A stretch of 54,943 nucleotides of DNA from a virus (taxonomy: Duplodnaviria; Caudoviricetes), in IMG/VR virus record IMGVR_UViG_3300037755_000870, positions 1 to 54,943 of that record; one strand, written 5' to 3'. The notes under the pieces are model-generated. The model was not told the DNA's origin. It saw nothing but the letters and a program-made list of their open reading frames with translations, and made no database searches. The translations under genes and the position numbers were made by a program. This document shows, piece after piece, positions 1 to 54,943 of this stretch (the first letter of the stretch is position 1; each line of letters opens with the position of its first letter).

Positions 1-127
1 CGAGTCGGTCAGCGCCGGGTTGTCCTCCAGGTCCTCGCCGGCATCGGCGGCGTCCCGGAGCGCGCCGGTCCAGAGTTCGTCCGCGACCTGGAACGACTGC
101 GTCGCCTCCAACTGCCGGGTCGCTCGT
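1..127. repeat. Terminal direct repeat, left copy (assembly overlap of a circular or circularly permuted genome)
   Basis: Bases 1-127 are identical to 54817-54943; 127 is a common assembler k-mer; a reading frame continues across the junction. Confidence 0.95.
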
Positions 128-414
128 GCGGTGAAGTCACGAGCGCCGAACCCGAACGGCGAGCAGCGGTCCGAGGCGTAGACCATGAACGGATCCGCCG
201 TGACGATCCCCGGCGACGTGTTCGTGTCGAGAGCCGCGGTGTTGCCCTGGCACTCGACCTGAGCACGGCCGGAGTTCCCGCACTGCTCCGGCTCCCAGGT
301 CACGCCGGCGGTCCAGCGGATCCCGCCGTTGTCGCCGATCTGGACCGGAGCGGCGACGAGCAGCCCATACCGGGGAGGCTGGGTTGGTGTCGCCTCGATC
401 GCTGTGCGGGCCAT
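1..414 (-). CDS. 5' part of second capsid-like protein (putative major capsid pentamer); continues at 54816-54343, 295 aa total
   Basis: ATG at 414 gives MARTAIEATPTQPPRYGLL..., open to base 1 and in frame with ORF 54343-54927; lies between the large capsid gene and the major tail gene. Confidence 0.75.
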   Translation of the reverse strand, partial: MARTAIEATPTQPPRYGLLVAAPVQIGDNGGIRWTAGVTWEPEQCGNSGRAQVECQGNTAALDTNTSPGIVTADPFMVYASDRCSPFGFGARDFTARATRQLEATQSFQVADELWTGALRDAADAGEDLEDNPALTDS

Positions 415-445
415 CGGTACTCCTTCTGCGGCGGGTAGATGGGAG

Positions 446-479
446 GAGGCGGCGCCGGCCGGTTAGGACCGGCGCCGCC
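446..479 (-). terminator. GC hairpin after major capsid gene
   Basis: ggcggcgccgg...ccggcgccgcc inverted repeat just downstream of the capsid stop. Confidence 0.5.
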
Positions 480-486
480 AGGAGGA

Positions 487-2316
487 TCAGGACCCGGTCG
501 AGCAGGGGTCGATGTCGACCGTCGAGGCGACTCCGCCGTCGGGGCAGAGGTCCATCGTCAGCCGGAGCGACTCCGTGCCGTGGAAGTGCGCTTCCTCGAA
601 CGTCTCGGCGAACATCTGGAAATCGTTCGTCGAGTTGAGCGTCGAGTCCCGGACGATGCCGAGATCGAGCGTCCCGCCGTCGAGGAACAGCCAGGACCCC
701 TCCGGGTACAGGTACGTCACGACCGTGGTCGGCCAGCCGAGCAGCGCGCCGTCGCCCTGAGCGCCGAACGTCTGGCCGGTCTCGCCGTCGAGGAACCCGA
801 CCGGGCGGACGTTCCGGATCGTGAACCAGCGGTCGATCTCCGCTTCGGCGAGAGCGAGCGTCTCGTCGAGCGTCCCGACCGGGATCTGCCGAGCGATGTC
901 CGTCCGGAGCATGTCGTACAGCCAGAACGGGAACCCGAACACGAGCGGGATCGCCCGGTCCATGCGGTGCCGGGACCGCATCGTCGCCTGCGCCCGGTCG
1001 AGCGTCGTCAGGACGTCACGAGCCGCGCCGAGCAACTGCCCGGACGTGACCTGCGTCGAGCCGGTCCCGATCGCGGTCAGGAGCCGGGTCTCGGCGGTCC
1101 GTGCGTGATGCACGCCGGCGAGGTCCGTCCACTCCTGGACCGACTCGGGATCGAACCGGGCACGGAAGTTGCCGAACTGGAGGCACTTCGTGACGGCGGC
1201 GACGACGGACTCGCTGTCGTCCCCGCAGACCACCGTGAGGCACGGCTTGGTCGCCGGGTCCGACGGGTCCTGGTCGTTCGCCTCGGTCCAGATCCCGACG
1301 GCGTCGGAGTCGACGAGGTCGGCGAGCGTCGCCGGCGTCCGGGTCACGACTCCGCCACGGTCGGCGCCGAACCGGACCATCATGTCGTCACGGACCGGAC
1401 GGCCGTCGGAGCCGACGACCGTCGGGAGGTCGTACCGGGTCTCGGACGGCACGCAGCGACCGCCGGCCGCGACGATCGCGGACAACGACGTGACGGCCTC
1501 GATCCGCTGCTCGTTGACCTGCGGATCCCGCGAGAGGAACCGCTCGTCCCCGTACAGGTTCCGAGCGTCGAGCGAACCGGCGCGAGCGACCGGGATCTTG
1601 GTCCGCGGTCCGCGGTACCCCTGCGTCTGCTCGTACGCCGCGGCGACCACGGCCGCGATGTCCGCCGGGTTCTCCAGCCGCTGGCCGGCCGAGATCCCCG
1701 ACGCCTGGACGTTCGCCGACGCCGTCAGCGCCAACGGAGCCGCGGCCTGACGCCGCGCCTCCCGCTGCCGACCCATCTCGGTCTGCGGTCGACGAGCCGC
1801 GACGCGAGTCACCCTCGGACGGTACGGAGCGTTCCGCTGCCCTGCGGCCGCGATCGCCTCCTCGCCCTCGGTCTCGTCGGTCTCCTCGCCCTCGGTGCCT
1901 TCGGTCTCGCCGGACTCGCCGGCAGCCTCGGACCCCTCGGTCTCCTCGCCGCCGTCCTCTCCGGCCCCGGAGGTCTCGTCGTCGCCTTCGCCGGCGCCGG
2001 TCTCCTCGCCGTCCTCGCCGTCGCCTTCGCCGTCCTCGCCGTCGGCCTGCCCGCGGATCCGGTCCGCAAGCTCGGCGGCGCGCTCGGCGTTCGCCGCTGC
2101 GGCGGTCTCGCGCTCGGCGACCTCGTCGCGCACGGCGTCAGCCGACGCTGCGATCTCGTCGAGTTCGGCGAGGACCTCGTCGGTCACGTCGCCTTCGAGC
2201 AGTTCCTCGCCCTGCTCCTGGAGGAGCGTGAGGAGTTCGGCGAGTTCCTCGCCGGTCATCTCCGCTCGGGTCGCCTCGTCGTTGAACAGTCCGAGCAGTT
2301 CGCGCAGTCGTTCCAT
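487..2316 (-). CDS. Major capsid (hexamer-type) protein with acidic N-terminal scaffold-like region, 609 aa
   Basis: Follows the protease; coiled-coil/acidic N-terminus; AAGGRCVP and DGGTLDLGIVRDSTLNSTND motifs recalled from cluster-B-like actinophage capsids. Confidence 0.85.
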   Translation of the reverse strand: MERLRELLGLFNDEATRAEMTGEELAELLTLLQEQGEELLEGDVTDEVLAELDEIAASADAVRDEVAERETAAAANAERAAELADRIRGQADGEDGEGDGEDGEETGAGEGDDETSGAGEDGGEETEGSEAAGESGETEGTEGEETDETEGEEAIAAAGQRNAPYRPRVTRVAARRPQTEMGRQREARRQAAAPLALTASANVQASGISAGQRLENPADIAAVVAAAYEQTQGYRGPRTKIPVARAGSLDARNLYGDERFLSRDPQVNEQRIEAVTSLSAIVAAGGRCVPSETRYDLPTVVGSDGRPVRDDMMVRFGADRGGVVTRTPATLADLVDSDAVGIWTEANDQDPSDPATKPCLTVVCGDDSESVVAAVTKCLQFGNFRARFDPESVQEWTDLAGVHHARTAETRLLTAIGTGSTQVTSGQLLGAARDVLTTLDRAQATMRSRHRMDRAIPLVFGFPFWLYDMLRTDIARQIPVGTLDETLALAEAEIDRWFTIRNVRPVGFLDGETGQTFGAQGDGALLGWPTTVVTYLYPEGSWLFLDGGTLDLGIVRDSTLNSTNDFQMFAETFEEAHFHGTESLRLTMDLCPDGGVASTVDIDPCSTGS

Positions 2317-2559
2317 CGTTCTCGTCCCTTCGGGGTCTACATCACGGTCGTGTCTGTGACGGAACCTCGGGGCGTGCGATGGCCGCTAGGCGGATCCGGG
2401 TCGCACCGGCACTAGGTGTCGGCGTGCTCCTGCGGTGTGTCGTCCCGAACGGTACCAGTGCGGGCGCGCGCCGTCACGCACACTGCGCGCGCACCGGCTC
2501 CGGACGCGACTCGACCCCCGGCGAACCGGGGGCCGAGCACCGGTGGTGGAACCGGAGAT

Positions 2560-2748
2560 CTACTCCATCGTCTGGACGATCCGCCCCGTGGTCGTCGAGA
2601 ACTCCCACAGCCGCTCGTCGCCTTCGTGGAGAGACTCGACCGGGAGGAGCGTGAGCCAGGTCTCGCCGTTGACCTCGATCGGATCGTCGTCGAGGACCTC
2701 GACTGCGGTCCCGTCGTCGAGGACCTTCGGCGGCGTGTGCGTGGTCAT
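2560..2748 (-). CDS. Hypothetical protein, 62 aa
   Basis: ATGA overlap with upstream ORF; followed by a hairpin at about 2515-2533. Confidence 0.6.
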   Translation of the reverse strand: MTTHTPPKVLDDGTAVEVLDDDPIEVNGETWLTLLPVESLHEGDERLWEFSTTTGRIVQTME

Positions 2749-3050
2749 CGGCTCCGCTCCCGGATCGTGCCGTCCGGCATCCGGAGGACGAGACCGGCCC
2801 CCTGCGGGACGATCTCGTCGCGGTCGAAGAACCTGGAGATCAGCAGGTGCGTCGCCGCCTGCTGGACCTCCGGGTAGAACCGGTCGTGCAGGATCGCCGC
2901 GACGGTCGAGTTGTCGAGCCGGTCGAGGTTCTCGATCTGGCGGACGGACTCGGCGAGTCCGAGCCAGCCGGCGTGCTCGACGAGCGACGATGCGATCTGC
3001 ATCGGCTCGGTAGTGATCCGGATCGGTTCCGGACTGTCGGTAGTGGGCAT
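2745..3050 (-). CDS. Hypothetical protein, 101 aa
   Basis: Preceded by CCCAAGGAG RBS and the conserved promoter motif. Confidence 0.7.
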   Translation of the reverse strand: MPTTDSPEPIRITTEPMQIASSLVEHAGWLGLAESVRQIENLDRLDNSTVAAILHDRFYPEVQQAATHLLISRFFDRDEIVPQGAGLVLRMPDGTIRERSR

Positions 3051-3107
3051 GAGGCGCCTCCTTGGGATAGGTCGATACGTGGCCTCGCCGCCCAGTCTAC
3101 CACGCGG

Positions 3108-3123
3108 CCTTAGCGCGGTTAGG
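3108..3123 (-). promoter_or_regulatory. Conserved 16-bp motif copy
   Basis: CCTTAGCGCGGTTAGG on the + strand, intergenic. Confidence 0.75.
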
Positions 3124-3132
3124 TCCGGACGC

Positions 3133-3173
3133 GGTTCGACCCCCGCCGGCGGAGACTGGACGGGGGTCGAACC
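3133..3173 (-). terminator. Hairpin after protease gene
   Basis: ggttcgacccc...ggggtcgaacc inverted repeat. Confidence 0.6.
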
Positions 3174-3205
3174 TTCCTGGCGCCACGGGCGGCGCCGCTG
3201 TGTAG

Positions 3206-4810
3206 CTATCGGCCGTCGAGGCGGGCGAGGAGCCGGCCCGCAGCGCCGTCGACGTCGTCGAGCGCCCGGTCGTCGAGACCGAGCCGGCGACGGAACGCCG
3301 CGGCCTCGCCGACCGTCAGGTGCCTGGTGCGCCGGTCGATCCGAGCGAGAGTCCGTTCGATCGAGGCGAGCCGGTCGCCGTCGTCGCAGCCGCAGTCCGT
3401 CGAGGCACGCCGCGTGGCGAGCGCGGAGGGGATGACGAGACCGGAGGCGACGAGCGCGGTCTGCACGCTGCCGTTCCCGACGTGCGCGGCCGGTCGAGGC
3501 TGCTCGATCGTCCGGCCGGAGGCGACGACCGCACGAGGGATCGGGAACCCCGGCACGTTGACCGCGAGCGCGGCGACGAGTTCGAGGTTCCGGACCCGTG
3601 CGTCGTGGCGCCAGTCACCGGAGAGAGCGAGCGCCCGGAGGATCCGGACGTCGTCGTGGGTCAGACCTGGCCGGAGTGCGCCGGCGGTCCAGATCCCGTG
3701 GTCGTCCTCGCCGACCGTGACGTCGGCCCAGCCGTGCCGCGAGTTCGCGTAGTGCGCCTGCGCCTCGATCATCGAGAGCGAGAGGTCGGCGTGCTCGATC
3801 CCCCAGGTCAGCGCGCCGGTCGAGACGGTCGAGCCGTCCGCGGTCGGTACGGAGCCGATCAGGAACCGCTCGTACGAGCAGGCGGTCGACGGTGGGACGA
3901 GGCAGATCCGTTCGGAGCCGACGTGGCAGGTCCCCCAGGCGGCGAGATGCCCGGAGACCCGGCCGGCGTCGTCGATCGACAGCGGTGTCGCCTCCGCGAA
4001 CCCCGGATTCTGGAACCAGTCGGCCGGCGGGCGAGACGGGACCGTCAGGGTCGCCACCGCGGCCGGGACACGAGCGGCCGCGGTGACCGACGCAGCAGTC
4101 TCCTCCTCCTCCTCGGTCGTGGTCTCGTCGGTCTCGGTCTCCTCCTCTCCCTCGTCCGTGTCCTCGTCGTCGGTCGACGTAGCGGCGCCGGCAAGCTGGA
4201 CCGCGGCGCGCTCGAACGCCGGGAACGGCGTCCCGGTCAGACCGATGACCTCGTACGCCGTGAACCGCAGGATCCCGTCGACGCAGAACCCGTCCTCGTC
4301 GACCTCCGTGCATTCGAAGTCCGCTTCCGCTCGGCCAGGGTCGACCGAAACCCCGAACCGTCGGCCGTCGAGGAGCATGTCCCGGAACTGCCGGCCGGTC
4401 TCCGTGTCGTAGAACCGGCCGGACGAGTGGACCGTCCCGGCGCCGTCGATCGAGACCTCGGCCATGAACCCGGCGAGTTGCGCTCCGAAGTGACCGAACT
4501 CGGTCTCCGTCTGGAGCATCAGCGGGAGCAGCGAGACCGTCGGGTCGCGCCAGGTCCAGTCGCAGTCCGTGAAGTCGCGGCCGTCGCCGGTCTCCTCGGA
4601 GAAACAGATCCCGTCGACGTCCTCCCAGGTCTCGGCGAGCAGACCGTCACCCTCGGCGAGCGTCGACTGATCCTGCGCCGCGAGCGCCTCGCGGGCGAGG
4701 TCGGCGATCACGGAGAGCGCCTGGTCGTAGGTCTCGTGCGCGTCGCCGATCCGGTTCCCGGAGGCGTCGCGGACCTCCCACCCGTCCTCGGTCTGCTGGA
4801 TGCTCCACAT
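3206..4810 (-). CDS. Capsid maturation protease-like protein, 534 aa, apparently two domains
   Basis: Between portal and capsid; ETGDGR, GVSVD, PFPAF, then GHLAAWGTCH and SGDWR...VNVPGFP, separated by an acidic linker. Confidence 0.7.
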   Translation of the reverse strand: MWSIQQTEDGWEVRDASGNRIGDAHETYDQALSVIADLAREALAAQDQSTLAEGDGLLAETWEDVDGICFSEETGDGRDFTDCDWTWRDPTVSLLPLMLQTETEFGHFGAQLAGFMAEVSIDGAGTVHSSGRFYDTETGRQFRDMLLDGRRFGVSVDPGRAEADFECTEVDEDGFCVDGILRFTAYEVIGLTGTPFPAFERAAVQLAGAATSTDDEDTDEGEEETETDETTTEEEEETAASVTAAARVPAAVATLTVPSRPPADWFQNPGFAEATPLSIDDAGRVSGHLAAWGTCHVGSERICLVPPSTACSYERFLIGSVPTADGSTVSTGALTWGIEHADLSLSMIEAQAHYANSRHGWADVTVGEDDHGIWTAGALRPGLTHDDVRILRALALSGDWRHDARVRNLELVAALAVNVPGFPIPRAVVASGRTIEQPRPAAHVGNGSVQTALVASGLVIPSALATRRASTDCGCDDGDRLASIERTLARIDRRTRHLTVGEAAAFRRRLGLDDRALDDVDGAAGRLLARLDGR

Positions 4811-4841
4811 AGGGGTCTCTCCTCGGTCGTCCGGTTCGAGG

Positions 4842-7391
4842 TTACGACAACTCGGACCGGGGGACGATCACTGGCTCGAAATCGCACAGGCAGCCGGCGT
4901 GGTCGCCGGGGAGGTAGTGCGACAACGGCGGGAACGAGGACCGGTTGGCGAGGACCTCGTCGTCGAAGTTCTCGAACACGACCCCGTCGAGCGCCCGGTG
5001 CGGTTCGAACGGACTCCGGCGGGCGGCGATCCCGTAGATCCACCGGTACGCCTCGACCTCGACGCCGTGGCTCGTGAGCGCCTCCCGGATCAGTTCGCCG
5101 GTACCGATCCCGCCGGCCGGTCGCTGCCCGCCGTCGGCGATCGAGATCCAGGCTTCACCGGCCGAACCGGTCTGGACCCCGCGGGTGCCGCCGGCGCGAG
5201 CCATCGCCTGCCGGATGATCCCGGCCTGGACCCGCATGTTCGGATCGACCTCGCCGACCTCGCCGACGAACGCCTCCGGGTCGAACAACCGGGCCGCGGC
5301 CTGCGCCTCCAGGGTCTCGCGTGCCCACGCCCAGGCTTCCGCGACGTCCTCCGCCTGCCGGAGCGCGAGCGCCTCCCGCTCCGCGACCGTGAACCCGCCG
5401 GCGATCTCCGAGGCGTAGGCGAGCGCCTCCTCCTGCGCGTGCTCGGCCCAGGCGAGGAACTGCGCCTCCATCGAGTCGAACGCTCCTTCGAGCAACTCCT
5501 CCGGGTTGATCCCCGCGTTCGCGACGATCGACCGGCCGAGCGTGACGCCGACCCGGTCGGCGGCGACGTTCCGGACGAGCGGCCGTGCGTCCTTGGCCTT
5601 CGACTTGATGATGTTCCCGGCGCGTTCGAGCGCGCGGGTCATGGTCCGGTCGGCGAGGACTAGGAGGCGGGCACGGAGATCTCGGTCGAGGTCGACGAGA
5701 CGCCGGCCGGGGTTGTCCTCCGGGACCTGCTGCTGCGGTGCTGCGACGATCGCCGGCGGCGCCTGTCCGTTCCCGTTCGACTGCTGCGAGGAGACCAGGA
5801 GACGAGCCAGCGTCCGGAGCCGCGCCGCGGTCTCGCCGTCGCCGGCGTCCGGGTCCTCCGACGGCGCGGTCTCGGACGACTCGATCGTCTCGTCCGCCTG
5901 CGCGGAGTCGACGACCTCGATCTCCTCGCCGAGCAGTTCGATCAGCGCCTTCGTGAGATCCGCGGTGAAGATCCCTCGACGGAGACCGGCCCGGATGAGC
6001 ATCTCGATCGGCGTCGGCGCGTCGGTCTCGTCGTAGCCCTTGTAACGGCGGTACGCGGAGCCGGACAACTCGAACCGATCGTAGGCAAGCTCGGCGTTTT
6101 CCTCGACGTTCGGGGAGGCGACGAGCCGCGACGGGTCCATCCAGACGAACACGCTGCGGATCTCGTCCTCGACCTCGTCCGGGACGATCCCGTCGGCGGT
6201 CGAGAACGCCTCGCGTAGCTGCTGGCGGAGGAACTCGCCGGTGAAGATGTCGCAGAGCAGGATCGCCCGAGGTTCGAGATGGTCCTCGTACGTGTCCTGG
6301 TCGACCTGCTCGGCGTTCGCGAACGTCGTCTGCTGGTGGCCCATCACGACCTCGACCGGGAGGTTGATCCCGCGGGCGATCCGGTCGATCCGAGTCTTGA
6401 TCCGAGCGTCGAGCGCCTCGTCGGTCTTGCGTGCGAGGTCGATGTGGAAGAACCGATCCCGGAGGTTGTCGCCCGGAGCGGACGGCACGCGAGCGAGGAG
6501 CGGTGCGAGACCGGCCGGCGAGGACTCGTCCTGGATCGGATCCGTCAGCGCGATCACGAGCGCGTTCAGGAACGGATCCCCGAGCGCCTCCTCGTTGTCA
6601 TCCGTCGCGGTCTGGTCGGTCGTCGAGTAGTCGAACTCCGCCGGCGTGACCAGGATCCCGGCCGGCAGCCGTGAGCGAGCTTCCGCCCTGGCCTGCCGGG
6701 AGAGCACGAGCAGGGTCTCGCACTCGTCGAGGACGCCGCGCATCGCGCAGTCCGGGAGGTTCCCCCACCGCGGGTGCCGCTGCCAGAACCGGATCGCCGT
6801 GTCGAGATCCGGGTCGAGCGGCGTGCCGCTGCGGTCCTCCGGGTTCTCCTTGACGACCATCGACGCCTCGCGGCCGTCCGGCAGTTTGACCTTCTTCGCC
6901 TCGACCTCCGAGGTCGAGTGGATCTCCCAGGACTCCGGAGCGGTCTCCCGGCCGGTCTCCTCGTCGATCCGCTGGCCTCGGCCGATCAGCCAGCCCTCGG
7001 CGGCGATCTCCAGGTTCATGTTCGCTTCGCGGAGGATCTCGCCGAGCGACGATCCGCCGCCGCCGCCGCCGGAGAGGCGACGCAACTCCGCGATCGCCTG
7101 CGAGGCGACCGCCTGCGAGATCGTCGAGCGTTCGTCGTCGACCGGGATCGGCTCGCCGTCCGGCTCCTCCGGGTCCTCCGTCGCGACGAACAGGCGGAGC
7201 TTCGACATCGCGTTGCCCAGGAACCAGGTCGAGTATTTGATCTCCGGGACGAGATCGAAGTACGCCCAGGAGTCCTCCTGCCAGTCCTGCCGCTTCCCGG
7301 CCTGCTTCTTCGTCGCCGTCGAGTCGTCGAGCGGGATCCGCCGCGCCGCCGCTACGAGGACCCGCGGTTCCGCATGTTTCGACCGTGCCAT
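4842..7391 (-). CDS. Portal protein fused to MuF/head-morphogenesis-like C-terminal domain, 849 aa
   Basis: First gene of the head module; AWAYFDLVPEIKY-like start and RFWQRHPR portal-like motifs; C-terminal PGDHAGCLC resembles the MuF HxxCRC motif. Confidence 0.8.
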   Translation of the reverse strand: MARSKHAEPRVLVAAARRIPLDDSTATKKQAGKRQDWQEDSWAYFDLVPEIKYSTWFLGNAMSKLRLFVATEDPEEPDGEPIPVDDERSTISQAVASQAIAELRRLSGGGGGGSSLGEILREANMNLEIAAEGWLIGRGQRIDEETGRETAPESWEIHSTSEVEAKKVKLPDGREASMVVKENPEDRSGTPLDPDLDTAIRFWQRHPRWGNLPDCAMRGVLDECETLLVLSRQARAEARSRLPAGILVTPAEFDYSTTDQTATDDNEEALGDPFLNALVIALTDPIQDESSPAGLAPLLARVPSAPGDNLRDRFFHIDLARKTDEALDARIKTRIDRIARGINLPVEVVMGHQQTTFANAEQVDQDTYEDHLEPRAILLCDIFTGEFLRQQLREAFSTADGIVPDEVEDEIRSVFVWMDPSRLVASPNVEENAELAYDRFELSGSAYRRYKGYDETDAPTPIEMLIRAGLRRGIFTADLTKALIELLGEEIEVVDSAQADETIESSETAPSEDPDAGDGETAARLRTLARLLVSSQQSNGNGQAPPAIVAAPQQQVPEDNPGRRLVDLDRDLRARLLVLADRTMTRALERAGNIIKSKAKDARPLVRNVAADRVGVTLGRSIVANAGINPEELLEGAFDSMEAQFLAWAEHAQEEALAYASEIAGGFTVAEREALALRQAEDVAEAWAWARETLEAQAAARLFDPEAFVGEVGEVDPNMRVQAGIIRQAMARAGGTRGVQTGSAGEAWISIADGGQRPAGGIGTGELIREALTSHGVEVEAYRWIYGIAARRSPFEPHRALDGVVFENFDDEVLANRSSFPPLSHYLPGDHAGCLCDFEPVIVPRSELS

Positions 7392-7418
7392 CGAGGAGAG
7401 GCTACGTCACCGGGTCGC

Positions 7419-7853
7419 TCAGAGTGAGGGACGCGTCCTCGGTCGAGGATCTCCGGACTCGCCGGCGTCGTCGATCGGTCCGTCCCACGGGGGCATCGCG
7501 GCGAACTCCTCGTCGGTCAGAGCGACCCGGAGATGACCGATCCGGGCCGGCGACCAGTACCACCACTCGACGTCTCCGCCGACGCCGGCAAGCTCGGCGA
7601 TCGCTCGCTCCTCCAGGCGCCGCGGCTGATGCAGGTACTCCGGCCGTCGGCCGGTCCGCCATCGCTGCTGCGAGATCGAGACGTGCCAGACCGGCGCGCC
7701 GTTGTTCAGACGCTGTCACCGATCGACGGCGAGGATCACCGCGAGGAACTCGTCCCGTCGGACCGACTCGATCGACCGGAGCCGTTCGAGGTTCGGGATC
7801 CCGTGCGCCTGGTCGAGCGGATGCGCGAGCGCGTACGTCTGGCGCTCGTTCAC
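7419..7853 (-). pseudogene. Hypothetical gene interrupted by an in-frame TGA at 7716-7718
   Basis: GTG 7853 MNERQTY...LAVDR*QRLNNGAPVWHVSIS...PSL*; the same frame continues for 99 further codons with GC-ending codons. Confidence 0.55.
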
Positions 7854-8212
7854 TCCTCCAGCCCTGCCAGGAGAGCGGCCGCGGCGGAGAGCGCGAGCGC
7901 GTCCGCGACCGGCGACCAGAGGCGAGGAACGATCCGACGAGCGACGACGACGCCGAACCCGATCCAGACGCCGGCGCACCATCGGCAGGTCACGAGCGTG
8001 GCGAGCTTCGGAGGCGGACCGTGCTCGTTCCGGTACGCGGCGACGACGTCGACCGCTGTCTCCTCGTCGACGAACTCGACGTCGATGCCGCAGGACCGGA
8101 AGCTCGACCGGACGATCGCCTCCCGCGGCTCCTCCGTGATCTCGTCCGCCGTGACGAGCCGGGTCAGCCGGTAGGCCGCGACGGCGTCGACCGCGAGGGT
8201 CAGAGCAGACAT
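7850..8212 (-). CDS. DUF1360-like membrane protein
   Basis: AYRLTRLVTADEIT and CRWCAGVW (CxWC) motifs with hydrophobic helices; usual position just before actinophage portals. Confidence 0.7.
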   Translation of the reverse strand: MSALTLAVDAVAAYRLTRLVTADEITEEPREAIVRSSFRSCGIDVEFVDEETAVDVVAAYRNEHGPPPKLATLVTCRWCAGVWIGFGVVVARRIVPRLWSPVADALALSAAAALLAGLEE

Positions 8213-8406
8213 GCAAGCCATCCGACCTGGTCCGAGACCGGCGCGGTGATCGAACCGGCCTGGACGATCACGAGCCGCTGCCACTGGTCCGTGTCGGTCG
8301 ACAGGAGAGCGATCTCGCAGTCTCGTTCGACCCGCTGCTGCTCTCGGGCGTAGGCGACCATCGAGCAGTTCCAGATCGCGTCGGAGAGCGGGACGGCGCC
8401 GATCAC
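8200..8406 (-). CDS. Hypothetical protein, 68 aa
   Basis: Overlap-coupled to both neighbours. Confidence 0.45.
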   Translation of the reverse strand: MIGAVPLSDAIWNCSMVAYAREQQRVERDCEIALLSTDTDQWQRLVIVQAGSITAPVSDQVGWLACLL

Positions 8407-8663
8407 CGAAGGGACCGTCTCGGAACCGGACGCGCCGGCCCACCGGACTTCGAGGTCTCGGCCTTCTGTCCGGTCTCGACGGACGTCAGGCGCGGAGCGT
8501 CGAACGTGTACTCGTGGATCTCGCCCTTCGAAGGATTGAAGTGCTCGATCGTCGCTCGCTCGCAGCCGAACTCGTAGAACGAGATCGCGACCGCGGTCCC
8601 CTCGATGCCGCTGCGCTCCTCGCGGTACTTCTCGCCGAGCTTGATGTCGGTCTCGTATCGCAT
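8403..8663 (-). CDS. Hypothetical protein, 86 aa
   Basis: GAGGAG RBS; normal amino-acid composition. Confidence 0.7.
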   Translation of the reverse strand: MRYETDIKLGEKYREERSGIEGTAVAISFYEFGCERATIEHFNPSKGEIHEYTFDAPRLTSVETGQKAETSKSGGPARPVPRRSLR

Positions 8664-8688
8664 TAGATGTGTCTCCTCAGATGGTCGG

Positions 8689-9015
8689 TCAGGATCGTGC
8701 AGGCGGAGGCGCCGGACGATGGCGTGGCCCCTGCCAGCCCGCGGCGCCGACGTCGCCTGGACGGCGAGGAGGTTCCGGCCGGCGAGCTTCGGCCAGGAGA
8801 ACGCCGACGCGCTCGCGCAGGTCCGTGTCCGGCCCCCATAGTTCGACCTCGCCGTCCTCCGGGAAGCAGAGGACCAGGAACCGGTCGTGTCCGGCGACGT
8901 GGCCCATCTGCTCGACGACCGACTCCCAGGTCTCCTGATCGGCGACGTGGACGCCGCGGAGGACGACGAGCGTCCCCTCGGCGATCGGCGCCGTGACCTC
9001 GACCTGCGCGCTCAT
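8689..9015 (-). CDS. Hypothetical protein, 108 aa
   Basis: ATGA coupling with upstream ORF. Confidence 0.6.
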   Translation of the reverse strand: MSAQVEVTAPIAEGTLVVLRGVHVADQETWESVVEQMGHVAGHDRFLVLCFPEDGEVELWGPDTDLRERVGVLLAEARRPEPPRRPGDVGAAGWQGPRHRPAPPPARS

Positions 9016-9203
9016 CCGACGATCCGGTCGGCGACGTACAGGACGACGAGCATCCAGACGACGCCGGCGACGAACCCGGCGGCTCGATCGAGCCAGCGGT
9101 CGTCGGTCTCGCGGACGGCGTCGGTCCGGAGAGCTTCGAGGTCCTCCGCTCGACGCATTCGGATCCCTGTCGCCGGGAGCGGTTCCCGTACCTGGTCTGC
9201 CAT
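9012..9203 (-). CDS. Small membrane protein
   Basis: MADQVREP start after GGAGG; hydrophobic C-terminus. Confidence 0.55.
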   Translation of the reverse strand: MADQVREPLPATGIRMRRAEDLEALRTDAVRETDDRWLDRAAGFVAGVVWMLVVLYVADRIVG

Positions 9204-9208
9204 CGTTC

Positions 9209-9448
9209 CTAGCCTCCTCCGCAGCCGCAGCCGCTCTTGCGATCGACGGACCAGATGGACCCGTCGGCGAGTTCGACCTCCCACCGTCGCCGCTCGACCT
9301 GCGAGACCCGGACGACGTCCGCCTCCTCGACGACCTGACGGCCCCGGCGGAGCACGGCCCGGTTGTTCCGGATCGTGATCGAGACCCGCTCGTGCGAGCC
9401 GGTCGCGGTCTGGACGTTCGTACGGGTCAGTGAGAGAGGAGCAGCCAT
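9209..9448 (-). CDS. Small protein ending in GCGCGGG
   Basis: TACCGT-N7-ATG leaderless start; CGC motif at the C-terminus. Confidence 0.6.
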   Translation of the reverse strand: MAAPLSLTRTNVQTATGSHERVSITIRNNRAVLRRGRQVVEEADVVRVSQVERRRWEVELADGSIWSVDRKSGCGCGGG

Positions 9449-9464
9449 CGCGGGAACGGTATCG

Positions 9465-9848
9465 CTACGAGCCGACGAGGTCGCCGACCGCGACGGTCAG
9501 ACGGTCGCGGATCTCGGCGAGGTCGAGGACCCAGCCGGTGCGCGCCTCTCCGGTGAAGTCCGAGATCCGGCCGTCGGCGGAGACGATGATCGCCTCGGGC
9601 CACATGCCGAGCGGGATCGACAGGTACGAGGCGACCTGCTGCCAGATCACCCCGGTCGCTCCGAGACCGGACATCTCGGCAAGGACCGAGGCGACCGCGA
9701 TCTCGTCGATCGTCCAGCGTCGGGCGTTGCCCTGGCCGCGGCCGTTTCCCTCCGGCGACAGAGCGCCGGTCCGACACCAGTAGTCGATCTGGCGGTACGA
9801 GGCGCCGGCGAGGTCTGCGACGGCGACGGTCGGGAAGCGACGTTCCAT
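9465..9848 (-). CDS. MerR-like HTH DNA-binding protein
   Basis: VADLAGASYRQIDYWCRTGAL...GNARRW matches the MerR HTH pattern. Confidence 0.8.
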   Translation of the reverse strand: MERRFPTVAVADLAGASYRQIDYWCRTGALSPEGNGRGQGNARRWTIDEIAVASVLAEMSGLGATGVIWQQVASYLSIPLGMWPEAIIVSADGRISDFTGEARTGWVLDLAEIRDRLTVAVGDLVGS

Positions 9849-9894
9849 GAGGCGAACCTTACTACGGATAGGCGAGCGCGGTTAGTGTTACGAA
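9849..9894. promoter_or_regulatory. Divergent leaderless promoters with motif copies
   Basis: Minus strand TAAGGT-N7-ATG(9848); plus strand TAGTGT-N6-ATG(9895); degenerate motif at 9857-9872 and partial motif at 9874-9885. Confidence 0.65.
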
Positions 9895-10491
9895 ATGCGA
9901 TCAATCAGACGACAGCCCATTCGCCTCGCGCTCGCCGTGCTCCTCCTCGCCGGTGCGTGCTCGACGCCGGCGCAGGACCTCGCGGTCACCGGTACGCCGC
10001 CGACCTCGACCACGACGGCGCCGCCGGACTTCGACGAGTTCGTCGCCCTCTCGGCCTCGATCGAGGCGCACCACGAGCGGGTCGAGTTCGAGCGTGCGGT
10101 CCGGTACGTCCAGGCGGTCGAGGAGGCGGAACGGATCGCCGCCCAGGAGGCGGAGGCGAGGCGCCTGGCAGCCGCAGAGGAGCAGCGGCGGCGCGAGCAG
10201 GCGGCAGCCGCCGCGGCCCAGCAGGCGGCGACAGAGCCGGCGCCGGTCGCTACCGGGAACGTCTGGTATCGGCTCCGTGCCTGCGAGTGTCCGTCCGGCT
10301 GGTTCTGCAACACCGGGAACGGGTACTACGGCGGGTTGCAGTTCGATCTTCCGACCTGGCGGTCCGTCGGCGGTACCGGGTACCCGCACGAGCACTCGCC
10401 GGAGGAGCAGATCCGGCGCGGGCAGATCCTCCAGTCGAAGCGCGGGTGGTCGCCGTGGCCGGAGTGCTCGCGCAAGCTCGGTCTCCGGTAG
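9895..10491 (+). CDS. rpf: Resuscitation-promoting factor (Rpf)-like transglycosylase, predicted lipoprotein
   Basis: LLLAGAC lipobox, coiled-coil, then WYRLRACE...NTGNGYYGGLQF...TW...GG...EEQI...GWSPWPECS Rpf domain. Confidence 0.88.
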   Translation: MRSIRRQPIRLALAVLLLAGACSTPAQDLAVTGTPPTSTTTAPPDFDEFVALSASIEAHHERVEFERAVRYVQAVEEAERIAAQEAEARRLAAAEEQRRREQAAAAAAQQAATEPAPVATGNVWYRLRACECPSGWFCNTGNGYYGGLQFDLPTWRSVGGTGYPHEHSPEEQIRRGQILQSKRGWSPWPECSRKLGLR

Positions 10492-10501
10492 ACGCGGCCG
10501 A

Positions 10502-10792
10502 TCAGTCGCCGGAGGTTCGCGCCTTCTGCGGCTGCGCCTTGCGGAACTCGACCGTGTAGTCGACGCCGACCTCGAACTGTCGGAACGCCTCCGGGTTCGT
10601 GATCTGCATCTCGATCTGTCCCGACGGCGTGTACTTCGACCAGTCGACGTTGTCCTCGTCGGTCGTCTGAGCGGCGAGGAGCTTCACCGTGACCTGCTTC
10701 TGCTCCGCCGGATCTCCTTCGACCGGCTGGTACTGCGAGGTCAGCGTCGTCTCCAGGCGTTCGGTACAGCGGAACTTGGCGATCGTGCCCAT
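10502..10792 (-). CDS. Conserved phage hypothetical protein, 96 aa
   Basis: AKFRC...WSKYTPSGQIEMQITNP; AAGGAG RBS. Confidence 0.75.
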   Translation of the reverse strand: MGTIAKFRCTERLETTLTSQYQPVEGDPAEQKQVTVKLLAAQTTDEDNVDWSKYTPSGQIEMQITNPEAFRQFEVGVDYTVEFRKAQPQKARTSGD

Positions 10793-11020
10793 CGTGGTTC
10801 TCCTTCGGTTTGCGGTCCAGATCGGACTGGTTGCCGTCCAGAGTGCCAGCGATCGGCCGCAACCGCAACGTCCTGGACGCGACGATCCCCGCCGGCGCAG
10901 GTTGGGCCATCCGGCGGGGATCTGATGTCGCGTCGACCCGTCCGCTCGCCTCCCCGGACTCAGCCGCCGGCGGAGGAGAGAGCAACCAACGGCAGAGGAC
11001 CGCCGGTCGACGTGGGTTGC

Positions 11021-11236
11021 TTATGTCTCTACTTCGACGACCCGGAGCCGGAGATCGGCCGCTCCTGACCTGGCGGCGTCGACGGTGCGGACGAGGTCCT
11101 CGATTCCGCGGCGTGCGTCGGTCGAGTCGCGGTACCCCTCGGAGGCGTGGACGATCTCGCCGTTCTCGGCCCGGAGTCGGAACCCCTTCTCGGTCTCGCC
11201 GTACGGGTGGATCTCGAACCGAGCTTCGGCGGTCAT
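11021..11236 (-). CDS. YegP/DUF1508 family protein
   Basis: RFEI...FRLRAENGEIVHASEGY...ARRGIE signature. Confidence 0.8.
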   Translation of the reverse strand: MTAEARFEIHPYGETEKGFRLRAENGEIVHASEGYRDSTDARRGIEDLVRTVDAARSGAADLRLRVVEVET

Positions 11237-11478
11237 CGGACCGCCTGCTCGAACTCGGCGATCGTCCGGCGCCGCGAGACGTCCTGGCGGCGCATGCCGA
11301 GCGGGAGCGGTGAGAAGATCCGGCGCTCGGACTCGCGCAGGAGGCAGTTCGTCAGGTGGGTCGAGGACGTCAGGGTCTCGGGATAGAACCCGGCCGGCGG
11401 GTCGCCGTCGCCGATGACCTCCTCGACCTCGACACCGGTCTCGGTCAGGCGGATGAATCGTCGTCGTGGCTGTCGCAC
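11233..11478 (-). CDS. Hypothetical protein
   Basis: GTG after CCCAAGGAG; ATGA overlap with next gene. Confidence 0.55.
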   Translation of the reverse strand: MRQPRRRFIRLTETGVEVEEVIGDGDPPAGFYPETLTSSTHLTNCLLRESERRIFSPLPLGMRRQDVSRRRTIAEFEQAVR

Positions 11479-11752
11479 TGGTTCTCCTTGGGTTGGTTCG
11501 GCCATTGTGCCGTAATCCCGGTCGGCGGGTCGGGGCAGATCCCAGCGCGCCACTCGTGGGCGTAGTCGGGGCAGGCGCCGCCGCGGAACGGGCAGCGTTC
11601 GAGGAGCGGATCGTCATCGCTCACGGCGCGCCCTCTCGTACTCGTCGGCCTCCAGATCTTCGAGATGCGCGGTGATCGCCATCTCGTGCCGGTAGTCGTC
11701 CTCGACCTGCTGCTCGTACTCGGCAGCGATCGCCTGGTGGTGCGCTTCGTCG

Positions 11753-11998
11753 TCATCCATCGTTGCTCCTCTCTAGGCTCTCGGCGAGGTCGAGAGCGAC
11801 ATCGGTCATCCGCCACGCCATGTACCGGAGCCGGTACCGCGACGCCGGCGATCGGCGAGAGAACTCGCCGTCCTCGACCTGCTTCGGCGTCACCGCGGGT
11901 CCGGCGACGCGGAGGAAGTCGGCGAACCGGTCGAGGATCTCGCGCTCCCTGGTCCCGTCGGCCGGCGGGTTCGAGAACCCGCACTCGTCAGGTCGCAT
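11753..11998 (-). CDS. Hypothetical protein, 81 aa
   Basis: Tightly packed ORF. Confidence 0.5.
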   Translation of the reverse strand: MRPDECGFSNPPADGTREREILDRFADFLRVAGPAVTPKQVEDGEFSRRSPASRYRLRYMAWRMTDVALDLAESLERSNDG

Positions 11999-12338
11999 CG
12001 AGGTACCGCCACTCGATCCGCGAGACGAGCGTCTCCGGCGTCGCGCCCCGATGGGTGTCGCAGAACATCTCGACGAACTCCGCCGGCGTCCAGTCCGGGA
12101 ACCCCTCGCGGCGGACGTCGCTCGGCGTGATCAGCCGGAGGAGTTCGCGGCGCCAGGAGACGACCTCGACGTCGACGATCCGGACGAGCGGTTCGCCGTT
12201 GCGTCGGCCCATCACCTTCCGGCAGAGCGTGAGCCGGTCGCCGGGTCCGATCATGAGCCAGCCGAGCCGGCGCGTGACGTCCTTCGACCGGTCCCGTACG
12301 GCGTCCTCCGTGAGCGAGACCGACATCAGCCGCGGCAT
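11988..12338 (-). CDS. ASCH/PUA-like domain protein
   Basis: KDVTRRLGW...PGD...DVRREGF...VSRIEW pattern. Confidence 0.75.
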   Translation of the reverse strand: MPRLMSVSLTEDAVRDRSKDVTRRLGWLMIGPGDRLTLCRKVMGRRNGEPLVRIVDVEVVSWRRELLRLITPSDVRREGFPDWTPAEFVEMFCDTHRGATPETLVSRIEWRYLDAT

Positions 12339-12565
12339 GGGTCGGCCTCCCACGGTGGGTCGACGATGACGTGGTCGCCGGTATCCCAACCGACGACGCG
12401 TTCCTGCGGACAGGTGAACGAGTCGTCGCCGTAGACCCACACCGGCTCGCTATGCGTCTCGCACCAGCGGAGCGTTGCCGTCAGGTCGTTGCCGACCTGG
12501 TCTCGCTTGTAGCGGACGACGCGGCCGAGAGGCGGCACGACGACGGTCTGCACGGTCCCGCTCAC
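12326..12565 (-). CDS. Hypothetical protein, 79 aa
   Basis: GTGA coupling with upstream ORF. Confidence 0.5.
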   Translation of the reverse strand: MSGTVQTVVVPPLGRVVRYKRDQVGNDLTATLRWCETHSEPVWVYGDDSFTCPQERVVGWDTGDHVIVDPPWEADPCRG

Positions 12566-13347
12566 GTCGACCTCACGGCCTGGAGGATCTTCGGGAACCG
12601 CTCGTCGAGCGGATCCGCGATCGCGACGACCCAGGCGGCGTGCCGGAGCGCCATCTCGGCGGAGACGCCAGGAGAGGCGCCGAGCCAGGAGATCCGGAGG
12701 TCGCCGCTCGGCGTCGAGGCGGAGACCATCGTGTCGTTGATCGTCTCGATCTCCTCATCGGCGTCGACAAGCCAGGGGTCCTCAACCGGATCCGGTTCGT
12801 CGGTCACGGCGAGGTACCGGCCGAGCGCCTCGTACAACGTCGAGGCGACCGCACGCGGCAGGTTCGAGCAGATCGACTCGTCCGGTATCGGCGCGTCTCG
12901 CTCGACGTGCAGGTCGAGTCGGAACTCGTCGAGCGAGTCGTACGGACCGAACGAGAGCCGGAACGAGGTCCCGTGGCGGTTCGCCCATCGCATGACCATG
13001 TGTCGAGCCGAGTCCTCGCCGATCCGCATGGTCTGGCCGAACCAGGTCGTCTCTGCGGACTCGACCTCGTCGAACCGGTCGGCGAGGTCCTGCGCCGGCG
13101 ACGTCGAGCCGTAGATCTCGGTCACGTTCCAGCCTTCGGTCGCGAACCGTTCGCCGAGCCGGAGCGCCATCCTGGTCGCGGTCGGTACGTCCACCGGCAT
13201 GAACGAGGCGAGGACCTCGACGACCTCCGGGACCCACTCGTCGTCGCGGAGATGCTTCGCGATCTCGTCGCCGCTCGTTCGTTCTCCGGCGTCAGGATCG
13301 GGGCGAGACGGTCGACGGTCGGCCTCGACGGCGGTTTCCTCGTACAT
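12562..13347 (-). CDS. Hypothetical protein, 261 aa
   Basis: ATG 13347 after CCCAAGGAG and the promoter motif. Confidence 0.7.
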   Translation of the reverse strand: MYEETAVEADRRPSRPDPDAGERTSGDEIAKHLRDDEWVPEVVEVLASFMPVDVPTATRMALRLGERFATEGWNVTEIYGSTSPAQDLADRFDEVESAETTWFGQTMRIGEDSARHMVMRWANRHGTSFRLSFGPYDSLDEFRLDLHVERDAPIPDESICSNLPRAVASTLYEALGRYLAVTDEPDPVEDPWLVDADEEIETINDTMVSASTPSGDLRISWLGASPGVSAEMALRHAAWVVAIADPLDERFPKILQAVRST

Positions 13348-13395
13348 CTCTGGTGCTCCTTGGGACAGGTCGTCGACGACGATCGCCGACCCCCG

Positions 13396-13423
13396 GAGGT
13401 TAGCGCGGTTAGGTCCGGCGTCG
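13396..13423 (-). promoter_or_regulatory. Motif copy with TAACCT -10; 28 bp identical to 32711-32738
   Basis: gaggttagcgcggttaggtccggcgtcg at both loci; contains the terL stop codon. Confidence 0.8.
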
Positions 13424-15118
13424 CCGGTTGCCTGCGACCGCGGGACCTCTCGCGATCCTGGCGCGACCGGCAGCGCGCGCCGGCGATGGCTTCGGCACGG
13501 ATCCGGTCGGGACCGTCGCCGACGCCTGGCCGGTCGAGAGACGACCGATCGCCTGCGACATCGTGTCGACCTGGTCGTCGTGCGCGCCGTTCGGGAACGC
13601 GGCCAACTCGTCGAGCAGCGCGGCCAGATACGGCGCGTGCTCCTGGAGGTAGATGTCGCCGGCCTCCGCGTTCGGGACGATGAAGTTCCGAGCACGGACC
13701 CGCTTCGATCCTTCGCCGCCGACCTTCTTCGGGACGATCCCGGACATGCCCCTGCGGCGGAGTTCCTGGACCGCCGAGCGTTCGGCCTCGGTCATCCCGA
13801 GGCGGGTCGCGACCTCGTCCGAGACCTCGTAGCCGGGTCGCTTCCGGCGGATCTCCGGGATCACTTCGTCGGCCGAGCCGGCGTACTCGATCACGTGCGT
13901 CTTGATCTCCGGTCGGCGGACCGCGAGGAGAGCGATCGCGTTCTGCGTCGTCGCGTGGTCGTACTGCCCGCGGACCTGATCGACGAGCCAGTAGCCGCCG
14001 GCGACCCGCCACCATGCCTGCCCGACGACGTAGTCGCCGGCCTCCTTGTCTTTCAGTTTGAGGTCCCAGGACGTGCAGGCGTCGTCGAAGCTCGGCGGGA
14101 GCGCATCCTCGATCCGGAACCAGGCACGCTTGATGTCCGTGCCCTCCTCCGGCGACGGGTCCTGCTGCTCCAGCGAGGACGCCAGGTAGGAGCCGAGACC
14201 AGCGGCGCGGCGTCGGACGTCCTCGATCGGACGGATCTCCGGGTCGAGCGCCTCGCCGGGAGCACGGCCCAGCGGGTCGCCTTCGACGGCGATCGCCGGG
14301 AGCGAGACGAGGTCCCAGTCGTCGCCGTACTCGTCCTTGCCCATCTCGGCGAGGAGCTTCGCCGTCAGGTCGTCCTCGTGGACCCGATGGTGGACCACGA
14401 TGATGAACCCGGCCTCCTCGTCGAGCCGGTTCCGGATCGTGCCTCGGTACTGGTTCCAGACGTGCTCGCGCTTGTTCTCCGAGTGCGCCTCCTGCCAGTT
14501 CTTGAACGGGTCGTCGATGATGATCCCGCCCTCGGCGTTCGCGCCGAACCCGGTGATCGACGCGTTGATCCCGGCGGCGAGGAGACCTCCGCCGGCGTCG
14601 GTCACGAACCGGTTGATCGCCTGCCGGTCCTGCCGCAACTGGGTTCGGAGCACGCCGGCGTACTGCCGGAGCCGGGAGCGGACCCCGTCGGCGTTCTCGT
14701 TCGCCAGGGTCTGTCCGTAGGAGACGAAGATCAGCCGTGCTCGGCCTTCGGTCCGGTCGAATAGCCAGGTCCCGCCCCACTGGACGATCGTCGACTTGCC
14801 GTACCGGCCGGGGAGGTTCCAGATCTGCCGGCGCGACGTGCCGTCCGCGGCCTCTCGGAACTTGCGGGACAGGTGGTCGACGTGCCGCGGTCGACGGAAC
14901 GTCGGGTCGAGGAACCCGGCCATCTCGGCGGGGTGGGAGCGCCAGCCGGCCGCGGTGACGGACTCCGCCGCTGCCTCTAGGAGCGAGAGGTCCTCCGGGT
15001 CGAGGCGGGCGGCGAACGCGGCCAACTCGTCCGGCGGGAGCGCGAGGACGAGGCGTCGGAGGTCCTCGAACGGATCCTCGACCGGCTCCGGGAGCGCCAG
15101 GTGGTTACGAGCGGGCAC
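13409..15118 (-). CDS. terL: Terminase large subunit
   Basis: Walker A LPGRYGKS, Walker B IIIDDP, C-terminal FPNGAHDDQVD nuclease motif. Confidence 0.95.
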   Translation of the reverse strand: MPARNHLALPEPVEDPFEDLRRLVLALPPDELAAFAARLDPEDLSLLEAAAESVTAAGWRSHPAEMAGFLDPTFRRPRHVDHLSRKFREAADGTSRRQIWNLPGRYGKSTIVQWGGTWLFDRTEGRARLIFVSYGQTLANENADGVRSRLRQYAGVLRTQLRQDRQAINRFVTDAGGGLLAAGINASITGFGANAEGGIIIDDPFKNWQEAHSENKREHVWNQYRGTIRNRLDEEAGFIIVVHHRVHEDDLTAKLLAEMGKDEYGDDWDLVSLPAIAVEGDPLGRAPGEALDPEIRPIEDVRRRAAGLGSYLASSLEQQDPSPEEGTDIKRAWFRIEDALPPSFDDACTSWDLKLKDKEAGDYVVGQAWWRVAGGYWLVDQVRGQYDHATTQNAIALLAVRRPEIKTHVIEYAGSADEVIPEIRRKRPGYEVSDEVATRLGMTEAERSAVQELRRRGMSGIVPKKVGGEGSKRVRARNFIVPNAEAGDIYLQEHAPYLAALLDELAAFPNGAHDDQVDTMSQAIGRLSTGQASATVPTGSVPKPSPARAAGRARIARGPAVAGNRRRRT

Positions 15119-15728
15119 GACGTAACTCTGCCCGTTCCGCGGCCTCGCGAGCCGTCTTGTCGCCGTGACAGCGGCCGCAGAGCAGTTGGAGATTGAACGG
15201 GAGCCACCAGCGAAGCTCGTTCCGCTGCTGGTCCGTCAGCGACCAGAGCGGCCGGACGTGGTCGACGAACAACTGGACCGGTTGCGGCGCCGGCGGGCCG
15301 ACGGTCGAGGTTCGGTACCAGGATGGACGAGTCGGCCCCGGCTGCCAGACCGCGCCGCAGGACCAGCACTCGTGCCCGTGGAGCGCGACGAGATGGTGCC
15401 TGGCGGAGTCTCCGGACGTGGCGACGTACCAGAGGTCGACGCAGTCGTCGGAGCACCAGGAGGTCCGCCGGCCCGGTAGCGGCGAGGTCCCGCAGAGCGA
15501 GCACGTGTCGGCGACCTTCTCGAACGGTGGTCGAGGCGGCGTTCGGACCGACCGGGCGCGTCGGCGTCGCTCGCGCTCGATCTGCCGGCGTTCGGTCTCG
15601 CAGGTCCAGCACGGCCGGTCGAGATCGGAGCCAGGCATCCGGAGCCAGGAGTAGATCCCGTGGGCGGCGCAGCGTTCGTAGCATCGCTCGCGGACACCGG
15701 TCGGCGCCTCGACCTCGTAGACGATCAC
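15105..15728 (-). CDS. HNH endonuclease, possible terminase cofactor
   Basis: VDHVRPL...NLQLLCGRCHGDKT and several CxxC pairs; overlaps the terL start; start codon approximate. Confidence 0.8.
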   Translation of the reverse strand: MIVYEVEAPTGVRERCYERCAAHGIYSWLRMPGSDLDRPCWTCETERRQIERERRRRARSVRTPPRPPFEKVADTCSLCGTSPLPGRRTSWCSDDCVDLWYVATSGDSARHHLVALHGHECWSCGAVWQPGPTRPSWYRTSTVGPPAPQPVQLFVDHVRPLWSLTDQQRNELRWWLPFNLQLLCGRCHGDKTAREAAERAELRRARS

Positions 15729-15900
15729 GGCGCCGCCCGTTCGGTCCAGAGGAACACGCTGCACTCCTGGACCTCCATCCGGTACTGCCCCGGCCCCGGT
15801 CCTTCGGCGACGTCGAGGACCCGGAAGGTCCGGCCGTCCGGGGTCTGCAACCCGTCGCCCTCGGCCGGCGGGGGACCTTCCCAGCCGTTCGAGCGGAGGA

Positions 15901-16143
15901 TCACGACGGCCGCTCGCCGCGCCGGTACCAGCGGAGCCGCCAGTCCGACGACGGGACGGTCCCGCCGTGCTGGCCGAGCCGCTCGACCCGGAGCCGCCAG
16001 CGGTGCGGCCAGACCTTCGACTCGACCGGGCGTGCCTCGACGATCCGGTACCGGGACCTCGACGTCGAGAGGAACTCGCCGGCCTGCGGAGGGTTCGCCT
16101 CCTGCTCGGCGTCGATGTCGTAGGTGATGGTCGCCAGAGTCAC
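15901..16143 (-). CDS. Hypothetical protein
   Basis: GTGA-coupled ORF (MTLATITYDID...). Confidence 0.5.
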   Translation of the reverse strand: MTLATITYDIDAEQEANPPQAGEFLSTSRSRYRIVEARPVESKVWPHRWRLRVERLGQHGGTVPSSDWRLRWYRRGERPS

Positions 16144-16784
16144 CGGACCGCTTGCCCGCAGCGGCCGCAGCGGTTCCCGATCCGGACCGACATCGGGTGC
16201 GGACACTTCGCCGCGACCTCCGGCCCCGGCCGGCGAGGAGTGCGCGCGCGGGTCGTCGGAACCGTCACGGACGCACCCCGCCCCTTCGCCGGCTGCGCGC
16301 GCGCCGTAGCGTCCTCCGGATCCGGCCAGAGCGGACGGAGCCGCTCGACGACGGCCGCTCGATCACGCCGGACACGCCGGCGCTTCGCCTCGGTCCGGTT
16401 GTACCGAGGCGTCTCGGTCCTAATCGACTCATGCTCGGCATCGGCCGCTTCCTGTCGAGTCCGGAAGTGTTCGAGTGTGATCGTCTCGACCTCGCTCCAC
16501 CACGGCTTGTCGATCTGGTGCTCGTAGATCCGCCCGGTCATACGGCCGGAGATCCCGACGTACAGGAGGACGTCGTCGTCGGACCAGCACCGGTAGAGAG
16601 TCGTCCCGACCTCCTCCGTGGTCTCGTCGTCGCCGATCATCTCGGCCGGCGAGAGACCGAGTTCGACGCGAGCGCAGAACTCGACGAACTCGGCGATCGT
16701 CACGTCGTAGGCGGAAGCTGCGCGCGCGACCTCGGCGTGGAGGTCGTCCGGGATCCGGACCGCCTTCCCGGCGTTCCTAGGCAT
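16140..16784 (-). CDS. Ribbon-helix-helix plus GIY-YIG nuclease domain protein
   Basis: VRIPDDLHAEV N-terminus; LYRCW...LLYVGIS...R...H...E...PRYN. Confidence 0.75.
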   Translation of the reverse strand: MPRNAGKAVRIPDDLHAEVARAASAYDVTIAEFVEFCARVELGLSPAEMIGDDETTEEVGTTLYRCWSDDDVLLYVGISGRMTGRIYEHQIDKPWWSEVETITLEHFRTRQEAADAEHESIRTETPRYNRTEAKRRRVRRDRAAVVERLRPLWPDPEDATARAQPAKGRGASVTVPTTRARTPRRPGPEVAAKCPHPMSVRIGNRCGRCGQAVR

Positions 16785-16986
16785 CGGCGACCTCGAACAG
16801 CGTCAACGGCTCGTAGCCGGCCGCGTAGCAGAGCGGGCAGATCAGCGACCGGCGTTGCTTGCGGCCGCAGCAGGGGCAACGAGGCGGCGCCAGGAGCCGG
16901 CCTAGAGCACGACGCCACGGCGCGACGGTCTCGTTCCCGCAGAACGAGCACGAGACCTGCCCGTGGAAGCAGACCGCCCTAGCCAT
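16777..16986 (-). CDS. Small Cys-rich zinc-ribbon protein
   Basis: Three CxxC pairs. Confidence 0.55.
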   Translation of the reverse strand: MARAVCFHGQVSCSFCGNETVAPWRRALGRLLAPPRCPCCGRKQRRSLICPLCYAAGYEPLTLFEVADA

Positions 16987-17620
16987 CGTCGCCGTCCTCG
17001 TCCTCCGGGACGATCCGCTCCAGATGCGACCGGAGCGCCGCCCCGAGGTTCGCGGCCCGGACCTCGACCGGGATCGAGCCGTCCTCGCCGGTCCCCTCGA
17101 TCTTCGTTCGCCGCCCGTAGATCTCCGGGAACCGCCGCTCCAACCGCCACTGAATCACCGCGGGATCCGGCAGCGTATGGGACCGCTTCGTCCTCGTCTC
17201 GACGGTCTCGCCCTTGTCGTTGACCTTCGTCGTCGTCTCCACGATCGCGATCTGCCCACGGGCCAGGCGTTCGAGATCCGCCTGCGCGCGCGTCTCGAAC
17301 TCGACCTCCGCTCGGTCTACTGCCTCCGAAAACTCCAGGCAGCGGCGTTCCTTGACCCGGAGGTCGGAGAGGTTGACCTCTCCTCGTTCGAGGCGGCGCC
17401 TGGTTTCGCGGCCGAGCTTCTCCCAGTCGTAGAACGTGCTGGTGGCGATGCCTGCTCGTCTCGCGGCTCGTTCGGCGTACAAGCCGACTCGGACGTCTCC
17501 GATGATCTGGTCGGCGACCGTGATCTCCTGGACGTCGCCGGTGGGTTCGCCGGTCTCGTCGAGGATCGGGCGGGTCTGGACGATGTCGTTGATCTTCGTC
17601 GGTCGTCCGGTCCGGGCCAT
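16979..17620 (-). CDS. terS: Terminase small subunit
   Basis: GRPTK start, HTH AARRAGIATSTFYDW, WRLERRFPEIYGR; upstream of terL. Confidence 0.8.
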   Translation of the reverse strand: MARTGRPTKINDIVQTRPILDETGEPTGDVQEITVADQIIGDVRVGLYAERAARRAGIATSTFYDWEKLGRETRRRLERGEVNLSDLRVKERRCLEFSEAVDRAEVEFETRAQADLERLARGQIAIVETTTKVNDKGETVETRTKRSHTLPDPAVIQWRLERRFPEIYGRRTKIEGTGEDGSIPVEVRAANLGAALRSHLERIVPEDEDGDDG

Positions 17621-17658
17621 GCCGGCAGGGTAGTGCGCTCAGGTCGCCGGTTGTGAGG

Positions 17659-18510
17659 TCAGGCTCCGGGGCCGTGCTCGTTCTCGATGATGACCGCGGC
17701 CTCGCCGTAGACCGCTCGTGGGAGGAGGTCGGTTTCGATCGCCGGGACCGGGACGTAGCAGCAGCCCGGAGCGTCTCGGAACGTGGTCCCCCAGTCCGGT
17801 CCCCAGGTGTTCTGCCAGACCACGTACTCGCCCGGTGGGAGTCCCGGCGGGTCGGCGACGAGGTCGACGCCGTAGATGGCGTGGTACCCGGCGAGTCCGG
17901 ATGCCGGGTCGACCTCTAGGAGACCCGAGGGGCCGGGGTCCATCATCGACCAGTAGATCGGGATCCCGAACCAGACGCCGGAGCGGAGGAGCCGGAACGT
18001 GTCGACGAGGTCGTCGATCGGGGTCTGCGAGCCGGCGCCGATCCACCGGTACTCGGAGATGATCCCGAACCGGTGCGCGATCCGGAGAGCGGCGATCAGG
18101 CTCGTGCCGCCGTACGCCTCGCCGGCCCATTCATCCTCGGTCTGAGCGGTCCGGTACAGCCAGCAGCACTCGGAGTGGTCGATCGTGTGCTTCCACTGCG
18201 GCGCTCGCGGAATCGGCGTCGCGTTCAGCGCGGTGCCGAACGAGGCGCCGACACAGCCGTCGGCCCCGTACGGTCCAGGACACGGCGGGTCGGACTGATC
18301 GAACGGGACCGGCTGCGGAGCGTTCTCGACCTCGGTCGGCGCCGGGACGATCTCGGCTCCGTTCTCGCAGTCGATGTCTCGGACCTTGTCGAGCAGAGTC
18401 CGGACCTGCCAGCCGCGGGAGCGTTCGTCGTAGCTCGGGATCCGGCCGAGCCGTTCGTCGTAGGCGACGAACCCGCCGCGCTTCTGGATCGGTTCCCTCG
18501 TCGGCGCCAT
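17659..18510 (-). CDS. Papain-like (C1-type) cysteine peptidase
   Basis: DQ...GCVG (Cys), GYHAI (His), QNTWGPDWG (Asn) catalytic triad pattern; leaderless start TACCGT-N6-ATG. Confidence 0.8.
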   Translation of the reverse strand: MAPTREPIQKRGGFVAYDERLGRIPSYDERSRGWQVRTLLDKVRDIDCENGAEIVPAPTEVENAPQPVPFDQSDPPCPGPYGADGCVGASFGTALNATPIPRAPQWKHTIDHSECCWLYRTAQTEDEWAGEAYGGTSLIAALRIAHRFGIISEYRWIGAGSQTPIDDLVDTFRLLRSGVWFGIPIYWSMMDPGPSGLLEVDPASGLAGYHAIYGVDLVADPPGLPPGEYVVWQNTWGPDWGTTFRDAPGCCYVPVPAIETDLLPRAVYGEAAVIIENEHGPGA

Positions 18511-18528
18511 GCCCGGACGGTACACGCG

Positions 18529-18564
18529 GAGCGACCCCCGGCGGCGTGGGTCCGGGGGTCGCTC
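18529..18564 (-). terminator. GC hairpin
   Basis: gagcgacccccgg...ccgggggtcgctc. Confidence 0.55.
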
Positions 18565-18712
18565 CTGTCTCGACGGCGCCGCTGGCGGAGCGGCGTCTAC
18601 GTCGAGCGTTCCTGTCGCCGGCGGCGAGCGGCGAGCACCCGCTGACGTCGACGGTACGCCTTCCGGCTGGCGGCGCGATGTTTCACGAGTGACACTCGCC
18701 GGTCCTGCGCCG

Positions 18713-18973
18713 TCACTCGGTCACTCCGCGTGCGGGCGAGGCGGCGTCGGCGCACTGTCGGTAGACCTCGACCGCTCCGATCAGAGCGAGCATCGAGTCC
18801 GACGCGGCCTCGTCGGAGACCTGTTCGTCGAGGAGCCGGTCGGCGTGATGGCAGGCGACGGCGAGGAGGACCTCGGTCGCGTAGTGGAGGTTCCGGTCCT
18901 CGACTCGGCGAGGTTCCTGGCGCCGGTCCTTCGGTCGGAGATCTCGGTAGTCGATGGTCGTGGAGTCGGTCAT
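18713..18973 (-). CDS. Hypothetical protein
   Basis: MTDSTTIDY start downstream of motif 19003-19018. Confidence 0.55.
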   Translation of the reverse strand: MTDSTTIDYRDLRPKDRRQEPRRVEDRNLHYATEVLLAVACHHADRLLDEQVSDEAASDSMLALIGAVEVYRQCADAASPARGVTE

Positions 18974-19154
18974 GCCGGGGTTGTCGGCCGCTCGGCGTGA
19001 ACCTTTAGCGCGCTCAGGTTCGGCCATCAGAACGCCGCCCGGTAGACGAGGACGACGAGCGCCGGCGCGGCCATCAGGAGGACCGACGCAGCGATAGCGA
19101 CGAGGATTGTCACCCCTTGGCGGAGTTCGCGCTCCTCCTTGGTCTGGATGCCGC

Positions 19155-19781
19155 TCATCGGTAGAGACCGCCGGGGTTACGCTCCGTGAGCATGCCGAGG
19201 ACGTCGATCGGCACCAGGACGGAGAGCGACGGCGTGTCGTCGATCGCCGCGACGATCTCAGCCGCGGGCCAGCCGATCACCGGCCCGTTGACCAGGCAGG
19301 ACCAGCCGCGCTTGTCCAGAGGACCGAGGAGGTCGAGGAACGCCTCTGCGTCGTCGGAGAGCGGCTCTGTCGGCGTCAGGTCGATCACGTCGCCGACAGG
19401 CTCCGCCGGTCGGCCGTACGTCCAGATCGTGCCAGAGCCGCCGTGCGGACAGTGCCGGTCGTCGTGGGCGGATCCGTACCAAATCCCGACGACCTCGTCG
19501 GCGTAGGACCAGAGCGTCGGGTCGACGATCCGGGCGTTGACTGCGTAGGGATCGCTGTCGACGACGACCCAGGAGTGCTGTCCGCCGACGCCGGCGCAGG
19601 CGCCACGCCCGACTCGTGCCGCAGGTCCGAGGAGACCGGAGCGGACGAGCGCGAGCGAGGCGCCGTGGCAGTTGTGCGCCCAGTCGTCGAGTCCGCCGAG
19701 AGCGTCGACGAGCGCCGCGTCGAGTTCGGTCGGATCGAGTTCCGAGACGTCGGAGAGATCAGGGAACAGGTTCGTGGTCAC
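19155..19781 (-). CDS. Hypothetical protein, 208 aa
   Basis: GTGA coupling; NCH...HSW...DPT suggests a Cys-His-Asp (transglutaminase-like) fold. Confidence 0.65.
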   Translation of the reverse strand: MTTNLFPDLSDVSELDPTELDAALVDALGGLDDWAHNCHGASLALVRSGLLGPAARVGRGACAGVGGQHSWVVVDSDPYAVNARIVDPTLWSYADEVVGIWYGSAHDDRHCPHGGSGTIWTYGRPAEPVGDVIDLTPTEPLSDDAEAFLDLLGPLDKRGWSCLVNGPVIGWPAAEIVAAIDDTPSLSVLVPIDVLGMLTERNPGGLYR

Positions 19782-20977
19782 GACCGGCTCCCGGCTGCGG
19801 CGAGGTCGAGCGCGGCGATCGCCTGCGCCTCGATCTCCATCGCGTCGTCGGCGTCCTCGACGGTCTGAGCGTACGACGTGACCGCGTTCAGGACGCCGCC
19901 GGCCGTCATCTGCCCGCCGCGGACGAAGTGGTCGAGGATCCCGTCGATCCGGTCCTGACCGAACCGGAGCCGCTTCCCGATCGTCTCGATCGCCTTCGCC
20001 GGCTGGTCGACGACCGCCGTCGCCTGCGCCTCGATGATCTGGACTGCCCGCTTGACGTACTCGGCGTCGAGGAACTGCGCGACCGCGTCCCGTGCCTGCG
20101 AGGCGACCAGGTCGAGATTCTTCCTCTGCGTCTCGTCGCTCCACTGGATGACGCCGTCGCCGAGCTTGCCGCCGAGATGGACGTTCCGCATCGCGTCGCG
20201 GGTGATCGTCATGCCGTTGTCGCAGACTTCGGCGATGATCCGCGGCGTGATCGAGAACGCGCCGTCGCCGACCTCGGAGTTGGCGATCACGAACCCGGCG
20301 AACACGACGGGGTTCTCGTCGCCGGAGTTGCCGGAGAACGGCGACCGGTAGCCGGCGAGGAGCGTCGGCGCGAGCGCCTGGACCGCGGGCGCCTTGATCC
20401 GGACGTACATGCGTCGTTCGGTCAGGTCGCAGCCGTCGATCTCGACCTCGACGCCGGCCTCGCGGACGCCTTCGAGCGCCGCCGTGAGGACGTCGAGGTT
20501 GTCGAAGATCCGATACTGATTCGAGAGGAACGCGCGCGCGACGCCGTCGCCTCCGTCGTCGCCTCGGAACGTCCGGAGCAGGAACGACCGCGGGTCCGGC
20601 TCGCGCAGGACGGTCGTGATCGGACCGGCGGCGTCGCGGCCGGCGACCTTGCGCTTGCCGTGGAGCCAGCCGTTGACGTTCGAGTCGTACAGGTCCGGCG
20701 CGGCCTCGCGGAGCCGGCGCAGGTAGGCGAGCGGAACGCCGAGCTTCGAAGCGATCCCCTCGTCGCAGACCCGCGTCGGGCGATAGGTGCCGTTCGGATC
20801 CGTGACGCCGTCGTCCTCGATGACCTGGTCGGCGCCGGCGATCACGAGGTTGGCGCCGTAGGAGCGGACCTGTTCGGCGGGGACGATCATGTCGATCTTG
20901 CGGCCGTGCTGGTCCTGGAGGAGCGAGGCGAGATCCTCGATCGTCGCGTTCCTCGTCGTCGTGGTGAGCGTGCTCAT
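19778..20977 (-). CDS. DUF932-like protein, 399 aa
   Basis: RAFLSNQY, NSEVGDGA, VCDNGM, HLG motifs; CCCATCCCAAGGAG RBS. Confidence 0.75.
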   Translation of the reverse strand: MSTLTTTTRNATIEDLASLLQDQHGRKIDMIVPAEQVRSYGANLVIAGADQVIEDDGVTDPNGTYRPTRVCDEGIASKLGVPLAYLRRLREAAPDLYDSNVNGWLHGKRKVAGRDAAGPITTVLREPDPRSFLLRTFRGDDGGDGVARAFLSNQYRIFDNLDVLTAALEGVREAGVEVEIDGCDLTERRMYVRIKAPAVQALAPTLLAGYRSPFSGNSGDENPVVFAGFVIANSEVGDGAFSITPRIIAEVCDNGMTITRDAMRNVHLGGKLGDGVIQWSDETQRKNLDLVASQARDAVAQFLDAEYVKRAVQIIEAQATAVVDQPAKAIETIGKRLRFGQDRIDGILDHFVRGGQMTAGGVLNAVTSYAQTVEDADDAMEIEAQAIAALDLAAAGSRS

Positions 20978-21098
20978 GGTCTGTTCTCCTTGGGATGGGT
21001 CTGGTTGGGTTCGAGAGTACGGGCGGGGTCTGACAGCGCCTGGATCCGCTCGCGGATCGCGGGCGGGACGAGCGGGTTCAGTCGGTAGGTGACGACGA

Positions 21099-21536
21099 TC
21101 ACCAGGTCTCGCAGGAGCCGGCGTCGGTCGCGTGGTCGATGCAGCAGCCGTCGGTCGACCGCTGGCAGGACTCGTCCTCGGCGCGGTCCGAGGCGATCGA
21201 GCGGAGCGCCGGCGTCGACGGCCGCGAGTCCGGAGCGCCGACGATCGGCGAGCGGATCTCGGCGGCGATCAGGAAGCAGCCTCGCTCTGGCTCCTCGACG
21301 TGCCGGTACGCCTCGACCTCGTAGTCGTAGAACGCCGGCCGGCCGCAGTCGTTGCACTCCTCGACGTCGTCCTCGACGATCTCCGGCGCCGTCCTGGCCT
21401 TGCTCTCGTAGCGAGCGGCCTGGGTCAGATCGCCGGCTCGGCGAGCGATCTCCGCCTTGACGCGGTACCCCTCGGCGGTTACCGGCCGGGGGTTGAGGGG
21501 GCCGTACGCCGACTTCGTCGTCGTGATCGTGCTCAT
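21099..21536 (-). CDS. Hypothetical Cys-containing protein
   Basis: ATG after CCCAAGGAG and motif 21576-21591. Confidence 0.7.
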   Translation of the reverse strand: MSTITTTKSAYGPLNPRPVTAEGYRVKAEIARRAGDLTQAARYESKARTAPEIVEDDVEECNDCGRPAFYDYEVEAYRHVEEPERGCFLIAAEIRSPIVGAPDSRPSTPALRSIASDRAEDESCQRSTDGCCIDHATDAGSCETW

Positions 21537-21575
21537 GGTTGCGCTCCTTGGGAAAGGGGTCTCGGTACGCCGCAA

Positions 21576-21591
21576 CCTTAGCGCGGTTAGG
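21576..21591 (-). promoter_or_regulatory. Motif copy with TAAGGT -10
   Basis: CCTTAGCGCGGTTAGG; supplies the TAA stop of the upstream mom-like gene. Confidence 0.8.
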
Positions 21592-22294
21592 AACCTCGCG
21601 CCGTGTTCGAGCGGTCGGAGGGAGTCGAACCCACACCTCCGGCGTGGGACGCCGGCGTCTCCCCGTCGAGACCTCGACCGCGGGGTACCGGATACGGTAG
21701 CGCCAGAGGAGCGAGCCGGCGGCGCATGGCTCGATCGAGCGGGTACAGGTACCGGTACTTCCCCGGCCGGCGCCGGAACGGGACCGTCGGACCGCCTGGA
21801 TTCTCCGGGAGGTTCTTCCCGTTGAACCCTTTCGCTCGGAGGTCGTACCAAACGCCCTTCTTGTGGCGCCAGCGACCGCCGACGAAATACTCGTCGACGT
21901 CGTCGCTCTGTCCGGTGTAGATCCAGTTTCCGGCCTGGTAGATCCCGCCGTGATGTCCTCGGGTCGGATCGGCGAACGAGACGACGAGGCGAAGCTCCGG
22001 CGACTGCTGGCGGAGGAGCCGGAGTGCGCCGGCGACCGCCTGCGAGACCGGCGCCTCGTGGGAGCGCATGGCGATCCGGGTGAGTTCGCAGATCTCGACG
22101 TGGTCCAGGTCGTAGGCGGAGCCGAGCCACGGCGACGCGCCTCGGGAGAACAGGATCGCTCCGACGAACTCGCCGGCCTCCCATACGCCGACCTTGACGA
22201 GCTTCCCGGTCGGGAGGCAGCCGGAGTAGTGCCAGCGTTCGACCGCGAACCGGGCGGCGTCGTGTCCGCAGAACTCGACGACGAGGTCGGTCAC
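21587..22294 (-). CDS. mom: Mom-like GNAT DNA adenine modification protein, copy 2
   Basis: WHYS, VGAILF, ELTR, VSFADP..GHHGGIYQAGNWIYTG, PGKYRYLYPL motifs; GTG start overlaps stop of copy 1. Confidence 0.8.
   Translation of the reverse strand: MTDLVVEFCGHDAARFAVERWHYSGCLPTGKLVKVGVWEAGEFVGAILFSRGASPWLGSAYDLDHVEICELTRIAMRSHEAPVSQAVAGALRLLRQQSPELRLVVSFADPTRGHHGGIYQAGNWIYTGQSDDVDEYFVGGRWRHKKGVWYDLRAKGFNGKNLPENPGGPTVPFRRRPGKYRYLYPLDRAMRRRLAPLALPYPVPRGRGLDGETPASHAGGVGSTPSDRSNTARGS
21610..21681 (-). tRNA. Atypical tRNA-Gly(CCC)-like gene within the 3' end of mom copy 2
   Basis: GCGGTCG/CGACCGC acceptor stem (7/7 pairs), GTCT/AGAC D-stem, CCGGC/GCCGG anticodon stem with loop GT-CCC-AC, TTCGACT T-loop, discriminator U; no encoded CCA. 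Confidence 0.8.
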
Positions 22295-22923
22295 CGCGGG
22301 TACTCGACTCGGAGTGTCTCGACGCGCCGGCGGACCGGTCGATCGAGCGGGAGGACGTACCGGTGCTTGCCTGGCCGGTCCCGGCGCGGCAGCGTCGCCT
22401 TCTCGTCCGGCGTGAGGCGGCTCGGCGCGTCTCGGCCGGCGCCGTTGAATCCGGTCCCGTAGTCGGAGAGTTGCCGATCGGACCACCAGCGGCCGCGGTA
22501 GTAGACCTCCGAGGAGCCGCCCGACTGGCCCGTGTAGATCCAGTTCATCGCCTGGTACAGCACGCCGGTGTGGCCGGCCGCGGGATCGGCGAACGAGATC
22601 AGGAGCCGGAGTCCGGGGTTCGCTCGGCGGAGGAGACGGACCGCGGCGGCGACGATCGTCGAGGTCGGATGCTCGTGCTCGTCGAGAGCGACGCGCGCAA
22701 GCTCGGCGACCTCGGTCCGGTCGAGGTCGAACCGCGAGTGCAGGTTCGCCGCCAGACCAGGGGTGAACACGACGGCGCCGACGAACCGTCCGGCCTCCCA
22801 TGCCCCGAACCGGACCATCTTCGCGTGCCCGTCCATCGGGAGCTTCCCGGTGTAGTGCCAGCGGCGAGCGGCGTACGTCGCTGCTGCCTGCTGGTCGCAG
22901 TAGTCGACCAGGAGGTCGGTCAA
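22291..22923 (-). CDS. mom: Mom-like GNAT DNA adenine modification protein, copy 1
   Basis: WHYT, VGAVVF, ELAR, ISFADPAAGHTGVLYQAMNWIYTG, PGKHRYVLPL; TTG start overlaps the ParB-like stop. Confidence 0.8.
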   Translation of the reverse strand: MTDLLVDYCDQQAAATYAARRWHYTGKLPMDGHAKMVRFGAWEAGRFVGAVVFTPGLAANLHSRFDLDRTEVAELARVALDEHEHPTSTIVAAAVRLLRRANPGLRLLISFADPAAGHTGVLYQAMNWIYTGQSGGSSEVYYRGRWWSDRQLSDYGTGFNGAGRDAPSRLTPDEKATLPRRDRPGKHRYVLPLDRPVRRRVETLRVEYPR

Positions 22924-23477
22924 CGCGGGACCCACTGGTGGCCGCAGGACGGACACTGGACGGGGTTCCGTTCGTCGAGGCGAGGCTGCGTCTCCGGCGG
23001 TACCGGATCGAAGTCCGGGACCTGGAGTTCGGCGAGGATCGTGTCGAGGTCGTCGTTGTCGTACCCGACGGCGCCGTCCAGGCGGTCGTTCTTCCGGAGG
23101 TCGTCGAGCATCGCGCCGAGTTCGTCCATCCGCCAGCCGCCGCGTTCGCCGAGCCGGTTCACTGCGATGAGCGCGGCCTTCGCCTCGTCGTCGTCCTCGG
23201 ATGCCCAGCCGCAGACGACCGGGACCCGCCAGGTTCCGTCCTCGTCGACGACGACGCCGTCCGGGGGTTCCTCGCCGGCCTCTCGTGCCGTCCGGTACTG
23301 CTCGGTTCGGCCGTGGCCGGAGATCAGTCGGCCGGTCCGGTCGTCGCGGGTGATGATCTCGATCGTGCCGAAGCGGCGGAGCGAGGCGGCGATCCCGGCC
23401 TCGTCGTGGTCCTTCGGGTTCTGCTCTGCTCCGACGATCTCGTCGAGAGGCAGGTACTCGATATGGCGCTCGGTCAT
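22920..23477 (-). CDS. ParB-N-like domain protein with C-terminal zinc ribbon
   Basis: NPKDH...SLRRFG...LISGHGR...CPSCGHQW; leaderless TACGCT-N6-ATG. Confidence 0.8.
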   Translation of the reverse strand: MTERHIEYLPLDEIVGAEQNPKDHDEAGIAASLRRFGTIEIITRDDRTGRLISGHGRTEQYRTAREAGEEPPDGVVVDEDGTWRVPVVCGWASEDDDEAKAALIAVNRLGERGGWRMDELGAMLDDLRKNDRLDGAVGYDNDDLDTILAELQVPDFDPVPPETQPRLDERNPVQCPSCGHQWVPR

Positions 23478-23530
23478 GGCCGGAGCGTAGTGCGCTCAGG
23501 CTCTGTCAACAGGTGGGGAGAACCTGGGGA

Positions 23531-23749
23531 TCATCGGACCTCGAACTCGCCGGCGTGGTGGCGAGATCCGTGGGCGAACGCGGCGTCGAGCGCGGTCCGC
23601 TTGTTCGCTGTCGAGTGCCAGCCGCGGCCGTCGAGCCAGCCGAGAGCGAGGTCGCGTTTCGTCGGGATCGTGACGTTCCCGCACGCCGAGCATTCGACGC
23701 GGTGGGTGGCGCGCCGACCCGCGAGCGTCCGGACTCGGACCTCGATCAC
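23531..23749 (-). CDS. Hypothetical protein
   Basis: Coupled ORF with CxxC. Confidence 0.5.
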   Translation of the reverse strand: MIEVRVRTLAGRRATHRVECSACGNVTIPTKRDLALGWLDGRGWHSTANKRTALDAAFAHGSRHHAGEFEVR

Positions 23750-24156
23750 CAGGAGCGGCGGGAGGCGAACGGCCGGCCGGAGAGATGTCGGTCGGCGCCG
23801 CGCTCCTGATTATCTGGATCTCGGTACGACCGCCGGCCGGAGTGCAGGACCCGTTCGTCGCCGCACTTCTCGCAGCGCCTGGTCACGAGGTCGGTCTCGT
23901 CGAGCGTCGGGTGCGGCGAGACGTCGACGATCTCGGAGCGCCAGTGCGCGCAGCCGACCGAGCGGAGGACGATGTCGCAGGTCTCGCAACGGTCCTCGAT
24001 CGAGAACGCCGACGGGGTCGCGGGATCGCCGACGTCGATCTGTCCGGCGAGATCCTCGGCACAGGTCCGGCAGCGTGAGTAGCCGAGCCGGTCGACGTAG
24101 GCGACGACCTCCAGGTCGTGGAGAGCGGACGTCGCGACGACCTCGCGGAACGTCAC
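23746..24156 (-). CDS. Cys-rich hypothetical protein
   Basis: Coupled ORF with three CxxC pairs. Confidence 0.55.
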   Translation of the reverse strand: MTFREVVATSALHDLEVVAYVDRLGYSRCRTCAEDLAGQIDVGDPATPSAFSIEDRCETCDIVLRSVGCAHWRSEIVDVSPHPTLDETDLVTRRCEKCGDERVLHSGRRSYRDPDNQERGADRHLSGRPFASRRSW

Positions 24157-24458
24157 AGCAGACCTTCGAACGGGTCCTCGCCGCGGGCCAGGCGAGCGGC
24201 CCCCTCGGCGCGCGCTCGGAGGTACCCCTCGACGTGCTGGCGGGTCGTCAACGACGGGAGCCGGACGCCGGCGATCCCGGCGAGGACGCGCCAGAATGCG
24301 TCATTCTCCGTGACGCCGCCGACGAGTTCGGCGTCGATCCGGAGATGGTGGTCCTCGATCCGCTCGTTGTACCGGTCGATGACGACCACGAGCGCGGCGA
24401 CCTTCTCGGCGCGGCCGGCCCGCTCGTGCGGGTGGACGATCTCGTCCTTGCCGCTCAC
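24153..24458 (-). CDS. Hypothetical protein, 101 aa
   Basis: GTGA coupling. Confidence 0.6.
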   Translation of the reverse strand: MSGKDEIVHPHERAGRAEKVAALVVVIDRYNERIEDHHLRIDAELVGGVTENDAFWRVLAGIAGVRLPSLTTRQHVEGYLRARAEGAARLARGEDPFEGLL

Positions 24459-24607
24459 GACTCGACCTCGGTCGAGGTCGGCGAGAACTCGACGTCCTCG
24501 ACGGCGCCGGCGACCGCGTCGGCGACGATGCCGCCGAACAGGAGAACCAGAGCGGCGACGAACGCCAGGAGAAGGAGACCGGAGTTGCGACGAGCGGAGT
24601 AGTTCAT
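24455..24607 (-). CDS. Small membrane protein, 50 aa
   Basis: MNYSARRNSGLLLLAFVAALVLLFGG; leaderless TAAGGT-N7-ATG. Confidence 0.6.
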   Translation of the reverse strand: MNYSARRNSGLLLLAFVAALVLLFGGIVADAVAGAVEDVEFSPTSTEVES

Positions 24608-24615
24608 ACCGGCAA

Positions 24616-24631
24616 CCTTAGCGCGGTTAGG
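24616..24631 (-). promoter_or_regulatory. Motif copy with TAAGGT -10
   Basis: CCTTAGCGCGGTTAGG. Confidence 0.8.
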
Positions 24632-25013
24632 TACGGCGCGGTAGTAGGGACCGCCAGACCGTGACCGGCCGAGCGTGGCACTCCGGTCTCGTCGACGGGA
24701 CCGTCTGGTGCGTGTTCTCGACGATCCCCTCGGCGGCTGCCTGGCGCATGACGGCGCCGAGCGCCCGTGGTTCTCTCGTCGAGGCGAGCGACCGCCAGAC
24801 GTCGTCGGTCGTGAACTCCGGGTGCGTCTCGGCGAGCCGGCGGACGACCGCTCGCGCGTCGGCGAGCCATTCGTCGTCAGCGTTCCCCTCGACCTGCTCG
24901 ATCGCCTCCTCTGCGGCCGCGAGCGCCTCGGACCGGTCTCGGTCCGCACAGACCGGACACTCCTCGTACATCGCAACGAGGCGGTCGTGATCGTGCCGCC
25001 AGTCCTCAGCCAT
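24627..25013 (-). CDS. Hypothetical protein (possible winged helix)
   Basis: FTTDDVW...RALGAVM...VWRSL. Confidence 0.7.
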   Translation of the reverse strand: MAEDWRHDHDRLVAMYEECPVCADRDRSEALAAAEEAIEQVEGNADDEWLADARAVVRRLAETHPEFTTDDVWRSLASTREPRALGAVMRQAAAEGIVENTHQTVPSTRPECHARPVTVWRSLLPRRT

Positions 25014-25323
25014 CGTCGGCGCCGACGTCGACGCGGCCGGCGAAGATCGAGCCGACGGCCTGCTCGTATGCCGACTGGAGCGCCTCGCGTGGCGTCGTAC
25101 CGGCCCCCCACTGAGCGCCGCCGGTACCTGCCGGAGCGCCGAGCCAGACGGTCCAGCGGATCTCGTCGTGCCCGCTCGGCGAGTAGGTCAGGTGGACGGA
25201 CTCGGAGCGACCGAGGAGATCGGAGAGCCGGCGCAGGAGCCAGGCGAGACCGACGTCGACGCCGTCCTCCTCGGTCTCGGTCCTTCGGGTCTCGCGGAAC
25301 GGGCGAGAGGTCGGAGCGGTCAT
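25006..25323 (-). CDS. Hypothetical protein
   Basis: ATGA coupling to the helicase. Confidence 0.6.
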   Translation of the reverse strand: MTAPTSRPFRETRRTETEEDGVDVGLAWLLRRLSDLLGRSESVHLTYSPSGHDEIRWTVWLGAPAGTGGAQWGAGTTPREALQSAYEQAVGSIFAGRVDVGADDG

Positions 25324-26903
25324 CCGTCGATCCCTTCGAGGAACAGAGCGGGGAGCCGGTCGGCGTCCTCGCAGCGGTGGGCGCCGATGACGCCGTTCGA
25401 GCGGACGACGTCCGAGCGGTCGCAGAACGGGCAGACCCGCGCCTCGGACTCGACCGTCGAGAGCATCCGGACCGCGTCGACGTCGAGGTCGATCTGTGCC
25501 CGCGTCGCCGCGACGTACAGGAGGCGGAGTTCCTCCGGCTCCGGGCGGCGCAGGTTCCCGTCGAGGTCGGACCGGTTGAAATCGCCGGCGAGTTGGACCG
25601 ACCTCCACTCCCGCCCCTTCGACTTGTGCGCCGTCGAGATCACGACGTCGGCCGCGGACTCCGGCGCCATATTGTCGAGAGCGTCGAGGATCGTCTGGAC
25701 GCCGAACTCATCGACGAGCTTCACCATCAGCCGGAGGTCCTCGCCTTGCGCGTCCTGGTCGACGTACTCCTGGACCTCGCCCCAGGAGGAGAAGCAGGCG
25801 AGGTCGCGGTGCTCGGTCGACCGGCCCCCCTGGAGATCTCGTGCCGCTCGGGCGAACGAGACGACCTCGTAGCCGCCGCCCATCAGGTGCGGGCGTCGGC
25901 CGGCGCGCTGTGCGACGAGGACGTTCTCGACCGCGACCGCGTTCGTCCTCGTGAGGATGCAGTCCGGCTCGGCGAGCGGGCCGACGGTCGAGGCGATCTC
26001 GTCCGTGCCGACGAGCCGGTCGGATCCCAGGAGGTCGAGGACCCGGTTCGCGATGTCGGCGATCGCCGGTCCGAACCGGAACGACTGCGACAGGACCGTC
26101 CGGTGCTTCGCCTCCATTCGGCCCATCGCGTTGATCGCTCCCGTGAACGCGTAGATCTCCTGCGCGTCGTCGCCGACGGCGATCAGTTGCGAGTTCTCCT
26201 GGCCTTCGAAGATCGCGTACATGACCGGAGCGACGTCCTGCGCCTCGTCCAAGAGGATGAAGTCCGCCGGGATCTGCGGCGACGTCAACTGCCAGCCTTT
26301 GAGGTAGACGTGGTGGCCGAACGGGAGCGACCCGTCGATCTGCGTCAGGTCCTGCCAGGCTTCGCGGATCGAGCCGACGAGGTACTCGGCGACCAGGTCG
26401 TTGTTCTCGTAGGTGCGGGTCCCGTCGTCGTTCGGGAGGTCGATCCCGTCGATGTAGGCGACATGCCGTTCGGTCGGCTCCTCGTCGGCGCTCTGGCAGA
26501 ACCGCTCGATCGCCTTCATGACGTGGCCGGCGAGGAACCCGGCGGCGAGGACCTTCCGCTGTCCGCCGTAGGTGACGACGAACGGGTCGAGTCCGAGCAG
26601 GCGAGCGAGGTCGTTCGACCGCATCCGCTTCGAGTTGAGCCGATGCTTGTACCGGTGCCCGTAGGACCGGAACGCGAGCGAGTGAACCGTCGACGCCGTG
26701 ACGTTCCGCGGCATCTTCTCGCCGGCCTCTTGGACGATCGACCGGTTGAACGCGAGGTACTGCCCGCGAGCGGAGGTCGAGTCGGCGAGGAGTTTCAGCG
26801 TCGAGGTCTTGCCGGCGCCGGCGCGTGCCTGGATGACCAGGTCCTCGCCGGTACCGAACAGGTCGAGCGCGGTGGTCTGCTCTGCGGTCGGGACGAAGCT
26901 CAT
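25320..26903 (-). CDS. UvrD/Rep-like superfamily 1 helicase
   Basis: ARAGAGKT, LLDEAQD, VGDDAQEIY, SFRF, STAHKSKGREW, LLYVAATRA. Confidence 0.92.
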   Translation of the reverse strand: MSFVPTAEQTTALDLFGTGEDLVIQARAGAGKTSTLKLLADSTSARGQYLAFNRSIVQEAGEKMPRNVTASTVHSLAFRSYGHRYKHRLNSKRMRSNDLARLLGLDPFVVTYGGQRKVLAAGFLAGHVMKAIERFCQSADEEPTERHVAYIDGIDLPNDDGTRTYENNDLVAEYLVGSIREAWQDLTQIDGSLPFGHHVYLKGWQLTSPQIPADFILLDEAQDVAPVMYAIFEGQENSQLIAVGDDAQEIYAFTGAINAMGRMEAKHRTVLSQSFRFGPAIADIANRVLDLLGSDRLVGTDEIASTVGPLAEPDCILTRTNAVAVENVLVAQRAGRRPHLMGGGYEVVSFARAARDLQGGRSTEHRDLACFSSWGEVQEYVDQDAQGEDLRLMVKLVDEFGVQTILDALDNMAPESAADVVISTAHKSKGREWRSVQLAGDFNRSDLDGNLRRPEPEELRLLYVAATRAQIDLDVDAVRMLSTVESEARVCPFCDRSDVVRSNGVIGAHRCEDADRLPALFLEGIDG

Positions 26904-27172
26904 CGGGTCGCCTCCTGCGCCTCGATCTCGGCGGTTGCCTTCGCTCGACGGAGCGTGTCGGTCGCCATCGAGAGGTACCAGTAGGAGCGGCAGCCAGGGC
27001 ACATGCGCTCCGGCTTCATGTCCGCCCAGGACGGCCCCTCGCCGGGGTGCGGTTCGAGGCAGATCGTCGAGTCCTCGTCGGCTCGGTCGTAGTGCCGGCA
27101 CGGCGTGCGGTTCAACGCGGACTGCTGCTCGTCGAGAGCGGCGATCATCTGGTCGTAGTCGATTGTCGTCAT
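26900..27172 (-). CDS. Hypothetical protein, 90 aa
   Basis: After motif and CCCATCCCAAGGAG. Confidence 0.7.
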   Translation of the reverse strand: MTTIDYDQMIAALDEQQSALNRTPCRHYDRADEDSTICLEPHPGEGPSWADMKPERMCPGCRSYWYLSMATDTLRRAKATAEIEAQEATR

Positions 27173-27215
27173 GGGAGGCGCCTCCTTGGGATGGGTCGTA
27201 TTGCCTCGCCGATAA

Positions 27216-27231
27216 CCTTAGCGCGGTTAGG
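27216..27231 (-). promoter_or_regulatory. Motif copy with TAAGGT -10
   Basis: CCTTAGCGCGGTTAGG. Confidence 0.8.
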
Positions 27232-28942
27232 TCCTGGTCGCCTCGTAGAAGTCCTCATGGAGCCGCCAGCCGTCGGCGATCTCCAGACCGCGGAGGTTCG
27301 CCATGCCGGCGGAGATCGTCGAGGCGTCCGGCGAGTAGCCAGTCGCCTCGGCCATCTCGTCGTGCGTGACCGGGTCCGGATAGGCGTCGAGGAGGACGTC
27401 GAGGAACTTGCGCTCGCGGGCGCCGAGCCGGCCGCGCCAGTAGGCCAGGAGAGCGGCGCCTTGCGGGAGCGGCAGCAGATCGGAGCCGAGCGCCTGGACC
27501 CCCTCGCGGGTCGCTCGGACCGGATCGCCGGACGCCTCGACGTACCCGGCCTTGCGGAGCGCGGCGAGACCCGCGGAGATCGTCGACGCCTTCGGGGAGT
27601 AGCCGGTCAGCATGGCGATCTGCCGGTGCGACCGGCCTTGCGGGTACTGGGCGAGGACCTGGAGGATCGACCGCTCGCGCTTGCCGATCCGAACGTCCTC
27701 GCCGGTGTCCGTTCTCGCGGGTGCTCTGACCTGCCGGTTCTCCGGTTTCGGCGCCGGTTCTGTCCTCTGTGGTGCCCGCTCTCGAACCGATCCAGGACCG
27801 GTCCCGTCGCGGCCGTCGACGATCGCTCGGGCCATGCCGAGGTTCTCGGCGAGGACGTCCATCGACGCGACCAGGTCCGTGCCGAACTGCCGGACCTTGT
27901 CGACCTGGTCGACGAACATCTCGACGAGCTTCTCGTCGAGGAGCGGGACCTCGACGATCTCGATCTGCGGCTCCGGGTTCGGCCGGTCGGCGAGATCTCG
28001 TTCGAGGACAGCGATCCGCTTCCGAAGCTCCTTCGGGTCGTCGGCCTTCGCTCGCTCGATCGTCTCCGCCATCTGCTCCTTGATCGCCGCCGTGTCGACG
28101 TCGGCGATCGTCGCGACCCGGCGCGCCTCGCCGAGTTCCGGGGTCGAGCCGGAGTCGAACGTCCGCCGCTGCCGGAACTGGGTCCGCTGCATCAGGTCGA
28201 ACGGCGTCGCCCATATCCAGCCGTCGCCAGGTTTCAGAGTCGGGAGCGAGGCGACGAGTTCCTCGCCGGCGTCGTGCTCGGTCACCCACGCGTCGATCGC
28301 CTTCCGGTCCTGCGGTCCGGTCGTCCACAGAGCGATCAGGATCGAGGTCTGCGTCAGCACGTCCTTATGGATCCGCGCCGATCGCTGCGAGCAGACCGAG
28401 GAGCCGAGACCGAACGATCGGCCCTGGAGGACGATCTTCGACGCGGCCTCTTTGAGCTTGCCGTCCTCGCGGCCCATCTGCTGCGGGATGAACTCGTGCG
28501 CCTCCTCCATGAAAACGTGCCGTGCCTGCGGGTCGATCCGGTGTCGGCGGAACAGTTGGTCGCAGAACCCGACGAGGAACCGGGCGCGCTCGCCTTTCGA
28601 GAAGTCCGAGACGTCGAGCACCGCGGTGAGGTTCTCGTCGACCAGGAGGTCGGCGACGAGCGAGCCGGCGCCGGCCTCGATCGGAACGTCGCCGTGGAGT
28701 CCGCCGAATACCGGGATCGGCAGACCCGGTCCTGTGCCGTCGCGGTCGGAGCGGATCCCCCACCAGTCGCCCTTTGGGTCGACCGCGATCCAGGGGACCC
28801 CAACGTCGAACATCTCCTCGGCGAGTACGACCGCGACGTTCGACTTGCCGGCGCCGCGTCGACCGAGGATCGCGATCGACTCGGTCACGACCTGCATCGG
28901 CAGTTCGAGATCGCTCGCCGGCCGGAGTACCGGCGCGGCCAT
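27227..28942 (-). CDS. HerA/FtsK-like (DUF87) ATPase with two C-terminal winged-helix repeats
   Basis: GRRGAGKS, VDPKGDW, MEEAHEF, QGRSFG, SQR; duplicated TGYSPxASTISAG. Confidence 0.85.
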   Translation of the reverse strand: MAAPVLRPASDLELPMQVVTESIAILGRRGAGKSNVAVVLAEEMFDVGVPWIAVDPKGDWWGIRSDRDGTGPGLPIPVFGGLHGDVPIEAGAGSLVADLLVDENLTAVLDVSDFSKGERARFLVGFCDQLFRRHRIDPQARHVFMEEAHEFIPQQMGREDGKLKEAASKIVLQGRSFGLGSSVCSQRSARIHKDVLTQTSILIALWTTGPQDRKAIDAWVTEHDAGEELVASLPTLKPGDGWIWATPFDLMQRTQFRQRRTFDSGSTPELGEARRVATIADVDTAAIKEQMAETIERAKADDPKELRKRIAVLERDLADRPNPEPQIEIVEVPLLDEKLVEMFVDQVDKVRQFGTDLVASMDVLAENLGMARAIVDGRDGTGPGSVRERAPQRTEPAPKPENRQVRAPARTDTGEDVRIGKRERSILQVLAQYPQGRSHRQIAMLTGYSPKASTISAGLAALRKAGYVEASGDPVRATREGVQALGSDLLPLPQGAALLAYWRGRLGARERKFLDVLLDAYPDPVTHDEMAEATGYSPDASTISAGMANLRGLEIADGWRLHEDFYEATRT

Positions 28943-29211
28943 CAGCCGACGACCCGGACGAGCGGCCGTAGCGTCCCGGCTCGGCCCTCGTCCCAGGTCA
29001 GGAGGTCGAGGTTCCGGAGATGGTGCAACTGCTCGTGCGTCGTACCGGTCGAGGCGTGTCCGGCCTCCTCGCCGACCGACCGGACCGTCGCTCTCCCGTC
29101 GCGCTGGTGGACGGATAGGAGAGCGACGAGCGTCCGGGTCGCCGCCGACGAGACCGCGCCAGGCGGAACCGATCGGCCAGTGAGCTTGTCGCGCCGACGC
29201 GCCGCGCTCAT
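28942..29211 (-). CDS. LexA-type DNA-binding domain protein (no peptidase domain)
   Basis: TVRSVGEEAGHASTGTTHEQLHHL...GTLR resembles the LexA N-terminal wHTH. Confidence 0.65.
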   Translation of the reverse strand: MSAARRRDKLTGRSVPPGAVSSAATRTLVALLSVHQRDGRATVRSVGEEAGHASTGTTHEQLHHLRNLDLLTWDEGRAGTLRPLVRVVG

Positions 29212-29462
29212 CGCTTCGCCTTCCGGATCGCCTGGATGACGGCCTCCTCGGTCGAGTGCGCGAACACGGCGAGGATCCGGTGCTTCACCGGCGGCTTACG
29301 CTCCCGGAGAGCGAGGAAGATCTCCGACCGGCGCTCGTACTTCTCGTCGACGCCGTCGAGGTAGTTCGCGATCCCGTCGAGTTCGCCGAGCAACGCTCGG
29401 GTCTCCTCGTCGAACTCCTCGACCTCGCCGGCGGTCGCCTGGTCGACGTCGACATCTGTCAC
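29208..29462 (-). CDS. Hypothetical protein
   Basis: Coupled ORF. Confidence 0.6.
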   Translation of the reverse strand: MTDVDVDQATAGEVEEFDEETRALLGELDGIANYLDGVDEKYERRSEIFLALRERKPPVKHRILAVFAHSTEEAVIQAIRKAKR

Positions 29463-29980
29463 GAGGTCGCCTCCTCATCGTCGGGATCCGGTCCGATACG
29501 ACCGGCGATCGGTGCCGGGTCGCCGGCCTCCTCCGCGGCCGCGGCCGCTTCCTCCTCGCAGTCCGGGCAGCCCGGAACGAGACCGGCGGCGTGCTTGCCT
29601 TCGGCGTGATCCTCGCCGAGCGCCTCGCGCTCGTCGTCGGTCGGGAGCCGCGAGATCCCCTCGGCCTGCTCCTTGGCCCGTGCGATCCGCTCGGTCTGCG
29701 CGGCGACGTGGTCGGCGACAAGCTCGGCGTCGGCGAACGTCGCCTCCTCCGCGTTGAACACATGGACCCGGTTCTGGTCGCCGGATGGATCGGCCTTGTC
29801 GATCGGCTCGAAACGGACCTTCTGCACCACGCATTTGAGGACGATGTAGATCTCCTCGCCCTGGTGGAACTCCTGCGGGTCGATCTTCATCGCGTCCCGG
29901 AGACCGCCGGCGGCGTTCGGGATCTCGATCGAGGCACGTCGGACGTCCATCCCCTCGAACTGGGTCAGCGTCTCGGTCAT
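29459..29980 (-). CDS. Hypothetical protein, 173 aa
   Basis: Clean ORF downstream of motif 30023-30038. Confidence 0.7.
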   Translation of the reverse strand: MTETLTQFEGMDVRRASIEIPNAAGGLRDAMKIDPQEFHQGEEIYIVLKCVVQKVRFEPIDKADPSGDQNRVHVFNAEEATFADAELVADHVAAQTERIARAKEQAEGISRLPTDDEREALGEDHAEGKHAAGLVPGCPDCEEEAAAAAEEAGDPAPIAGRIGPDPDDEEATS

Positions 29981-30038
29981 GGGTTGCTCGTTTCTGTCGG
30001 TGTGGGTAGGGATCAGTCTGGACCTTAGCGCGCTCTCC

Positions 30039-30437
30039 CTAAGCGGAGTTGGGTCGAGCGTTCGCAGCGCCTTCGAGGAGGAGCGTCTCGACGTGCGGCC
30101 AGTCCGACGGGCGGACGACGTACGCCTCGACCCCGGCGACCGATTGGAGGAGCCGGATCCACTCCTTCTGCGCCTCCTTGACCTCCGACGGAGGAGCCGC
30201 CTCGCGTTTGACCTCGAACACGATCAGCGTCCCAGGACAGAGGAGCCAGAGATCCGGGAACCCGGCGTGCGAGGTCGGAGTGATGAACCGACCGCCGGCG
30301 ACGGTCGCCTTGTTGACGTGGTTACAGAGGTAGCCGAGCTTCTTCGCCCGCTGCTCGATCCGCCGCTGGTACTCGCGCTCGGTCAGCTTCGCGAGGACCG
30401 GGTCGATCCTCCTGCGCCGCCGCTTCGTATCAGCCAC
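30039..30437 (-). CDS. VRR-NUC domain (PD-(D/E)xK) nuclease
   Basis: GFPDL...FEVK...QKEW...VVRP. Confidence 0.85.
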   Translation of the reverse strand: MADTKRRRRRIDPVLAKLTEREYQRRIEQRAKKLGYLCNHVNKATVAGGRFITPTSHAGFPDLWLLCPGTLIVFEVKREAAPPSEVKEAQKEWIRLLQSVAGVEAYVVRPSDWPHVETLLLEGAANARPNSA

Positions 30438-30864
30438 GGCCGAGCGCCTCGTACTCCTCGTCGCCGCGGCGGACCACGAGACCGAGCGAGCGTCCGAGAG
30501 CCGCGAGGTCGGCGTCGGATTCGAGCCGGTCGTTGTGACCGGCGCAGAGACACGCCCCGTTCTCCTCCGTGTAGGCGCCGCCCTGCCCGTCCTTGCGCCG
30601 GTGGTGGAACGTCGGCCCGCCGAAGCAGTCGCCGGCGCCGGGGACGTAGGCGAGGAGGCAGCCGCGGTCGCGCGCGTAGACCGCCAGCCGGACCTCCTTC
30701 CTGCGCGCGCGCTCGTCCGCCGGGAGCGGTTTCGCTCGGAGCCGCGAGGACGACGAGATCGGATCCCCGCGGTCGATTCCCTTCGAGCGGTCGAGTGGCT
30801 TCGATCGCTGCTGCCAGGCGCGGATCTTCTCCGGCGAGGACCGGTTGAGCGACGAGTACGTCAT
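30430..30864 (-). CDS. HNH endonuclease
   Basis: RDRGC...HHRR...GG...NGACLCAGHN. Confidence 0.75.
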   Translation of the reverse strand: MTYSSLNRSSPEKIRAWQQRSKPLDRSKGIDRGDPISSSSRLRAKPLPADERARRKEVRLAVYARDRGCLLAYVPGAGDCFGGPTFHHRRKDGQGGAYTEENGACLCAGHNDRLESDADLAALGRSLGLVVRRGDEEYEALGRG

Positions 30865-31472
30865 GCCGGGTACTCGTCCCAGGTGCGGCCGTCGAGGACC
30901 CGGCCGGCAGCCTTCTTGCCGACCCGGACCACGGCCTCGTCGTCGACGCGGTCCCATCGTCGCTGCGCCTCCGGGAGATCCAGGAGTTCTCGATCGACGA
31001 GCGGGAGCCATTCCCCCCACTGCTTGAACGAGAACGCGACGCCGGCGTCGACGCAGCGGTCGCGGAGATCTCGGACCCAGGCGGACGCCATCGGTCGAGC
31101 GCCAGGTCCGGACTCGCCGCCGGCGATCACCCAGTCGATACCGGTCAGGTCGAGGTCTGGGAGCGGTCCGAGGAGCGGCTCGCAGGACAGGAACCGGACC
31201 ATCGCCGGCGTCTCGCGGAGATGGTCGGCGCGGAACGCGTACCGGTTCGACTCGATCGAGGTACCGAGCCAGATGTTTTCGAGGACCGTTTCGCGGAGCG
31301 CCGGTGCGAGGAACGCCGAGACCCATGCCGCCATGCGCTGCGGTCGCTTCGTCAGGATCTGGAACTGGTGCTCGGTCTGGAGCATCACGTCGAACACTCG
31401 CTCGATGTACTCGTGCGTGCAGCCGACGAGCGGGTTCCAGGTCTCGTCGGTCCATTCGATCTTCGTGCCCAT
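30861..31472 (-). CDS. DUF5131 / Gp37-Gp68 family protein, apparently with an internal deletion
   Basis: TKIEWTDETWNP, QILTKRP, FLSCEPLLG, WVIAGGESG, KQWG, GRVLDGRTWDEYP. Confidence 0.85.
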   Translation of the reverse strand: MGTKIEWTDETWNPLVGCTHEYIERVFDVMLQTEHQFQILTKRPQRMAAWVSAFLAPALRETVLENIWLGTSIESNRYAFRADHLRETPAMVRFLSCEPLLGPLPDLDLTGIDWVIAGGESGPGARPMASAWVRDLRDRCVDAGVAFSFKQWGEWLPLVDRELLDLPEAQRRWDRVDDEAVVRVGKKAAGRVLDGRTWDEYPA

Positions 31473-32248
31473 CAGAACAGCGCCCCCTCGTTGGTCTCTG
31501 GCATCCGGAGCACGAGGAGGCGTTCGCCCTCGACCCGTGCGTCGCCGTTCTCGCCGAATCCCATCCGCGGGGTCGGGACGTTCACGACCTGCTCGATCCG
31601 GGCGCCGGCGTGGAGCCAGTCGTTGGCGTGCCACTCGACGACCCGCTGCTCGATCTGGAGTCGCTCGCCGTTCTGGACGCGGGTCCGGAAGTGGTTCGAG
31701 ATGTTGATCACCGCGAGTCCGGCGAGGACCCGCGGTCGGCCGTCCTTCCCCGGCGTTCCGTGCCGGCCCGGTCGGAGGACCCGGCGCGCCTCGTCCCACG
31801 CTCTCGTGTGGAACGTCCGATAGGTCGGCCCCCACTGCATCACCGCGGCCGACCCCTCGCTCGGCATCCGGCCGAGCTTGTGCCGGTAGGTGATCCGCGA
31901 GGAGTCGTCCGTCGCCTCGTGGTGGTCGGCCATTCGGTTGCCGTAGCAGCAGGAGGTCACGACGAGGTCGAACGCTCCGGTCCAGTCCTCCGGGAGATCC
32001 GTCGCGTCGCCGACGATGCACTGCTCGTCGGACGCGGCCCACTCGGGTTCGAGTTCGACGCCGGCGAGGAGCGACACGTCGTCGCCGAGCGCCTCGCGGA
32101 GATCCGGCAGACCAGGTCCGGCGAACGGATCGAGCACCGAGACCGGCCGGTCCAGCCGGGTCGCCTCGTCCATCACGACTTGTGCGATCTCCATCAGGAC
32201 CGCCGGCGTCCACTTCGCCGGGTGCGGCGGGATCTCGACATCGGTCAC
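31472..32248 (-). CDS. DNA methyltransferase-like protein
   Basis: HPAK, VLDPFAGPG, GVELE, GDA, DLVVTSCCY, RVLRPG. Confidence 0.75.
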   Translation of the reverse strand: MTDVEIPPHPAKWTPAVLMEIAQVVMDEATRLDRPVSVLDPFAGPGLPDLREALGDDVSLLAGVELEPEWAASDEQCIVGDATDLPEDWTGAFDLVVTSCCYGNRMADHHEATDDSSRITYRHKLGRMPSEGSAAVMQWGPTYRTFHTRAWDEARRVLRPGRHGTPGKDGRPRVLAGLAVINISNHFRTRVQNGERLQIEQRVVEWHANDWLHAGARIEQVVNVPTPRMGFGENGDARVEGERLLVLRMPETNEGALF

Positions 32249-32682
32249 TGGAGGTCCTTCCGGTCGTCGTAGATGTCGAGCGGCGGTTGCTCGCCGATCG
32301 ACTCGTCGTTCTCGATCGGCGTCGTCCTCGCCGGTCGTTCGTTCATGGCGGAGCGCCGCCGCGTCGACGACCTCGCCGGCGACGCGCACTCCTCGCAGGC
32401 GCGGCGGTCGTGGTCCGGGAGCCAGTGTCGGCCGGCCCACCGGTGGAACGCCTCGACGTTGCAGTGCTTGCACGGATAGACCGTCGAGGCTGCGGAGGTC
32501 CGGCGGATCCGGCAGGTCTCGACGGCGATCTCGTACGCCGCGAGCGCCTCCTCGGTCTCCTCCTCCGGTTTCGCCGGCCACGGGGCGACGCCGTCGACGT
32601 ACGCCTCGGTCACGAGGACCCAGCCGTCGCCGGCGCATCGTCCGCCCTGCGGGCATCTGGTCTCGACCTCGGTCATGGTCAT
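32245..32682 (-). CDS. Cys-rich hypothetical protein
   Basis: After motif and CCCATCCCAAGGAG. Confidence 0.65.
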   Translation of the reverse strand: MTMTEVETRCPQGGRCAGDGWVLVTEAYVDGVAPWPAKPEEETEEALAAYEIAVETCRIRRTSAASTVYPCKHCNVEAFHRWAGRHWLPDHDRRACEECASPARSSTRRRSAMNERPARTTPIENDESIGEQPPLDIYDDRKDLQ

Positions 32683-32712
32683 GGTTTCCTCCTTGGGATG
32701 GGTCGACCGCGA

Positions 32713-32728
32713 GGTTAGCGCGGTTAGG
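32713..32728 (-). promoter_or_regulatory. Motif copy with TAACCT -10
   Basis: GGTTAGCGCGGTTAGG. Confidence 0.8.
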
Positions 32729-33401
32729 TCCGGCGTCGGTCGGAGCCGGTGAACCGGATCACGACAGCGCCGTCGAGGAGCCGAGAGAACGCTCGCGCGC
32801 CGATCCGGGTTTCGAGGTCCGACGGTGCGAGGTTCGTCGTAACGACCGTCGGGAGTTCGTCCATCCACCGGCGGTTGATGACCGAGTCGAGCCGCTCGAC
32901 CGTCCAGTCCGACGGCCGCTCGATCCCGACGTCGTCGAGGATCAGCCGGTCGAGGTCCGCAACGTCGTCGACCCGGACGGTCTCGTCTCCTGGTCGCATC
33001 GCGTCGAGGAGGTCCGCGGTCGGCCAGAACGCGACGTCGAGTCCTCGGTCGTGAGACGGCCGGCAAGCGGCGACCGCGGCTCTGGACTTCCCGACCCCGA
33101 CCGGGCCGAACAGGACGAGGTTCCGGCCTCGTGGTCCGTTCACCCAGGCGGAGAGATCTCGGCGAGCCGGACCGTCGAAGTCGACGACCGCCGCGGCGTG
33201 GAACCGGCGCGGCATCCGTCGCTGCCAGAGCGCCTCCCGCGCCTCCTCCAGAGATCGGCGGCGAGCATCGGCGAACTCGTCGTCCTCGATCTCCGCGCCG
33301 TCGCGGATCGAGAGGATCCGAGCGGTCGTCTCCGCTCGTTGCTCCTCGACGTCCGGTAGGAGATCTCCGATCCTCGCGAGTCGGTCATCGAACTGGCCCA
33401 T
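32724..33401 (-). CDS. DnaC/IstB-like AAA+ helicase loader
   Basis: GPVGVGKS, LILDDVG, VTTN, SRL, GSDRR; follows the initiator. Confidence 0.9.
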   Translation of the reverse strand: MGQFDDRLARIGDLLPDVEEQRAETTARILSIRDGAEIEDDEFADARRRSLEEAREALWQRRMPRRFHAAAVVDFDGPARRDLSAWVNGPRGRNLVLFGPVGVGKSRAAVAACRPSHDRGLDVAFWPTADLLDAMRPGDETVRVDDVADLDRLILDDVGIERPSDWTVERLDSVINRRWMDELPTVVTTNLAPSDLETRIGARAFSRLLDGAVVIRFTGSDRRRT

Positions 33402-34323
33402 GCGGGTCCTCCTCTGCTGGGACGAGTTCGCCCCGGTCGTTGAACACGAGCCGGCCCTCGTAGCCGTCTCGGTCGTGGTCGATCGTCTGCGCCGACCTCG
33501 TCGGCGTCCCGTTCCGCGGTGGTAGCGGCTCGTCGGTCCAGCCCTCGCGGTTGAGCCAGGTCGCCGGATGCGGCACGTAGGTCGCCGGCGGGAGGTTCGG
33601 ATCCGCCGCGTAGCGTTCCGCGGCCTCGACGATCGTCGCCGGCGTCGCCTTCCGGATCGCCTTTGCCCACGCCTTCCGAGCGTCGCCCTTCCCGGCTCGC
33701 CGCGGGTACGCGGACCAGAACCGGTCGAACTCGACCGCGCCGGTGATCGAGCCGATCTCCCGCGCCGACCGTTGCGACTCGACGATCTCGTCGACGACCG
33801 CCGAGAGCGGAGGATCGAACAGCGACGCGCGTTCTCTCGTTCCCTGGCTCTCGTTCTCTTGCTCTCTTTCATCGCGCGCAGGAACGCGGACGTCCGCGTT
33901 CTCCTGCGCGGAGGGTCCGCGTTCTCCTGCGCGGACCCCGCGCACATGCGCGCGCGAGGTCCGAACGTGGAACCCGTCCGAGGTCCGCTCCCAGCCGGCC
34001 GCACCGGCGACCGCGGGATCCCGTGAGATCCTCTGCCCGTCGGTCCAGCGCGGGACCCGCTCGATCCAGCCGGCGGTCTCTAGTTCGACGACCGGACGCT
34101 GGACCGAGCGTTTCGAGCAGCCGATCAGTTCGGCGATCCGGGCGTGCGACGGGAAGCAGGACGACGGGTCCAGCCCGTGTCGCATCAACGCGCCGTAGAC
34201 CCGGACGGCCTTGTCGCTCAGATCCTGGTCGTAGAGGACGGCCTGCGGGATCGGCGCCCAGTGAACCTCGGTCGTCGTATGGTGGTCGTTCCCGTCAGAG
34301 GGGTCCGATATGGTGTCGCCCAA
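33385..34323 (-). CDS. Phage replication initiator (N-terminal HTH)
   Basis: CFPSHARIAELIGCS HTH; FDRFWSAYPRR and HPATWLN C-terminal domain; start codon uncertain. Confidence 0.85.
   Translation of the reverse strand: MGDTISDPSDGNDHHTTTEVHWAPIPQAVLYDQDLSDKAVRVYGALMRHGLDPSSCFPSHARIAELIGCSKRSVQRPVVELETAGWIERVPRWTDGQRISRDPAVAGAAGWERTSDGFHVRTSRAHVRGVRAGERGPSAQENADVRVPARDEREQENESQGTRERASLFDPPLSAVVDEIVESQRSAREIGSITGAVEFDRFWSAYPRRAGKGDARKAWAKAIRKATPATIVEAAERYAADPNLPPATYVPHPATWLNREGWTDEPLPPRNGTPTRSAQTIDHDRDGYEGRLVFNDRGELVPAEEDPHGPVR
33875..33935. repeat. Iteron-like repeats inside initiator gene (candidate ori)
   Basis: gtccgcgttctcctgcgcgga at 33892-33912 and 33915-33935; inverted near-copy at 33875-33891. 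Confidence 0.7.
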
Positions 34324-34425
34324 GGCGACCTCCTCGCGTTCGGTTCGGTTGGTCTGGTCGTCAGCGCCCCCGGTTCCCCGCCGGGGGCGCCATCGTTTTC
34401 ACGACGTCTCGGAGAGTACCGCTCG

Positions 34426-36045
34426 TCAGTCGCCGGCGCCGTCGAGCGTCCCCTGCTCGCCGTCCGAGGTCTCCTCCGCCACAGCCTCTGTGTCGCCGTC
34501 TGCGGTTTCCCCCTCGTCCTCATCCGTCTCGGCGTCCTCCGGCTGCGAGAGCGACGAGGAGCCGGCGATCCGCTCCTCGTAGCGTGCTTGCGCCAGCCGC
34601 TGTCGCTTCGACTGCTCGTTCCCCCGGACGGTCAGGTCCCGATGTCCGAGTTCGTCGATCACGTCGGCGAGCGGCATCGCCCGGACGGCGTCGACGATCT
34701 CGTCGACGATCGGATCGCCGGTCGAGGACGGCGCCCCCTCGGCCTCGACGGTCTCCTCGGTCGCCGGCTCCTCGTCCGGGACCGTCTCCGGTGCCGGCGT
34801 CGGGACGTCCGGGACCGCCTCCTCGCCTTCGACCTCGCCGTCGTCCTCCGGGTCGACCCACAGAGCGAACGCGCCTTTCTTCGCCTGCGCCTCGACCGAC
34901 GCGATCGCGGTCTCGGCGATCTGGACGTGCCGTTCGCGGAGCTTGGGCAGCGGTGGGAGCCGCGGGTGCCCGTCGACCTCGGCGGTCCAGATGTTCCGGA
35001 GCGCGGCCGACGCCTCCTCGTTCGCCTTGATCGGAGCGATCCGCTTCTCGAACGCCGCGATGACCTCCGGGTCCGCTGGCCGGTTCTCCGTCACCCGCTG
35101 CTGTTCGATCTCCGCCGGCTCGTACCCCGGAGGCAGTTCCGCGGTCGCCGGGTCGATCGGCCGGCCGTCGGCGTCGACGACCGATCCGAGTTCCTCCGCG
35201 GTGTAGAGACCGAGACCGGCCTCCGGGAAGTAGTCATCGGCGGCGAACCCGCTCGCTCGCCACCACATCATCCGCTTCGGGTAGCTCTTGTAACCGGAGT
35301 TGCACGACTTCCCGCGGACCCAGTTCTGGCAGTTCGCCGTGTGGACGCCAGGCTCGCAGTCCGGCGAGGCGAGACCGGCCATCTGCGCGTCCTCCCAGGA
35401 GAACTCGTAGTCGCCGATCTGATCTCGGCAGTTGCAGCCGAGCGTCGGATCGGCCTCGTCTCGCCAGTGGTTCGGCCAGGTCCGCTTGCACCGGGGGTCG
35501 AGCCGGCCGTCCGGTCCGAGGACGACCGCGATGCAGAGTCGATCCGTCTTGACCGCCGGGACGATCGAGCCGAGACCGAGGCGCCGGATCTGCCCGTTCA
35601 GCAACTGCGGCGAGAGCGACAACTGCGGCGGGTTCCCTCGCGAGCCGGGGATCACGTCGATCAGTTCGAGCGCGGCCGACGGCGAGATCTGGAGGTCGCG
35701 GCCGATCATCGCGATGTGGAACGCCAGGTGCGGATCGTTCTGGACCTCCTTCGGTGCCGCGGCGGACATGCAGAGGATCCGTGCCTGAGCGGCGAGCGAG
35801 AGGAACTCGTCGCGGCCGGGGATGCCGGGGTTCTCCATCGCGTGCTCGGCGGCGCGTTCGATCGCCGAGCGCATGTCCTCCGGCTCCTGGTCGCGGACGA
35901 CGAGTTCGCCGGACTCGACCTCGACGTCCTCGACCTCCGGGTCGCTCGCCTCGTCCTCGTGGACGACCGCGTCGACGGTCTCGTCGTCCTCGCCTGGTGG
36001 GTCCTCGACGTCGACGTCGTCGACGAACGTGGTGTGTTCGGTCAT
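34426..36045 (-). CDS. RecT/Redbeta-like single-strand annealing protein with SAP-like C-terminus
   Basis: FSWEDAQMAGL, YPKRMMWWRA, FPEAGLGLYTAEEL. Confidence 0.75.
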   Translation of the reverse strand: MTEHTTFVDDVDVEDPPGEDDETVDAVVHEDEASDPEVEDVEVESGELVVRDQEPEDMRSAIERAAEHAMENPGIPGRDEFLSLAAQARILCMSAAAPKEVQNDPHLAFHIAMIGRDLQISPSAALELIDVIPGSRGNPPQLSLSPQLLNGQIRRLGLGSIVPAVKTDRLCIAVVLGPDGRLDPRCKRTWPNHWRDEADPTLGCNCRDQIGDYEFSWEDAQMAGLASPDCEPGVHTANCQNWVRGKSCNSGYKSYPKRMMWWRASGFAADDYFPEAGLGLYTAEELGSVVDADGRPIDPATAELPPGYEPAEIEQQRVTENRPADPEVIAAFEKRIAPIKANEEASAALRNIWTAEVDGHPRLPPLPKLRERHVQIAETAIASVEAQAKKGAFALWVDPEDDGEVEGEEAVPDVPTPAPETVPDEEPATEETVEAEGAPSSTGDPIVDEIVDAVRAMPLADVIDELGHRDLTVRGNEQSKRQRLAQARYEERIAGSSSLSQPEDAETDEDEGETADGDTEAVAEETSDGEQGTLDGAGD

Positions 36046-36070
36046 CTGGTTCTCCTTGGGATGGGTCATG

Positions 36071-36086
36071 GGTTACCGCGCTTAGG
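36071..36086 (-). promoter_or_regulatory. Motif copy (variant)
   Basis: GGTTACCGCGCTTAGG, followed on the minus strand by CCCATCCCAAGGAG. Confidence 0.7.
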
Positions 36087-36347
36087 TTACTTGCGGGGTC
36101 GGACAGTCTCGGACCGATCGACGATCCGGAACGTCGGGGTCTCGTAGCGGCCGGCCTGGAGTCGCCGCTCGTAGGCGGCGACTCGGCGCCGCTCATCGTC
36201 CTCGCGCTCGATCCGCGCCCAACGGAGGCAGTAGAGAGCGCCGAGACCGCCTAGGACGACGGTCCAGATCTCGTTCCGGAGGACGCCGAGCAGGATCAGA
36301 GCGATCGCCGCGCCGGCGCAGATCCGGTACGTCGTGAGGTTCCTCAC
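36087..36347 (-). CDS. Small two-TM membrane protein
   Basis: Two hydrophobic segments; GTGA coupling. Confidence 0.6.
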   Translation of the reverse strand: MRNLTTYRICAGAAIALILLGVLRNEIWTVVLGGLGALYCLRWARIEREDDERRRVAAYERRLQAGRYETPTFRIVDRSETVRPRK

Positions 36348-37189
36348 GAGAGGTCCGGTTTCACCGTGACGTTGAACCCGGCCGGCTCGACCACGAGACC
36401 GGGAACCTGGTTCCCCTCGGCGTCGATCACGACGTGCTCGAACGCCGGGGCGGTCCCGACGACGGAGACCTTCACGATCGGCTGCGTGCCGTCGACGAGG
36501 TCCTCCGGGCACTCCTCGCAGAGCATCGACGCCGGCGGATGCGACCACTCCTCGCCCGTGTGGTCCTCGAACCGCCAGACCTCGACGATCTGGTGTCCGC
36601 AGAGGAGCGTCGCGTCGATCTCCATGCCGATCTGCCGCTTCTCGACCGAGACCCGCTTGCGGAGTTCGCCGATCCGGACCGTCGGTTCGTCCTTGACGAG
36701 TTCGTCGTACTCGCCGACGAGGTTCTCCTCGATCCAGGCGACGACCGCGTCGTTGTCAGCGACCGCGGCCTTGCCGCCGGTACCGGTCGACGTGAGCCGC
36801 CCGGACGGGAGCGGCCTCGACTTGACGTCCTCGTCGGCCAGGCGGAGCCGGCGCATGTAGTCGGAGAGGAGCGCCTCGAAATGCTCGACCGAGCGGAGCG
36901 GTCCGCGGCTCGCCTGCGAGAACCAGGCGTCGATCCGCTGCATCCAGTCGTCGCGCTGGCGGGCGAGGTCGTCGACGGCCTGCTGGTAGACGACGAGATG
37001 GCGCATCGACCACTCGGCGCCGTCGTCGTCCTGGATCCTCCACCGCTCGGCGCGCTCGCGAATCTCGGCGTCGGCCGGCGTGTCGTCGACCGGATCGGGT
37101 AGTTGCTCGAACGCCTTCACGTCGAACGGCGCCTCGTCGAGCGCCAGGTCCGGCGGGAGCGGTTCGGACAGGGGACGGATTGCGGACAT
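36344..37189 (-). CDS. Mu Gam-like host-nuclease inhibitor
   Basis: WRIQDDDGAEW, coiled-coil, KSRPLPSGRL, VPGLVVE; upstream of the RecT-like gene. Confidence 0.7.
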   Translation of the reverse strand: MSAIRPLSEPLPPDLALDEAPFDVKAFEQLPDPVDDTPADAEIRERAERWRIQDDDGAEWSMRHLVVYQQAVDDLARQRDDWMQRIDAWFSQASRGPLRSVEHFEALLSDYMRRLRLADEDVKSRPLPSGRLTSTGTGGKAAVADNDAVVAWIEENLVGEYDELVKDEPTVRIGELRKRVSVEKRQIGMEIDATLLCGHQIVEVWRFEDHTGEEWSHPPASMLCEECPEDLVDGTQPIVKVSVVGTAPAFEHVVIDAEGNQVPGLVVEPAGFNVTVKPDLS

Positions 37190-37227
37190 GCGGTTCCTCC
37201 TCGGGGACGGGTCTATCGGTCCTCGAA

Positions 37228-37243
37228 CCTTAGCGCGGATAGG
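37228..37243 (-). promoter_or_regulatory. Motif copy with TAAGGT -10, start of early operon
   Basis: CCTTAGCGCGGATAGG; preceded by a hairpin at 37258-37289. Confidence 0.8.
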
Positions 37244-37384
37244 TGCCGGGTGGACGCGAGGGAGCCGGCCCCGTAGGACCGGCTCCGTCGTGCTGGGCGA
37301 GGGTTCCCAAGGAGGTTCCGAACGCCGGCGGTTACCGGCGGACCCTTCTAACCTCGCACCCGCGATGGTACCGCGATCGAGTCG

Positions 37385-37720
37385 CTATTCGAGGAGCGGC
37401 GGTTTCACGTTCGAGTCGGAGGAGTCGATCGCCTGCTTGACGTCGACGGCCGCGGAGGCTGCGGATCCGATCGCGAGACCAAGGATGATCTTCGTACCGA
37501 CGTTGGCGTCCGAGAGCAGAAGCTCCGTGCCGGGGATCGCGAACTCGCCGAGTTGGCTCGCCCCGTAGAGGAACACGACGGCGATCGAGACCAGCCAGGC
37601 GAGGACCTGCGTGACGGTCGCGCTCCTCGACGTTCGCCAGGTCGTGAGCAGTCGAGCGAAGTCGACGAGCTTCCAAACCATGACGAGCATCCCGGCGAGA
37701 CCGGCGATGACGACTTCCAT
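37385..37720 (-). CDS. Holin
   Basis: Three TM segments immediately after the endolysin; AGGAGG RBS. Confidence 0.7.
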   Translation of the reverse strand: MEVVIAGLAGMLVMVWKLVDFARLLTTWRTSRSATVTQVLAWLVSIAVVFLYGASQLGEFAIPGTELLLSDANVGTKIILGLAIGSAASAAVDVKQAIDSSDSNVKPPLLE

Positions 37721-37737
37721 GACGGGTTTCCTCCTGG

Positions 37738-38580
37738 TTAGAGAGCAGCGATGTAGTCGACAATCGGCCAGGTCTGCCGGCCGACGATCCCGTCGACGGT
37801 CAGCCCGAAGAACCGTTGGAGGTTCACGACGCCGGCCTCGGTCCGAGGACCGAACAGTCCGTCGTCTCCGCGGCCGGTCCAGCCGCCGCGTCCGAGGTCC
37901 TGGCCGGCCTTGTCGATAAGCGTCCGTTGCAGGTACATGACGTGGATCCACCAGCGTTCCGGCTGCGCCTCCGGGAGCATGTTCCAGACCGTCGGGTGTG
38001 CCGGCGGGAGGATCGGCGCCGGCGGGTCGGTCGGCCGGGTCAGGAACGGGCGCCGCCAGCCGGTCGCCTCCCAGGCGCGGATCGGGTCGCCGGCGCAGGC
38101 GGTCGGTTTCCAGTCCGAGTGGTCCCAACGGAGCGGGACCCGGAGCCGAGCCGCCTCGTCGAGAAACGCGGCCTTGGCCTCGTCGGTCACCGGGTCGGCG
38201 TCGCCGGCGATGTAGACCGTCGCATAGGACCTCTGGTTGCCGGCGTTCGTGCCGTTCGCTCCGGTCCGGACGCCGGGACCTCGACCCTCGAACCGGACGC
38301 CATGCGGGCAGACCGCGGACGTGTAGGCGACGTCCGAGCCGCCGTTCCGGGTTCCGGCCCAACCGGGACTCATGTGGAACGCCTGCCAGCCACGCCAGAT
38401 CGAGGCGCAGCGCGCGTGGTCGGTCGTGTCGCGGAACCGTTCCCGCGAGGACCGGTCGGCGCCACGCCACGGAGACCCGCCGCCGTAGTGGGCGGTCAGC
38501 CCCTCCGGGGTGATCGAGTAGGAGACCGAGCGGCGAGGTTGCAGACCCGCGGCCTCGCGGGAGACCAGTTGGGACGTCAC
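37738..38580 (-). CDS. Endolysin: N-acetylmuramoyl-L-alanine amidase with peptidoglycan-binding domain
   Basis: AHY, WQAFHM, DVAY, FEGRG, HSDWKPTACAG; DGLFGPRT and VDGIVGRQTW. Confidence 0.9.
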   Translation of the reverse strand: MTSQLVSREAAGLQPRRSVSYSITPEGLTAHYGGGSPWRGADRSSRERFRDTTDHARCASIWRGWQAFHMSPGWAGTRNGGSDVAYTSAVCPHGVRFEGRGPGVRTGANGTNAGNQRSYATVYIAGDADPVTDEAKAAFLDEAARLRVPLRWDHSDWKPTACAGDPIRAWEATGWRRPFLTRPTDPPAPILPPAHPTVWNMLPEAQPERWWIHVMYLQRTLIDKAGQDLGRGGWTGRGDDGLFGPRTEAGVVNLQRFFGLTVDGIVGRQTWPIVDYIAAL

Positions 38581-38711
38581 GCCTCGACCTCCGGTCCGTC
38601 GTCCTCCGTGATGGCGTTCTGCCATTCGAGGATCTCGTGCAGTTCGACGAGGTCGACCGGTGCGTGGTTCTCGTCGTCGCCGGCGTCGTCTGGTTCTTCG
38701 GGTTCGGCCAT
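38577..38711 (-). CDS. Acidic 44-aa protein
   Basis: TACGGT-N7-ATG; stop overlaps the endolysin GTG. Confidence 0.5.
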   Translation of the reverse strand: MAEPEEPDDAGDDENHAPVDLVELHEILEWQNAITEDDGPEVEA

Positions 38712-38743
38712 CGGGGGAACCGTACCGCGCTCCGGTCGGTTCG

Positions 38744-39079
38744 TCACTCGCAGGCGTCGGTCGATCGACGCTGCGGCGGGTTCGTCCGGAAGCTGCGCCA
38801 GCGGAGCGCCCGGAGCCAGATCACGCCGTCGATCGCGAACCCGACGGCGAACGAGGCGATCGCCTGCCAGCGCGAGGACGGGACCGAGTAGTGCCCGAGC
38901 ACGACCCGGATCGCGGCGAGGAGGTAGAGCGCGGCGACGACCGCGACCCAGCCGCCGGCGTCGAGTTGGAGCGGCGACCAGCGGCGCGCCGGTCTCCAGG
39001 TCGTCAGGAAGTAGACCGCCGGGACGAGACCGCCGGCGATCACGATCCAGAGGACGGCGTAGTACGTCTGGTCGCTCAC
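38744..39079 (-). CDS. Three-TM membrane protein (holin-like)
   Basis: Hydrophobic helices; lysis cassette context. Confidence 0.65.
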   Translation of the reverse strand: MSDQTYYAVLWIVIAGGLVPAVYFLTTWRPARRWSPLQLDAGGWVAVVAALYLLAAIRVVLGHYSVPSSRWQAIASFAVGFAIDGVIWLRALRWRSFRTNPPQRRSTDACE

Positions 39080-39291
39080 GAGGCGATCATCCTCCGTCGT
39101 CGAGCCGCCTCGCGGAGCGTCTGCTCCATGAGTTCGGCGAAGTGGTTCGCGGCGACGACCGAGCGGACCTGGTCTCGCATCCGTTCCGCTATCGGGAGTG
39201 CCGCCTCGGACGAGATCCTCGCATGGCGGGCGGTCTCGATCGCCTCCTTCGCCTCCGGTGACGGGTCCGGCCTGCGCTTGGGTCGACTCAT
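39076..39291 (-). CDS. Small lysis-region protein
   Basis: Coupled ORF with NHFA motif. Confidence 0.6.
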   Translation of the reverse strand: MSRPKRRPDPSPEAKEAIETARHARISSEAALPIAERMRDQVRSVVAANHFAELMEQTLREAARRRRMIAS

Positions 39292-39740
39292 ATTCCGGCC
39301 TCCGGTCGGCCCGCCAGAGCATCCTTCAACGCGCCGAGCAGCGCGAGCGAGATCTGTCCAGTCTCCATCAACGCGGCCGCCGCTCGCTCCGCGGCCTGCC
39401 GCGCCCGTGTCTCCTCGTGGTGCGCGTCACGCCAGGCGTCCCGGTCGGAGACGAGATGTTCGTTCCGGTCCTGGAGCGCGTCGGCGCGCCGTTCGATCTC
39501 TCGGATCCGAGCGTCGGTCTCGGATCGGATCGCCGCGACCTCCGCCGCACACGCGGCCTTCTGCGCCTCGACCGTTCCACGGTGGTCCGACGTCAGCATG
39601 ATCACGCCGCGGAGCCATAGGACCAGCACGGTACCGATCCCAAGAATCCATGCCGGTATCCCTAACCACTCGATGACCTCGCCAGCCCCCGGCGCACCGT
39701 TCGCCGCGGTCAGCCGGACGAGTAGCGGCGACAGGAACAC
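39288..39740 (-). CDS. Membrane-anchored coiled-coil protein (lysis accessory)
   Basis: One TM segment plus coiled-coil, RDAWR; TACGCT-N6-GTG. Confidence 0.65.
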   Translation of the reverse strand: MFLSPLLVRLTAANGAPGAGEVIEWLGIPAWILGIGTVLVLWLRGVIMLTSDHRGTVEAQKAACAAEVAAIRSETDARIREIERRADALQDRNEHLVSDRDAWRDAHHEETRARQAAERAAAALMETGQISLALLGALKDALAGRPEAGI

Positions 39741-39779
39741 ACCCGGAGCGTAGGGCAGCGCGCGCGCCCGACGGTGTCT

Positions 39780-40187
39780 CTACGGTTCGGCGATCATCCC
39801 GCGTGCCTGCTCCTCCGCGGCCTCGACCTCGCCGTCGGCGACCCCGTCGAGGAGCACGCCGGCCGCTGCGTCGACACGCTGCCGGTCGATCCCGACGATC
39901 TCCGCGGCCTGTCCGCCGTCGATGAGGAACCGGGCCGCGGCGTGCGCTGCGAGGAACCGATGGTCCTCCTCCTCGATCCGGAGCCGGCGAGCTTCGGCCT
40001 GGTCCGGGAACCGGAAGCGGATCGGTTCGCCGACCTCGATACGCGCCGCGGTCGGGTAGTCGAGGTTGAGGCGGACCTCGTCCGCGACGTCCTCCTCCAG
40101 TACGGAATGCCAGACCACTCGGCCGTCGGCGATCCCGATATGGATGCTGTTGCCGTCCTGGTGGTGGACGAGGACCTCGTACGTCAT
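39780..40187 (-). CDS. Hypothetical protein, end of tail module
   Basis: ATGA coupling. Confidence 0.6.
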   Translation of the reverse strand: MTYEVLVHHQDGNSIHIGIADGRVVWHSVLEEDVADEVRLNLDYPTAARIEVGEPIRFRFPDQAEARRLRIEEEDHRFLAAHAAARFLIDGGQAAEIVGIDRQRVDAAAGVLLDGVADGEVEAAEEQARGMIAEP

Positions 40188-40723
40188 GGCACTCCGATCA
40201 GGCTGTAGGAACGGTTGCCGCCGCTGGGCGTGGCGGTGGCCGGGAGCGGATGGGCGGACGATTCGAGAGCGGACCAGCCGTCGGAGAGCGTGCTCGTCGA
40301 GTTGCTGTCCCACTTGATGAACGACGCGGCCGTGGTACTGGAGGCGAGTCCGAACCAGTCGCCGTTCGCGACCTCGATGCTCGACGCGAGAGCCACGGTC
40401 GCGTCACCACCGGATGGGCAGGCGACGGATCCGCTGGTCCGCTTCTGAGCGGCGGGGCGGTTGGCCTGGCCTGCCGCGCCGTTGGTGCCGTAGACCGCGA
40501 CGGAGAGCGTGCCGGACGAGGCGCCCACGCGCATGGCGATCGAGGAGATCGTCGCGGCGCCGGCGGTTCGCATGTATCGGGCGATGTTGTTCGCGCCCAC
40601 GCTGGCCGCTCCGCCGGTCTGGTAGTCGGGGCCGACGACGACGCGGACGATGTCGCCGATCGAACCGGCCCCGGAACCACCCCCGCCTCCGCCGGCGTCG
40701 TCGGGTTCCCAAATGACCGGCAT
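40184..40723 (-). CDS. Minor tail protein, Gly/Ser/Ala-rich
   Basis: Poly-Gly linker then beta-rich domain; TGATG coupling. Confidence 0.65.
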   Translation of the reverse strand: MPVIWEPDDAGGGGGGSGAGSIGDIVRVVVGPDYQTGGAASVGANNIARYMRTAGAATISSIAMRVGASSGTLSVAVYGTNGAAGQANRPAAQKRTSGSVACPSGGDATVALASSIEVANGDWFGLASSTTAASFIKWDSNSTSTLSDGWSALESSAHPLPATATPSGGNRSYSLIGVP

Positions 40724-41979
40724 CAGGTGACGACCTCGTCGCGCTGGAACACGCCTACGCCGTCGGCAGCCACGTAGAGCGTCCCGTCGGCGGCGATGTA
40801 GACGCCGGTCAAGGTAGCGCCGACACCGGTGGCGTCGATCGTGTCGAGCACCGTCCCGGTCGTGTCGATCCGGATGATCTGCGCCGAGTCGTCCAGCACG
40901 AAGAAGTCGCCGGCGAACAGCGCCAAGCCGAAATAGAGATGCCCGGACGGGAGACCGATCGTCTGCAACAGGGACCCGGCGGTCGAGTACCGGTAGAGAC
41001 GTCGCTTGGCGCCCTCGACGACCCACACGTCGGTCCCGTCGTGGACGACGCCGTTGTGGGCTTCGTCGGCGAGCGGGAACGACGAGTTCAGCGCCCCGGC
41101 CTCCGTGTAGCTCGCGAGGACGTCCTCGGCGCCGGAGAGCCAGATCTCGGTGGTCGACACGTGGGCGATACCGCGCACACGATGGGTGCTGCCGTCGCTG
41201 AGGGCGAGCGCCTCGAACGACGCAAGCTGCGCCCACGCGGCGTCTCGCTTCGAGACCGTGACTCCGGATTGGCCTTCGGTGGTCCACCAGTTGGTGCCGT
41301 CGAAGTCGAGTTCGTACACATCGGCGTCCGTGACCTTCGTCCAGTTGCCCGCGAGAGTCGCTCGACCGAGCGGGTCGGACACGCCGATCTGCACCCTGGC
41401 GGTCAGGTCCTCGGTGGCGCCGGCGGCATGGGTGACTTTGATCTTCCCGACCGCGCCGGCCTCGGCGAAGTAGATCAGGGTCCCGAACCAGGTGAGCGTG
41501 CCGTCGCCGCGGGATGCGGCGGCGGCGTCCTCGACGATCACGTTGGCGAGACTCGTGACGTTGTCGAGTTCGAGTTCGACGGATCCGCCGGCGGAGTAGC
41601 CGAGCCAGGTCTGCTCGTAGGCGAGCACGTACGTCGCTGTGATGGGATGGACCCAGGATTCCCCGGCGGCACTGACGTCCTCGAAACCCTGCTGGGCGAG
41701 GAGTCCGTCCCAGGTCACGTAGGCGCCGCCGGGATCGACCGACGTTCCGGTGACGGACATCGCGAGCAGGTGGGCGGATCCGATCACGTCGCCGCCCCTC
41801 GTGAGCGGTTCCGGCATCGCGATCGGTGCTTGGGAGAGGAACGATCCGGTCCGTTCGACCGGGGCCGGGAGAGCGGACCGGCCGGCGAGTCCGCCGTCGC
41901 CGAGCATCCGTCGGAGGATCCGCTCCCGCTGGAGGACCTCGCGCCTCGTGTTCAGGAACTCGCCCATCGACTCGGTCAT
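40723..41979 (-). CDS. Minor tail / receptor-binding protein with beta-propeller-like C-terminus
   Basis: Repeats of FDGTNWW, HDGTDVWV, AADGTLYV type. Confidence 0.7.
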   Translation of the reverse strand: MTESMGEFLNTRREVLQRERILRRMLGDGGLAGRSALPAPVERTGSFLSQAPIAMPEPLTRGGDVIGSAHLLAMSVTGTSVDPGGAYVTWDGLLAQQGFEDVSAAGESWVHPITATYVLAYEQTWLGYSAGGSVELELDNVTSLANVIVEDAAAASRGDGTLTWFGTLIYFAEAGAVGKIKVTHAAGATEDLTARVQIGVSDPLGRATLAGNWTKVTDADVYELDFDGTNWWTTEGQSGVTVSKRDAAWAQLASFEALALSDGSTHRVRGIAHVSTTEIWLSGAEDVLASYTEAGALNSSFPLADEAHNGVVHDGTDVWVVEGAKRRLYRYSTAGSLLQTIGLPSGHLYFGLALFAGDFFVLDDSAQIIRIDTTGTVLDTIDATGVGATLTGVYIAADGTLYVAADGVGVFQRDEVVT

Positions 41980-43559
41980 ACGATCGCTGCCGGGATCGTA
42001 GAGGCGACGGCGGACCAGGCGATCCGACCGGTATCTAGGACCGCGCCTGCGAACGAAGTGATCCGCACGGGTTCGACCGTACCGTCGACGTCGGACCGGC
42101 AGTTCACGCGGTCGCCGATCTCGATGTCGACGTACGGGACGAGCGTGTCCGGCAGTCCGATCGAGATGTCGTCCGGCGGGTCGGAGTCGGCCGCAAGCTG
42201 GAGGACGACCGCCTCCGCGATCGTGTGCGGATGGAGGTCGTCGCCGAGCGTGATGACGTCCTCCATCTTCAACCCGAGTGCGGTCTCCGCCGCGGTGTTC
42301 GTCGCGGTCCCGAATCCGGAGTTCGTCTGATAGAGGAACCTCGTCGCCTGCGGTCCGTTCCCGCTGGAGGACAACGCGACCGGGGTCGAGACCGTCACGG
42401 ATCCGGTCTTGTCGCTGCCGCGCTCCTGGAACAGACGGAGCAGACCCACCGGGGTCATCTCCGGTTCGCACTTCCACGGCCCGAGCGCCTCGACCAGCGG
42501 GCCGAGCTTCTGCGGCCGGAACGCCCGCGGGTACTCGTACTCCCAGGCGACACCGGCGGAGTCGAGGTCGGCGTCGAAGTCGTACGTCATCCCGGCGAGC
42601 AGGCTCCTGGCCTGCGCCTCGTCGACCGCGGTCATCGCGATGAACCCGTTCGTGACGCCGGGGTACTCGCCGTCCGCGTAGTTCTCCCACGCCTGCCAGA
42701 ACGGCGGGGTCCCGGCCGAGATCTGGATCCCGCTCGTCGAGTTGAACGTCGTGAACAGACGGTTCTCCATCTGCCCCCAGTCGTTCGGTTCGCCGTTCTG
42801 GTCGTGCGTTAGGACCGCCCAGGTCCAGCCGAGAGCGTGCTGATACCCGGCCGGCGGGGTGCCTTTGCAGTCGAACATGATGACGTGATCCTCGCCGTCA
42901 TACGGGAGGTCGTACTGCCGGATCGACCGGTCTCCGCGAGGCGTGGAGAGAGCGTCGAGCGGGGCACCGTCGAACCAGACCTCGACCTCGGTCCAGGCAG
43001 CGGACGTGAACCACATACGAGCCGGCTTGTCGGCGTGCGTGGCGTTGCCGGTCAGGAGGCGCCGGTAGACCGCTCGGCTGGTGAACACGAATCGTTCCGC
43101 CCGCGGGTCCTGCCAGTTCTCGCGGGTCAGGGTCCCGCCGCTGGTTGGCTCCGGACGGACCACGGTCGGGAAGTCGAATCCCATCGGACCGAACCAGCGC
43201 GGCGACTGCTGGAGTCCGTCGAGACTCTCGTACGGGTGGAGCGCCGCGCCGGCCTGCCGGTATCCGAGGTCGGCGAGGAGATGCCGGCACTCGAACTTCA
43301 CACGGGCGCCGTCGAGGGCGACGATCTCCTGCGGATCGTCCTGGACCCGGTAGGCGAGCCGGTCGACGCCGTCGATCCGAACTCGGATCACGCTCAGAGG
43401 ATCGAGGAGAGCGAGGTCCGTGGTCTCCTCTGCTCGGACCGAGAACACCAGCGTGCCCGGTCCGGTCAGCATGTCGAGGAACCCGATGTTGAACGCCTGC
43501 GAGAGCGTCCCCTGAGGGGACGTGTTCGTCGGGTCGTAGACCCGAAGCTGGACACTCAT
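41976..43559 (-). CDS. Minor tail protein (baseplate hub/Tal-like)
   Basis: Second gene after the tape measure; PYVDIEIGDRV C-terminal motif. Confidence 0.75.
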   Translation of the reverse strand: MSVQLRVYDPTNTSPQGTLSQAFNIGFLDMLTGPGTLVFSVRAEETTDLALLDPLSVIRVRIDGVDRLAYRVQDDPQEIVALDGARVKFECRHLLADLGYRQAGAALHPYESLDGLQQSPRWFGPMGFDFPTVVRPEPTSGGTLTRENWQDPRAERFVFTSRAVYRRLLTGNATHADKPARMWFTSAAWTEVEVWFDGAPLDALSTPRGDRSIRQYDLPYDGEDHVIMFDCKGTPPAGYQHALGWTWAVLTHDQNGEPNDWGQMENRLFTTFNSTSGIQISAGTPPFWQAWENYADGEYPGVTNGFIAMTAVDEAQARSLLAGMTYDFDADLDSAGVAWEYEYPRAFRPQKLGPLVEALGPWKCEPEMTPVGLLRLFQERGSDKTGSVTVSTPVALSSSGNGPQATRFLYQTNSGFGTATNTAAETALGLKMEDVITLGDDLHPHTIAEAVVLQLAADSDPPDDISIGLPDTLVPYVDIEIGDRVNCRSDVDGTVEPVRITSFAGAVLDTGRIAWSAVASTIPAAIV

Positions 43560-44056
43560 AGGTGGAGGTCCGCGTTCGGCGAGGAGATCTCCAGAGTCGC
43601 CGCGTAGGCCGCTGCCCCGGAGGCGACGAGGATCGGCGGCGCCAGCGGGAGGACCTCGATGTCGACGGAGATCACCGTTCCGGCCGCGGTGGTCCAGACG
43701 AACGGTCGGGTGCCGTCGCCGCCGGACGGTGGGAGGAACACGTTCATTTGCAGGTAGGCGAGGTTGGTCTCCAGTCCGGCCCACGGGTTCGCGTACTCGA
43801 TCCCGTTGCGGTCCCAGTAGCCGTTGATCAGCAGCGGGAGCGAGAACCTCGTCGGGTCGAGGTCCGGTTCGTACGTGGTCTCGCCGTCGACGCCGGGGAC
43901 CCGCTGGTTCACGTACCGAACGTCCGGGGTCCGGAACAGACCGGAGAGGTCCGGGAGATGCCACGCCGGCCCCTGCATGGCGACCGCGCTGATCGAGACC
44001 GTCCCCTGCTTGGTCTGGACGTTCCAGTAGAACCCGTCGTCGGCGAGAAGGGTCAT
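43556..44056 (-). CDS. Distal tail protein (Dit-like)
   Basis: Directly after the tape measure; RVPGVDG motif. Confidence 0.7.
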   Translation of the reverse strand: MTLLADDGFYWNVQTKQGTVSISAVAMQGPAWHLPDLSGLFRTPDVRYVNQRVPGVDGETTYEPDLDPTRFSLPLLINGYWDRNGIEYANPWAGLETNLAYLQMNVFLPPSGGDGTRPFVWTTAAGTVISVDIEVLPLAPPILVASGAAAYAATLEISSPNADLHL

Positions 44057-46686
44057 GCGCTACTCACGATCCGGACCTGGAGCGAATACAACTGTCGGAC
44101 GACCTCCATGCCGACCGAGTATGCGTCGTCGCGGCGGGCGCCGGGGATGACGAGTTGCCCGACGAGCGGTCCGGCCGCGCCGCCGGCCGCGGCGGCGCCG
44201 ACGTCGCCGAGCGTCCGAGCCATCTCGGCGACCACGCGGTCGATCCCACCGAGGGAGGTCGGGACCACGAGCACGTCCTCCGGTTCGCCGCCCTCGCCGA
44301 CGAGGAACTGAGTCGGCGAATGGATCCGGCCGGAGAACCCGTGGGCCGATCCGAGGATCAGACCGCCGCCTCCGCCCTCGGAGATCCGAATATTCCGGTT
44401 CTCGGCCCGGAAGATGTCGTTCAGCGACCGGGCGAGGCGGTCGAGGTTCCCCTGCGCGACCGCCGTGTCGATCGCGACTCGCGCCTCGTAGGTACCGGGG
44501 ACCTCGTCGAGCTTGCCGATCAGTCCGGTCAAGGATTCGAACATCGGAGAGCCAGGCTCCATCGTCTGACGGACCCGATCGAGTTCGGTCCGCAGGATCG
44601 TGTTCTTCTCCTTCCACGACAGCGTCCGGCCCTCGGCGTTCGCGGCCTCCTCCGCCACGCGGAGCGCCGCCTCGGCCTGGTCGAGCGCGGCCCGTTCGGC
44701 GTCCCGGAGCGTGGTCTCCAGTTCCCGGTACGCCTCGCCGCCGGTCGCGTTCGCCTCGTCGACCGCTTCCTGAGCATCCCGGATCCCCTCGTGGGCGGCG
44801 ATCAGATCGAGTTCCGTCGCCTCGCCGTCCTTCTGGACCTCGGTCAGATGCGCGCGCGCCGCCGCGAGTTCAAGTTCGGCCTTCCGGATCTCCTGCGCGC
44901 CGGCGGGTCCGCGTGCGTCGTTGAGTGCCTTCTCGGCCTCGCGGACCTCGGCGAGCGCGTCCGAGGAGTCGAGGAGCGAGTCCTCGTAGTCGAGTTGCGA
45001 TGAGAACGATCCGAGGGTCGCGTCGGTCAGAGCGTGGAGCGCGTCGGTCTGCTCCTTGATCTCGTCCGCTGTCTTTTCCGACGCGCCCGCGACGGCGCCG
45101 AGCGCGCGCTCCATTTCCCGCTGTTCCGTGATCGCGCCTTCGAATGCCTCGCGGCTGTCGTCGACCCCGGAGGCGAGGTCGATCCCCTGCGCGAGCGCGA
45201 GTTCGAGCGCCTCCTCGGTCGTGAGACCGAACTGCCGGCCGAGAGCCGACGCCGTATCCCGCATGGTGACGAGTTGCTCGTCGGTCGCCTCCAGTTCGGC
45301 GACCCCGGCCTTGAGTTCTCGCCGGAAGTCCGCATCCCAGGGGGCGGAGGAGCCGGAGATGTCCTGCTCGAATCCCCGCTGCGCGTCCCGGACCGCGATC
45401 AGCTTCTCCTCCAGAGTGACGAGCGGGTCCTCCGACGCGGAGATCTGGTCCGCGATGTCGGTCCGGATCCCTTCGCCGAACTCCTTCGCTCGCCGGTTCC
45501 CCTCCTCGACGGTGTTCGACCAGATCGAGAACGCCGCGACCCCGAGACCAGCGGCCGCGGTCGCCCCGGACATGCCCTTGGTGAGCGACCGGAGACCGCC
45601 GGTCATCTTCCCGGCCGACCTGGCGCCGCCGTCGAGCGGACCGGAGAAGTCGACCTTGACCAGCCCGGTCGCCATCTCCGCCGCGGATCCGAGGCTGCTC
45701 CCGAGGAACCCGAACGCCTTCGAGCCGGCGTACCCGTAGGCCGCGGCCTCGATCAGCGGATCCGGGATCGACTCGATCACGGACGCGATGGCCTCCAGCG
45801 CCGGCGAGAGCGCGACGAGGAGATCCGTCGTCGTACCGATGATCGGCGCGGCGGTCTCGAACCCCTGGATCAGCAACGGGACCGCCGCCTGAGCGAGTTC
45901 GGTCACGGCCGGGATCGTGTCCCCGCGGAGCATCTCCACGAACATCAGCGCCACCGGGAGGAGACCCTCGCCGATCTCCGTCTTGGCGTTCTGCCACTCC
46001 GCCGTAAGCGCCCGCTGCTGGTTCGCCAGCCCGTCCGAGGTCCGAGCAAAGTCGCCCTGCGCGAGCGTCGTCTGCCGCATGATGATCGAGTACGTGGCCT
46101 GCGCCTTGACCCCGGCGTCGATCTCGTCCTTCGTCTCGGCCAGACCGAGCGCGAGTGCCTCCGCCTCGATCGTCGCCGCGTTGATGTTGATGCCGAACCG
46201 CTTCAGTGGTTCGGTCTCGCCGACGATCCCGGCCCGGAGCGCGTCGACCGCGTCCGCGACCTCCGTGTTGTTGAACGAGGCGAGGTCCGAGGCGAGACCC
46301 GTCAGGGTCGTCGCCATCTCGGCCGACTTCTCCTCGGTCAACTCCAGGGACCGGAACAGGTTCCCGTACGTGCCGGCCGCGCCGAGAGCAGCGGACTCGG
46401 ACTGACCGAACGCGGAGGCGGCGTTCTTGGCGAACGAGGTCACGGTCTCGGAGGCGTCGCCGAACACGGTCTCGTTCTTCGAGACCTCCTCGCCGAGATC
46501 CGCGGCCGCGTCGATCGTGTCCCGGAAGAACGACGCCACCTTGCGGGCGCCGCCGATCGCGGCGAACGCGATCGCGGCCTTCTTCGCTGCGCCGACGAGC
46601 GGAGACTCGACGTCGTCCTCGACCTGCTCCGCGAACCCGCGGGTGTTCGGTTTGATCCGTACTTCGGCCTCTCCGAGCACGGTCAC
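44053..46686 (-). CDS. Tape measure protein, 877 aa
   Basis: Long Ala/Glu helical ORF; DLASFNN, GETEPLKRFG, GDFART, LVGEGGEPE; follows the chaperones. Confidence 0.92.
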   Translation of the reverse strand: MTVLGEAEVRIKPNTRGFAEQVEDDVESPLVGAAKKAAIAFAAIGGARKVASFFRDTIDAAADLGEEVSKNETVFGDASETVTSFAKNAASAFGQSESAALGAAGTYGNLFRSLELTEEKSAEMATTLTGLASDLASFNNTEVADAVDALRAGIVGETEPLKRFGININAATIEAEALALGLAETKDEIDAGVKAQATYSIIMRQTTLAQGDFARTSDGLANQQRALTAEWQNAKTEIGEGLLPVALMFVEMLRGDTIPAVTELAQAAVPLLIQGFETAAPIIGTTTDLLVALSPALEAIASVIESIPDPLIEAAAYGYAGSKAFGFLGSSLGSAAEMATGLVKVDFSGPLDGGARSAGKMTGGLRSLTKGMSGATAAAGLGVAAFSIWSNTVEEGNRRAKEFGEGIRTDIADQISASEDPLVTLEEKLIAVRDAQRGFEQDISGSSAPWDADFRRELKAGVAELEATDEQLVTMRDTASALGRQFGLTTEEALELALAQGIDLASGVDDSREAFEGAITEQREMERALGAVAGASEKTADEIKEQTDALHALTDATLGSFSSQLDYEDSLLDSSDALAEVREAEKALNDARGPAGAQEIRKAELELAAARAHLTEVQKDGEATELDLIAAHEGIRDAQEAVDEANATGGEAYRELETTLRDAERAALDQAEAALRVAEEAANAEGRTLSWKEKNTILRTELDRVRQTMEPGSPMFESLTGLIGKLDEVPGTYEARVAIDTAVAQGNLDRLARSLNDIFRAENRNIRISEGGGGGLILGSAHGFSGRIHSPTQFLVGEGGEPEDVLVVPTSLGGIDRVVAEMARTLGDVGAAAAGGAAGPLVGQLVIPGARRDDAYSVGMEVVRQLYSLQVRIVSSA

Positions 46687-46692
46687 GGCCGG

Positions 46693-47016
46693 TTACCCCT
46701 CTCTCGGCGGCGCAGGTCCACCCGCCAAGTCTGCCATTGCGGCGGCGCCGCGTTGTGCCTCCTGGCTCGTCCCCCAGTAGTCGCGGTCCGGCCACGGTGG
46801 CTGCGACCAGATGTCCCGACATTTCCAGACGATCGACTCGATCGACTTCGACGGGAGCGCCGCGGCGATCGAGTCGAAGATGATCGCCGCGGACCAGTCG
46901 AGGATCTGCCGCGCCGAGAGGTCCTCGATCCGCTGTCCCGACTGCGTGATCTTCGCCCGGAGCAGGTCGTAGTTACCGACTGCCCACCCGCTCAGGTGGA
47001 AGCCGGTCCAGTAGGG
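46693..47016 (-). CDS. Tail assembly chaperone extension (putative -1 frameshift product)
   Basis: Open -1 frame overlapping the TAC end, with no clear start of its own. Confidence 0.6.
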   Translation of the reverse strand, partial: PYWTGFHLSGWAVGNYDLLRAKITQSGQRIEDLSARQILDWSAAIIFDSIAAALPSKSIESIVWKCRDIWSQPPWPDRDYWGTSQEAQRGAAAMADLAGGPAPPREG

Positions 47017-47390
47017 CGGTCGGTCAACTCCTCCGCGGCCCATTTGAGGATCTCCGTGAGGAGTTCGAGGCGGACGATCCGGTCCGGGTCGTCGCAGAGG
47101 ACGTAGAACCGCGAGCGCCCCTGCTCGACGTTCTCGTCGATCACCGCGGCGAGGAACGAGATCGTCGCCGACGGCGAGAACGCGGTCCCGCCGTTCTTGT
47201 CGCTCGCCGCGACCCGCTGATAGAGCGCCAGGACCCCGACCGGCATCTCCGCGATCAGCGAGAACGACTCGGACCACTCCTCGCCCGGATGCTCCGGGTG
47301 TTCGTCCGAGTAGGTCCCGACGATGTCGAACGAGATCGGCTCCTCGGTCTCTCGGTCCGGCGGCGTCGACGTGAAGATCTTGTGGGCCAT
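46992..47390 (-). CDS. Tail assembly chaperone
   Basis: Position before the tape measure; ends ...DRPTGPAST. Confidence 0.75.
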   Translation of the reverse strand: MAHKIFTSTPPDRETEEPISFDIVGTYSDEHPEHPGEEWSESFSLIAEMPVGVLALYQRVAASDKNGGTAFSPSATISFLAAVIDENVEQGRSRFYVLCDDPDRIVRLELLTEILKWAAEELTDRPTGPAST

Positions 47391-47411
47391 GCGCGGATCC
47401 TAACCGCGCTC

Positions 47412-47861
47412 CTAGTAGCGCGCGCGCAGGACCCCGAGAGCGTTCGTCAGATACCGGTTCGGTTTCGTACCCGGATGGTTGACCGAGCGCGTGTAGACCG
47501 TCGCTCCGATCCGGTCCCACCAGAACACGAGGAGCGGCGCCCGCCTGGCGTGGATCGGATGCGGGACCGTGCCCTCGTGGTGGAGGAGAGCGATCGGGTC
47601 GGAGGAGCCGACCTGGACCACCGGGACCCCGCCGACGTTGATCAGCCGCTTCACGATCGTGTCGCGCAGATGGTTCGACTTCGTTCGAGGACGGCCGAGC
47701 GGATCCGGCCGGCCGTACCCGACGAGCCGTTTCGCCTCGCGGACCACGAGATCGCCGTCCTCCAGCATCCGGCGGACGACCGGCCCACCAGGCGACCGCA
47801 TGAACTCGGCGAGCTTCTGCGGGTCGATGACGAACTCGACGTCGACTCCGCCGGTCGACAC
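47412..47861 (-). CDS. Neck / head-to-tail protein (HK97 gp10-like)
   Basis: HEGTVPH and VNHPGTKPNRYL. Confidence 0.75.
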   Translation of the reverse strand: MSTGGVDVEFVIDPQKLAEFMRSPGGPVVRRMLEDGDLVVREAKRLVGYGRPDPLGRPRTKSNHLRDTIVKRLINVGGVPVVQVGSSDPIALLHHEGTVPHPIHARRAPLLVFWWDRIGATVYTRSVNHPGTKPNRYLTNALGVLRARY

Positions 47862-47862
47862 G

Positions 47863-48357
47863 TCAGACCTCGGTCAGTTGCCAGCGGACCCGCTGTCGAC
47901 CGCCGACGAGACCGCCCTGCGGGCCGAGCGACTCCCACTCGACGAGCGCGAGACCGCGGCAGCCTCCGAGGTCGCCGGCCTTGTGCGCGGCGACGATCCC
48001 GTTCGCGAGGAGCATCGAGTCCCCGAGCACGGTCTGAGCGACGCCGTCGATCTCGTCCGCCGCCGGCGGCGCGTCGGACCACTCGTTCGCGAACACCGGC
48101 GTGCAACGGGCGATCTCGACGACGATCTGCGCGGACCGGACCACGAGGCAGTTCATCGGCCGCGTGTTCTCGTCCTCCAGGGTCCCGGAGAACGTCCGCT
48201 CGACGTACGTACAGACCTGCTCGCAGTCCCACGCCGGCGTCCCGTCGGAGACGAACCGGCGGTCCGGCAGCGGGACCCCCTGGTCGTCGTAGTAGGCGAC
48301 CACGGTGTCGAGGAGCGCCCGTGCGGCGGAGTAGAGCCGATCAGCCGGAGGAGCCAC
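47863..48357 (-). CDS. Tail terminator-like protein
   Basis: WDCEQ, RC and GPQGG motifs; synteny. Confidence 0.65.
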   Translation of the reverse strand: MAPPADRLYSAARALLDTVVAYYDDQGVPLPDRRFVSDGTPAWDCEQVCTYVERTFSGTLEDENTRPMNCLVVRSAQIVVEIARCTPVFANEWSDAPPAADEIDGVAQTVLGDSMLLANGIVAAHKAGDLGGCRGLALVEWESLGPQGGLVGGRQRVRWQLTEV

Positions 48358-49033
48358 TGATGCGCTCCTGGAGCGGTTCGACCAGCGTCTTGCGCGGCTT
48401 GTCGGTCAAGCTCTCCAGTTCGAGCACGACCGGGCCGCGCCGCTCCGGGTCGGCCTCGACCCAGTCGAGGATCTCCGGGACGTTCTTGTCGAGCAGGTCC
48501 GCCGGGACCGTGACCGCCTCGTCCTCGGTCCACGGTTCGCCGGTCGAGTCGGTCTGGTCCTCGACATCGCTCGCGGTCATCTGGCCGGCGTCGGCCGTTG
48601 TACCGGCGTCCTCGTCCGCCGTTGTATGGACCTGGCCGGCCGATTCGTCGCGAGATTCTTCCGGAGATTCTCCGCCGGTCGGCGCGCCGGTCTCCGGGGT
48701 CGAGAGCGCCTCACGGGCCGCGGCCTCGACCGCCGGGTTGATCCCGCTGTCGGCGCCGACCGCGACCGTGCCCTCGCCGGACTGTTCGAGATCCTCCTCG
48801 TCCTCGTAGCCACCGCGGATCGCCTCGATCTCGAACCGGATCTCGTCGTCCGAGGCGTGGCGGATCCGGTCGAGCGAAATGTCCGGGTCGCCGGCCTCGA
48901 CGTCGCCGAGCCAGTCCTCGACCTCGTCGGCGGTCGCGCCGAGCGCGCGGAGCCGGTCGCGGAACTCGTCGAGCGGATCGCGCATCTCACTCGATCGACG
49001 GGGTTCACCTTTCGGGGACCAGGGATCGGACAT
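48341..49033 (-). CDS. Acidic low-complexity protein with small C-terminal helical domain
   Basis: D/E/T/S-rich; VPEILDWV...KPRKTLV. Confidence 0.65.
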   Translation of the reverse strand: MSDPWSPKGEPRRSSEMRDPLDEFRDRLRALGATADEVEDWLGDVEAGDPDISLDRIRHASDDEIRFEIEAIRGGYEDEEDLEQSGEGTVAVGADSGINPAVEAAAREALSTPETGAPTGGESPEESRDESAGQVHTTADEDAGTTADAGQMTASDVEDQTDSTGEPWTEDEAVTVPADLLDKNVPEILDWVEADPERRGPVVLELESLTDKPRKTLVEPLQERISGSSG

Positions 49034-50042
49034 TACGGAGGACCTCCTCGATCGAGTCGGCCGCTCTCGATGCGGCGCGGCCGTCGCAGCGAGCGTAGAC
49101 CTCCCGGACGATCTGCGCGCGTCTCGCCGCTACCGACGGCGGATCCGCCAGTCCGACCGCGATCGCGCCGGGAAGCTCGACCGGTTCGTTCGCCTGGACC
49201 CCGACGTCGGCCCAGGACCAGAACCGTCCGCCGTGCTCGACCTCGCGCCGGTACCACGGGGCGTTCAGGACCACGACCGGACGGCCGGTCGAGGCGAACT
49301 CGTACAGCGCCGACGTGTTGTCCCCGACGAGGAGGTCCGCTCGATCGAGGACGTCGGCGAGTCGTTCGACCGGTTCGACTCCGAGCCGGCGCCAGCGTCG
49401 CTCGATCCGCCCCCAGAGCCGCGGGTGCCCATGTCCGAGGAGCCGGATCCCCGTTCGGTCGGCCCACTCGACGAGCGCCGGGAGCGATCGGTCGTAGTGC
49501 TCCCAGGCGGACCGGGTCTCCGGGACGAGCCGGCACTCCCAGTGGAACGTCACGGCGACCGTCGGCGTTGTACCGGCCTCGTGGCCTTCTATGTACTCAT
49601 AGGTCGCGTTCCCCGCGGATTCCGTGTTACGAGTCCGTGACGATCCGTGCCAGCGGTCGAGCTTCGGGGAGCCGACGACCGCCGCCGGGGTCCGGTAGCT
49701 ATTGGACCAGCGCGCCGCGACCGCCTCCGACGGGCAGAGGAACAGGATCGCTCGCTCCCAGCCAGGTCCGCCGGAGTAGGACCCGGAGTCGAGATCCGCG
49801 TACGTCTGGCCGGCGCCGTGCTCGACGAGGATCGTCGACGACGGGTTGACCCGCTGGTGGTCCCCGAGACCGGCGATGAGGACCGGCCGGGAGAGATCCC
49901 GACGTGCCATCGGTCGCCCCCAGGCGCAGCCGTGCCGCGGGGCCCAGGACTCGCCGGCGAGTCCGCGGCGTTCGAGTTCTCTCCAGACCGGCTCGATGTG
50001 CTCCGCGTAGTGCGGGAGCGACGAGTACCTATCGACGAGCAC
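49005..50042 (-). CDS. TagF/CDP-glycerol:glycerophosphotransferase-like GT-B protein
   Basis: EHG, VGSPKLD, HPR, ADLLVGDNTSALYEFASTGRPVV, DGRAASR. Confidence 0.7.
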   Translation of the reverse strand: MLVDRYSSLPHYAEHIEPVWRELERRGLAGESWAPRHGCAWGRPMARRDLSRPVLIAGLGDHQRVNPSSTILVEHGAGQTYADLDSGSYSGGPGWERAILFLCPSEAVAARWSNSYRTPAAVVGSPKLDRWHGSSRTRNTESAGNATYEYIEGHEAGTTPTVAVTFHWECRLVPETRSAWEHYDRSLPALVEWADRTGIRLLGHGHPRLWGRIERRWRRLGVEPVERLADVLDRADLLVGDNTSALYEFASTGRPVVVLNAPWYRREVEHGGRFWSWADVGVQANEPVELPGAIAVGLADPPSVAARRAQIVREVYARCDGRAASRAADSIEEVLRNVRSLVPER

Positions 50043-51081
50043 GATCGGCCGCGTCGGAGAGCGCGGCTCTGTACGAGCCGGAGAGCGCCGCCCAGTCCTG
50101 GTGCCGCCGGAACTCCTCGACCTCTGCGAGAGCGCCCAGGAGCCGGTCCTCGTCGTCCGCTAGGTCGTCGAGCGTGGCCGCGAGGCGCCGCGGGTCGGTC
50201 TGAGCGAGCGGGATCTCCCCGCCGGGAGTCCGGAGCGTGCCTCGGAACGTCGCCGGCGTGGTCACGGCGGGCCAGTCCTCGTTCGGCGAGACCGCCGGCA
50301 GGACCGGGACGACGCCGGCGGCGATCGCCTCCAGGACCGGCAGGCAGAGTCCACCGTACCGACGGGGTAGGACGAGAACGTCGGCGCCGGCGTAGAGATC
50401 CCAGCGGTCCGCGCGGCCTCCCAGGTGGCGTTCGACCGGGACCCGCGAGGAGCGGACCGCCGGGAGCCGCGGGTCCTGGCACTCCAGGCGGAACCGGAGC
50501 CGATCGGACCGCAGATACCGCAAGGTCTGGAACACGGTCGTCGTCCCGTTCCGGTCCCCGGCCGCGCGATGTCCCGCGACGTGCAGAGCGGTCAGCGGAC
50601 CGTCGTCCTCGCGGGGGATCTCCGGCGCCGTCGGGACCGGTACCGGGACGATCTCGCACTCCGAGGGAAGCTCGTCCGCCCGCCACTTCGTCGGCAGCCA
50701 CCAGACCGTCGGCCGAGGGAGCGTCGGGTCGTCCCAGCGCCAGAACTCCGGATTCGCATGGACCACGGTCGCGACGCCGGCTTGCTCGGCGAGCGTGAAC
50801 AGCCGGAAGTCGTACGGCGTCTCGACCATGTAGACGACGTCGAGTCCGTCGAGGAACTCCTCCATGTGGTCGACCGGCAGCGTCCCGGTCCGGGGGTCGA
50901 ACGTGACGGTCTCGGCGTCGGGGTACCGATCGAACCGCGGCATGAACCCCTTGCGCTCCGCTCCCGGCTCTCGGACCACGAGGATCCGTTCGACCTCCAG
51001 GTTCCGGGCGAACTCCCAGGTCTGGATCCCGATCCCTCGGTCGTCCGCTCGTGCCAGCAGCCCTACGCGTAGGTGTCCCAC
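50029..51081 (-). CDS. Glycosyltransferase (GT4-like GT-B fold), 350 aa
   Basis: ADVLVLPRRYGGLCLPVLEAIAAGVVPV; GTG at 51081 overlapping the upstream gene end. Confidence 0.8.
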   Translation of the reverse strand: MGHLRVGLLARADDRGIGIQTWEFARNLEVERILVVREPGAERKGFMPRFDRYPDAETVTFDPRTGTLPVDHMEEFLDGLDVVYMVETPYDFRLFTLAEQAGVATVVHANPEFWRWDDPTLPRPTVWWLPTKWRADELPSECEIVPVPVPTAPEIPREDDGPLTALHVAGHRAAGDRNGTTTVFQTLRYLRSDRLRFRLECQDPRLPAVRSSRVPVERHLGGRADRWDLYAGADVLVLPRRYGGLCLPVLEAIAAGVVPVLPAVSPNEDWPAVTTPATFRGTLRTPGGEIPLAQTDPRRLAATLDDLADDEDRLLGALAEVEEFRRHQDWAALSGSYRAALSDAADRARR

Positions 51082-52742
51082 CAGATCATCCCTCCGTTGC
51101 TCGGTCGGCCCAGGATCCGAACGTGTCCGTGCTCGGCCAGGACCTCGACCATGTTCCGCCATTCCCAGTCGCAGAGCGCGGACTCGGCGCCGGTCTCCGT
51201 GCCGTGGAACTCCAGGACGATCCGGTCGATCCGCTCCCAGGTCTCCTCGCTCGCCGAGCAGAGGATCGCGGCCTCCGCTCCTTCGACGTCGATCTTCATC
51301 ACGCCGACGTGGCCGGCACGGCGGACGACCTCGTCGAGACCGACCGCCGGGACCGTGACGCCGGCGTCCTCGACTGCTTCGTCGATCGTGTACGAGCCGC
51401 CCTCGCCTCCTGGCTCGCCGGCGACGAACGTGGTCGTCGGCGCCGTCCCGTCCGTGACGGCCTCGCAGGAGAGGAGAACCTGCTCGACGAGGTCGTTCCG
51501 TTTGATGTTCGCCGCCAAGGTCTGCGCGTTGTCCCAGCCAGGCTCGTAGGCGTGGACCGCGTTCGCGCCGGCGAGCGCCGCGAAGATCGAGAACGCCCCG
51601 ACGTTGGCTCCGAGGTCGACGACGGTCTGGCCGCGGAGGTCCGCGGCGTCGAGCTTGTAGACGTTCTCGGTCCAGATCTCGTCGACGACGATCCGGTCCG
51701 ACGTGTCCGGCCGGAGGTCGAACGAGGCGACGAGCCGGTCGCGCCGGAACCGGTCCCGCGAGGACGCGACGCCGGGGAGGATGGAGGTCACGATGGTCTC
51801 GATTCTGTGCTCGTAGGTGTGGTGGGCACGGACGTGGTCGCGGCCTGCTGCGGCGATCGCTCGGCGTTCGTCCTCGTGGTCGAGGTAGTAGTCGATCAGC
51901 CGGTACAGGTCCTCTCGGTCGTCGTAGAGACGGAGATGTTCGCCGTCGACGAACAGGTCCTCGATGCCCGCGACCCGCGGGTGGAGGAGGAACCCGCCGC
52001 GGCCGAGGGTCTCCGGGATCCGGTCGGACCAGTACCGCTCGATCGGCTCGCCGTTCGTCGCCGGGACGAGGCAGGAGTCCCCGACGATGACCTTCGCGGT
52101 CCGGTACAGGTCGGCGAGCGCCTGGCCTCGGATCGCCTGCCGGCCTCGCGGCCAGATCCGGAACCGGTTCCGGTACCGCCGGCGGAGCGACGCTACGAGA
52201 TCTCGCCGGTCCGGGTACTCCGCGTGGTAGCGGGACCAGTTGCCCACGAACGCGATGTCGGCCCGGTAGGAGCGCATCTGGCGTCCCTCGCGCTGCGCCT
52301 CGACCGCGGAGATCGCCGGCGGCATCCACCGGTGGTCGATCCGCCGGTCGGCCCACTCCTCCTCGTGTCCGCCGTCCGCGGTGAACAGGTGGTCGACCAT
52401 GAAGAACGGTTCGTCGTCGACCTGGTGTTGCCGGTCGAGACCGAACCAGCGGTCCAGGTGCAGCCCGACCGTCGGTACGCCGGCGCCGCGGCAGCGGTCG
52501 AGCATCGCGGTCTGCGCCGCCCAGGCGTCCTCGACGGTCCAGCCGGCGACGACGTTCGGCCAGTCCCAACCGGTCCGGGTCCAGAGCAGCAGGTCGAGTC
52601 CGGCGGGGTCGAGGTCCCATGCCTCGCGGGTGTTCTCCTGGATCCGGCGGACCTCGTAGCCGATCCCCTCGGCGTCCGTGGCGACGTGGTTCTCCGTCGA
52701 GTGCGCCGGCCCGAAGTTGCCGATGTAGCCGATCGTGATCAT
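51063..52742 (-). CDS. CgeB-like glycosyltransferase fused to FkbM-family methyltransferase
   Basis: DIAFVG, YWSDRIPETLGRGGFLL, HTYEHR; then VVDLGANVG, YEP, MKIDVEGAE, LEFH. Confidence 0.85.
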   Translation of the reverse strand: MITIGYIGNFGPAHSTENHVATDAEGIGYEVRRIQENTREAWDLDPAGLDLLLWTRTGWDWPNVVAGWTVEDAWAAQTAMLDRCRGAGVPTVGLHLDRWFGLDRQHQVDDEPFFMVDHLFTADGGHEEEWADRRIDHRWMPPAISAVEAQREGRQMRSYRADIAFVGNWSRYHAEYPDRRDLVASLRRRYRNRFRIWPRGRQAIRGQALADLYRTAKVIVGDSCLVPATNGEPIERYWSDRIPETLGRGGFLLHPRVAGIEDLFVDGEHLRLYDDREDLYRLIDYYLDHEDERRAIAAAGRDHVRAHHTYEHRIETIVTSILPGVASSRDRFRRDRLVASFDLRPDTSDRIVVDEIWTENVYKLDAADLRGQTVVDLGANVGAFSIFAALAGANAVHAYEPGWDNAQTLAANIKRNDLVEQVLLSCEAVTDGTAPTTTFVAGEPGGEGGSYTIDEAVEDAGVTVPAVGLDEVVRRAGHVGVMKIDVEGAEAAILCSASEETWERIDRIVLEFHGTETGAESALCDWEWRNMVEVLAEHGHVRILGRPSNGGMIWWDTYA

Positions 52743-52769
52743 CCGACGCGACGGTACTGCGCGCGCGGG

Positions 52770-53552
52770 TCAGGTGTTGGTTCTACGGATCCGGCGAGCC
52801 GCGGTCTCCGGGACGATCAGCGCCGGCCGGGGTCGGCGGCGTGCGTACCGTTCCGCTTCGAGCCACAGGTCGACCTCGTTCAGACCGGTACGGCCTTCGG
52901 GGAACATCGCCGCCGGGTCGCGGAGTTGCTTCGTCACGCCCTGCCGGGTGACCGAGATCGTGTTGTCGGAGAGCCGGCAGGAGCCGACGGTCTCCGGCTG
53001 GCAGGCGAGCGTGAGTTGGCAGCCGAGCGACGCCGCGGCGCGGACGCCGGCGAGCGGCGGGGTCCGGCCGTAGGTGTAGGAGACCTGGAACGTGCCGTCC
53101 TCGGTCGCCGGGAGCGTCGTGTCCTGGCAGCACGGCCACTGGCGCCGGACCCCGTCGGCGTCGCGGAGCCGGACGAGCCGGTCGTGGTCGTCGATCTGGT
53201 ACTCGCTCGGATCGAGGACCTCGCCGTCGAGGCGGACCTCCTCGATCGAGACCAGCGGGGTACCGCCGAGCCGGATCCCCGGCACGGTCCGCCGGCACGG
53301 ATCCGCCGTCCGGTCTCTCGACCTCGCGCCTCTGGTCCAGACGGCCCGTCCGCCGCAGCCGCCTTCGATCGGCCGGACCACATCGGTGCAGAGACCGGGG
53401 TACTTGCGGTCCGAGAGCAGGAACAACAGGTCCGACGCGATCTGGAGCGAGTCCTCTAGGAGCGCCTCGTCGATCTCGTAGTCGTCGCACGGCGAGCAGA
53501 GGTCGGCGAGCGTCGCCCACGGCTCGCAGGTACCGGTCGTCGGTTCGGCCAT
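52770..53552 (-). CDS. Head-to-tail adaptor
   Basis: WPCCQD, TFQVSYTYG, VTRQGVT, TGLNEVDLWL. Confidence 0.75.
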   Translation of the reverse strand: MAEPTTGTCEPWATLADLCSPCDDYEIDEALLEDSLQIASDLLFLLSDRKYPGLCTDVVRPIEGGCGGRAVWTRGARSRDRTADPCRRTVPGIRLGGTPLVSIEEVRLDGEVLDPSEYQIDDHDRLVRLRDADGVRRQWPCCQDTTLPATEDGTFQVSYTYGRTPPLAGVRAAASLGCQLTLACQPETVGSCRLSDNTISVTRQGVTKQLRDPAAMFPEGRTGLNEVDLWLEAERYARRRPRPALIVPETAARRIRRTNT

Positions 53553-53578
53553 AGCGGGATCCTACGACGGACGCGACA

Positions 53579-53602
53579 CGGCCGGGGGCGAACCCCCGGC
53601 CG
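53579..53602 (-). terminator. Hairpin after major tail gene
   Basis: cggccggggg-cgaa-cccccggccg (TTCG loop on the minus strand). Confidence 0.7.
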
Positions 53603-53631
53603 CGGTGCCGCTCATCCCACGCGAGAACAGG

Positions 53632-54279
53632 TCAGGAGGCGACCAGTTCGACCGCTCCGTCGGTCGCCGCCGGCAGGTCGTTCGCCGTCACCGGGATCCA
53701 CTGGTACATGCGATCCGAGGTCGAGGGCCAGTCGTTCAGCGGCCCGTCGAACCAGTTCGGGTTCTCGTACATCTGGCCGGAGAACGCCGGGTTCTTCTCG
53801 CCGTTCTGGAACGTGTGCTCGCCCTCGCGGAGGTTCTTCAACTTCGGGAGCGCCCACCGGGCGTACGGGAAGTCCGGATCGAGGTCGCCGTCGTTGATGC
53901 GCTTCACCCACAACTCGACGGAGATCCCGGAGCCGGAGACCGGTCCGATCGGAGGCGCCGCGAACCCGACCGCGTCGCCGTCCTGGATGGTCTCGCCCTC
54001 GGAGAGGAACGACATCAGGACCGGGTCGTGCGAGCAGATCGCGAGGTTGAAGTCGCCACGCCGGAGGTTGTCCGGGCCGCGGTAGTCGAGGCAGATCTCC
54101 CCGCAGGCGTTCACGACCGTGGTCTCGTCGCCGTCGCGGTAGACCGGCGAGAACGTGAACTGCACGAGCGCGGTCGTCACGATGAGGTTCCCCGCGCCAG
54201 GATCCGGGACCCCGTTCGGTTCGAGCTTCGCGACCCGCATCCGGCAGGCGTGGAGTTGTGGGAGCGCCATCTCAGGCAT
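53632..54279 (-). CDS. Major tail protein
   Basis: RMRVAKL, NACGEIC, ENPNWFDGPLNDW; AAGGAGG RBS; followed by a terminator. Confidence 0.8.
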   Translation of the reverse strand: MPEMALPQLHACRMRVAKLEPNGVPDPGAGNLIVTTALVQFTFSPVYRDGDETTVVNACGEICLDYRGPDNLRRGDFNLAICSHDPVLMSFLSEGETIQDGDAVGFAAPPIGPVSGSGISVELWVKRINDGDLDPDFPYARWALPKLKNLREGEHTFQNGEKNPAFSGQMYENPNWFDGPLNDWPSTSDRMYQWIPVTANDLPAATDGAVELVAS

Positions 54280-54342
54280 GGGTGGATCCTCCTTCGACCA
54301 TCAGGTCGAGAGCGTAGGGGAACGGAGAGGTCTGGTGTGCGA

Positions 54343-54816
54343 TCACGAGGCGCCGCCGACGAGGCAGACCGGCAGGTCGATCTCCGCGGCGAGATGGCAG
54401 CACTCGTCCCACTGGAGGAGAGCGAGCCGTTGCGCGTAGACGTCGAGCGTGTTGTCCTCGCGGTTCAGCGCCTGCGCCATCACCTGCGCGGAGTCGAGGT
54501 TGCCGGGGATGACCTGCGGGGTCGAGAGCCGCACGGAGATGATCCCGGTGGCGTACGCCCACTGGGAGGCACCCGCGGCGGAGCCGCCCGGACCGTCGCC
54601 GGGATAGCCGGCGTCCGCGACGACGAGGTTGCCCATCGGGGACAGGTACTGCCCGCCTTCGAGCCGGACCGCCGACGCTGCGATCCACTGGACCAGGACC
54701 TGCGGGGTCGCGTGGATCATCCCGCGCCGTCCCTGCGAGCACTGAGCGAGACCTTGTTCGAGACAGGCGAGCGCGTCGACGACGTCCTCGGGTCCGCCCG
54801 TCACGGTGTCGCTCGA
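54343..54816 (-). CDS. 3' part of second capsid-like protein (joined to 1-414)
   Basis: LEQGLA, GMIHA, GNLVVADAGY, WAYATG; in frame across the circular junction. Confidence 0.75.
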   Translation of the reverse strand, partial: SSDTVTGGPEDVVDALACLEQGLAQCSQGRRGMIHATPQVLVQWIAASAVRLEGGQYLSPMGNLVVADAGYPGDGPGGSAAGASQWAYATGIISVRLSTPQVIPGNLDSAQVMAQALNREDNTLDVYAQRLALLQWDECCHLAAEIDLPVCLVGGAS

Positions 54817-54943
54817 CGAGTCGGTCAGCGCCGGGTTGTCCTCCAGGTCCTCGCCGGCATCGGCGGCGTCCCGGAGCGCGCCGGTCCAGAGTTCGTCCGC
54901 GACCTGGAACGACTGCGTCGCCTCCAACTGCCGGGTCGCTCGT
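54817..54943. repeat. Terminal direct repeat, right copy
   Basis: Identical to 1-127. Confidence 0.95.

What the first reader, a model, noticed from the sequence alone, without database searches (positions are those of the whole stretch)
21587..23500. DNA hypermodification operon: ParB-like gene, two Mom paralogs and an embedded tRNA-Gly
Seen: a leaderless promoter is followed by three translationally coupled genes (TTGA and GTGA overlaps): a ParB-N-like protein and two Mom-like GNAT paralogs. A tRNA-Gly cloverleaf occupies the last codons of the second paralog. Known: phage Mu Mom makes N6-carbamoylmethyladenine, whose side chain is glycine-like; I recall a recent report that Mom uses glycyl-tRNA(Gly) as donor, which should be verified. 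Inference: the phage encodes both the enzyme(s) and a dedicated aminoacyl carrier RNA, forming a self-contained anti-restriction system. It is the only tRNA I found, so codon supplementation is a weak explanation.
Basis: partly seen in the sequence, partly recalled or inferred. Interest (0 to 1): 0.92.

Follow-up and report, generated by a model that had tools for sequence, protein, structure and literature searches.

The report
Mom genes with private glycine tRNA
This phage carries a ParB-like gene, two copies of the DNA-disguising enzyme Mom and, fused to the end of the second copy, an odd glycine tRNA that travels with Mom genes in phages of many bacterial groups, so it is probably the enzyme's own glycine carrier rather than a tRNA for making protein.

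Summary
The minus strand holds a ParB-like gene (22920-23477), two Mom genes (Pfam PF25680; 22291-22923 and 21587-22294) joined by TTGA and GTGA overlaps, and the genome's only tRNA, tRNA-Gly(CCC) at 21610-21681, inside the last 31 codons of the second Mom frame.

Mu Mom is known to take glycine from Gly-tRNAGly (PMC13219725). New here: a glycine tRNA or a reduced look-alike starts a few bases after the Mom domain, on the same strand, in 80 of 80 nearest viral loci and 32 of 44 evaluable bacterial-genome loci. In reverse, 79 of 81 hits of a 19-base RNA motif lie at the end of an intact Mom gene.

The RNAs keep the GlyRS determinants (G1:C72, C2:G71, U73, C35, C36). They lose marks that translation needs: U8, U33, the UUC T-loop and often the whole D arm. 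Stems covary.

A fold model also supports binding of the ParB-like tail to Mom (0.72; best control 0.01).

Best reading (0.68): a dedicated, host-charged glycyl carrier for Mom. This is untested at the bench, and a decoding role for this fairly canonical copy is not excluded.

Not confirmed: 'leaderless promoter' and 'self-contained'.

My paper searches found no report of this linkage. The scan has noted it before on other DNA.

The parts
22920..23477 (-). ParB-like gene (185 aa): ParB/Srx-type N-terminal domain with a GHGR box, a conserved C-terminal segment and a CPxC knuckle
   Evidence: phrog_620 E 3e-26. The protein itself has no Pfam match, but 27 of 30 aligned homologues match ParB_N PF02195. 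A homologue lies directly upstream of Mom on the same strand in 66 of 80 viral loci.
22968..23021 (-). Codons 153-170 of the ParB-like gene: predicted Mom-binding segment
   Evidence: Interface residues 153-156, 158-161 and 163-170 in the complex model. They include F156 (nearly invariant) and L167 and D168 (invariant) of alignment A4.
22291..22923 (-). Mom paralogue 1 (210 aa, TTG start in a TTGA overlap with the ParB-like stop)
   Evidence: PF25680 E 2.8e-34; phrog_1384 E 1.4e-38. It keeps all 41 invariant columns of A1. It sits on a long branch, 1.17 against 0.49 for Mom2.
21587..22294 (-). Mom paralogue 2 (235 aa, GTG start in a GTGA overlap). The Mom domain ends at nt 21689; the last 33 codons are a tail, and the tRNA gene begins in codon 205
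   Evidence: PF25680 E 4.6e-42, residues 4-202; the genome search match at 21689-22285; PDB 8bv8 Mom E 1.1e-18 with profile A1.
21767..21889 (-). Mom2 residues 136-176, the counterpart of Mu Mom's HTH-like insertion (probable DNA-contacting part); the segment where the two paralogues differ most
   Evidence: Mapping. Identity between the paralogues is 18% here, against 53% (residues 1-135) and 58% (177-202). The role of the insertion in Mu comes from PMC13219725 section 13.
21610..21681 (-). tRNA-Gly(CCC), 72 nt to the discriminator U73. It has G1:C72, C2:G71, G3:C70, U73, C35 and C36. It also has A8, C14 and G21 in place of U8, A14 and A21, a U50-U64 mismatch in the T stem, and no encoded CCA (CGA follows).
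   Evidence: ARAGORN; Rfam 44.3 bits with the alignment; own model R1 78.6 bits; the MFE fold is a cloverleaf, but z is only -0.89.
23484..23489 (-). TACGCT, a possible -10 hexamer 6 nt upstream of the ParB-like ATG (candidate only)
   Evidence: Read from the sequence. The consensus scan reports no promoter. No Shine-Dalgarno-like run precedes the ATG.

Best explanation
The cassette is a tRNA-dependent DNA-adenine hypermodification module of the Mom type that brings its own glycine carrier.

Shown by homology: two Mom-family GNAT enzymes.

Inferred steps:
1. The operon is transcribed as one RNA.
2. The tRNA at the 3' end of mom2 is cut out by host RNase P and 3' processing, and CCA is added by the host.
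3. Host GlyRS charges it through G1:C72, C2:G71, U73, C35 and C36.
4. Mom takes the glycyl group from it and puts it on N6 of adenine in phage double-stranded DNA. There it rearranges to carbamoylmethyl-adenine, as in Mu, and blocks restriction.

Because the carrier need not decode, its relatives have lost U8, U33, the UUC T-loop and often the whole D arm. This would keep it out of the EF-Tu/ribosome pool, like the non-proteogenic tRNAGly of staphylococci.

The ParB-like protein is a partner. Its conserved C-terminal segment is predicted to bind Mom, and its ParB/Srx domain probably brings the enzyme to DNA.

The two paralogues differ most in the DNA-contacting insertion, so they probably modify different sequence contexts.
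For: Enzymes.
- Both ORFs are Mom family. Profile A1 matches PDB 8bv8 at E 1.1e-18.
- The counterparts of Mu H58/Y59, R111, S124, D149 and Y159 are present in both paralogues.
- Mu Mom uses Gly-tRNAGly of any isoacceptor and needs the tRNAGly body, not only glycine (PMC13219725 sections 9 and 10).

Linkage, Mom to RNA.
- ARAGORN found tRNA-Gly in 17 of the 80 nearest viral loci, always on the mom strand at its 3' end. The only other tRNAs in those 80 loci are two in L063, about 3 kb downstream of mom.
- Model R1 found the element in 49 of 80 loci.
- A stem search found it in 79 of 80, and the CM found the 80th.
- It usually starts 2-4 nt after the Mom domain.
- In bacterial genomes (retrieval patterns lie inside the Mom domain) it is present in 32 of 44 evaluable loci from many phyla.

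Linkage, RNA to Mom.
- Of 81 hits of a 19-base motif, 76 have Mom upstream by tblastn and 3 more by Pfam (E 6e-54).
- One follows a truncated Mom remnant and one is a chance match.

It is an RNA, not a conserved protein tail.
- Cloverleaf class: 99.4% of cells paired, 14 of 21 pairs compensatory, 0 of 500 shuffles as high.
- D-armless class: 96.8% paired, 12 of 17 pairs compensatory, 0 of 500 shuffles.

What is kept and what is lost, in 69 distinct elements.
- C35C36 in 69 of 69, while N34 is U 42, A 21, C 3, G 3.
- G1:C72, C2:G71 and U73 in all.
- U33 in only 39, U8 in 3, a UUC T-loop in 19 and UGC in 25.
- 24 have no D arm.
- The GlyRS determinants are as given in PMC10464925. The UGC T-loop and weak EF-Tu binding mark the staphylococcal non-proteogenic tRNAGly (PMC7826273).

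Phylogeny. All loci with the RNA fall in one clade of the Mom tree (SH-aLRT 99, 92 rows). The 16 cultured representatives without it lie outside.

ParB-like partner. It lies upstream in 66 of 80 loci. The complex model scores 0.72 (median of three runs) against a best control of 0.01. That mark was reached by 58 of 80 solved complexes and 2 of 110 mismatched pairs; these counts hold only roughly because my own alignments were used. The runs agree in at least 95% of contacts and the partner's pLDDT is at least 83. I know of no solved ParB-Mom complex (recalled, not searched).
Against: - No experiment or read data shows that this RNA is made, processed, charged or used by Mom.
- The window's own copy is the most canonical kind: a UUC T-loop, GG in the D loop, U33 and a full cloverleaf. 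GGG, its codon, makes up 22% of the phage's Gly codons in a crude set of 47 genes. A decoding role is therefore open.
- Linkage is not universal. Only 3 of 20 representative cultured phages with Mom have it. Mu-like D108 and phiEf11 (which has ParB and Mom) have none. It is absent in 12 of 44 genome loci, 9 of them Pseudonocardiales chromosomes. Mom can clearly work with host tRNA.
- In Microbacterium phage Blett the tRNA-Gly lies on the opposite strand, so co-transcription is not required.
- Mu's essential R151 has no conserved counterpart in this clade.
- The viral sample of 80 was ranked by a score that includes the tRNA-coded tail, so it leans towards embedded cases.
- G1, C2 and U73 were search criteria for the 31 loci that only the stem search found.
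Confidence: 0.68

Rival explanations
1. It is an ordinary phage tRNA that supplements decoding of GGG during infection. Its place next to mom is inherited gene order without a functional link, at least in this phage.
For: The window's tRNA passes ARAGORN and Rfam and has U33, a UUC T-loop and GG in the D loop. GGG is the second most used Gly codon of the phage, at 22%. Phage Blett's annotators list its neighbour simply as tRNA-Gly(ccc).
Against: A decoding tRNA has no reason to sit within a few bases of the Mom domain in 80 of 80 related loci across many host phyla. It also has no reason to be glycine-specific every time. Position 34 drifts freely, including 21 of 69 with ACC (recalled: bacteria do not use that anticodon for Gly). 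U8, U33 and the D arm are lost in relatives. This copy itself has A8, C14 and G21 and a T-stem mismatch.
Confidence: 0.15
2. The tRNA-like element works in cis on the mom transcript and is not a glycine donor. It could be a processing or stability signal (an RNase P site that sets the 3' end), or a decoy that binds Mom and restrains a toxic enzyme.
For: It is fused to the mom reading frame. The frame runs through it in 63 of 80 viral and 21 of 30 genome loci. RNase P cleavage would leave mom mRNA without a stop codon, a possible brake. Mu keeps mom under tight control by Com, as the D108 record's annotation shows.
Against: A processing signal or decoy would not need C35, C36 and U73, which are kept in 69 of 69. 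It would not need an encoded CCA either, present in 43 of 69 overall and 23 of 24 in the D-armless class. Blett has the RNA on the other strand, so action in cis is not general. The excess of open mom frames in the viral sample (64 of 80 against 53 of 160) was not repeated in the unbiased sample (21 of 30 against 35 of 60, p 0.36).
Confidence: 0.12
3. It is the phage half of an integration site in a host tRNA-Gly gene (an attP remnant).
For: Many temperate phages integrate into tRNA genes and carry part of one (general knowledge, not tested here). Some relatives are prophages in bacterial chromosomes.
Against: The element is full-length with compensatory changes. It lies inside an operon next to mom, not next to an integrase. 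It occurs in a complete genome with direct terminal repeats. It is often a D-armless form that no host would use.
Confidence: 0.02

Closest known systems
Bacteriophage Mu Mom with host Gly-tRNAGly (PMC13219725; PDB 8bv8; Pfam PF25680)
   Same: Same enzyme family; the key residues H58/Y59, R111, S124, D149 and Y159 have counterparts; a glycine-specific tRNA is the co-substrate; the presumed product and anti-restriction role are the same.
   Different: Mu and D108 have no tRNA gene and no ParB-like gene beside mom, and use Com for control. Here the enzyme gene is duplicated, coupled to a ParB-like partner and fused to its own tRNA-Gly. Mu's R151 is not conserved. The paper's main text has no occurrence of 'encoded tRNA', 'ParB' or 'paralog'. 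Its supplements could not be read.
Non-proteogenic tRNAGly of Staphylococcus aureus and S. epidermidis, used by FmhB/FemA/FemB (PMC7826273)
   Same: Extra tRNAGly copies are charged by the normal GlyRS but bind EF-Tu and the ribosome poorly, and feed a transferase outside translation. The T-loop reads UGC instead of UUC, as in 25 of 69 Mom-linked RNAs.
   Different: Those are cellular genes for cell-wall synthesis and keep a full cloverleaf. Here the genes are viral, fused to the enzyme gene, the target is DNA, and decay goes as far as loss of the D arm. The window's own copy keeps UUC.
Aminoacylatable tRNA-like structures at the 3' ends of plant virus RNAs (Rfam RF00233 Tymo_tRNA-like and relatives)
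   Same: A viral tRNA mimic at the 3' end of a coding RNA that host synthetases can charge (recalled).
   Different: There is only a weak sub-threshold Rfam match here (19.8 bits against a gathering score of 40). Those are RNA-virus genome ends with pseudoknotted acceptor arms and have no link to a transferase.
Phage ParB-domain/DNA methyltransferase fusions (phrog_498)
   Same: The ParB-like protein matches the N-terminal part of this family (E 8.3e-21, profile positions 31-187 of 633). In both, a ParB/Srx domain goes with a DNA-modifying enzyme.
   Different: Here the ParB-like part is a separate protein that is predicted to hold the modifier through a C-terminal segment, and the modifier is a GNAT, not a methylase.

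Membership tests
Mom family (Pfam PF25680) | Match to the family profile above the curated cut-off over its whole length | tested here: met
   Mom1 119 bits and Mom2 144.4 bits against a cut-off of 27.1; profile positions 2-201 of 202.
Mom family (Pfam PF25680) | Residues needed for Mu Mom activity: H58, Y59, R111, S124, D149, Y159 | tested here: met
   From the profile alignment to 8bv8 (chain index + 9 = Mu number) and A1, the counterparts in Mom2 are H22, Y23, R73, S84, D109 and Y119. All are also present in Mom1.
Mom family (Pfam PF25680) | Mu R151 (essential in Mu) | tested here: not met
   It aligns to T111 of Mom2 (R112 is next to it) and to A111 of Mom1. The column is variable in the clade. 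This may be a clade difference and need not mean loss of function.
Mom family (Pfam PF25680) | HTH-like insertion between the GNAT strands | tested here: met
   A segment homologous to Mu 175-209 is present (Mom2 136-176, with W142 matching Mu W181). No structure was predicted here.
Mom family (Pfam PF25680) | Makes N6-carbamoylmethyl-adenine in dsDNA from Gly-tRNAGly | not testable with these tools
   Needs LC-MS of DNA and an in vitro assay.
Canonical elongator tRNA-Gly | Cloverleaf recognised by tRNA finders, with a Gly anticodon | tested here: met
   ARAGORN tRNA-Gly(ccc); Rfam RF00005 44.3 bits against a gathering score of 29.
Canonical elongator tRNA-Gly | Bacterial GlyRS determinants G1:C72, C2:G71, U73, C35, C36 (PMC10464925) | tested here: met
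   All are present in the window's tRNA. Charging itself was not tested.
Canonical elongator tRNA-Gly | Core invariants U8, A14 and A21 and a fully paired T stem | tested here: not met
   A8, C14 and G21, and a U-U mismatch in the T stem, in the alignment to the Rfam consensus.
Canonical elongator tRNA-Gly | Takes part in translation (EF-Tu binding, decoding) | not testable with these tools
   Relatives lack U33 (30 of 69) and the D arm (24 of 69), which argues against a decoding role for the family, but not for this copy.
ParB N-terminal domain family (Pfam PF02195) | Match to the ParB_N profile | tested here: inconclusive
   The window's protein has no match at E up to 1. It aligns at 26-45% identity with 29 homologues; 27 of the 30 aligned sequences match ParB_N (best E 1.4e-10). 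phrog_620 gives E 3e-26.
ParB N-terminal domain family (Pfam PF02195) | GxxR box of the ParB/Srx fold (name of the box recalled) | tested here: met
   GHGR at residues 54-57, with G54 invariant in A4. A subset of relatives has GNGT, without the arginine.
Non-proteogenic tRNAGly (staphylococcal type) | UGC instead of UUC in the T-loop; weak EF-Tu binding; preferred by a transferase outside translation | tested here: not met
   The window's T-loop is UUCGACU. 25 of 69 relatives have UGC. EF-Tu binding and enzyme preference cannot be tested here. It works like this family; membership is not claimed.

The most novel reading that the evidence does not exclude
The ParB-like protein, Mom and the tRNA-Gly-like RNA form a three-part machine found in phages of many bacterial phyla. 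The RNA is a new class of non-translating glycyl carrier, down to 65-nt forms without a D arm. It is recharged by host GlyRS and used only by Mom. It is cut from mom's own messenger, so enzyme and co-substrate are made together. The ParB-like protein holds Mom by its C-terminal segment and carries it along the phage DNA. Tandem Mom paralogues with different DNA-contacting insertions share the one carrier to cover more sequence motifs.
Probability: 0.35. Interest if true: 0.9.

Novelty: new variant of a known kind. Interest (0 to 1): 0.84.

Why it matters
Mom is so far the only enzyme shown to use charged tRNA to modify DNA, and in Mu it uses host tRNA. If a large clade of Mom enzymes carries its own carrier RNA, three things follow.

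1. Nature has already mapped which parts of tRNAGly matter for GlyRS and for Mom. The acceptor end, U73, C35 and C36 are kept. The D arm, the T-loop, U8 and U33 are dispensable. This gives minimal natural substrates for structural and kinetic work.

2. It would be a second, independent case, after the staphylococcal cell-wall tRNAs, of tRNA copies set apart from translation, this time in viruses and for DNA chemistry.

3. Many phage 'tRNA-Gly' genes, and many unannotated ones, should be read as parts of an anti-restriction system and not as codon-usage helpers. Wyborn and BarretLemon have none annotated at this site.

The predicted ParB-Mom contact also gives a testable role for a widespread class of small phage ParB-like proteins.

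Tried and rejected
Promoter. The consensus scan of 21300-23800 found no promoter or terminator. The leaderless start therefore stays a guess from a TACGCT read by eye.

Thermodynamics. The tRNA folds as a cloverleaf, but no better than shuffles (z -0.89). Energy is therefore no evidence here; covariation is.

Selection for an open frame. In the viral sample the mom frame is open through the RNA in 64 of 80 loci, against 53 of 160 for the other frames (Fisher p 6e-12). This was not repeated in the genome sample, whose retrieval did not use the tail (21 of 30 against 35 of 60, p 0.36). I drop the idea of selection for an open frame. It is probably ranking bias plus G+C content.

Codon usage. It does not exclude decoding (GGG 22%).

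Neighbouring genes. Three upstream genes and the first downstream gene have no family match; the fourth upstream gene (24627-25013) and the second downstream gene (19778-20977, phrog_1362) match only PHROG families of unknown function.

Expression. No RNA holder is listed for this stretch. Six DNA runs of sediment or soil hold all or part of it, and one may be the source. No reads were laid.

Integration-site reading. Rejected; see the rival explanations.

Tree. The careful search did not finish, so the quick tree (SH-aLRT only) is what I cite. Several rows have long branches.

Rows dropped.
- L137 and L146 (partial Mom matches) were left out of the genome count.
- L147 and L148 (matches to the Mom C-terminal end and tail only) were counted as having the element, but left out of the frame test.
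- Three anticodon loops of 6 nt (L039, L045, L057) were read by eye.

Paper searches for a published report of a Mom-linked phage tRNA or ParB gene were. None was found in the listings, nor in the passages read of PMC13219725, its preprint and PMC7824862. Supplements are closed and may hold gene-neighbourhood data.
Full report
WHAT IS THERE

The window is a complete viral genome of 54,943 bp with direct terminal repeats and 69.7% G+C. Its nearest cultured relatives in this region are Microbacterium and Arthrobacter phages. All 37 blastn hits lie at 60-80% identity.

On the minus strand lie three genes.
- A ParB-like gene at 22920-23477.
- Mom1 at 22291-22923.
- Mom2 at 21587-22294.

Both Mom genes match Pfam Mom (PF25680) over the whole profile, at 119 and 144.4 bits against a cut-off of 27.1. 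Both also match phrog_1384. They are 47% identical to each other.

The ParB-like protein matches phrog_620 (E 3e-26) and the N-terminal third of a ParB-methyltransferase family (phrog_498, E 8.3e-21). On its own it misses Pfam ParB_N, although 27 of 30 aligned sequences, the window's own protein among them, reach it.

The TTGA and GTGA overlaps are real. They give N-termini that match those of homologues.

ARAGORN finds one tRNA in the genome, tRNA-Gly(CCC) at 21609-21681 on the minus strand. Rfam agrees at 44.3 bits. The Mom profile ends at Mom2 residue 202 (nt 21689). The tRNA begins 7 nt later, and the frame stays open through it to TAA at 21587-21589. The last 33 residues of 'Mom2' are therefore a tail, most of it simply the tRNA read as codons.

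WHAT IS KNOWN

Silva et al. (Nat Commun 2026, PMC13219725; abstract and sections 9, 10, 13 and 14 read) show the following.
- Mu Mom transfers glycine from Gly-tRNAGly to N6 of adenine in dsDNA. The glycyl group then rearranges to carbamoylmethyl.
- All three E. coli isoacceptors work. Glycine on tRNAAla does not.
- R111, S124 and R151 are essential.
- The HTH-like insertion (175-209) is needed.
- Mom is an obligate dimer.

The main text says nothing about phage-encoded tRNA, ParB or paralogues, and neither does the 2023 preprint. An earlier comparative paper still assumed an acyl-CoA donor (PMC7824862, passages).

THE LINKAGE, MOM TO RNA

An alignment of Mom2 with 25 homologues gave the first hint. 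Many homologues carry a conserved tail after the Mom domain whose residues spell a T arm.

I fetched the 80 best of at least 592 viral relatives.
- ARAGORN found tRNA-Gly in 17 of 80, always on the mom strand at its 3' end. The only other tRNAs in these 80 loci are two in L063, about 3 kb downstream of mom.
- Seventeen tRNAs (16 of these and the window's own) align without gaps. 99.4% of cells pair, 14 of 21 pairs have compensatory changes, and none of 500 shuffles reaches this.
- A covariance model built from them found the element in 49 of 80 loci.
- A plain search for a perfect 7-bp acceptor stem starting GC and followed by T found it in 79 of 80, and the model found the 80th. About four extra hits of that search look spurious, as chance predicts.

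The element usually starts 2-4 nt after the last conserved Mom codon.

A caution applies. The 80 loci were ranked by a tblastn score that includes the tail.

An independent sample of 46 loci in bacterial genome records was retrieved by patterns inside the Mom domain and was not cut by rank.
- The element is present after Mom in 32 loci.
- It is absent in 12. Nine of these are Pseudonocardiales chromosomes. One, L144, has a tRNA-like hit just upstream instead.
- Two loci are not evaluable.

The carriers are labelled Saccharibacteria, Alpha-, Beta- and Gammaproteobacteria, Desulfuromonadales, Myxococcales, Planctomycetota, Calditrichaeota, Fimbriimonadaceae and Spirochaetaceae.

THE LINKAGE, RNA TO MOM

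A 19-base motif of the reduced RNA class hit at least 120 viral stretches, and 80 loci were returned. Some are the same contigs as in the first sample. They hold 81 occurrences.
- 76 have a Mom gene ending at the motif, by tblastn.
- Three more have a Mu-like Mom that my queries missed but Pfam finds (E 6e-54 to 3e-52).
- One follows a Mom remnant of about 15 codons in front of a large ORF.
- One is a chance match.

WHERE IT STOPS

I fetched 20 representatives of the 244 cultured-phage records with a Mom homologue. Three have the RNA.
- Blett: annotated as tRNA-Gly(ccc), but on the opposite strand, 33 nt after mom.
- Wyborn and BarretLemon: the RNA overlaps the end of the mom CDS and is not annotated.

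D108 (Mu-like), phiEf11 (which has ParB and Mom) and 15 others have none.

On a quick maximum-likelihood tree of 108 Mom rows, all 80 viral loci, both window paralogues, the three cultured carriers and phiEf11 form one clade (SH-aLRT 99, 92 rows). The 16 other cultured representatives, none of which has the RNA, lie outside. The three Mu-like carriers were not in that tree.

WHAT KIND OF RNA

The 81 elements (80 loci plus the window) give 69 distinct sequences in three forms.
- 22 cloverleaves of 71-72 nt, the window's among them.
- 23 of 71-75 nt with a bulged A in the T stem.
- 24 of 65-67 nt with the D arm replaced by an 11-14-nt linker.

The last form also covaries: 96.8% of cells pair, 12 of 17 pairs are compensatory, and none of 500 shuffles reaches this.

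Kept in all 69:
- G1:C72, C2:G71 and U73. These were partly search criteria, but the search would have failed had they varied.
- C35 and C36, which were not used in the stem search.

These are the bacterial GlyRS determinants (PMC10464925, abstract and passages).

Not kept:
- Position 34 is U 42, A 21, C 3, G 3.
- U33 is present in 39 of 69.
- Position 8 is A in 63 and U in 3.
- The T-loop triplet is UUC in 19 and UGC in 25.

CCA is encoded in 43 of 69 overall, and in 23 of 24 of the D-armless form.

UGC in the T-loop and weak EF-Tu binding are the marks of the staphylococcal non-proteogenic tRNAGly that feed FmhB (PMC7826273, abstract and passages).

The pattern fits an RNA selected for charging by GlyRS and for an acceptor end that Mom can use, but not for decoding.

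THE WINDOW'S OWN COPY

It is of the most canonical kind. It has U33, UUCGACU in the T-loop and GG in the D loop. It also has A8, C14 and G21 in place of the U8-A14-A21 core, and a U-U mismatch in the T stem. It has no encoded CCA.

The genome has no class II synthetase core domain (PF00587) and no CCA-adding enzyme, so the system leans on the host. GGG makes up 22% of Gly codons in a crude set of 47 genes. A second, decoding role cannot be ruled out for this copy.

THE FRAME THROUGH THE RNA

The mom frame runs through the whole element in 63 of 80 viral and 21 of 30 genome loci. It stops inside the element in 13 and 7, and before it in 4 and 2. An apparent excess of open mom frames in the viral sample did not repeat in the unbiased one. 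I read the overlap as a by-product of an RNA gene that starts where the enzyme ends.

If RNase P cuts at the tRNA's 5' end, the mom2 message would lose its stop codon. What follows from that is open.

THE TWO PARALOGUES

Both keep all 41 invariant columns of A1 and the counterparts of Mu H58/Y59, R111, S124, D149 and Y159. Mu R151 has no fixed counterpart in the clade.

They fall in the same 12-row subclade (SH-aLRT 97). Mom1 sits on a long branch (1.17 against 0.49).

Identity is 53% over residues 1-135, 18% over 136-176 (the counterpart of Mu's HTH-like insertion) and 58% over 177-202. Different DNA-sequence preference is the simplest reading. It is an inference.

Tandem Mom genes occur in 6 of the 80 viral loci. 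In five of them the two copies come from different subclades, so pairs arose repeatedly. The RNA follows the second copy in five loci. In L071 each copy has its own element.

THE ParB-LIKE PARTNER

A homologue lies directly upstream of Mom on the same strand in 66 of 80 loci.

Alignment A4 shows a conserved N-x-R, a GHGR box (GNGT in a subset), ADN(R/K)L, W115, and a C-terminal F156 ... L167-D168 ... C175-P-x-x-C178.

A complex model of the ParB-like protein with Mom2 (residues 1-202) gave these results.
- The median score of three runs is 0.72, against 0.01 for the best of three controls.
- That mark was reached by 58 of 80 solved complexes and 2 of 110 mismatched pairs. These counts hold only roughly, because my own alignments were used.
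- The runs agree in at least 95% of their contacts, and the partner's pLDDT is at least 83.
- The interface is ParB-like residues 153-170, exactly the conserved C-terminal segment. It contacts Mom2 residues 5-16, 31-51, 66-69, 77 and 93-101.

This supports binding but does not show it.

VERDICT

Against what is in print this is a new variant of the Mom system: the enzyme comes with its own glycine carrier RNA and a ParB-like partner.

The scan has noted the same linkage before on other DNA (92 notes in at least 70 genomes, all AI notes). I reached my reading before that look-up, and I tested it here on my own samples.

Noticed in passing
L016-L019, L027, L030-L031, L033, L040-L043, L047, L049, L052-L053, L055, L058, L062-L063, L065-L066, L068-L069, L071-L073, L075-L078 and L081 (coordinates): A 65-67-nt tRNA-Gly-like RNA with no D arm: an 11-14-nt linker, a T stem with a bulged A, a non-canonical T-loop and usually an encoded CCA. 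ARAGORN misses all of them.
   Followed up: yes
L084 2607-2678 (Arthrobacter phage Wyborn) and L085 2571-2642 (BarretLemon): Cultured phages whose GenBank records annotate no tRNA here. A tRNA-Gly(UCC)-like gene nevertheless overlaps the end of the 'acetyltransferase'/Mom CDS (63.7 and 68.9 bits with model R1).
   Followed up: partly
L083 2660-2734 (Microbacterium phage Blett): The tRNA-Gly(ccc) next to mom lies on the opposite strand, 33 nt past the mom stop. Linkage survives without co-transcription.
   Followed up: partly
L176 450-578: A Mom gene cut down to its last ~15 codons, still followed by the RNA element, directly in front of a 503-aa ORF. This looks like a decayed cassette.
   Followed up: partly
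L153, L167 and L169 (e.g. L169 3213-3953): A more Mu-like Mom subfamily (Pfam E 6e-54) that my tblastn queries missed also ends in the D-armless RNA. The linkage therefore reaches beyond the clade sampled first.
   Followed up: partly
L110, L115, L117, L119, L120, L122, L128, L130, L136: Nine Pseudonocardiales chromosomes (Amycolatopsis, Actinokineospora, Umezawaea, Actinosynnema, Crossiella) hold close Mom homologues with no RNA element within the 1.5-kb flanks.
   Followed up: no
L132, L133, L135, L138-L140, L142: A further RNA form from records labelled Planctomycetota, Myxococcales or 'uncultured bacterium'. It is 66 nt, a short hairpin stands where the D arm would be, and the anticodon is ACC.
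   Followed up: no
L123 2065-2137 and 2154-2227: Here the Mom-linked element is followed 17 nt later by a tRNA-Met(CAT) gene.
   Followed up: no
L144 1391-1465: In a Dehalococcoidia genome the tRNA-like hit (ARAGORN gives it an odd two-base anticodon) lies just upstream of the Mom match, not after it.
   Followed up: no
window 23021-22968 (ParB-like residues 153-170): In the model the predicted Mom-binding segment lies on Mom2 residues 5-16. This region aligns with the part of Mu Mom that holds W48, the residue needed for dimer formation. The partner may sit where Mu Mom pairs with itself.
   Followed up: no
window 19778-20977 (minus strand): A 399-aa gene two genes downstream matches phrog_1362 (E 1.3e-98), a family of unknown function.
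   Followed up: no

What the first reader, a model, noticed from the sequence alone, without database searches (positions are those of the whole stretch)
21607..21681. tRNA-Gly(CCC) keeps synthetase identity elements but looks unfit for translation
Minus-strand sequence: GCGGTCG AG GTCT CGACGGGG AGAC G CCGGC GTCCCAC GCCGG AGGT GTGGG TTCGACT CCCTC CGACCGC T CGA. Bacterial Gly identity elements G1-C72, C2-G71, C35/C36 and U73 are all present. Deviations are A8 instead of U8, G32-C38 able to close the anticodon loop, a U50-U64 mismatch in the T-stem, and CGA instead of CCA. T-stem pairs 49-65 to 51-63 are established EF-Tu affinity determinants, and staphylococcal non-proteinogenic tRNA-Gly species used by Fem ligases bind EF-Tu weakly. 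Inference: a non-ribosomal glycine carrier.
Basis: partly seen in the sequence, partly recalled or inferred. Interest (0 to 1): 0.85.

Follow-up and report, generated by a model that had tools for sequence, protein, structure and literature searches.

The report
Phage Mom enzyme's private glycine tRNA
Fused to the end of its second Mom gene, this phage carries a reshaped glycine tRNA that looks loadable with glycine but poorly suited to reading codons, so it is most likely a private glycine carrier for the enzyme that disguises the phage's DNA.

Summary
A 73-nt tRNA-Gly(CCC) lies at 21609-21681 (-), with A8, a G32-C38 pair, a U50-U64 mismatch and no encoded CCA.

The RNA starts 2 nt after the Mom domain of the second of two tandem Mom-family genes, and that ORF reads on through it. 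Mu Mom takes glycine from Gly-tRNAGly to modify DNA adenine (PMC13219725).

A pattern of the RNA alone found 56 IMG/VR stretches, and 44 of them have a Mom domain within 81 nt. Across 66 distinct family RNAs:
- A8, C35, C36 and U73 are invariant.
- Positions 32-38 form a Watson-Crick pair in 61, using four pair types.
- U33 is kept in only 44, and position 34 varies.

A model built without the window scores its RNA at 81.7 bits, against 44.3 for the general tRNA model.

Best reading (about 0.78): a dedicated, non-decoding glycine donor for Mom. Expression and charging are untested. The U50-U64 mismatch is peculiar to this phage and is not a family trait.

This scan reached the same reading before on other DNA. 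My literature searches found the RNA described in 2011, but not its link to Mom chemistry.

The parts
21609..21681 (-). tRNA-Gly(CCC)-like RNA, 73 nt through C74. It has A8, a 5-bp D stem (C14-G21), a G32-C38 pair, C35 C36, U73 and a U50.U64 mismatch.
   Evidence: ARAGORN; RF00005 at 44.3 bits; family model R1, built without the window, at 81.7 bits and E 2.6e-17.
21587..22294 (-). Mom2 ORF (235 aa, GTG start). The Mom domain spans aa 4-202 (about 21689-22285). The last 33 codons and the TAA stop (21587-21589) run through and beyond the RNA.
   Evidence: Pfam PF25680 at E 4.6e-42; PDB 8bv8 (Mu Mom) at E 2.6e-11; frame and start; R111 and S124 equivalents kept.
22291..22956 (-). Mom1 ORF (221 aa), a diverged paralog. 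Its TGA stop overlaps the GTG start of Mom2 (GTGA).
   Evidence: Pfam PF25680 at E 3.4e-34; R111 and S124 equivalents kept; long branch in the Mom tree.
22920..23477 (-). ParB-like gene directly upstream of Mom1. The same order occurs in phages Appa and Sonny and in the Dehalococcoides islands.
   Evidence: phrog_620 at E 3e-26; Appa and Sonny annotation; PMC3146451 passages.
21575..21591 (-). One copy of a motif repeated across the genome (CCTAACCGCGCTAAGGT). It begins 18 nt after the RNA's last base (17 nt lie between), holds the Mom2 stop codon and precedes the next gene (start at 21536). It may be a promoter or operator, which would make the RNA the last element of the ParB-Mom1-Mom2 unit.
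   Evidence: Eight strong and five weaker copies printed, after scan note e1-6293489. The simple sigma-70 and terminator scans found nothing in 20900-23700. Function inferred.

Best explanation
The RNA is a dedicated glycine carrier for the phage's own Mom enzymes, not a decoding tRNA.

Proposed pathway (every step except the first is inferred):
1. The RNA is transcribed as the tail of the ParB-like/Mom1/Mom2 unit. The layout is shown; the transcript is inferred.
2. Host RNase P and 3' trimming cut it out, and the host CCA-adding enzyme completes it.
3. The host glycyl-tRNA synthetase charges it through G1-C72, C2-G71, G3-C70, U73, C35 and C36.
4. The rebuilt core (A8, C14-G21) and the closed anticodon loop (G32-C38) keep it out of the EF-Tu and ribosome pool.
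5. Mom1 and/or Mom2 take its glycine to acylate N6 of adenine in phage DNA. The product rearranges to N6-carbamoylmethyl-adenine, as shown for Mu Mom, and protects the DNA from host nucleases.

Because the Mom2 ORF has no stop before the RNA, cutting the RNA out also removes the stop codon from the mom2 message. This may couple or limit Mom2 production (speculative).
For: Context:
- The RNA starts 2 nt after the Mom2 match. Both Mom paralogs match PF25680 and keep the residues equivalent to Mu R111 and S124.
- Mu Mom uses Gly-tRNAGly as glycyl donor (PMC13219725: abstract, Discussion and passages read).

Association found from either side:
- Starting from Mom2 protein, 42 of 80 related viral loci have a family-model hit at E <= 0.01. 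All are on Mom's strand, and 37 start within 13 nt of the match end.
- Starting from an RNA-only pattern, 44 of 56 IMG/VR stretches have a Mom domain within 81 nt.
- Of 66 distinct family RNAs, 54 are Mom-adjacent.

Structure under selection:
- 97.2% of cells are paired, against 68.8% in shuffles and 39-46% with slid partners. There are 320 double-sided changes.
- Pair 32-38, in a region the pattern did not constrain, reads CG16, AU15, GC7, UA5, GU/UG 2 and other 2 of 47.

Identity kept while decoding is relaxed (n=66):
- A8 66, C35 66, C36 66, U73 66, C74 62.
- U33 only 44. N34 is T45, A12, C8, G1. Position 37 is a pyrimidine in 5.
- A D-loop/T-loop contact co-varies (G/U 36, A/G 19), which points to a conserved L-shape.

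The window's copy is a good member:
- It scores 81.7 bits on a model built without it.
- A relative in run X3 changes both sides of two T-stem pairs, keeps the anticodon arm identical and breaks no pair.
- Two contigs carry a canonical tRNA-Gly(UCC) (U8, Y32/A38) as well as a family RNA.

Precedent: Staphylococcus non-proteogenic tRNAGly escape EF-Tu and feed Fem transferases (PMC7826273, abstract).
Against: - There is no RNA, processing, charging or modification data for this phage or any family member.
- The window's copy keeps U33 and A37, and its loop could open to 7 nt. It is the only tRNA in the genome. GGG makes up 270 of 1156 glycine codons in a crude set of 58 ORFs, so some decoding use is not excluded.
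- Mu Mom works with all three host isoacceptors (PMC13219725), so a private carrier is not chemically required.
- 38 of 80 Mom loci show no such RNA within the DNA held.
- The RNA type also occurs without Mom: in 12 of 56 viral stretches, and in 11 of 14 cellular stretches, some of them beside Ro60 genes.
- A32-U38 and U32-A38 combinations occur in some decoding tRNAs (recalled), so only the G-C and C-G cases, including this one, are clearly abnormal.
- The U50.U64 mismatch may weaken this particular copy.
Confidence: 0.78

Rival explanations
1. It is an ordinary phage tRNA-Gly(CCC) that supplements decoding of GGG codons in a 70% GC phage, and its place beside Mom is only a convenient supply of a shared substrate.
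For: It has a complete cloverleaf found by ARAGORN and Rfam, with U33 and A37 present. GGG is 23% of glycine codons in a crude gene set. It is the sole tRNA of the genome. Phage Appa's homolog is annotated simply as tRNA-Gly(ccc).
Against: G32-C38 is abnormal, and U8, A14 and A21 are missing. At family level, 32-38 is Watson-Crick in 61 of 66, U33 is lost in 22 of 66, A34 occurs in 12 of 66, and position 34 varies while C35 and C36 never do. Two phages keep a canonical tRNA-Gly as well. The Mom ORF never stops before the RNA, 0 of 47, which is not how independent tRNA genes sit.
Confidence: 0.12
2. It is a cis-acting tRNA-like structure of the mom message that acts as a processing site, stabiliser or translational brake, and it is never charged or used as a donor.
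For: The Mom ORF runs into the RNA in 47 of 47 close-coupled cases, with the stop inside it in 8 and after it in 39. Two reading phases are used about equally (23 and 23), so the tail peptide is not what is conserved. Mu mom is tightly controlled (the Com translational regulator is annotated).
Against: C35, C36, U73 and G1-C72/C2-G71/G3-C70 are invariant in 66 of 66. A processing signal alone does not explain that; recognition by glycyl-tRNA synthetase does (identity set recalled from the literature). The RNA also works in other layouts: upstream of Mom (L106), convergent with it (Appa), and away from Mom.
Confidence: 0.06
3. It is a decaying pseudo-tRNA or a remnant of an integration site picked up from a host.
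For: It has one T-stem mismatch and a modest general-tRNA score of 44.3 bits. The Dehalococcoides homolog is labelled pseudo-tRNA by annotation pipelines (PMC3146451).
Against: Compensatory changes run through all four stems. A close relative repairs rather than adds mismatches. The genome has terminal repeats and the RNA lies mid-genome. None of the 22 window proteins scanned (2, 10 each) is an integrase; the other predicted genes were not scanned. The pattern is rare in cellular genomes, with 14 stretches across 185,579 species.
Confidence: 0.02

Closest known systems
Bacteriophage Mu Mom acting with host Gly-tRNAGly (Silva et al., Nat Commun 2026, PMC13219725; PDB 8bv8)
   Same: The enzyme family is the same: PF25680, Mom2 against 8bv8 at E 2.6e-11, with R111 and S124 equivalents kept in both paralogs. 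The presumed chemistry is the same: glycyl transfer from charged tRNAGly to adenine N6, then rearrangement.
   Different: Mu has one mom gene and no tRNA-like RNA beside it (no R1 hit in L136), and it uses any host isoacceptor. Here two paralogs are followed by their own rebuilt tRNA-Gly inside the ORF. The parts of the paper I read do not mention phage-encoded tRNAs. Its supplements were closed.
Non-proteogenic tRNAGly isoacceptors of Staphylococcus aureus, used by FmhB/FemA/FemB (Rietmeyer et al., NAR 2021, PMC7826273; abstract read)
   Same: These are glycine tRNAs that the normal synthetase charges but that interact poorly with EF-Tu and the ribosome. They are reserved for a tRNA-dependent transferase, and their discriminating features lie in the D and T arms.
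   Different: That lineage occurs only in staphylococci (abstract), feeds peptidoglycan synthesis, is chromosomal and keeps a normal anticodon loop as far as I recall. Here the RNA is phage-borne, the target is DNA, and the changes are A8, a 5-bp D stem and a 32-38 pair. Not a member.
tRNA-Gly-like 'pseudo-tRNA' embedded in the mom homolog of Dehalococcoides ssrA genomic islands (McMurdie et al., BMC Genomics 2011, PMC3146451; passages read)
   Same: It is a conserved tRNA-Gly-like cloverleaf of about 76 nt overlapping a mom homolog that follows a ParB-domain gene. A Dehalococcoides MAG locus (L143) matched my RNA pattern and has a Mom ORF running through the RNA.
   Different: There the RNA lies within the first 150 bp of the annotated gene, on an integrative island, and no function was proposed. 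I could not see their Figure S1.
tRNA-Gly(ccc), gene 48 of Microbacterium phage Appa (NC_047972.1), and the unannotated homolog in Arthrobacter phage Sonny (NC_041933.1)
   Same: The gene order is the same, ParB-like, Mom-like, then RNA. Both RNAs are family members by model R1, at 74.7 and 79.8 bits. Their Mom genes are the window's best DNA matches among cultured phages.
   Different: Appa's RNA is on the opposite strand, 33 nt past mom, and has U32/A38. Sonny's has UCC, is not annotated, and the annotated mom CDS overlaps its first 21 nt.

Membership tests
tRNA (Rfam RF00005) | Cloverleaf scoring above the curated gathering score | tested here: met
   44.3 bits against 29, model positions 1-71 of 71. 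ARAGORN agrees.
Mom-associated tRNA-Gly-like RNA family (defined here; model R1) | A8, a 5-bp D stem with a 14-21 pair, and a 6-nt D loop | tested here: met
   A8 and C14-G21 are present. In the family, A8 is 66 of 66, and 14-21 pairs in 61 of 66 (CG41, UA13, UG7). The pattern used to find 46 of these fixed A8 and Y14/R21.
Mom-associated tRNA-Gly-like RNA family (defined here; model R1) | Positions 32-38 form a Watson-Crick pair that lengthens the anticodon stem | tested here: met
   The window has G32-C38. In the family this pair is Watson-Crick in 61 of 66, with four pair types. The search pattern did not constrain this region.
Mom-associated tRNA-Gly-like RNA family (defined here; model R1) | High score on a covariance model built without the candidate | tested here: met
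   81.7 bits, E 2.6e-17, full length. Main-group members score 70-91 bits.
Mom-associated tRNA-Gly-like RNA family (defined here; model R1) | Sits directly against a Mom-family gene, usually inside its 3' end | tested here: met
   It starts 2 nt after the Mom2 match, and the ORF stop lies 20 nt past the RNA's end. Family: 54 of 66 are Mom-adjacent.
Substrate of bacterial glycyl-tRNA synthetase | G1-C72, C2-G71, G3-C70, U73, C35, C36 (identity set recalled from the literature) | tested here: met
   All are present in the sequence and invariant in 66 of 66 family RNAs. Actual charging cannot be tested with these tools.
Decoding-competent elongator tRNA | U8 pairing with A14; pyrimidine 32 without a Watson-Crick partner at 38; U33; purine 37 (near-universal features, recalled) | tested here: not met
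   A8, C14, and G32 paired with C38 fail the test. U33 and A37 are present. Canonical tRNA-Gly in contigs L112 and L094 have U8 and Y32/A38.
Staphylococcal non-proteogenic tRNAGly lineage | Member of the lineage restricted to staphylococci; weak EF-Tu binding; preferred by FmhB | tested here: not met
   The lineage is stated to be present only in staphylococci (PMC7826273 abstract), and this RNA is phage-borne in a 70% GC genome. EF-Tu binding is not testable here. It resembles that lineage in how it works, but it is not a member.

The most novel reading that the evidence does not exclude
Mom enzymes of this clade and their RNA form a private, orthogonal glycyl-transfer channel. The enzyme has co-evolved to read the rebuilt elbow and D arm (A8, 5-bp D stem) and prefers it over host tRNAGly, while EF-Tu and the ribosome ignore it. 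The constant overlap of the mom ORF with the RNA (no stop before it in 47 of 47) is a built-in switch: RNase P release of the carrier removes the stop codon from the message, so enzyme and carrier output are balanced or toxic Mom is capped. The same carrier type upstream of phage DruA-family genes would then mean that DruA-like proteins also draw on glycyl-tRNA.
Probability: 0.3. Interest if true: 0.85.

Novelty: new variant of a known kind. Interest (0 to 1): 0.74.

Why it matters
Mom was shown only in 2023-2026 to modify DNA with glycine taken from charged tRNA, and that work used host tRNAs. If many phages bring a rebuilt, translation-blind tRNA-Gly for this enzyme, three things follow:
- It would be the first virus-encoded aminoacyl carrier dedicated to DNA hypermodification.
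- It would be a second, independent case of glycine tRNAs partitioned between the ribosome and a transferase, after the staphylococcal cell-wall tRNAs.
- It would show which tRNA features glycyl-tRNA synthetase and Mom need and which only the ribosome needs.

It also matters for annotation. ARAGORN found 10 of the 42 copies that the family model found in the same 80 loci. The copy in the cultured phage Sonny is unannotated and overlapped by the mom CDS.

Cultured relatives on harmless hosts (Microbacterium foliorum, Arthrobacter sp.) make the idea directly testable.

Tried and rejected
- searched related loci with Mom2 in the wrong reading frame (my slip) and found nothing. It was repeated in frame.
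-, blastn of the 81-nt RNA against cultured phages: 0 of 354 matching records covered 80% of the query, with only T-arm-like pieces matching. Sequence search alone does not find the family.
- The fold z-score of the RNA (-0.67) and the simple promoter and terminator scans (none found) were uninformative.
- DruA side path. hhalign of Mom against the DruA-like protein showed no relation (probability 0.3%). There is no PDB sequence relative. The AlphaFold model had mean pLDDT 40.1, so I ran no fold search. The Atlas only confirmed DruA-family membership.
- One search found no Mom family in five cellular genomes that carry pattern matches. The tool warns that nothing rang in its controls either, so this is not evidence of absence.
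- Sequencing runs: no RNA holder was listed, so expression could not be examined. Runs X2 and X4 did not cover the RNA.
- The RF00005 score is not a useful discriminator. Family RNAs score from below 29 up to 57.6 bits, while other phage tRNAs in the same contigs score 36-72.
- The integration-site idea was considered and rejected, as set out under rival explanations.
- A weak second R1 hit in the window (18626-18702, 16.5 bits, E 0.094) was treated as noise.
- Supplements of PMC13219725 and PMC3146451 were closed. They may hold homolog lists or the 2011 RNA alignment that bear on novelty.

Full report
OBSERVATION. ARAGORN finds one tRNA in the window, tRNA-Gly(ccc) at 21609-21681. Rfam's general tRNA model matches the same place at 44.3 bits (gathering score 29, E 3.2e-06), the only Rfam hit in the window. 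A8, G32 with C38, the U.U mismatch at T-stem pair 50-64, U73 and the CGA trailer are all there. So are G1-C72, C2-G71, G3-C70, C35 and C36. C14 and G21 extend the D stem to 5 pairs around a 6-nt loop, so A14 and A21 are gone. The variable loop has 4 nt. U33 and A37 can also pair, so the minimum-energy fold closes the anticodon arm to 7 pairs around a CCC triloop.

CONTEXT. The window is a complete virus record with terminal repeats. It is a tailed phage of about 70% GC with nearly all genes on the minus strand. The RNA is the last element of a run of three genes:
- a ParB-like gene at 22920-23477
- Mom1 at 22291-22956
- Mom2 at 21587-22294

Both Mom genes match Pfam Mom (PF25680) at E 3.4e-34 and 4.6e-42. 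Mom2 matches the solved Mu Mom structure 8bv8 at E 2.6e-11. Both paralogs keep the residues aligned with Mu R111 and S124, which Silva et al. report as essential. The Mom2 domain ends at residue 202 and the RNA starts 2 nt after the match. With no stop codon in between, the ORF reads 33 more codons through the RNA to a TAA at 21587. That TAA lies inside one copy of a motif repeated across the genome.

A FAMILY, FOUND FROM BOTH SIDES. Starting from the Mom2 protein, 317 IMG/VR stretches encode relatives and the best 80 loci were kept. ARAGORN found a tRNA-Gly just after Mom in 10 of the 80. I then wrote a pattern of the RNA alone that left the whole anticodon arm free. It matched 56 IMG/VR stretches holding 46 distinct sequences. 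Every one has NCC at positions 34-36. A Mom domain lies within 81 nt in 44 of the 56:
- 42 have Mom directly 5' on the same strand
- 1 has the RNA first
- 1 is convergent
- 12 have none, and one of these is cut 19 nt upstream of the RNA

A covariance model (R1) built from the 46 sequences without the window scores the window's RNA at 81.7 bits, E 2.6e-17. Run over the 80 Mom loci, R1 finds the RNA in 42, always on Mom's strand. By my reading, 37 of the 42 start within 13 nt of the Mom match end. So ARAGORN had seen fewer than a quarter of them. In a Mom tree of 58 rows, RNA-bearing and RNA-free Moms are interleaved. The rows were 56 distinct near-full-length segments from the 80 loci plus Mom1 and Mom2; 24 loci dropped out as duplicates, short or interrupted. 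The tree needs 12 label changes, and well-supported branches force at least 9. Mom2 sits in a supported clade with L001-L003, all of which bear the RNA.

WHAT IS CONSERVED AND WHAT IS NOT. On the 47-sequence alignment, 97.2% of cells form standard pairs, against 68.8% in shuffles and 39-46% when partners are slid. There are 320 double-sided changes. Pair 32-38 reads CG16, AU15, GC7, UA5, GU/UG 2 and other 2. Across 66 distinct family RNAs (pattern hits plus model hits):
- A8, C35, C36 and U73 are present in 66 of 66, and C74 in 62.
- Positions 32-38 are Watson-Crick in 61.
- U33 is kept in only 44.
- Position 34 is T45, A12, C8, G1.
- Position 37 is a pyrimidine in 5.
- A D-loop base co-varies with T-loop position 55 (G with U 36 times, A with G 19 times), which argues for a conserved L-shape.
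- CCA is encoded in 25 of 66, and CGA, as here, in 6.

The positions that glycyl-tRNA synthetase reads (identity set recalled from the literature) never vary. The positions the ribosome needs (U33, an open 7-nt loop, a purine at 37, the wobble base; recalled) are free or rebuilt. Two contigs (L112, L094) carry a canonical tRNA-Gly(UCC) with U8 and Y32/A38 in addition to a family RNA.

THIS COPY. Its G32-C38 pair is one of the clearly abnormal types. Its U50.U64 mismatch is unique among the 66. One contig of a soil metagenome run (X3, depth 6.8) carries a close relative:
- The mismatch is C-G.
- The next pair is A-U instead of G-C, which gives the family-consensus T stem.
- The anticodon arm is identical.
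- The other four substitutions lie in loops.
- No pair is broken.
- A 1-nt deletion just 5' of the RNA and a 1-nt insertion in its D loop shift the Mom reading phase across that stretch.

ORF-RNA OVERLAP. Among 47 distinct RNAs with Mom ending within 15 nt upstream, the Mom frame has its stop before the RNA in 0, inside it in 8 and after its 3' end in 39. Two reading phases are used 23 and 23 times. The peptide tail is thus not what is conserved. The absence of a stop codon before the RNA looks selected.

HOW IT MOST LIKELY WORKS. Silva et al. (Nat Commun 2026, PMC13219725; abstract, Discussion, the methods section on mining, and passages read) show three things:
- Mu Mom transfers glycine from Gly-tRNAGly to N6 of adenine in duplex DNA.
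- The adduct then rearranges to N6-carbamoylmethyl-adenine.
- All three E. coli isoacceptors work, while mischarged Gly-tRNAAla does not.

Rietmeyer et al. (PMC7826273, abstract) show that staphylococcal non-proteogenic tRNAGly escape EF-Tu and are preferred by the transferase FmhB, and that EF-Tu sequesters the proteogenic ones. By analogy, the phage RNA is best read as a glycine carrier that the host synthetase charges but EF-Tu and the ribosome leave alone. That would give Mom1 and Mom2 a supply that does not compete with translation. Transcription, processing, charging, EF-Tu avoidance and use by Mom are all inferred.

RIVALS.
- An ordinary decoding tRNA, about 0.12. In its favour: U33 and A37 are present, GGG is 270 of 1156 glycine codons in a crude 58-ORF set, and it is the sole tRNA. 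Against it stand the family-level pattern and the gene layout.
- A purely cis-acting mRNA element, about 0.06. This does not explain the invariant synthetase identity positions or the copies that lie in other layouts.
- A pseudogene or attachment-site remnant, about 0.02. Compensatory change contradicts this.

LIMITS.
- 38 of 80 Mom loci lack the RNA in the DNA held.
- Of the 66 RNAs, 12 are not Mom-adjacent. Six sit 48-57 nt upstream of DruA-family genes in related AT-rich contigs, one is truncated, and five have no partner that I could find.
- In 185,579 species genomes the pattern occurs only 14 times. Three have Mom reading through the RNA, including a Dehalococcoides MAG. Seven, from Myxococcota-type MAGs, have GCC at 34-36, and two of those lie just upstream of Ro60 genes. 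Three are Kineococcus chromosomal copies.

So this RNA architecture is not exclusive to Mom.

WHAT IS KNOWN. McMurdie et al. 2011 (PMC3146451, passages) described a conserved 76-bp tRNA-Gly-like locus embedded in the mom homolog of Dehalococcoides islands, next to a ParB-domain gene, and proposed no function. Six searches found no paper linking a phage-encoded tRNA to Mom chemistry: Mom with glycyl-tRNA, methylcarbamoyl with Mom, Dehalococcoides with mom, Mom with phage-encoded tRNA, momylation, and Mom-like with tRNA-Gly. The passages on Mom in the 2021 jumbo-phage survey assume a CoA donor. Supplements were closed. Cultured relatives exist. Microbacterium phage Appa has ParB-like, Mom-like, then an annotated tRNA-Gly(ccc) on the opposite strand (R1 74.7 bits). 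Arthrobacter phage Sonny has the RNA unannotated and overlapped by the mom CDS.

EARLIER NOTES OF THIS SCAN. One search returned many earlier notes of this scan that reach the same reading on other DNA: 133 findings in at least 104 genomes hold the search words. I reached my reading before that look-up, as recorded in the call. One note gave me the lead to the 2011 paper, which I then read. Notes on this same genome flagged the dual-coding tail, the two Mom paralogs and the repeated motif, and I checked each against the sequence.

VERDICT. This is a new variant of a known kind: a non-proteogenic tRNAGly paired with a tRNA-dependent GNAT-fold transferase, here virus-encoded and aimed at DNA.

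Noticed in passing
L086:11248-11320(-), L091:11940-12012(-), L101:6173-6245, L108:1045-1117, L112:4441-4513, L122:573-645: In six related AT-rich viral contigs (31-34% GC), a family tRNA-Gly-like RNA lies 48-57 nt upstream of a gene of about 397 aa from the DruA family (PF14236, E about 1e-25; Pfam run on two of the six, the others 61-88% identical). tmRNA genes or tRNA arrays lie nearby. I could not show any sequence or fold link between DruA and Mom.
   Followed up: partly
L149:813-884(-strand pattern hit), L150:2604-2676, also L141, L144, L145, L146, L151: Seven Myxococcota-type MAG loci carry a look-alike with GCC at positions 34-36, A8, the same D arm, and non-U33 or C37 in some. They sit among other tRNA-like sequences. 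In L149 and L150 the RNA lies just upstream of a Ro60 (TROVE+vWA) gene, which suggests Y-RNA-type loci.
   Followed up: partly
L138:6283-6355, L142:144-216, L148:6484-6556: Three Kineococcus genomes carry a chromosomal copy of the RNA type (G32-C38, UCC or ACC) between ordinary metabolic genes. No Mom was found in the locus or, by a weak test, in the genome.
   Followed up: partly
window 21575-21591 and at least 12 other sites (e.g. 3108, 13398, 24616, 27216, 32713): A repeated near-palindromic motif (CCTAACCGCGCTAAGGT and variants) precedes many genes. The copy after the RNA contains the TAA that ends the Mom2 ORF.
   Followed up: partly
L135 (Arthrobacter phage Sonny NC_041933.1) locus 2209-2280(-); L137 (Microbacterium phage Appa NC_047972.1) locus 6323-6395(-): Sonny's record lists no RNA gene where model R1 scores 79.8 bits, and the annotated mom CDS overlaps the RNA's first 21 nt. 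Appa's copy is annotated as tRNA-Gly(ccc) but lies on the strand opposite to mom.
   Followed up: yes
window 22291-22294: Mom1's TGA stop and Mom2's GTG start overlap (GTGA), which suggests coupled translation of two diverged Mom paralogs. Tandem Mom copies also precede the RNA in L006 and L026.
   Followed up: partly
window 51063-52742 (-): A 559-aa protein joins a glycosyltransferase-like half (phrog_28745, E 8e-42) to a methyltransferase-like half (phrog_8156, E 2e-17) among the structural genes.
   Followed up: no
L112:3061-3132 with 4441-4513; L094:2426-2497(-) with 361-432(-): Two viral contigs hold both a canonical tRNA-Gly(UCC) (63.7 and 64.6 bits on RF00005) and a family RNA (45.8 bits, and below the 29-bit threshold).
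   Followed up: yes
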